Origin: Candidatus Atabeyarchaeum deiterrae
GTDB taxonomy: Archaea > Asgardarchaeota > Atabeyarchaeia > Atabeyarchaeales > Atabeyarchaeaceae
Direction of reading: 5' to 3'
NCBI GenBank assembly: GCA_037310415.1
Contig: CP147780.1
Coordinates: forward strand, 1,696,001 to 1,760,000
DNA: 64,000 nucleotides
Part shown: positions 1 to 64,000 of the stretch, in pieces
Position numbering within the stretch: the stretch's first letter is position 1
How the letters are laid out: each line of letters begins with the position of its first letter
Position numbers and translations under genes: made by a program
The notes under the pieces: generated by a model
The model's database searches: none
Told to the model about the DNA's origin: nothing
The model's input: the letters and a program-made list of their open reading frames with translations, nothing else

Positions 1-51701: not shown

Positions 51702-52227
51702 GGCATCGCTTCGCCTTCCACGATCAACCCGTCGCTGTAAAATTCAATTAAGCGCAGGAGAAACTACATAACATATTTGCCATGCTGCTTAAATCTTGTT
51801 GTCTGTTTCTGATCACGTTATAAATGGTTGTGCAGAAATGATGACTTAGTAGGATATTGTCCGACCCTGAACTCAAAATCCGCTCGGCTGAAGAAAAATC
51901 AAGGATCAGCGGGCTATCCAGACCTAGTGTTTCGGACGAGGGATCAAGATCTTATTGCTCTGCTTTCCGACCCAAGTTCATAGATGAAGCGTGGCTCCTA
52001 CAAAGATTTAAGGTTAGTATACTGCTAACACCTGTCATTTGGCAGCTGCCAACAATGAAGAAGAGATAAGTCAGTCTGAGTGCAATTACGGGTCCCTTTC
52101 CGAACAATTGGGTGAGCTTGTATAACAATTCGTTCAATGTTTGCCAGATGCGTATGAAACATTGCTACGGGAGATGGCGTGACTAACGCGAAGACCACTT
52201 GCAATCACGGCGCTTTCAAGCCTTGCA

Positions 52228-53304
52228 ATGAGTGCTGCATTTCTATTCATTCCCGACCTAGCAGAAGACCTTGGTGCAGACAACACCATGGTCGGGATTA
52301 TCGGCGCTGTCTATGCTCTGGCACTCTTCATCTCTTCATATATCTTCGGGAGAGCATCGGACATCCATGATAGAAGACTCATCATCAAAATAGGGCTTGC
52401 ACTCTCGGTGTTGACCTTTCTAATGCAAGCGCTCGCCGATCCATATTTCTTCGCTCCGCTTCTAAGCAACCCCACACTGCTCACACTTGTCCGATTCCTT
52501 GCAGGCTTCACAGCTGGAATCAGCCCGGCCGCACTTACGGCGTACGTTCATGACGCGAAGGGTAGAATGGGGAAGTTCTCTGCATATGGGTCACTCGGCT
52601 CAGGAATCGGAACACTGATAGCTGGCTTCATCGCAATATATTGGGGCATATTTATCGTAAGCTCTCTGTGTTTCCTCATGGCATTCCTAGTCTCATTATC
52701 AATGCCCTACCGTAAGTGCACACCGCTCAAGATCTCTTTCTTCCCAAAAACTCTAATGAAAAGGAATTGGTACGTTTACATATCGTTCTTTCTCAGGAAT
52801 CTTGGGGCTAACGCTATATGGGTTGTTTTTCCGCTTTTCATCATAAGCATCGGAGGCGACAAGTTCTGGATTGGAATCATCTACACAATCAACTGGTTTG
52901 GTCAATTCATCATCATGTCATTCCTTGACCGATTCAGGGGTAGAAGGCTGCTGGGCGCTGGTCTTCTTCTATCCACTGTTGCATTCATAGCATTCACCTT
53001 TGCTCAGCAATACTATGAGTTGATTCCCATGCAACTGCTGATTGCATCTGCCTGGTCATGCCTGTACGTCGGCGCGCTCGTCTATCTAATGGAGAATAAC
53101 ATCGAAAAAGCCACGTCAACGGGAGTCCTCAACTCAGCATCCAATCTATCAGTAGTTTTCGGAAGTCTGTTAGGAGGTATCGTCTCAGAGCTCTTTGGCT
53201 ACCCCGCAATAATGTATGTCGCAGCGATACTAACACTGCTTGGCTACGTCATCTTCAAGATTGGAGTTAGGAAAGTACTCACGCCTGGATCTCTCGCGAA
53301 GTAG
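52228..53304 (+). CDS. MFS transporter
   Basis: GRASDIHDRR motif A, about 12 TM. The reading frame extends upstream to 52183 with no canonical start. Confidence 0.88.
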   Translation: MSAAFLFIPDLAEDLGADNTMVGIIGAVYALALFISSYIFGRASDIHDRRLIIKIGLALSVLTFLMQALADPYFFAPLLSNPTLLTLVRFLAGFTAGISPAALTAYVHDAKGRMGKFSAYGSLGSGIGTLIAGFIAIYWGIFIVSSLCFLMAFLVSLSMPYRKCTPLKISFFPKTLMKRNWYVYISFFLRNLGANAIWVVFPLFIISIGGDKFWIGIIYTINWFGQFIIMSFLDRFRGRRLLGAGLLLSTVAFIAFTFAQQYYELIPMQLLIASAWSCLYVGALVYLMENNIEKATSTGVLNSASNLSVVFGSLLGGIVSELFGYPAIMYVAAILTLLGYVIFKIGVRKVLTPGSLAK

Positions 53305-53373
53305 GTTCTCGTTAGTAATATTAAGAGGGAACTCGAATAGTCAATTGGGCGCTAATGCGTCTCGGTGAGAATC

Positions 53374-53589
53374 ATGGGGTCAGCCACCAAACTGGGTAAA
53401 GAAATCTTACACTGCAAGGACTGTCCCAGATGGTACGGCGCTGAGGACGATGAGTCTGGTCCGTGCAGCATAAAACATGCCAGAGGAGACAAGAAGTACC
53501 TTACGCATGGACACCACGAGTGTGATGAACCTGAACAAATAGCATGGTTTGAGAAGAAAAAGAAGACAAGCAAGAGGAATACTCTTTAA
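53374..53589 (+). CDS. Small Cys/His metal-binding protein
   Basis: CKDC...GPCSIKH...HGHHECD; GGTGA SD before ATG. Confidence 0.7.
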   Translation: MGSATKLGKEILHCKDCPRWYGAEDDESGPCSIKHARGDKKYLTHGHHECDEPEQIAWFEKKKKTSKRNTL

Positions 53590-53720
53590 GCTTCGCCGCT
53601 ATATGTTAGTACGCAGTTCGACTGGGCTTCTCTTCTTGAAGTCATCCCGTCCAAGCCAAAGAGTCTTGTTGGAAGATCGATGTCTGCTTGTTTGCGATAA
53701 TGATCAAAGGAGCTACCTAG

Positions 53721-54620
53721 ATGTTGGAGTTCTCCATACGCCCGTTTACCCTCAACGACGTGGATTTCGCGGTTCGAGTGACGGGCAAAGAGCACTGGGG
53801 CTACACAAAAGAAGACTTCACGCTAGTGTTTCTAGCGGAGCTCGGAGAACAATTCATAGCCGAGGAGGACATAACAAAGCAAAAAATGGGAATGCTGTCA
53901 ACCTTCAAGTATGGAGGGAAACTCGCTTGGATCGGGAATGTAATAGTCCAGGAAGACTTTAGGGGAAAAGGAATAGGGACAGCTCTCTTGAAGCACGCTA
54001 TCAGACACCTCAAGAAAGAAGGAGTAAAGACGATAAGGCTGTACAGCTACCAAGAATCCGCGTCACTATACCAAAAACTCAGCTTCACTCGTGAAGGAGT
54101 CACCGGTCTATTCACAAAGAGAGGCTCGACGCAGTTCTCAAATGATGATGATGAAATAAATGAAGTCAAAGCTAGACTTTCGACCGCAGACAAAGTCGAC
54201 TTGGAACGACTAATAGATTTCGACGGAAAATGCTTTGGCGCCGATCGTCGAAGACTCCTGACATCAACAATTCACAGCGAGAATGCAAAGTGTTTCGTCA
54301 AAGTGAACGACAAAAGCAAGAAAAACATAGTCGGCTACATCATAGCTACCGAAGGAAAACGCGAGTTTAGCGTGGGTCCATGGGTCTGCGACCCGGGCCG
54401 CGTGGATGTTGCTGAAGCGCTCATCAGAGCAGTTATGGACCAAGCTGAGGGAAAGAAGATCACTGCAGCGACACCGTTGGAGAACGCTGAAAGCGTAGGA
54501 ATCTTGGAGAAACTCAAGTTTACGAGGACCATAGAGGTCCTCAGGTTGCGCAAAGAAAGGGACCTTTACAACGGAAAACCAGAGTGGATATTCGCTGCAG
54601 GAGGAGTGGAAAAGGGATAA
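53721..54620 (+). CDS. GNAT family N-acetyltransferase (tandem GNAT)
   Basis: WIGNVIV...FRGKGIG acetyl-CoA loop, LYQKL, FGADRRRLL, VGPW. Confidence 0.9.
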   Translation: MLEFSIRPFTLNDVDFAVRVTGKEHWGYTKEDFTLVFLAELGEQFIAEEDITKQKMGMLSTFKYGGKLAWIGNVIVQEDFRGKGIGTALLKHAIRHLKKEGVKTIRLYSYQESASLYQKLSFTREGVTGLFTKRGSTQFSNDDDEINEVKARLSTADKVDLERLIDFDGKCFGADRRRLLTSTIHSENAKCFVKVNDKSKKNIVGYIIATEGKREFSVGPWVCDPGRVDVAEALIRAVMDQAEGKKITAATPLENAESVGILEKLKFTRTIEVLRLRKERDLYNGKPEWIFAAGGVEKG

Positions 54621-54744
54621 ACGGACAAGGTAGACCTAGGGGGCCGGACACGGTTCAGAGTGGGGCCGTTTCTTGGATCGGAAATAAAAGCAAATTCATG
54701 TGGCGTGGATAGACGAGCACGGAACCAAGCTTGAGGGATATCGA

Positions 54745-55695
54745 ATGGACATCGTCTCACTTGGCGAAGCCATGGTTGAGTTCTTTTGTGATGGGCTGAT
54801 TTCCAAAGCAAAGGTCTTTCAGAAATCGATAGGTGGTGACACATCTAACACGATTATTGCAGCCGCCAGGCTCGGAAGCAAATGCGGCTATATCACAAAG
54901 GTAGGAGAAGACCCATTCACGGAGTACCTGATGAGAAAATGGAAATCAGAAATGATTGATGTATCAAGCATCATACGTATGGCAAATGGATTCAACGGGA
55001 TCTACTTCATTTCCCTCCTACCAGAGGGGCAGAGAGAATTCACATACTACCGGACAGGAAGCGCCGCATCTACCATCACACCACAGGACTTGAAACAGGA
55101 TTATATAGGTTCGGCAAGAATCCTTCATACCAGCGGAATCAGCCAAGCCATATCCAAAACGTCATTGGACACTGTTCAGGAAGCCATCCACATCGCCAAG
55201 AAGAATGGCGTCAAGGTGTCATTCGACCCCAACTACAGAGCCAAACTCTGGACCAAGGAGAGAGCACTGAAGACATACGAGGAGATCCTACCTTATGTGG
55301 ACATTGCTCTTCCAGATGAATCCTACGGTGACCTCATCCATCAAACCAACCCAAGGGAGATCATCAAGTACTTCTCAAGGTTTAAGATCCCAGTTATCGC
55401 ACTGAAACTGGGATCGAAGGGTATGTTGTTGAAGACACTGAACGAAGAAGTCAGATCCTTTGGAATACTTGAAGTTAATGTGAACGACACGACCGGTGCT
55501 GGAGACGCCTTCAATGGAGGATTTCTGCATGGCGTATGCGAAGGCTATTCAACAGATGACTCCGCGCTCCTTGGGACGATAACTGCGGGTTTGAAAGCGA
55601 AAGGGCGGGGTGCAGTCGAGTCACTTCCACCGAGGAAGGACGTATACGAACTTCTAAAGGCAATAAAAAAAGGAGAGAAACATTTAACGCCTTAG
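54745..55695 (+). CDS. PfkB family sugar kinase (2-keto-3-deoxygluconate kinase-like)
   Basis: GEAMVE, GGDTSN, FDPNYRAKLW, DTTGAGDAF. Confidence 0.92.
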   Translation: MDIVSLGEAMVEFFCDGLISKAKVFQKSIGGDTSNTIIAAARLGSKCGYITKVGEDPFTEYLMRKWKSEMIDVSSIIRMANGFNGIYFISLLPEGQREFTYYRTGSAASTITPQDLKQDYIGSARILHTSGISQAISKTSLDTVQEAIHIAKKNGVKVSFDPNYRAKLWTKERALKTYEEILPYVDIALPDESYGDLIHQTNPREIIKYFSRFKIPVIALKLGSKGMLLKTLNEEVRSFGILEVNVNDTTGAGDAFNGGFLHGVCEGYSTDDSALLGTITAGLKAKGRGAVESLPPRKDVYELLKAIKKGEKHLTP

Positions 55696-55764
55696 AAGTA
55701 GAGACTCGGGAAGTTCTGAAATCATCGATATCAGTGATTAGAATCGATTACACCATCTGTAAAC

Positions 55765-55790
55765 ATTTATAAGCTAGTATTTTAATACTA
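55765..55790 (+). promoter_or_regulatory. TATA box with an immediately downstream palindrome
   Basis: TTTATAA followed by TAGTATT-TT-AATACTA (55775-55790), upstream of 55825. Confidence 0.5.
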
Positions 55791-55824
55791 ATAGACAACA
55801 TAACTCAATTAAGGTGAAAATGAG

Positions 55825-56517
55825 TTGAGTCTTGCAATTCCACAAGTGAATATGAGTCCGAAAGGCGAACTAATACCAAATCCTGGCGAAAACGTAGTGC
55901 AGAATTATCACGACGTCCACTACGAGAAAAATGAAGGAGAAATCTACGTTACCGACGTTCGCCTTGTGTGGATTGGATTGAAACACAAGGGCGGCATGCT
56001 CGGAAAACTAGCCCGAGCTGCAGTAGTAGTAGGAGCAATCGCTGCAGGCGCAGCTGTCGGCTCTAGAGCTGGTAGGGCGATCGGAGCACCCGGCGTAGGA
56101 GGATTAGCAGGAGGAATTGGAGGTCTAACGCTAGCGACAATGATGACAAAGCATCCAGATGGCACTCCAACAACAATATCTGTACCCTACGAAGTTGTTA
56201 CAGACATCCAGGTTGCAAAGAACAAACAGGACCTGACAATGTCGACACAAGTAGGATCATTCCTATTCAGATTTGACAAAGGTGGAGCAGAAACAGTTGC
56301 TACCGTAGCTAAAGCACAGAAACTGGCAGCGCAGAAAAGACCAGCACCGCCGCCACCAATGCCTCAGTATCAACAACCGCAATATCAGCAGCCGCAATAC
56401 GCCCCTCAGCCACCACCGCGAGCTGGCGGAGCCTTCTACTGTCCTCACTGCGGAACGCCACAAGAACCTGGCGCAAGATTCTGCCACAACTGTGGGGCAA
56501 GGGTTGACGCCTACTAG
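55825..56517 (+). CDS. GRAM/GLUE-like PH-fold protein with a Gly-zipper insert, Pro/Gln/Tyr linker and C-terminal zinc ribbon
   Basis: PNPGENVV...EGEIYVTDVRLVWI; PQYQQ repeats; CPHCG...FCHNCG; AGGTGA SD. Confidence 0.75.
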   Translation: MSLAIPQVNMSPKGELIPNPGENVVQNYHDVHYEKNEGEIYVTDVRLVWIGLKHKGGMLGKLARAAVVVGAIAAGAAVGSRAGRAIGAPGVGGLAGGIGGLTLATMMTKHPDGTPTTISVPYEVVTDIQVAKNKQDLTMSTQVGSFLFRFDKGGAETVATVAKAQKLAAQKRPAPPPPMPQYQQPQYQQPQYAPQPPPRAGGAFYCPHCGTPQEPGARFCHNCGARVDAY

Positions 56518-56570
56518 AAAAGCGCGCAGACCGCAACTCTCACGCTGCAGGATGCGCCCTTGAATCCAAT

Positions 56571-56606
56571 CCCTATTTCTTTCTTTCTTGTCTTGTTTCT
56601 TCTCTG
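56571..56606 (+). terminator. Pyrimidine/oligo-T tract, probable terminator
   Basis: CCCTATTTCTTTCTTTCTTGTCTTGTTTCTTCTCTG, about 55 nt after the 56517 stop. Confidence 0.5.
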
Positions 56607-56794
56607 TTAGCTGGTTTCCGCGAAGCTGTTCGTGGATTTCCCTGAACCTCTTTCTCCTAGGATAGCATCCTCAATAGTCTGTCAGTTTGGCAGCATTGAT
56701 GGCTTTCTCAATCTCTGGGAAGATCTGCCTTTTGCGCATCACATTCTTTCGCGACATGTCGGCGACTCAGTCACAACAAAAACCACCGTTGAAG

Positions 56795-57160
56795 CACCGC
56801 CCTCTACAAGGCGGAAAATGTATTGTGAACTCGTCTAGAGCGCATTTCGAGTAGAGCGACTCATTGTAAAAAGGGCAGTCCTCGGAGGCTGAGGAATACT
56901 CCGAAAGGAGGGCCTTAACACGTTCTTCTATTAGAAGAGGATTTCGGAAATGGTTCAGTGTTTCGTCAACCATTAGGGTGGGTGCCTCCAGCCTCCGAAG
57001 AGAGCCATAGAGATCTATTGGATAGAGTGGTAAGAAGGGCTAGGGGGACATCCGTAAAAGTGAATGATGGAAGAGGTCACGAAGGTTTCAACTGGAAGAA
57101 TCAAGGATATGTTTTGCAGGGTCTTAACTTGAGGGCCAGTTGTATTTGCCCCCCAATGTT
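56795..57160 (+). ncRNA. Candidate structured non-coding RNA
   Basis: Nested stems: TCGGAGGCTG/CAGCCTCCGA (10 bp), CTCC-GAAA-GGAG, TCTTCT/AGAAGA, AATGGTT/AACCATT, and CAACTGG/CCAGTTG enclosing TCAAG/CTTGA; no long ORF. Confidence 0.3.
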
Positions 57161-57245
57161 GGAAGAGGCGTGGCAATGCCGTACTCCAGCAGGAAAGAGA
57201 GCAAAAAGGAGAACTGGCAAGTGCGGTTTCAGGTTGACCCTATCC

Positions 57246-58286
57246 TTAGCCTGAGCCCATTGCCTCGCTGAGCTTAACCTTCCAGCCCATCACTTTCTCA
57301 ATCAGGCTCTGTTTCTCGTTTCTGTCGAGAGATCTGCCTGGATATCTATTCAAGTCCCGAGCTACTTGCGCAAGGTCGTATATTGCGCCGAATTTGCGGG
57401 TCATGCCCATGATCCTGTCGCGAACATCTAAGATGGCCTTCGCTGCTGTTCCAGCATTCATATTCATCGCTTCTTCGATCGGACCGAATATCTCGTCCAC
57501 TGAACTGGAGACCGCTCGCGGAGCGCCATACATCGGTGGTGGTCTACTAGGCGCCTGAGATAGTGAGGGTGTCATGGATGGTGGCGGACCGCCTGAAGTC
57601 GGAATAGCCCTTCGATCCGCAGAAAGTGACGGTGGTGTTGCTGCAGGAACAGCTGGCTGCTCTGGTGCTGTTTCTCTGGCAGCAGAAACTTTTGTTCCTT
57701 GGAGAGTTTGAAGTGCAGTTCTTGAGGCTTTTTCGAGACCCCTCACTGCTTCCAATGCTTGTAAGCCTGTTTCCTTCAGAGTGATCATCTGAGCGTTAAC
57801 CTCTCCAAGGTTTAGGCTCTCCACTATTCTCCTTGAGACTTCGCTGGCCTCAGCTGGCTGCAGAGAAGGCGTCTTGGCTGCCTGTAAGCTCTCGTTAATG
57901 GTTCTGACTGCCCCGAGTGCCTTTTCACTTTCGGTTCTGATCGCAACTACCTGCTTAGTGGCTTCTCCTATGTCCGGAGCCTTGAAGGATTGCAGTCCCT
58001 CCAAGGTTTGCTTCGATGATTCCTCAAGGAGCTTCAAAGCTTCAAGGGATCTCTGTGTACTCTCTCTGAACAGAGTCAGATGTTCAGCTACCTCTTCTAG
58101 TTTGATAACAGTATTGGTCAGCGGTGCGACCATGTTGTCGACCTGTGCTAGCAACTTGTTGACACGCAAGCCGACGTCGTCGGTCAACGCCTTGAGAAAA
58201 GTGATAATCTGATCAACTTCCTTGATCAAATCATTTGTCTTCATGCCAACTTTCTTCTCAATCTCTGTTTCTTCAGTTTCTCCCAA
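57246..58286 (-). CDS. Coiled-coil protein with a Pro-rich linker and a C-terminal four-helix bundle (Vps28-CTD-like pattern)
   Basis: Heptad N-terminal ~200 aa; P/S/A-rich linker; C-terminal ~85 aa helical domain. TTG 58286 follows GAGGTG. Confidence 0.8.
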   Translation of the reverse strand: MGETEETEIEKKVGMKTNDLIKEVDQIITFLKALTDDVGLRVNKLLAQVDNMVAPLTNTVIKLEEVAEHLTLFRESTQRSLEALKLLEESSKQTLEGLQSFKAPDIGEATKQVVAIRTESEKALGAVRTINESLQAAKTPSLQPAEASEVSRRIVESLNLGEVNAQMITLKETGLQALEAVRGLEKASRTALQTLQGTKVSAARETAPEQPAVPAATPPSLSADRRAIPTSGGPPPSMTPSLSQAPSRPPPMYGAPRAVSSSVDEIFGPIEEAMNMNAGTAAKAILDVRDRIMGMTRKFGAIYDLAQVARDLNRYPGRSLDRNEKQSLIEKVMGWKVKLSEAMGSG

Positions 58287-58522
58287 TTCTAGAAAGCACC
58301 TCTCTAGCTTGACCCCTTCCTCAAACATCCTCAGGGAACTCTGAGAATGCCAGGTGGTCTCTGTTTCGAGACATTTCACACAGATGTAATTAGCTTCTCT
58401 GTATTATAATACCTTTGCGATTGAGTGCCGACATCAGAGACTAATGCCAACAGAATCTCAACGCTGATCTAAAAGAGCGTCGAAGCAAATCCGTGTTGGC
58501 AAATACAGTTTCGGTGCGCTGC

Positions 58523-58804
58523 TTATAGTTCAGCTTCCATTGTTCTCTTTAACAGCCTCATGACATCGAGGGAACCAGTCTTTTCATAGAACTCCTTCAT
58601 GCGTGCAATGCAGAACTCGACTCCATGTGACCTATTGCCGAAGGTTACCTTCTGAACCATGGAGTCGACCCAATCAAGTAAGTTCTTGTCGATAGACAGA
58701 GTAGTAGCAGCTTTGCTTCCTGTTGCTTTTCCGTTTGGTTTCCCGCTCAACGTGACGGTAACTTCAGGAACCTTCGGAAGCTTGGGTCTTCGTCCCATAA
58801 CCAA
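58523..58804 (-). CDS. Ribbon-helix-helix (CopG/NikR-like) DNA-binding protein
   Basis: TTLSIDKNLLDWVDSMV...FGNRSHGVEFCI pattern. Confidence 0.8.
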   Translation of the reverse strand: MVMGRRPKLPKVPEVTVTLSGKPNGKATGSKAATTLSIDKNLLDWVDSMVQKVTFGNRSHGVEFCIARMKEFYEKTGSLDVMRLLKRTMEAEL

Positions 58805-59175
58805 TCACACACCCCACACATCAAACACGCATTACTATACTGTTTTCTGTTGGGCAATTCATTGGACAGGTACCTACATCGAGGTCAGTTACACCTATTC
58901 CCCATGGGCCCCACGGATTCGGTCAAAATGAAATAATGAAACCCGCCATATATAAGATTTCGGCTATGCAGCAGAAGCTTCGACGAGAGGCTAGTGCCAG
59001 AAGGAGAATCCCAGCAGACCTCAGATGGGCGTGTCTTCATGGCAAGTTTTTTTCAAGAGGCAGATATCCTGTCTGCAACGCTGAAAAACACTTAAATACA
59101 TAGTGCTCGATAAATCAAACTTCATACTCATTTACGGCTCAAAATCCCTCGAGAGTTTTGGGCAGGTGAGTTTGT

Positions 59176-61158
59176 TTGAATAGTCAAAAACATGGGAAAA
59201 TGAGGGGAACTAATAAGACGCCAACAAAAGTGAATCTATTGGCAGTAGCACTAATCACCACGTGCATCATTGTGTCGACCTCCCTAATAGGTCTGACGAC
59301 CACCAGAGCAACCGTAGGCGGAGTCGACAACGAGGATCTCCCTATTGGAAACATGAGACAAGTTCCGTTGGACATCAAAATCGTTTTCATCGGAATAAAA
59401 CAGCAATATATCAACATCACAGACGGGTACTTCAATTGGACACTGCCGCCTTACCACATCCAGAGAGAAACATGGTATGGAACCAACTGGGGGGTAAACT
59501 ACACTTTCAACTACAGCTACAGTCTTAACCAGACATTCGACGATGACTTCTTCAACTACATTCACTTCGGGGCAGGAGTCAGGAAAGATGTCCTTGGCCT
59601 AACCAACCCCTATAACGGACTAGGCGGGACGTACCGCTTCTACAACGCGAACAAGGTGGACGACTGGCTTTACAGCAACCCTCAGGGCTACGGCGGGATC
59701 CCCACAAAGGGATACGCACTTTTCCTAATCAACGTGACATACAGGGACTCATACATCCCTTCAGTCAGACAACACTACTACAATCTGACTTACAGCGACA
59801 TAGACTCAACTGGGATCGTAACGGGAGACTGGTATGGTCAGTGGATGACAGGATGGGGAGGACATCATCGGCTTTACTATATTGACTTATCAGCAGGTGT
59901 AAGCGCGGCATCGGTGGCGGCATTCGGCCCCGCTCAACGGTGGTGGAACCGCTACTTCCCGCCTCTATGGAATCTCAATATCAACTTGGGAACGGAGAAC
60001 GGCATCAATTTCTTCAACAAGTACTTATCCGACTTCGTCTTCGGGGCAGTCTACGATTGCTTCACACCAGACTTCCTCTATGCGCCAAGGATAGCGCCGA
60101 CGCCGAACATGCACTACAACATAACGATAGTCATCTTTGACAACTGCACAGACTATGCGAATAAGACACTTGAAGGAGCACTCCCACCCTATGGTCCGGA
60201 TTTTGCCATAAACCAGTCAGCGATTTTGAAGGCTTTCAGAAGTTTGGTGCCTTATGCGACATGGACACTGAACCTCACTCACGTTCACCAAGTAGGACCT
60301 GGACCTGGTCCCTATGGCACTCTGTGGCAAGTAATCAGGAGCGCTGAGAGGACAACTGATGCATTTGGGAACCCAGTGCAATATGTCGACAGAGATATAC
60401 TCTACCATCACTTACAGGCACATCTCGCAGACTTCGGTCTCAGGCAATCGGCAGGGCAGCTTCTAATACCCGTCTTCGTGTTCGCCTTCAAAGGCACATT
60501 CAACTTGGGGTACCAATATGAGGGATACGAGTACGATAACTACTGGGGATTTGGATACCCAGACGTTGTTCTTGTAAGCCACTCACTCTATGACCTAACA
60601 GGTATACCTCCACCGCCGCCTCCAGTGCTATTCCCGGCGGTTCCTCAAGGCTTCACACAGACGATAATACACGAGACTGGTCACGCTGTTGGTTTGATTC
60701 ACCCATTCTGGTGGGACTACGACGAGGACTATGTATCATCAGCTATGGCTTACTACCCGTACGAGTACGGGTTTAGCCAGTTCGACAAAGACGCCATACA
60801 AAGGGGGCACGCAGACTACTACATAATCCGGGCTCTATCCATGATGGAGAACGCGACAGTGCTCAAAACCACAAGACAAATGACCGCAGCACTCCTCAAG
60901 CTATACAACCAAGCAACTGGAAACCTGACCACGGCCAACACGGATTATGCAAGCATGAACTACTATCCTGCGATGACCAATGGAAGTACGGCTCTCAGCC
61001 TATTCGCGCAGTTTGTACTTGGAGCAAGTGGGCAACCTCTGCTCACCACCTCAGCAGCACCCCCTGATATTATGGTTCCGGTAATTGCTTCAGTTATAGT
61101 GGGGATCGTAGTAGGTGTAGCTATAGGGCAATTCATGGGAAGAAAACGAAAGAAATAG
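59176..61158 (+). CDS. Membrane-anchored extracellular zinc metalloprotease (metzincin-like)
   Basis: Signal/anchor N-terminus, HETGHAVGLIH, SAM Met-turn, C-terminal TM + RKRKK, many N-x-S/T sequons. Confidence 0.85.
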   Translation: MNSQKHGKMRGTNKTPTKVNLLAVALITTCIIVSTSLIGLTTTRATVGGVDNEDLPIGNMRQVPLDIKIVFIGIKQQYINITDGYFNWTLPPYHIQRETWYGTNWGVNYTFNYSYSLNQTFDDDFFNYIHFGAGVRKDVLGLTNPYNGLGGTYRFYNANKVDDWLYSNPQGYGGIPTKGYALFLINVTYRDSYIPSVRQHYYNLTYSDIDSTGIVTGDWYGQWMTGWGGHHRLYYIDLSAGVSAASVAAFGPAQRWWNRYFPPLWNLNINLGTENGINFFNKYLSDFVFGAVYDCFTPDFLYAPRIAPTPNMHYNITIVIFDNCTDYANKTLEGALPPYGPDFAINQSAILKAFRSLVPYATWTLNLTHVHQVGPGPGPYGTLWQVIRSAERTTDAFGNPVQYVDRDILYHHLQAHLADFGLRQSAGQLLIPVFVFAFKGTFNLGYQYEGYEYDNYWGFGYPDVVLVSHSLYDLTGIPPPPPPVLFPAVPQGFTQTIIHETGHAVGLIHPFWWDYDEDYVSSAMAYYPYEYGFSQFDKDAIQRGHADYYIIRALSMMENATVLKTTRQMTAALLKLYNQATGNLTTANTDYASMNYYPAMTNGSTALSLFAQFVLGASGQPLLTTSAAPPDIMVPVIASVIVGIVVGVAIGQFMGRKRKK

Positions 61159-64000: not shown

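What the first reader, a model, noticed from the sequence alone, without database searches (positions are those of the whole stretch)
55825..58804. Possible ESCRT-I/II-like bridging module: GLUE/GRAM-Zn-ribbon gene facing a Vps28-CTD-like coiled-coil gene
Seen: a PH-like + Zn-ribbon protein (55825-56517) and a coiled-coil/Pro-rich/four-helix protein (57246-58286) lie convergently, with an RHH regulator upstream of the latter. Known: in yeast, the Vps36 GLUE (PH) domain and its NZF zinc finger bind the Vps28 C-terminal four-helix bundle, linking ESCRT-II to ESCRT-I. Inference: these two genes could encode stand-alone archaeal versions of both halves of that interface, outside a canonical ESCRT cluster. 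Convergent orientation means they are not co-transcribed, so the adjacency may be chance.
Basis: partly seen in the sequence, partly recalled or inferred. Interest (0 to 1): 0.78.

Follow-up and report, generated by a model that had tools for sequence, protein, structure and literature searches.

The report
Asgard PH-zinc-ribbon and Vps28-C-like genes
Two neighbouring genes of an Atabeyarchaeia-like Asgard archaeon encode a GLUE/GRAM-like PH domain with a zinc ribbon and a coiled-coil protein ending in a divergent Vps28-C-like domain, but only a lineage-restricted adjacency links them, so a stand-alone ESCRT-I/II bridge remains an untested idea.

Summary
The genes are real and both domain guesses hold. 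The proposed pairing is not supported.

**Gene B (57246-58286, -):** coiled coil, Pro-rich linker and a conserved 90-residue C-terminal domain. With a deep family alignment this domain matches the Asgard Vps28 C-terminal domain by profile-profile comparison (probability 76-94%, E 1e-7 to 2e-5; controls 0.2%). Pfam's VPS28 model does not detect it. The family occurs in 46 of 81 sampled Asgard genomes.

**Against a bridge:**
- The genome has a canonical Vps4-Vps25-Vps22-Vps28-Vps23 cluster 1.4 Mb away.
- A and B adjoin only in Atabeyarchaeia and close relatives, where the surrounding block is syntenic too.
- Thor-like genomes carry both families unlinked, and other families carry only one.
- Neither family lies near ESCRT genes.
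- A conserved 68-aa Cys-rich gene sits between A and B.

B is a new member of the known Asgard Vps28-C-domain proteins. A is a membrane-tethered PH/zinc-ribbon adaptor of unknown partner.

The parts
55825..56517 (+). Gene A, 230 aa: split GRAM/GLUE-like PH domain, P/Q-rich linker, C-terminal zinc ribbon
   Evidence: ORF. 25 homologues. AF2 model mean pLDDT 72, and 87-96 in the PH core. An RNA-library contig of 739 nt at 100% identity spans 55824-56562, the gene plus 45 nt.
55894..55977 (+). PH strands 1-3 (aa 24-51), holding the conserved motif TD.RLVW
   Evidence: Weak BBL5, PH_TFIIH and Vps36_ESCRT-II Pfam hits fall in this stretch.
55987..56154 (+). Gly/Ala-rich hydrophobic insert (aa 55-110) with GxxxG glycine-zipper motifs; putative membrane hairpin
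   Evidence: pLDDT < 50. Kyte-Doolittle maximum 1.74 over residues 62-80, and zipper motifs at 75-104. The insert is conserved, and longer, in Thor-like homologues.
56173..56337 (+). PH strands 4-7 and C-terminal helix (aa 117-171)
   Evidence: VIA alignments span residues 2-175.
56338..56433 (+). Pro/Gln-rich (PQYQ repeats) disordered linker (aa 172-203)
56434..56508 (+). Zinc ribbon CPHC-x10-CHNC (aa 204-228), PF13240 type
   Evidence: Pfam E 1.9e-8. All four Cys are invariant. About 30 similar ribbons in the genome.
56767..56973 (-). Conserved 68-aa Cys-rich ORF between A and B, downstream of B on the same strand
   Evidence: 66% identical to L002:4101-4304 and 61% to an uncalled ORF at L001:9559-9765. 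Family found in 29 of 81 Asgard genomes.
57246..58286 (-). Gene B, 346 aa (ORF open to 58379): coiled coil, Pro-rich linker, Vps28-C-like domain
57699..58286 (-). N-terminal helical/coiled-coil region. The first 80 residues are nearly invariant, followed by about four repeats of the type S.KALE(A/T)(V/I)K.
   Evidence: Alignment. Long helices at pLDDT 60-80. Only generic helical-hairpin matches.
57534..57698 (-). Pro-rich, low-complexity linker
   Evidence: pLDDT < 50.
57249..57533 (-). Conserved C-terminal domain (motif ARELxxYPxRxLD...W...L), a divergent Vps28-C-like helical bundle
   Evidence: hhalign against Asgard Vps28-CTD: 85% with E 6e-6, 94% with E 1.4e-7, 76% mapping to columns 92-190 of full-length Vps28. 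ESM-Atlas TM 0.73 to a eukaryotic Vps28 cluster.
58523..58804 (-). Gene C, 93 aa: basic N-terminal tail plus a probable ribbon-helix-helix fold
   Evidence: NikR/CdrS N-terminal hits at E 0.04-0.14. 81% identical copy in the same position in G012. Not found with this query in four Thor-like genomes.

Best explanation
A and B are two separately transcribed, functionally independent Asgard genes. Their adjacency is synteny inherited within Atabeyarchaeia and close relatives.

Gene A is most likely a membrane-tethered adaptor.
- Shown: a GRAM/GLUE-class PH fold is interrupted by a Gly/Ala-rich glycine-zipper insert.
- Inferred: the insert dips into or crosses the membrane as a hairpin and holds the PH domain at the cytoplasmic face.
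- Inferred: a flexible P/Q-rich tether presents a generic zinc ribbon as a docking knob for an unknown partner.

Gene B is most likely an elongated scaffold or adaptor.
- Shown: a conserved N-terminal helical rod and a Pro-rich linker.
- Shown at profile level: the C-terminal helical domain is a divergent relative of the Vps28 C-terminal domain.
- Inferred: by analogy with Vps28-C and with the Asgard Vps28-C multidomain proteins of Makarova et al. 2024, this domain is a protein-docking module. It may dock onto ESCRT-II-type winged-helix proteins, and the rod would bind something else.

B belongs to an Asgard-wide paralogous family, with 3-5 copies in this genome. Gene C is a small RHH-type regulator upstream of B. 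A Cys-rich mini-protein gene follows B.
For: Fold of A:
- AF2 model.
- Foldseek top hit Vps36 GLUE, E 2e-4.
- Family-wide weak Pfam hits to PH_TFIIH, BBL5, PH_30, Sharpin_PH and Vps36_ESCRT-II.

Insert and ribbon of A:
- Hydropathy and GxxxG motifs. The insert is conserved in distant homologues.
- PF13240 ribbon, with about 30 copies in the genome.
- A paralogue with the same architecture: PH plus ribbon, 181 aa.
- An RNA-library contig covers exactly gene A.

C-terminal domain of B:
- hhalign 85-94%, with controls at 0.2%.
- A Vps28-CTD HMM hits 10 of 40 family members and both Thor-like B orthologues.
- Atlas TM 0.73.
- The N-terminus of B is unlike the Vps28 N-terminus.
- Family breadth: 46 of 81 genomes.

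Independence of A and B:
- Canonical ESCRT cluster at 341-348 kb and ESCRT-III at 521 kb; the window lies at 1.70-1.76 Mb.
- Adjacency is seen only in G000 and G012, in metagenomic contigs L001 and L002, and is compatible in G023.
- In ten Thor-like genomes both families are present, on different contigs or 230 kb apart.
- Family f12 has A in 9 of 9 genomes and the B family in 0 of 9.
- No Vps28-C-like domain lies within 8 kb of A homologues in f6, f12 and f18.
Against: - The block GNAT - A - small genes - B is kept at only about 55% protein identity in L002, although other neighbours changed there. That is slightly more than trivial synteny.
- The homology of B's C-terminal domain rests on profile-profile scores from alignments I built. 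With close orthologues only, it falls to 8-26%. Pfam VPS28 hits no family member.
- The AF2 model of this domain has modest confidence.
- Membrane insertion of A's insert is inferred from composition only.
- No partner is known for either protein.
Confidence: 0.55

Rival explanations
1. A supplies in trans the GLUE-like PH domain and zinc finger that Asgard Vps22 lacks. Its zinc ribbon or PH domain docks onto the Vps28-C-like domain of B, or of canonical Vps28. This would form an archaeal counterpart of the yeast Vps36(GLUE-NZF1)-Vps28(CTD) bridge.
For: - Both domain classes are present.
- The zinc ribbon has the same CX2CX10CX2C spacing as NZF fingers (read from the sequence).
- Asgard archaea lack Vps36 (Hatano et al. 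2022, PMC9192718). For Odinarchaeota an undetermined ESCRT-I/II bridging factor is postulated.
- Adjacency is kept across Atabeyarchaeia-like relatives down to about 55% identity.
- A known Asgard ESCRT-I candidate also combines zinc ribbons and a PH domain (Znr_PH_CC_SB, PMC10936438).
Against: - The genes converge and are separated by another conserved gene.
- The pair is unlinked in all ten Thor-like genomes that carry both.
- Family f12 has A without the B family, and many families have the B family without A.
- Neither family lies near Vps28, Vps25 or ESCRT-III in contiguous genomes.
- The ribbon is a generic, highly repeated module with no zf-RanBP signal.
- In Loki- and Heimdallarchaeota, ESCRT-I binds Vps22 directly in Y2H, so no GLUE bridge is required.
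Confidence: 0.1
2. The C-terminal domain of B is only a convergent small helical bundle. B is a generic Asgard coiled-coil scaffold unrelated to ESCRT, for example cytoskeletal, apolipoprotein-like membrane-coating, or translation-associated.
For: - No Pfam VPS28 hit in any of 19 members, and no Vps28 chain in PDB profile searches.
- hhalign gives only 8-26% with shallow alignments.
- No ESCRT neighbourhood anywhere.
- A Helarchaeota member sits inside the ribosomal-protein operon between S17 and L14.
- Relatives give weak apolipoprotein or coiled-coil Pfam hits.
- Short helical bundles reach TM > 0.5 easily (caveat printed).
Against: - Full-length colinear profile-profile alignments reach 76-94% and map specifically to the CTD of full-length Vps28.
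- The score stays at 92% after the ten bridging sequences are removed. Reversed and unrelated helical controls give 0.2-0.3%.
- The invariant Trp and the conserved Pro of the family align with the near-invariant Trp and Pro of Vps28-C.
Confidence: 0.25

Closest known systems
Vps36 GLUE domain (yeast 2CAY, human EAP45 2HTH/2DX5)
   Different: 8-12% identity. Statistically tied with BBS5, MTMR2-GRAM, NF1 and Lam6. The insert lies between strands 3 and 4 and is a glycine zipper, not NZF fingers between strands 6 and 7. The zinc ribbon is C-terminal and of the PF13240 type. There is no EAP30/winged-helix region. The gene is not in the ESCRT cluster.
GRAM-like PH domains (BBS5, myotubularin GRAM, Lam6, TFIIH p62) and prokaryotic bPH domains
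   Different: No family reaches its Pfam cut-off. The combination of glycine-zipper insert, P/Q tether and zinc ribbon is not a feature of those families.
Asgard Znr_PH_CC_SB family (cog.011556; Makarova et al. 2024, PMC10936438)
   Same: An Asgard-specific protein combining zinc ribbons with a PH domain that is expected to be membrane-associated. Homologues of A in families f12 and f18 carry up to three ribbons.
   Different: The order is reversed (PH before ribbons). A has no coiled coil and no steadiness box. No sequence was available here for a direct comparison. A search for longer fused forms found none.
Vps28 C-terminal domain (PF03997, C-terminal half)
   Same: Profile-profile match of B's C-terminal domain family over 65-87 columns at 76-94% probability. 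Conserved Pro and Trp align. Always at the extreme C-terminus, as in Vps28.
   Different: Below Pfam detection. The N-terminus is a long coiled coil and Pro-rich linker, not the Vps28 core/steadiness-box hairpin. Not encoded with Vps22/Vps23. The genome has its own full-length Vps28.
Asgard multidomain proteins carrying Vps28-C (with adaptin appendage, longin, TPR, HTH/PCI; PMC10936438)
   Same: A Vps28-C-type module fused to an unrelated module, encoded outside the core ESCRT cluster, in several paralogues per genome. Atlas neighbours of B's domain include TrmB-fused and UFM1-ligase/PCI-fused Asgard proteins.
   Different: The partner module here is a coiled-coil rod. Whether this architecture is already in that paper's catalogue could not be checked. 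The domain is more divergent than those that PF03997 detects.

Membership tests
Vps36 / ESCRT-II GLUE | PH-type beta-sandwich with C-terminal helix, superposable on GLUE | tested here: met
Vps36 / ESCRT-II GLUE | Sequence match to PF11605 (Vps36_ESCRT-II) | tested here: not met
   No hit for A. 3 of 25 family members at E >= 0.07. The genome-wide best hit (E 0.12) is in another gene.
Vps36 / ESCRT-II GLUE | C-terminal EAP30 tandem winged-helix region that builds ESCRT-II | tested here: not met
   A is 230 aa and ends in a zinc ribbon. No EAP30 hit. The EAP30 genes lie elsewhere.
Vps36 / ESCRT-II GLUE | Phosphoinositide and ubiquitin binding | not testable with these tools
   Needs liposome and ubiquitin binding assays.
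NZF (RanBP2-type) zinc finger | W-x-C-x2-C-x3-N-x6-C-x2-C signature and a zf-RanBP profile match | tested here: not met
   The Cys spacing is the same, but the Trp and Asn positions are Phe/Tyr and Gln/Leu. Pfam gives Zn_Ribbon_1, Zn_ribbon_3 and DZR, with no zf-RanBP at E <= 1.
Vps28 (ESCRT-I subunit) | C-terminal helical-bundle domain homologous to Vps28-C | tested here: met
   hhalign A7 vs A4: 85%, E 6e-6. 94% and 92%. 76% onto columns 92-190 of full-length Vps28. Controls 0.2-0.3%. Shallow alignments give only 8-26%.
Vps28 (ESCRT-I subunit) | Four-helix-bundle fold of the C-terminal domain | tested here: inconclusive
   The AF2 model shows two or three helices at pLDDT 59-79. Atlas TM 0.73 to a Vps28 cluster, from a low-confidence model. 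The domain was barely tested in the VIA search.
Vps28 (ESCRT-I subunit) | N-terminal core/steadiness-box hairpin that binds Vps23 | tested here: not met
   hhalign of B's N-terminus against full-length Asgard Vps28: 0.8%. No Vps23_core or VPS28 Pfam hit.
Vps28 (ESCRT-I subunit) | PF03997 gathering score | tested here: not met
   No hit for B or any of 19 family members. The only genomic hit is the canonical Vps28 at 344 kb.
Vps28 (ESCRT-I subunit) | Encoded with Vps22/Vps23 in the ESCRT cluster | tested here: not met
   1.4 Mb from the cluster. No family member lies next to Vps28, Vps25 or ESCRT-III (nearest 30 kb from Vps25, in G037) in the genomes compared.
Asgard Vps28-C-containing multidomain proteins (Makarova 2024) | Vps28-C-type domain fused to an unrelated module, outside core ESCRT-I | tested here: met
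   Coiled coil, Pro-rich linker and Vps28-C-like domain. The kind is described in PMC10936438. Binding to ESCRT-II was not tested.
Ribbon-helix-helix regulators (CopG/NikR-N/CdrS) | N-terminal beta-strand plus two helices matching RHH profiles | tested here: inconclusive
   Four NCBIfam models hit residues 34-63 at E 0.04-0.14. No Pfam hit.
PH_gly_zipper (PF27000) | PH domain combined with a glycine zipper | not testable with these tools
   The family is named only on 10% of one bacterial Atlas cluster at feature score 0.81, which is a lead only. It is not in the local Pfam copy.

The most novel reading that the evidence does not exclude
The A family is the free-standing archaeal forerunner of the N-terminus of Vps36. 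On this reading, a membrane-bound GLUE-like PH domain with a zinc finger docks in trans onto Vps28-C-type domains (B, its paralogues or canonical Vps28). The eukaryotic ESCRT-I/II bridge would then have arisen by fusing such a module to a Vps22 paralogue.
Probability: 0.08. Interest if true: 0.85.

Novelty: new member of a known kind. Interest (0 to 1): 0.4.

Why it matters
Asgard archaea lack Vps36, and how their ESCRT-I and ESCRT-II connect is only partly known. A free-standing GLUE-like PH/zinc-finger protein binding a Vps28-C-type domain would show how that eukaryotic interface was assembled.

The evidence here does not support that pairing, but it adds two usable facts:
1. A coiled-coil family found in 46 of 81 sampled Asgard genomes carries a Vps28-C-like domain too divergent for Pfam to detect. 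This enlarges the set of candidate ESCRT adaptors, and it includes Thor-like genomes in which PF03997 found no Vps28.
2. A PH/zinc-ribbon family with a glycine-zipper insert is a plausible membrane anchor that can be tested directly.

Tried and rejected
- **Co-folding of A with B's C-terminal domain** (alignments A1 and A3): 'no answer', score 0.00. This counts neither for nor against binding.
- **PDB profile searches** with A2, A3 and A7 found no Vps28 chain. A weak HslV similarity explains JGI's 'HslVU' label on some homologues.
- **Atlas search with the 171-aa paralogue** was uninformative because the Atlas model is poor.
- **B against the coiled-coil protein beside Vps23** in the ESCRT cluster: no similarity.
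- **Search for longer, fused forms of A's PH domain:** none found, which is weak evidence.
- **PF27000** is not in the library.
- **Vps23_core search for a Znr_PH_CC_SB-like gene** in this genome found only Vps23 itself.
- **Representative-library search with A3** gave 14 hits. Two are HNH_repeat homing-endonuclease proteins that score through repeated short motifs, and I judged them spurious.
- **Rfam and tRNA scans** of the region found nothing.
- **The sigma-70 promoter and terminator scan** is not meaningful for an archaeon.
- **RNA runs:** no contig covered B, C or the small ORF in the four runs laid. This is no evidence of silence.
Full report
**Setting.** The window is positions 1,696,001-1,760,000 of a single-contig 2.76-Mb genome. 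Homologues carry source names such as Atabeyarchaeia, Njordarchaeota and Thorarchaeota, so the organism is an Atabeyarchaeia-like Asgard archaeon. The gene order around the finding is: MFS transporter, GNAT acetyltransferase (53721-54620), PfkB kinase (54700-55695), gene A (+), a small ORF (-), gene B (-), gene C (-), a 660-aa membrane-anchored protein (+) and a P-type ATPase (+).

**Gene A (55825-56517, +).**
- Pfam detects only a C-terminal zinc ribbon (Zn_Ribbon_1, E 1.9e-8), plus a faint BBS5 hit at residues 19-50.
- An AF2 model built from 25 homologues gives a confident PH-type sandwich: strands 24-51 and 117-150, helix 155-171, with blocks at pLDDT 87-96. A low-confidence stretch at residues 55-110 interrupts it. 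A disordered P/Q linker and the ribbon follow.
- Foldseek ranks yeast Vps36 GLUE first (2cay, E 2e-4, TM 0.63-0.66). Lam6, NF1 Sec-PH, BBS5, MTMR2 and TFIIH p62 follow.
- Sequence signals agree with the class and single out no member. An A1 profile hits BBS5 at E 0.004. Across 25 family members the weak Pfam hits are PH_TFIIH (8), BBL5 (6), PH_30 (6), Sharpin_PH (5) and Vps36_ESCRT-II (3, best E 0.07).
- The insert is Gly/Ala-rich. Its hydropathy maximum is 1.74 over residues 62-80, and it has GxxxG zipper motifs at 75-104. It is conserved, and longer, in distant Thor-like homologues. I infer a membrane-inserting hairpin.
- The ribbon (CPHC-x10-CHNC) is of a type found about 30 times in this genome. 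A 181-aa paralogue has the same PH-plus-ribbon architecture.
- Homologues in two other Asgard families carry two or three ribbons.
- A contig from a wetland metatranscriptome library, 739 nt at 100% identity, spans 55824-56562. That is gene A and 45 nt beyond it. This is compatible with a monocistronic, nearly leaderless mRNA, although contigs cannot prove transcript ends.

**Gene B (57246-58286, -).**
- Homologue starts and a database record favour the TTG at 58286, giving 346 aa.
- The protein has a nearly invariant N-terminal helical segment, about four S.KALE(A/T)(V/I)K-type repeats, a Pro-rich linker and a strongly conserved C-terminal domain of about 90 residues. No Pfam family matches.
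- The C-terminal domain has two tandem paralogues in this genome, of 169 and 171 aa.
- It also has relatives elsewhere with the same architecture of coiled coil, low-complexity linker and C-terminal domain.
- In a sample of 81 Asgard genomes the domain family occurs in 46, always at the extreme C-terminus.

**Is B's domain Vps28-C-like?**
- With shallow alignments, profile-profile comparison to 24 Asgard Vps28 C-terminal domains is insignificant (8-9%).
- I then took 40 further family members from Asgard genomes. The 59-sequence alignment A7 gives 85% with E 6e-6.
- Against a 42-sequence Vps28-C alignment it gives 94% with E 1.4e-7 over 83 colinear columns.
- Removing the ten members that the Vps28-C HMM itself detects leaves 92%. 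Restricting to core Vps28 gives 69-84%.
- Against full-length Vps28 the match maps to the C-terminal domain, columns 92-190, at 76%.
- Reversed sequences, B's own coiled coil and the PH alignment all give 0.2-0.3%.
- The ESM Atlas lists a eukaryotic Vps28 cluster (TM 0.73, 92 residues) among structural neighbours of the domain. Asgard-only clusters, including TrmB- and UFM1-ligase/PCI-fused proteins, appear beside it.
- The N-terminus of B is unlike the Vps28 core.
- My reading: B carries a divergent Vps28-C-like domain (about 0.75 probability) but is not a Vps28 orthologue.
- Makarova et al. 2024 already describe many Asgard multidomain proteins with Vps28-C and propose them as ESCRT-0-like adaptors that bind ESCRT-II. 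B fits that kind with a new partner module.

**Is there a bridge?**
- The genome has a canonical cluster of Vps4, Vps25, Vps22 (EAP30), full-length Vps28 (PF03997, E 8e-16), UEV-Vps23 and a JAB protease at 341-348 kb. ESCRT-III lies at 521 kb.
- A and B converge, and a conserved 68-aa Cys-rich ORF lies between them.
- Their adjacency is seen in the own genome, in the second complete Atabeyarchaeia genome (G012), and in contigs L001 and L002. There GNAT, and mostly PfkB, the 635-aa protein and the ATPase, are syntenic as well.
- In G023 both genes lie about 1 kb from contig ends, which is compatible with adjacency but does not resolve it.
- In ten Thor-like genomes (family f6) both families are present, on different contigs or, in G074, 230 kb apart. 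There A lies between an MFS transporter and F420 ligase/Topo VI, and B lies beside a D-aminoacyl-tRNA deacylase.
- Family f12 has A in 9 of 9 genomes and the B family in 0 of 9. Many families have the B family without A.
- No Vps28-C-like domain lies within 8 kb of A homologues in f6, f12 or f18.
- No A or B-family hit lies next to Vps28 in the 81 genomes. None lies next to Vps25 or ESCRT-III in five contiguous genomes, where the nearest is 30 kb away.
- A Helarchaeota B relative sits inside the ribosomal-protein operon.
- Y2H data show direct ESCRT-I to Vps22 contacts in Loki- and Heimdallarchaeota.

**Gene C** is 81% identical, and in the same position, in G012. Its RHH assignment rests on weak hits.

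**Verdict.** The functional pairing has no support beyond lineage-restricted adjacency.
- Most likely, A is a membrane-tethered PH/zinc-ribbon adaptor.
- Most likely, B is a coiled-coil adaptor with a Vps28-C-like docking domain, one of several paralogues.
- The trans-bridge idea is not excluded. I rate it at about 0.1.

Noticed in passing
window 56767-56973 (-): Conserved 68-aa Cys-rich ORF (CPFY...C...PPC.GRCF.NGFCC) downstream of B. It was uncalled in one relative. The module occurs in 29 of 81 Asgard genomes, both as stand-alone proteins of 86-115 aa and inside open frames of 200-450 aa. No Pfam family matches.
   Followed up: partly
window 59176-61158 (+): 660-aa protein with an N-terminal hydrophobic segment, a C-terminal membrane anchor and an HETGHAVGLIH (HExxHxxGxxH) metzincin-type zinc-protease motif. 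Only a faint Astacin hit (E 0.08).
   Followed up: no
L024:1267-1776 and 1894-2409 (+) = G000:C1 about 2,376,700-2,377,800: Tandem pair of 169- and 171-aa proteins whose C-terminal halves are paralogues of B's C-terminal domain. The same tandem pair occurs in G012 and G023.
   Followed up: partly
L016:1489-2034 (-) = G000:C1 about 579,800-580,400: 181-aa paralogue with the same architecture as A (PH-like domain, linker, zinc ribbon) but without the glycine-zipper insert. Weak bPH_3 (E 0.04) and Vps36_ESCRT-II (E 0.08) hits.
   Followed up: partly
L055:7001-7870 and L056:4339-5208: A 289-aa member of the B family is encoded inside the ribosomal-protein operon, between S17 and L14, in two assemblies (GCA_005191425.1, GCA_054387055.1).
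   Followed up: no
genomes of family f6 (for example G074, G054): In ten Thor-like genomes PF03997 found no Vps28 at E <= 1e-5. Every one has a 340-425-aa B-type protein, and my Vps28-C HMM hits the two examined at E 2e-5 and 3e-6. These could be the Vps28-C carriers of that lineage.
   Followed up: partly
G070:C1:154076-154348, G064:C145:1169-1447, G039:C36:77934-78206: PF03997 matches limited to the C-terminal domain, inside open frames of about 790-800 aa. This agrees in size with an Atlas cluster annotated DDRGK/UFM1-ligase/PCI (788 aa).
   Followed up: no
L003, L004, L060, L128 and window 52228-53304: MFS transporter genes recur beside or near A homologues in three Asgard families. In Thor-like genomes one lies directly upstream on the same strand.
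   Followed up: no
L059:577-4476 (-): 1299-aa protein with a TrmB HTH domain and long apolipoprotein-like helical repeats, two genes from the Thor-like B orthologue.
   Followed up: no
L014:6260-7228 (+) and window 54700-55695 (+): A PfkB-family kinase gene precedes Vps4 in the ESCRT cluster, and another PfkB gene precedes gene A. Probably coincidence.
   Followed up: no
window 55824-56562: A metatranscriptome-library contig matches gene A end to end and begins one base before the TTG start. This suggests a leaderless monocistronic mRNA.
   Followed up: partly

Follow-up and report, generated by a model that had tools for sequence, protein, structure and literature searches.

ESCRT-like domain folds in two nearby genes of the soil Asgard archaeon Candidatus Atabeyarchaeum deiterrae

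Two nearby genes of Candidatus Atabeyarchaeum deiterrae, a soil Asgard archaeon, were found to encode ESCRT-like domain folds within the analysed stretch of 64,000 nucleotides (the window). Gene A was shown to encode a PH domain of the GRAM/GLUE/BBS5 group followed by a zinc ribbon, and the C-terminal four-helix bundle of gene B was shown by structure and profile comparison to be a divergent homologue of the Vps28 C-terminal domain (Vps28-CTD). The two are independent genes, which close two converging gene runs within an Atabeyarchaeia-wide block. The reading we favored, at a probability of roughly 60%, was that gene A encodes a membrane-anchored PH protein and gene B a coiled-coil Vps28-C-like adaptor, as independent neighbours. 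The features of the locus were as follows, in positions of the window.

55825-56517, forward strand: gene A, 230 aa, TTG start; split PH domain, Pro/Gln linker and C-terminal zinc ribbon
55831-55977, forward strand: gene A PH domain, part 1, strands 1-3 (pLDDT 90-97)
55978-56166, forward strand: gene A insertion of ~62 aa (residues 52-114) in the strand 3/4 loop
56167-56337, forward strand: gene A PH domain, part 2, strands 4-7 and C-terminal helix
56338-56433, forward strand: gene A linker, Pro/Gln/Tyr-rich and flexible (pLDDT <50 at residues 182-199)
56434-56508, forward strand: gene A zinc ribbon, C-x2-C-x10-C-x2-C; Pfam Zn_Ribbon_1 (PF13240), E 1.9e-8, above cut-off
56574-56607, forward strand: T-rich tract after gene A
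56767-56973, reverse strand: Cys-rich gene, 68 aa
57246-58286, reverse strand: gene B, 346 aa, TTG start at 58286
57249-57515, reverse strand: gene B C-terminal four-helix bundle (model pLDDT 93)
57516-57674, reverse strand: gene B Pro-rich linker, poorly conserved
57687-58286, reverse strand: gene B N-terminal region, amphipathic, helical/coiled-coil
58523-58798, reverse strand: small RHH-like gene, 91 aa (open reading frame first given as 58523-58804)

The coordinates assigned to genes A and B in the original prediction were correct, and both TTG starts agreed with those of homologues; a longer GTG start of gene B (58379) was rejected, as the homologues start at the position of 58286. The two genes had been described as convergent, and they did end converging gene runs, but they were not face to face: the 728-bp gap between them contained the Cys-rich gene, absent from that prediction. 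The T-rich tract behind gene A is a possible archaeal terminator. No Rfam match and no meaningful repeat was found in the gaps between genes. A contig from the RNA library of one small wetland metatranscriptome was 100% identical over 55824-56562, spanning gene A, which shows presence only; gene B was covered by no contig, a result without weight.

The architecture proposed for gene B, a helical/coiled-coil region, a Pro-rich linker and a four-helix bundle, was confirmed. The first ~80 residues were highly conserved, and with gene B as query the N-terminal region was found only in Atabeyarchaeia. When the bundle was compared with 48,161 chains, yeast Vps28-CTD (2j9u_A) ranked first with Z 9.9, rmsd 3.1 and 86 aligned residues, compared to 8.7 for the next match; this Z is below 13, the level from which a match between bundles can be trusted by itself. 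The Vps28-CTD structures of yeast (2J9U, 2J9V, 2G3K) and Xenopus (2J9W) gave Z of 9.8-10.0 and rmsd of 3.0-3.3 over 86-87 residues, the TM to the Atlas VPS28 cluster was 0.75, and the Foldseek E-values were all >0.4. By HHalign, the wider gene B family matched canonical Asgard Vps28-CTD at 87% (E 3.7e-6), with a score of 35 compared to a shuffled maximum of 19.7; the wider family was required for this match, the Atabeyarchaeia sequences alone giving a non-significant 2.9%. Neither Pfam nor PDB sequence searches returned a Vps28 match for the bundle, and PF03997 was matched in the genome solely at C1:344155-344727 (E up to 1). The guess of a Vps28-CTD-like bundle was thus upheld by the best structural match and by the profile alignment, which showed gene B to belong, as a member specific to Atabeyarchaeia, to a large Vps28-CTD-like family of Asgards (B-type domain). 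Gene B differed from Vps28 in its long helical N-terminus and Pro-rich linker, which stand in place of the Vps28 core hairpin.

The B-type domain was present in 222 of 301 Asgard genomes, and Pfam missed the family in about three quarters of the genomes sampled. The host genome carried 5-6 copies (4-5 besides gene B). As had been predicted, genes A and B lay outside the canonical ESCRT cluster: the host cluster, Vps4-Vps25-Vps22-Vps28-Vps23 with its own Vps28, was located at C1:341-346 kb, 1.4 Mb from gene B. Stand-alone Asgard Vps28-C proteins have already been published as a class in which the domain is fused to non-Vps28 N-termini outside the core operon (PMC10936438), and gene B, with its Vps28-C-like domain, non-Vps28 N-terminus and position outside the core operon, adds to this class. 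One described member, Thorarchaeota KXH73277.1, combines a BAR-like N-terminus with Vps28-C (HHpred 84% to 2J9U_A; Makarova et al. 2024, PMC10936438). Gene B shares with these multidomain proteins a helical N-terminus and a patchy, lineage-specific occurrence; its own N-terminus is specific to Atabeyarchaeia, and KXH73277.1 was compared by description.

An ESCRT role of gene B would rest on fold homology and on analogy. The bundle may instead share its ancestry with Vps28-CTD but now mediate docking in general, beyond ESCRT, for instance in cytoskeletal or regulatory complexes. This would agree with the fusions of B-type domains to ARPC4-like, winged-helix, TrmB and other non-ESCRT proteins, with the location of the examined B-type genes, none of which adjoined ESCRT genes, with an identity of just 8-13% to solved Vps28-CTD, and with a tree, built on few columns, in which canonical Vps28 sequences lay on one side of a branch (98/94) that excluded gene B and the B-type domains. 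However, published Asgard proteins in which Vps28-C is fused to adaptin and longin domains suggest trafficking (PMC10936438), and residues of helices 3-4 were common to the B family and canonical Vps28; we considered this alternative unlikely.

For gene A, a PH-like domain with a zinc ribbon had been proposed, and both were found, the former in the structure model and the latter by Pfam. The top Foldseek match was Vps36 GLUE (2cay_B, E 1.4e-4), closely followed by BBS5 (E 2.9e-4). The structural scores were Z 13.9 for BBS5, 12.4 for MTMR2, 12.4 for 2cay (rmsd 2.8, 109 residues aligned) and 12.1 for Lam6, and BBS5 was also the best PDB sequence-profile match (E 2.4e-4). Among 30 homologues, weak Pfam matches were obtained to BBL5 in 17 and to Vps36 in 4; for gene A itself the BBS5 and GRAM matches were below Pfam cut-offs, and PF11605 was not matched. 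In the best 50 structural matches, eukaryotic GRAM/GLUE/BBS5 chains outscored every solved bacterial PH domain; bacterial PH domains likewise give GLUE and GRAM as top structural matches (PMC2817789). The model places the N-terminal domain in the GRAM/GLUE/BBS5 group, where Vps36 GLUE ties with BBS5 and GRAM instead of standing out as the best match. The structural check against Vps36 GLUE and Vps28-CTD matched both folds, without singling out GLUE. BBS5 PH and the GRAM domains of myotubularin, Lam6 and WBP2-like proteins match gene A as well as or better than GLUE, but gene A has a single PH domain, a unique insertion and a zinc ribbon.

Residues E22 and R46 were invariant in the first part of the PH domain and may form the buried Glu-Arg pair that PHb, GRAM and GLUE domains typically carry (PMC2817789). 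The insertion was basic, Gly/Ala-rich and hydrophobic with low pLDDT, and it was present in 30 of 30 aligned homologues with 62-76 aa, 33-47% G+A and K+R of 6-12 versus D+E of 0-6. With a best 19-residue hydropathy of 1.74 in gene A, it is likely a membrane-inserting hairpin. Prokaryotic PHb proteins with SHOCT, glycine-zipper or zinc-ribbon parts resemble gene A in the invariant pair, the small size and the C-terminal tag; they differ in that the gene A family is Asgard-confined and that solved PHb structures were absent from its best 50 matches. Atlas feature searches gave matches below 0.9, taken as leads only, one of which was PF27000 PH_gly_zipper.

The zinc ribbon, whose segment reads FYCPHCGTPQ, is of a type found on 22 ORFs in the genome, and its PDB sequence matches were DZANK1, ArnA and eL40, with NZF absent from the top 60. 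The consensus of NZF is W-x-C-x2-C-x3-N, and its Cys spacing is the same as in the gene A ribbon. The W and N residues of NZF and its TF motif, which is ubiquitin-binding (PMC2700381), were carried by 0 of 80 gene A homologues. In gene A the ribbon follows the PH helix and the insertion has no Cys, and homologues bear 1-3 ribbons, all behind the PH domain; in yeast Vps36, NZF fingers are inserted within the split PH domain (PMC2700381, PMC10936438). By consensus, the ribbon was classified as a generic C-terminal type and not NZF. Like Vps36/EAP45 GLUE (2CAY, 2HTH; PF11605), which binds phosphoinositide, ubiquitin and Vps28-CTD, gene A has a PH fold of the GRAM type, interrupted by an insertion, and carries a zinc module with four Cys on the same chain; unlike in Vps36, the insertion of gene A is a putative Gly/Ala hairpin and, by Pfam, gene A lacks the EAP30 tandem winged helices, which are encoded elsewhere in the genome. 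Of the GLUE/GRAM assignment, the PH fold of this group stood, while the GLUE/NZF anatomy was missing.

Six Atabeyarchaeia assemblies retained the housekeeping block containing A and B, which also included GNAT, PfkB, MFS and P-type ATPase genes. The distance between A and B was 0.7-2.6 kb, with 1, 2, 2, 2, 3 or more, and 5 genes between them, and the closeness held in every Atabeyarchaeia assembly showing both sides. One of these assemblies, at first sight non-syntenic, was counted as syntenic in view of a 133-nt overlap (94.7%) between its two contigs. Outside Atabeyarchaeia no A-B linkage was found: B-type, Vps28-CTD or ESCRT genes were near 0 of 80 loci of other Asgard A homologues (up to 4 kb on each side), where common neighbours were CofE (53), a topoisomerase VI B-like gene (46) and an acyl-CoA dehydrogenase-like gene (31), and among the pairs listed for the 69 genomes outside Atabeyarchaeia that carry both, the smallest distance was 23 kb. 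A close relative of gene A occurred as two tandem copies, with B absent from the surrounding 8 kb. The closeness of A and B is explicable without a direct complex. Genes of interacting proteins need not adjoin, so that missing synteny does not exclude binding between A and B. A complex prediction with the B bundle, the A zinc ribbon and Zn scored 0.00 ('no answer') and was counted neither way.

The gene A family was single-copy, found in Atabey-, Thor-, Hermod- and Jord/Freyarchaeia and, as far as detectable, confined to Asgards; we found no literature report on it in an incomplete coverage, and gene A belongs to an unnamed PH family of Asgards that bears a membrane-type insertion. In one Asgard family, gene A occurred in 18 of 19 genomes versus 0 of 19 for the B-type domain, and in another in 0 of 68 versus 65 of 68. 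Gene A might be an adaptor at the membrane whose partner in trans is a Vps28-C-type domain, either that of canonical Vps28 or that of any paralogue; it would then feed ESCRT without being paired with B. Its single copy in several classes, the presence of canonical Vps28 or a B-type domain in every lineage with gene A, and the EAP30 (Vps22/36) proteins of the genome, whose lack of a PH domain leaves the GLUE role unfilled, would fit. Yet for most of the Asgard families having full ESCRT sets no gene A was detected, no ESCRT gene accompanied the 80 homologues, PH and zinc ribbon proteins also occur in Methanobacteriota, bacterial PH domains are similar (PMC2817789), and the host genome has a second PH and zinc ribbon gene, so this was held to be decidedly unlikely. 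Still less likely, the family would be an Asgard precursor from which the GLUE/BBS5-type PH module arose, standing alone and hairpin-anchored, with a ribbon binding Vps28-C-like domains of B or its paralogues, the yeast ESCRT-I/II link thus existing as separate proteins before the Vps36 fusion.

Asgard ESCRT-II has no GLUE, and the ESCRT-I to ESCRT-II link in some Asgards has been stated as open (PMC9192718), a gap that the A-B pair, if true, would fill. The original prediction of a stand-alone ESCRT-I/II bridge, with the A ribbon binding the B bundle and the A PH domain binding lipid, is favored by matching folds, the Cys spacing and the closeness in Atabeyarchaeia, but it is very improbable given the tie of GLUE, the ribbon outside the PH domain, the lack of a winged-helix part for joining ESCRT-II in A and of a steadiness-box match in B, and a neighbourhood that includes unrelated enzymes, with no linkage or matching range beyond one lineage. 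What stands is a Vps28-CTD-like family missed by Pfam and the unnamed PH family.

In the favored reading of an independent membrane PH protein and adaptor, the N-terminal helices of gene B would form an oligomeric stalk, reach would come from the Pro-rich linker, and the bundle would dock on a partner; this could plausibly be ESCRT-II/III, without recourse to core ESCRT-I, as proposed for the Asgard Vps28-C class (PMC10936438). The basic Gly/Ala hairpin would most likely serve gene A as membrane anchor, with the ribbon as a protein-binding tag on a flexible tether. Znr_PH_CC_SB (asCOG cog.011556), a proposed ESCRT-I part, is likewise an Asgard protein combining PH and zinc ribbons; it has three ribbons, a coiled coil, a steadiness box and ~650 aa, whereas gene A has the PH domain first, one ribbon, 230 aa, and a model without coiled coil or hairpin.

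Of the regulator predicted upstream of B, the gene itself proved real, conserved (81-86% identical in relatives, though missing upstream of B in one) and plausible in its strand-helix-helix pattern, with ATG at 58798 as likely start; it had no Pfam match of its own, and 1 of 7 family members matched RHH_1 (PF01402) below cut-off (E 0.0067). From the alignment it is probably a ribbon-helix-helix regulator. It ends 236 bp before the start of gene B, a gap at which co-transcription of the two is no more than a possibility. The Cys-rich gene encoded a four-cysteine Asgard mobile domain (C-x10-C-x11-C-x9-C) that matched no Pfam family. Its 3 paralogues in the genome and the excess of changes at third positions (23-25 versus 6-12 at positions 1-2) indicated that it is protein-coding.

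Gene A, which encodes a PH domain with a C-terminal zinc ribbon, gene B, whose product ends in a four-helix bundle, and a small gene for a probable ribbon-helix-helix regulator (58523-58804, -) were present as first described, with starts consistent with homologues. The two genes were also predicted to face each other from opposite strands. The strands were confirmed, but A and B are not directly face to face because a four-Cys protein gene, absent from the first description, sits in the 728-bp gap between them.

55825-56517, +: gene A, 230 aa, start agrees with homologues
57246-58286, -: gene B, 346 aa, start agrees with homologues
56767-56973, -: four-Cys protein gene, 68 aa, inside the A-B gap

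Compared with five orthologues, changes in the four-Cys gene were concentrated at third codon positions; three paralogues (C1:229761, 917514 and 2307493, whole-genome coordinates) were found in the source genome and relatives in 36/201 Asgard genomes. Its unnamed domain (C-x10-C-x11-C-x9-C) occurred on its own and in fusions with longin-like, multi-pass membrane or winged-helix-like proteins, and the gene came after B at every Atabeyarchaeia locus seen. An RNA-library contig matched gene A exactly over 55824-56562, from 1 base before the start codon to 45 nt beyond the stop, although such contigs are no proof of transcript ends.

The last 89 residues of B were modelled as a four-helix bundle with a pLDDT of 93. 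Among 48,161 chains, its best match was the yeast Vps28-CTD (2j9u_A; Z 9.9, rmsd 3.1, 86 aligned; next Z 8.7), and three Vps28 entries ranked on top in a second structural look. Since a Z of about 10 is not decisive for a helical bundle, sequence support was sought. The 63-member profile of B-type domains (bundles like that of B) gave 63% against canonical Asgard Vps28-CTD and 87% against Vps28 plus Pfam-positive fusion proteins (E 3.7e-6; score 35, shuffled maximum 19.7), and reversed and coiled-coil controls with a smaller B profile gave <2%. In the Atlas the bundle matched a eukaryotic VPS28 cluster (TM 0.75). The structural ranks, profile score and Atlas cluster indicated that the modelled bundle is a divergent Vps28-CTD homologue, and the original prediction was thus borne out by structural ranking and profile alignment. 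B is not Vps28 itself: PF03997 matched only at C1:344155-344727, within a Vps4-Vps25-Vps22-Vps28-UEV/Vps23 cluster 1.4 Mb from B, and Vps28 rows grouped apart from B in the tree (97 columns; deep support weak).

Full-length B homologues were not found beyond Atabeyarchaeia-like sequences. Separately encoded and multidomain Asgard Vps28-C proteins have been described, including a Thorarchaeota protein with a BAR-like helical N-terminus (Makarova et al. 2024, PMC10936438); B is a new member of this class and likewise pairs a helical N-terminus with a Vps28-C-like domain. We infer that B would be an oligomeric adaptor with a helical stalk, a flexible Pro linker and a Vps28-C-like docking head. 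In line with a proposal for the class (PMC10936438), the head may bypass core ESCRT-I in contacting ESCRT-II/III; that B acts outside ESCRT is unlikely.

The B-type domain was detected in 222/301 Asgard genomes and 5-6 times in the source genome. One copy (L191:80-1219; C1:1319979-1321118, -) was fused to an ARPC4-like domain, whose Pfam match (E 0.0085) fell short of the cut-off. This fusion, also found in the closest relative (G001), is a possible link of actin-nucleator-like to ESCRT-like modules; ARPC4-like proteins of two other genomes (G003, G037) had no bundle. Further B-type proteins (C1:2376637-2377815, 2427360-2428442, 51714-52526) comprised a ~170-aa tandem pair, a 350-aa paralogue rich in Pro and Gln, and a weakly matching protein that combines a coiled coil with a winged helix. 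In the Thorarchaeia family f6 (e.g. L062-L084), PF03997 Vps28 was found in 0/17 genomes and a conserved coiled-coil plus B-type protein in 72/76, which may stand in for Vps28 there. Small stand-alone Vps28-C genes lay directly 3' of canonical vps28 at five loci (L141, L144, L148, L150, L163), an arrangement already published.

The PH domain of A was modelled by AlphaFold with seven strands and a C-terminal helix (core pLDDT >90). In Foldseek the leading match was yeast Vps36 GLUE (E 1.4e-4), followed by BBS5 (2.9e-4) and Lam6 GRAM; an exhaustive aligner gave Z of 13.9 for BBS5, 12.4 for MTMR2 GRAM, 12.4 for Vps36 and 12.1 for Lam6, and BBS5 was the top sequence-profile match (E 2.4e-4). These scores placed the predicted domain in the GRAM/GLUE/BBS5 group, with GLUE not favoured. 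The strand 3/4 loop lies on the lipid-binding face in typical PH domains. In A a basic, Gly/Ala-rich hydrophobic insertion of 62-76 aa splits the domain there, was kept in 30/30 aligned homologues, and would form a membrane-inserting hairpin. GRAM and GLUE are likewise top matches for bacterial PH domains (PMC2817789). Yeast Vps36 also has a split PH domain, and its GLUE insertion contains two NZF fingers (PMC2700381), whereas the insertion of A has no zinc fingers and the zinc module lies outside the PH domain. This module matched Pfam Zn_Ribbon_1 (E 1.9e-8), resembled DZANK1 and ArnA ribbons, and is of a type common to 22 ORFs in the source genome; NZF and ubiquitin-binding TF motifs occurred in 0/80 A homologues examined. 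A does not qualify as Vps36. Present as a single copy in 95/301 Asgard genomes (Thor-, Hermod-, Jord- and Freyarchaeia), it looks like an unnamed PH family working like a GRAM/GLUE-type adaptor, presumably anchored at the membrane and carrying a generic zinc-ribbon tag. That A binds some Vps28-C domain in trans seems improbable. Another Asgard PH plus zinc-ribbon protein, Znr_PH_CC_SB, is an ESCRT-I candidate (Makarova et al. 2024, PMC10936438). Hatano et al. 2022 detected no full-length Vps36 and, for Odinarchaeota, left the ESCRT-I/II link open. A second PH plus zinc-ribbon gene in the source genome (L193:141-716; C1:579840-580415, -) lacked the Gly/Ala insertion and weakly matched bPH_3 and Vps36_ESCRT-II.

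A and B shared one block with GNAT, PfkB, MFS and P-type ATPase genes in 6 Atabeyarchaeia assemblies, separated by one to five genes; the loss of one usual intervening gene brought them closer in the source genome. Outside Atabeyarchaeia, B-type, Vps28-CTD or other ESCRT genes occurred at 0/80 loci around A homologues. Among top-listed matches, A and a B-type domain lay on one contig in 6/69 non-Atabeyarchaeia genomes having both, 23 kb to 2 Mb apart. The ranges were discordant: A was found in 18/19 and the B-type domain in 0/19 genomes of one family, against 0/68 and 65/68 in another, where zero means not found with the query used and related genomes are not independent. Gene order, folds and ranges are observed and the adaptor roles inferred; with these roles, A and B are most likely independent neighbours (probability about 0.6). 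Both domains are real, but their pairing as an ESCRT-I/II bridge is unsupported, and a specific A-B bridge is very improbable. A tandem duplicate of an A-like gene on a metagenome contig (L198:7049-8675), adjoined by TPR and XPB genes, had no B nearby.

Elsewhere in the window, 59176-61158 (+) encodes a 660-aa protein with hydrophobic segments at both termini, an HExxH motif and a weak Astacin match, probably a membrane-anchored metallopeptidase. A 74-aa Cys/His-rich gene (53365-53589, +) upstream of the GNAT gene was 64-83% conserved in Atabeyarchaeia.

What the first reader, a model, noticed from the sequence alone, without database searches (positions are those of the whole stretch)
55825..58804. 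Possible ESCRT-I/II-like bridging module: GLUE/GRAM-Zn-ribbon gene facing a Vps28-CTD-like coiled-coil gene
Seen: a PH-like + Zn-ribbon protein (55825-56517) and a coiled-coil/Pro-rich/four-helix protein (57246-58286) lie convergently, with an RHH regulator upstream of the latter. Known: in yeast, the Vps36 GLUE (PH) domain and its NZF zinc finger bind the Vps28 C-terminal four-helix bundle, linking ESCRT-II to ESCRT-I. Inference: these two genes could encode stand-alone archaeal versions of both halves of that interface, outside a canonical ESCRT cluster. Convergent orientation means they are not co-transcribed, so the adjacency may be chance.
Basis: partly seen in the sequence, partly recalled or inferred. 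Interest (0 to 1): 0.78.

Follow-up and report, generated by a model that had tools for sequence, protein, structure and literature searches.

The report
Two unlinked Asgard genes, not ESCRT bridge
The two genes are real and one does have a Vps36-GLUE/GRAM-type PH fold plus a zinc ribbon. But they look like independent Asgard-specific proteins that are neighbours only in one lineage, and nothing found here ties either of them to the ESCRT machinery.

Summary
The window comes from a complete 2.76-Mb Atabeyarchaeia (Asgard) genome.

**Gene A (55825-56517, +)**
- It is a confident PH-like fold whose nearest solved structures are BBS5, MTMR2-GRAM and Vps36-GLUE, which are tied.
- The fold is split in the beta3-beta4 loop by a roughly 55-residue Gly/Ala-rich hydrophobic hairpin.
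- A Pro/Gln linker and a generic Zn_Ribbon_1 follow.
- It belongs to a large Asgard-wide family that is annotated only as "zinc ribbon".

**Gene B (57246-58286, -)**
- It is a coiled coil, a Pro-rich linker and a conserved ~90-residue helical C-terminal domain (CTD).
- The CTD's likeness to Vps28-C is no better than that of a generic four-helix bundle. Pfam gives no hit, hhalign probability is under 5%, and the reciprocal Atlas search is negative.

**The pairing**
- A conserved 68-aa Cys-rich gene lies between A and B.
- The adjacency holds only inside Atabeyarchaeia, where the whole ~10-kb block is collinear.
- Distant A homologs never sit beside a B homolog. Distant B homologs sit in the ribosomal-protein operon.
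- A also occurs in genomes where Vps28 was not detected.
- The genome's true UEV-Vps23/Vps28/EAP30/Vps25 cluster lies 1.35 Mb away.

**Verdict:** the fold call for A is right, and the "bridging module" is not supported. Interest is modest.

The parts
55825..56517 (+). Gene A, 230 aa: a split PH-like (GRAM/GLUE-type) domain plus a C-terminal zinc ribbon. It belongs to an Asgard-wide family.
   Evidence: ORF. AF2 model m3bfb5c0526aa. Fold matches. Family of more than 233 proteins. An RNA-library contig covers 55824-56562 with no differences.
55825..55986 (+). A residues 1-54: a conserved N-terminal segment and PH strands beta1-beta3.
   Evidence: Strands at residues 24-33, 36-43 and 46-51, with pLDDT 87-95. 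Invariant residues include T43, R46 and W49.
55987..56154 (+). A residues 55-110: a Gly/Ala-rich hydrophobic insertion in the beta3-beta4 loop, flanked by Lys/Arg. I propose it is a membrane-dipping hairpin.
   Evidence: pLDDT 35-58 with two short helices. Of 56 residues, 15 are Gly and 13 are Ala. Two 19-residue Kyte-Doolittle peaks score 1.74 and 1.29. The insertion is kept in all family members. A weak TraT hit, a family I recall as glycine-zipper-like, is at E 0.16.
56155..56340 (+). A residues 111-172: PH strands beta4-beta7 and the C-terminal capping helix.
   Evidence: Strands at 117-121, 125-130, 136-141 and 145-150, and a helix at 155-171, with pLDDT 92-96.
56341..56433 (+). A residues 173-203: a Pro/Gln/Tyr-rich flexible linker.
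   Evidence: pLDDT 44-47. In the more distant relatives this region is replaced by an extra Zn ribbon and a Gly-rich stretch.
56434..56505 (+). A residues 204-227: a CxxC-x10-CxxC zinc ribbon.
   Evidence: Pfam Zn_Ribbon_1 1.9e-8 and Zn_ribbon_3 1.5e-6. The four Cys are invariant.
56767..56973 (-). A conserved 68-aa Cys-rich small protein gene downstream of B on B's strand. It lies between A and B.
   Evidence: tblastn identity is 57-66% in all Atabeyarchaeia loci, always next to B. No Pfam family.
57246..58286 (-). Gene B, about 346 aa from the TTG at 58286. The database call of 360 aa starts at 58328, and the longest ORF runs to 58379. Layout: coiled coil, Pro-rich linker, conserved helical C-terminal domain.
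   Evidence: ORF. Family alignment. AF2 model is all-helical with mean pLDDT 60.
57699..58286 (-). B's N-terminal coiled-coil / helical-hairpin region (residues 15-210 of the 360-aa call).
57525..57698 (-). B's Pro/Ala/Ser-rich disordered linker.
   Evidence: pLDDT 36-43 and a variable alignment.
57249..57524 (-). B's C-terminal ~92-residue helical domain, probably a small helical bundle. It is the best conserved part, at 80% mean column identity.
   Evidence: Alignment A3. The exhaustive HMM search found 8 related proteins and one TPR false positive. Paralogs exist in the same genome. The likeness to Vps28-C is inconclusive.
58523..58804 (-). A 93-aa probable ribbon-helix-helix protein upstream of B on the same strand.
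   Evidence: Sub-threshold NikR/CdrS RHH matches at residues 34-65. It is 81-86% identical and in the same position in 4 of 5 related loci.

Best explanation
These are two functionally independent Asgard-specific genes that are neighbours only through lineage-specific collinearity.

**Gene A.** It encodes a membrane-associated adaptor. A PH-like domain of the GRAM/GLUE/BBS5 structural type has, in its beta3-beta4 loop, a Lys/Arg-flanked Gly/Ala-rich hydrophobic hairpin. From established PH-domain structure, as I recall it, this loop is one of the loops at the membrane-facing open end of the barrel. I infer that the hairpin dips into the cytoplasmic leaflet and anchors the domain. A flexible linker then holds out a generic zinc ribbon that would recruit a partner still to be identified. 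The fold, the insertion, the zinc ribbon and the presence of A in an RNA library are shown here. Membrane anchoring and partner recruitment are inferred.

**Gene B.** It encodes an elongated scaffold made of a coiled coil, a disordered Pro-rich linker and a small helical C-terminal domain. Its conserved unit is the same-strand trio RHH -> B -> Cys-rich small protein, not the pairing with A. Neither gene shows a demonstrable link to ESCRT-I or ESCRT-II.

For: **Insertion.** Its position, its composition and two hydrophobic 19-residue segments are shown. It is conserved across the family.

**The architecture is common in prokaryotes.** The Atlas neighbours are archaeal bPH_3 plus Zn_Ribbon_1 proteins of Nitrososphaerota and Microcaldota, together with Thermoplasmatota and Bathyarchaeota clusters in which these families are absent or rare. 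There are also bacterial and Methanobacteriota PH plus Zn-ribbon clusters.

**A is a wide Asgard family.** It includes proteins named by their sources as Thor-, Hod-, Loki- and Sifarchaeia. Full-length homologs occur in 4 of 20 sampled families. One of these has A in 6 of 6 genomes and the VPS28 Pfam model in 0 of 6.

**RNA library.** A 739-nt contig of a wetland metatranscriptome matches 55824-56562 with no differences. That is gene A alone.

**B's unit.** The Cys-rich ORF follows B in 5 of 5 Atabeyarchaeia loci, and the RHH precedes it in 4 of 5.

**Independence.**
- Distant A homologs lie beside MFS / F420-ligase / Topo VI genes or CMD / ProRS genes, with no B.
- Distant B homologs P0152 and P0151 lie between rps17 and rpl14, with no A.
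- The B-CTD profile is found in family f1, plus one weak hit in another family.
- The canonical UEV-Vps23 / Vps28 / EAP30 / Vps25 cluster is at 0.34 Mb and the window is at 1.70-1.76 Mb.
- In no sampled genome holding both A and Vps28 are the two on one contig, or closer than 1 Mb.
Against: - A and B are adjacent in 4 of 5 Atabeyarchaeia loci, at protein identities of only 44-62%. The fifth locus is unresolved because of contig ends. Some selective retention of the pairing cannot be excluded.
- The top Foldseek hit for A is Vps36 GLUE.
- B's CTD scores above 100 of 100 column shuffles, and above 99 of 100 block shuffles in global mode, against Asgard Vps28-C.
- This genome's EAP30 subunit has no GLUE domain. 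That leaves a formal vacancy for a GLUE-like protein acting in trans.
- Membrane insertion of the Gly/Ala-rich hairpin is inferred from composition and loop position only. Both segments are short and only weakly hydrophobic, and no TM predictor was available.
Confidence: 0.55

Rival explanations
1. A is a stand-alone GLUE(+Zn finger) analogue and B carries a Vps28-CTD analogue. The two bind each other as an ESCRT-I/II-type bridge outside the canonical cluster.
For: A's top Foldseek hit is yeast Vps36 GLUE. The Zn ribbon has the CxxC-x10-CxxC spacing that NZF also has (sequence; the NZF spacing is recalled from memory). The Atlas model of B's CTD aligns to a eukaryotic Vps28 cluster at TM 0.76, and at 0.74 to an Asgard 788-aa cluster whose size class carries Vps28-C. 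hhalign gives P 0.004-0.018. The genes are adjacent in 4 of 5 Atabeyarchaeia loci.
Against: - GLUE is tied with BBS5, GRAM and p62 PH domains.
- There is no Vps36_ESCRT-II or zf-RanBP Pfam hit in A.
- The insertion is in a different loop and of a different kind.
- The VPS28 Pfam model misses B even at E<=1.
- hhalign probability is under 5%.
- The genuine Vps28-C reaches TM 0.69-0.74 with unrelated four-helix bundles and does not retrieve B.
- The genes are convergent, with a conserved gene between them.
- No adjacency is seen outside one collinear class.
- A occurs without B in three further families.
Confidence: 0.06
2. A acts in trans with the canonical ESCRT machinery. It would be a membrane-anchored GLUE substitute for an EAP30 subunit that lacks GLUE. 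B would be unrelated to this.
For: The genome's EAP30 protein is 265 aa with no PH domain. A has a GLUE/GRAM-type fold and a probable membrane anchor. Makarova et al. 2024 (PMC10936438) describe another Asgard PH plus Zn-ribbon protein, Znr_PH_CC_SB, as a likely ESCRT-I component.
Against: Full-length A occurs in only 4 of 20 sampled Asgard families, whereas Vps28 occurs in 14. One family has A in 6 of 6 genomes but Vps28 in 0 of 6. A is never near ESCRT genes. A lacks the coiled coil and steadiness box of Znr_PH_CC_SB.
Confidence: 0.1
3. The Gly/Ala-rich insertion of A is not a membrane anchor. It would be a disordered or self-associating (glycine-zipper-type) loop. A would then be a soluble small adaptor, or a nucleic-acid or metal binder acting through its Zn ribbon.
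For: The insertion has low pLDDT (35-58). The hydrophobic segments are short and Gly-rich, with KD 1.3-1.7. Generic Zn ribbons serve many roles.
Against: The flanking Lys/Arg residues, the two-segment layout and the position in the membrane-facing loop are conserved from Atabeyarchaeia to the more distant relatives.
Confidence: 0.2
4. B belongs to a family with a housekeeping role linked to the ribosome or to translation, rather than to membrane remodelling.
For: Distant homologs with the same three-part layout sit between rps17 and rpl14, inside the ribosomal-protein operon, on contigs from two assemblies (plus an unbinned metagenome contig).
Against: In Atabeyarchaeia, B is not in that operon. 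Other distant homologs lie next to a Ras-like gene fragment or a CitG gene. Gene position alone does not show function.
Confidence: 0.12

Closest known systems
Vps36/EAP45 GLUE domain (ESCRT-II; PDB 2cay, 2dx5, 2hth)
   Different: No Pfam Vps36_ESCRT-II hit. Not fused to an EAP30 or winged-helix core. The split is in beta3-beta4, and from memory the yeast NZF insert is in beta6-beta7. The inserted piece is a Gly/Ala-rich hydrophobic hairpin, not a zinc finger. The Zn ribbon is C-terminal and generic. There is no ESCRT gene context.
GRAM / BBS5 / TFIIH-p62 PH-like domains (Pfam PH clan)
   Different: All scores are below the Pfam thresholds. These are eukaryotic multidomain proteins, and none has the hydrophobic insertion or a Zn ribbon.
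Prokaryotic 'bacterial PH / zinc-ribbon' proteins (Pfam bPH_3 + Zn_Ribbon_1) of Nitrososphaerota and Microcaldota, with related Thermoplasmatota and Bathyarchaeota clusters
   Same: The same two-domain layout: an N-terminal PH-like domain, a linker and a C-terminal Zn ribbon. They are the nearest Atlas clusters by features (0.80-0.82) and by shape (TM 0.40-0.44 by query, 0.52-0.54 by the hit).
   Different: There is no bPH_3 Pfam hit in A or its family. Those proteins are about 160-210 aa and unsplit. A carries the ~55-residue insertion.
Asgard Znr_PH_CC_SB (cog.011556; Makarova et al. 2024, PMC10936438)
   Same: An Asgard-specific protein that combines Zn ribbons with a PH domain. The authors expect its PH domain to be membrane-associated.
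   Different: That protein is about 650 aa, with three N-terminal Zn ribbons, a coiled coil and a steadiness box, and it is filed with ESCRT-I. A is 230 aa with none of these. No sequence comparison could be made because no member sequence was in hand.
Vps28 C-terminal domain (Pfam VPS28, C-terminal half; four-helix bundle)
   Same: B's CTD is a small C-terminal helical domain after a flexible linker. hhalign aligns it end to end with Asgard Vps28-C at P 0.004. The Atlas gives TM 0.76.
   Different: No Pfam hit. Probability is under 5%. The reciprocal search is negative and the TM is at or just above the level of generic bundles. B has no Vps28 N-terminal core and no ESCRT neighbourhood.

Membership tests
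Vps36 GLUE domain | PH-like fold that matches solved GLUE domains | tested here: met
Vps36 GLUE domain | Sequence match to Pfam Vps36_ESCRT-II (PF11605) | tested here: not met
   No hit at E<=1 in P0001. The family is not among the 25 families most often matched by 61 family members.
Vps36 GLUE domain | Fused N-terminally to an EAP30 / winged-helix ESCRT-II core | tested here: not met
   A is 230 aa: PH, linker and Zn ribbon only. The genome's EAP30 protein is a separate 265-aa gene 1.35 Mb away.
Vps36 GLUE domain | NZF (RanBP2-type) zinc finger(s) inserted in the PH domain (yeast form) | tested here: not met
   The inserted segment has no Cys and is Gly/Ala-rich. The Zn ribbon is C-terminal and matches Zn_Ribbon_1, with no zf-RanBP hit.
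Vps36 GLUE domain | Binds Vps28-C, ubiquitin and PI3P | not testable with these tools
   This needs binding assays.
Vps28 C-terminal domain | Match to the Pfam VPS28 model (PF03997) | tested here: not met
   hmmscan of B gives no hit at E<=1. The whole-genome search at E<=1 finds only the canonical gene at 344155-344727.
Vps28 C-terminal domain | Profile-profile similarity to Asgard Vps28-C | tested here: inconclusive
   hhalign P 0.004-0.018 and probability 2.6-4.6%. The score is above the reversed control and above 100 of 100 column shuffles. Block shuffles reach it 7 times in 100 (local) and once in 100 (global).
Vps28 C-terminal domain | Four-helix-bundle fold like solved or predicted Vps28-C | tested here: inconclusive
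   The Atlas model aligns to a eukaryotic Vps28 cluster at TM 0.76. The genuine Vps28-C scores 0.84-0.86 with true relatives and 0.69-0.74 with unrelated bundles, and it does not retrieve B. My AF2 model of this part is of low confidence, and the CTD was not covered by the PDB searches.
Vps28 C-terminal domain | Encoded in or near an ESCRT-I/II gene cluster | tested here: not met
   The neighbours are the RHH, the Cys-rich ORF, a 660-aa protein and a P-type ATPase. The ESCRT cluster is 1.35 Mb away.
PH-like superfold (GRAM-like group) | Seven-stranded antiparallel barrel capped by a C-terminal helix | tested here: met
bPH_3 + Zn_Ribbon_1 prokaryotic proteins | Pfam bPH_3 (PF14470) match | tested here: not met
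   No hit in A or among the top families of 61 members. The own-genome search hits a different 181-aa gene at E 0.04.
bPH_3 + Zn_Ribbon_1 prokaryotic proteins | PH-like domain followed by a C-terminal Zn_Ribbon_1 | tested here: met
   The nearest Atlas clusters share this layout.
Ribbon-helix-helix (CopG/NikR-N) regulators (58523-58804) | Sequence match to an RHH family | tested here: inconclusive
   Only sub-threshold hits: NikR E 0.043, CdrS E 0.056, and PDB NikR E 0.82 over residues 34-65. No Pfam hit.

The most novel reading that the evidence does not exclude
The A family would be a free-standing, membrane-anchored counterpart of the GLUE domain. It would work in trans with Asgard ESCRT-II, whose EAP30 subunit has no GLUE domain in this genome. 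The C-terminal domain of B would be a very divergent Vps28-C. The pair would then preserve, as separate genes, an early form of the ESCRT-I/II bridge. A weaker version of the same idea is that this Asgard split-PH family is the closest prokaryotic relative of the eukaryotic GRAM/GLUE/BBS5/p62 PH domains.
Probability: 0.06. Interest if true: 0.8.

Novelty: new variant of a known kind. Interest (0 to 1): 0.3.

Why it matters
If the ESCRT reading had held, it would have shown how the ESCRT-I/II link was assembled before eukaryotes. It does not hold on present evidence.

Three smaller points remain useful:
1. A large Asgard-wide protein family annotated only as "zinc ribbon" in fact contains a confident GRAM/GLUE-type PH domain with a probable membrane-inserting hairpin. 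This adds to the short list of PH-like membrane adaptors in the archaeal relatives of eukaryotes.
2. A rare Asgard-specific coiled-coil / linker / helical-domain family has distant members that sit inside the ribosomal-protein operon.
3. Fold likeness to GLUE and Vps28-C should not be read as ESCRT membership without support from gene context and phyletic distribution.

Tried and rejected
- **Co-folding of A with B's CTD.** The job used A (alignment A1) and B's C-terminal domain (A3). The verdict was "no answer" with score 0.00, which is neither support nor evidence against.
- **Foldseek of the whole B model against PDB.** Nothing at E<=0.001.
- **Profile searches of B and its CTD against PDB sequences.** Only chance-level hits at E>0.3.
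- **Rfam and tRNA scans of 55000-59500.** Nothing found, so the conserved A-B spacer is not a known RNA gene.
- **NCBIfam on all three proteins.** Nothing above threshold.
- **hhalign of the A-family profile against the genome's second Zn-ribbon protein (181 aa, L039).** Only the Zn ribbon aligned, so a shared PH origin is not shown.
- **Synteny in genome G023.** A and B lie on different contigs that both end nearby, and a membrane protein plus an XRE gene follow the Cys-rich ORF. This cannot decide whether adjacency is kept.
- **RNA runs.** Only one small run held part of the stretch. The parts of the stretch without contig cover (B, the RHH, the Cys-rich ORF) say nothing about their expression, and three other runs laid nothing.
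- **Literature.** The structure-based Asgard ESP preprint (10.1101/2024.07.03.601958) does not mention pleckstrin, GRAM, GLUE, Vps36, BBS5 or Vps28.
- **P0149.** This 773-aa hit of the CTD profile is a TPR-repeat false positive.


Full report
**Source and setting.** The window is bases 1,696,001-1,760,000 of a single-contig 2.757-Mb genome. The closest named homolog of gene A comes from "SRVP18_Atabeyarchaeia-1", and the window's own proteins occur on a 2,756,679-bp contig. The organism is therefore an Atabeyarchaeia-class Asgard archaeon. That lineage is described from wetland soil (PMC11291895, listed).

**The observation.** The three ORFs are present as described:
- A is 55825-56517 (+), 230 aa.
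- B is 57246-58286 (-).
- A 93-aa ORF is at 58523-58804 (-).

For B, the longest ORF reaches 58379 and the database gene call starts at 58328.

Between A and B lies a 68-aa Cys-rich ORF (56767-56973, -). It is 57-66% identical in every related locus and always follows B. It is not a known RNA. A and B therefore do not face each other directly.

**Gene A: structure.** Pfam sees only the C-terminal zinc ribbon (Zn_Ribbon_1, 1.9e-8), plus a faint BBL5 hit (E 0.15). An AF2 model built on 25 homologs shows the following, in order:
- three strands at residues 24-51
- a low-confidence stretch at 55-110
- four strands at 117-150
- a helix at 155-171
- a disordered linker
- the ribbon

The strands and the C-terminal helix have pLDDT 87-96.

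This is a PH-like barrel split in the beta3-beta4 loop. Foldseek against the PDB puts yeast Vps36 GLUE (2cay) first at E 2.2e-4, followed by Lam6 GRAM, BBS5, neurofibromin PH and MTMR2. The Foldseek-independent search gives these scores:

|---|---|
| BBS5 (rmsd 1.8, 105 residues, 18% identity) | 13.9 |
| MTMR2 GRAM | 13.0 |
| Vps36 GLUE | 12.7 |
| Lam6 | 12.0 |
| TFIIH p62 | 11.9 |
| EAP45 GLUE | 11.2 |

These values are effectively tied. The fold type (GRAM/GLUE-like PH) is confirmed, but GLUE cannot be singled out. At the sequence level, 6 of 61 family members give sub-threshold BBL5 hits and 7 of 61 give PH_TFIIH hits. Vps36_ESCRT-II, GRAM and bPH_3 are not among the 25 families most often matched. 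The profile against PDB sequences again touches BBS5 (E 0.034) and p62 (E 1.4).

**Gene A: the insertion.** Residues 55-110 hold 15 Gly and 13 Ala among 56 residues. They contain two 19-residue segments with Kyte-Doolittle means of 1.74 and 1.29, flanked by Lys/Arg. The same two-segment layout is kept in the distant relatives.

From established PH-domain structure, the beta1-beta2, beta3-beta4 and beta6-beta7 loops form the membrane-facing open end of the barrel. A basic-flanked hydrophobic hairpin in that loop is therefore best read as a membrane wedge or anchor. This step is inference.

This differs from yeast GLUE, whose inserted element is a pair of NZF zinc fingers (PMC10936438). A's zinc ribbon is C-terminal and of the generic prokaryotic kind.

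**Gene A: family and relatives.** The first search found about 20 close relatives and a few distant ones. A profile search found 233 proteins at E<=0.01, named Thor-, Hod-, Loki- and Sifarchaeia "zinc ribbon domain-containing protein".

In an even sample of 61 Asgard genomes, full-length matches occur in four of twenty families (f1, f6, f12 and f18). Elsewhere only the ribbon matches.

The ESM Atlas neighbours, by language-model features and by shape, are mainly archaeal "bacterial PH / zinc-ribbon" proteins (bPH_3 + Zn_Ribbon_1). They come from Nitrososphaerota and Microcaldota, alongside Thermoplasmatota and Bathyarchaeota clusters that mostly lack these Pfam families. Eukaryotic GRAM, BBS5 and p62 proteins also appear. 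A PH-like domain followed by a zinc ribbon is thus a common prokaryotic layout. It is not a signature of the GLUE-NZF arrangement.

The same genome holds a second, unsplit 181-aa protein with a nearly identical ribbon. It has sub-threshold bPH_3 (E 0.04) and Vps36_ESCRT-II (E 0.08) hits. Profile comparison aligned only the ribbons.

**Gene A: RNA library.** One small wetland RNA-seq run holds a 739-nt contig identical to 55824-56562. That is gene A from one base before its start codon to 45 bases past its stop, and nothing else in the 3.2-kb stretch. Contigs cannot prove transcript ends, and DNA carry-over cannot be excluded. Still, the fit to one gene is what a monocistronic transcript would give.

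**Gene B: structure.** There is no Pfam or NCBIfam family. Nineteen homologs, all at 39% identity or more, show a well-conserved N-terminal helical region, a variable Pro-rich linker and a strongly conserved last ~92 residues. The AF2 model is all-helical and poor, with mean pLDDT 60 and pTM 0.26.

**Gene B: family.** An exhaustive HMM search of 1.84 billion representatives with the C-terminal profile found nine proteins:
- two are B orthologs
- one is a TPR false positive
- six (P0150-P0155) are distant homologs; the four longer ones (240-334 aa) show the same coiled-coil / Pro-Ala-rich linker / C-terminal-domain layout, and two (59 and 83 aa) hold only the C-terminal domain

The genome has three further paralogs of the domain:
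- a tandem pair of 169 and 171 aa, next to a NYN gene and a P-type ATPase
- a 373-aa gene, divergent from a ThiS-family beta-grasp protein that ends in GG

**Is B's C-terminus a Vps28-C?** I ran six tests:
1. The VPS28 Pfam model finds only the canonical gene in this genome, even at E<=1.
2. I built an Asgard Vps28 alignment from 30 genomes. hhalign against the expanded B-CTD alignment gives P 0.004-0.018 and probability 2.6-4.6%. The alignment runs end to end in global mode.
3. The real score exceeds a reversed control and all 100 column shuffles. Block shuffles reach it 7 times in 100 (local mode) and once in 100 (global mode).
4. The Atlas's own model of B aligns over residues 270-360 to a eukaryotic Vps28 cluster at TM 0.76. 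It also aligns at TM 0.74 to a 788-aa Asgard cluster; proteins of that size class carry a Vps28-C Pfam match in other genomes.
5. As a positive control, the genuine Vps28-C of this genome scores 0.84-0.86 with those two clusters. It scores 0.69-0.74 with unrelated bacterial four-helix bundles such as cytochrome c' and Alpha-E. It does not retrieve B or its paralogs. By features it finds Vps28 at 0.86-0.87, which B does not.
6. The PDB fold searches of my B model did not cover the CTD.

Conclusion: B probably ends in a small helical bundle. Homology to Vps28-C is not demonstrated, and the likeness is at the level of a generic bundle.

**The 93-aa ORF.** It has only sub-threshold matches to the ribbon-helix-helix N-termini of NikR and CdrS. 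It sits about 195-240 bp upstream of B on the same strand and is 81-86% identical in 4 of 5 related loci.

**Is the pairing conserved?** Within Atabeyarchaeia-type contigs the order is GNAT - (PfkB) - A -> <- Cys - B - RHH ... P-type ATPase. This order recurs in L002/L040, L008/L009 and L001. The whole block is collinear, so the adjacency of A and B carries no extra weight.

In genome G023 the Cys-rich gene is followed by a membrane protein and an XRE regulator, and then the contig ends. A lies at the end of another contig. That case is unresolved.

Outside this class the link disappears:
- Distant A homologs lie beside MFS transporters, F420 ligase and Topo VI (one locus set, from an assembly whose copy NCBI names Thorarchaeota), or CMD and ProRS (another).
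- B-like genes P0152 and P0151 lie between rps17 and rpl14 in the ribosomal-protein operon.
- Other B-like genes lie beside a Ras-like fragment or a CitG gene.
- The B-CTD profile is found in family f1 only, plus one weak hit on a different contig from A in G046.

**Relation to ESCRT.** The genome's canonical cluster encodes a UEV + Vps23-core protein, Vps28, an EAP30 protein and an ESCRT-II/Vps25 protein. It lies at about 0.34 Mb, which is 1.35 Mb from the window.

In the sample, Vps28 is found in 14 of 20 families and full-length A in 4. One family has A in 6 of 6 genomes and Vps28 in 0 of 6 at E<=0.001. In complete genomes the two are more than 1 Mb apart (G000, G012, G037). In draft genomes they are never on the same contig.

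Makarova et al. 2024 already describe an Asgard Zn-ribbon + PH + coiled-coil + steadiness-box protein, and many multidomain proteins with Vps28-C (PMC10936438). A and B have neither the steadiness box nor a recognisable Vps28-C.

**Explanation.**
- A is most likely a membrane-associated PH-type adaptor that presents a zinc ribbon on a flexible tether.
- B is an elongated coiled-coil scaffold with a small helical head. Its conserved companions are the upstream RHH and the downstream Cys-rich protein.
- The two are neighbours by descent within one class, not a module.

Shown here: the folds, the domain order, the family ranges, the gene contexts and the RNA-library contig. Inferred: membrane insertion, partner recruitment and any regulatory role of the RHH.

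**Novelty and score.** The ESCRT-bridge reading is not supported. What is new is modest:
- an unannotated GRAM/GLUE-type PH domain, split by a hydrophobic hairpin, in a large Asgard family
- a rare Asgard coiled-coil family, some of whose members are embedded in the ribosomal-protein operon

I rate the finding as a new variant of a known kind, with interest 0.3.

Noticed in passing
L048:5001-5870, L049:4339-5208, L050:1636-2505, L055:1-723: Distant homologs of gene B sit inside the ribosomal-protein operon, between rps17 and rpl14. They share B's layout of coiled coil, Pro/Ala-rich linker and ~85-aa C-terminal domain. They occur on contigs from two NCBI assemblies and one ENA metagenome contig.
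   Followed up: partly
L045:1237-1746 and L045:1864-2379 (G000:C1, about 2,376,676-2,377,818): Two tandem paralogs of 169 and 171 aa carry B's C-terminal domain (E 8e-9 and 3e-9). They are flanked by a NYN-domain gene and a P-type cation ATPase. B itself also lies near a P-type ATPase (window 61372-63807).
   Followed up: partly
L046:1498-2619 (-) and L046:2712-3113 (+) (G000:C1, about 1,319,976-1,321,591): A third paralog of B's C-terminal domain (373 aa, E 8e-5) is divergently paired with a ThiS-family beta-grasp protein that ends in Gly-Gly. This is a ubiquitin-like modifier candidate.
   Followed up: no
window 56767-56973 (-): A conserved 68-aa protein with seven Cys, including a C-terminal CxxxC...CC cluster. 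It has no Pfam family and always lies downstream of B.
   Followed up: partly
L039:1213-1758 (-) (G000:C1:579837-580382): A second small Zn-ribbon protein of 181 aa, whose ribbon is nearly identical to A's. Its N-terminal part gives sub-threshold bPH_3 (E 0.04) and Vps36_ESCRT-II (E 0.08) hits. It may be an unsplit PH + Zn-ribbon relative.
   Followed up: partly
window 59176-61158 (+): A 660-aa protein with no Pfam family. It has an HExxH motif (HETGH) and hydrophobic segments at both ends. It is 59% identical in the sister genome but missing from locus L008.
   Followed up: no
L001:5827-6341: In one related contig the RHH gene is absent. The P-type ATPase next to B is represented only by two short overlapping tblastn fragments, so it may be a degraded gene.
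   Followed up: no
G039:C36:77934-78206, G048:C70:1511-1786, G019:C272:12192-12470, G030:C14:18572-18859: Several Asgard genomes carry a second Vps28-C match (profile positions 87-186) inside open frames of 786-807 aa. This is consistent with the multidomain Vps28-C proteins described by Makarova et al. 2024.
   Followed up: no
L003 (G000:C1:342655-346227): The canonical ESCRT cluster of this genome: UEV + Vps23-core (262 aa), Vps28 (303 aa, with a ~110-aa N-terminal extension), EAP30 (265 aa, no GLUE) and Vps25 (210 aa).
   Followed up: yes
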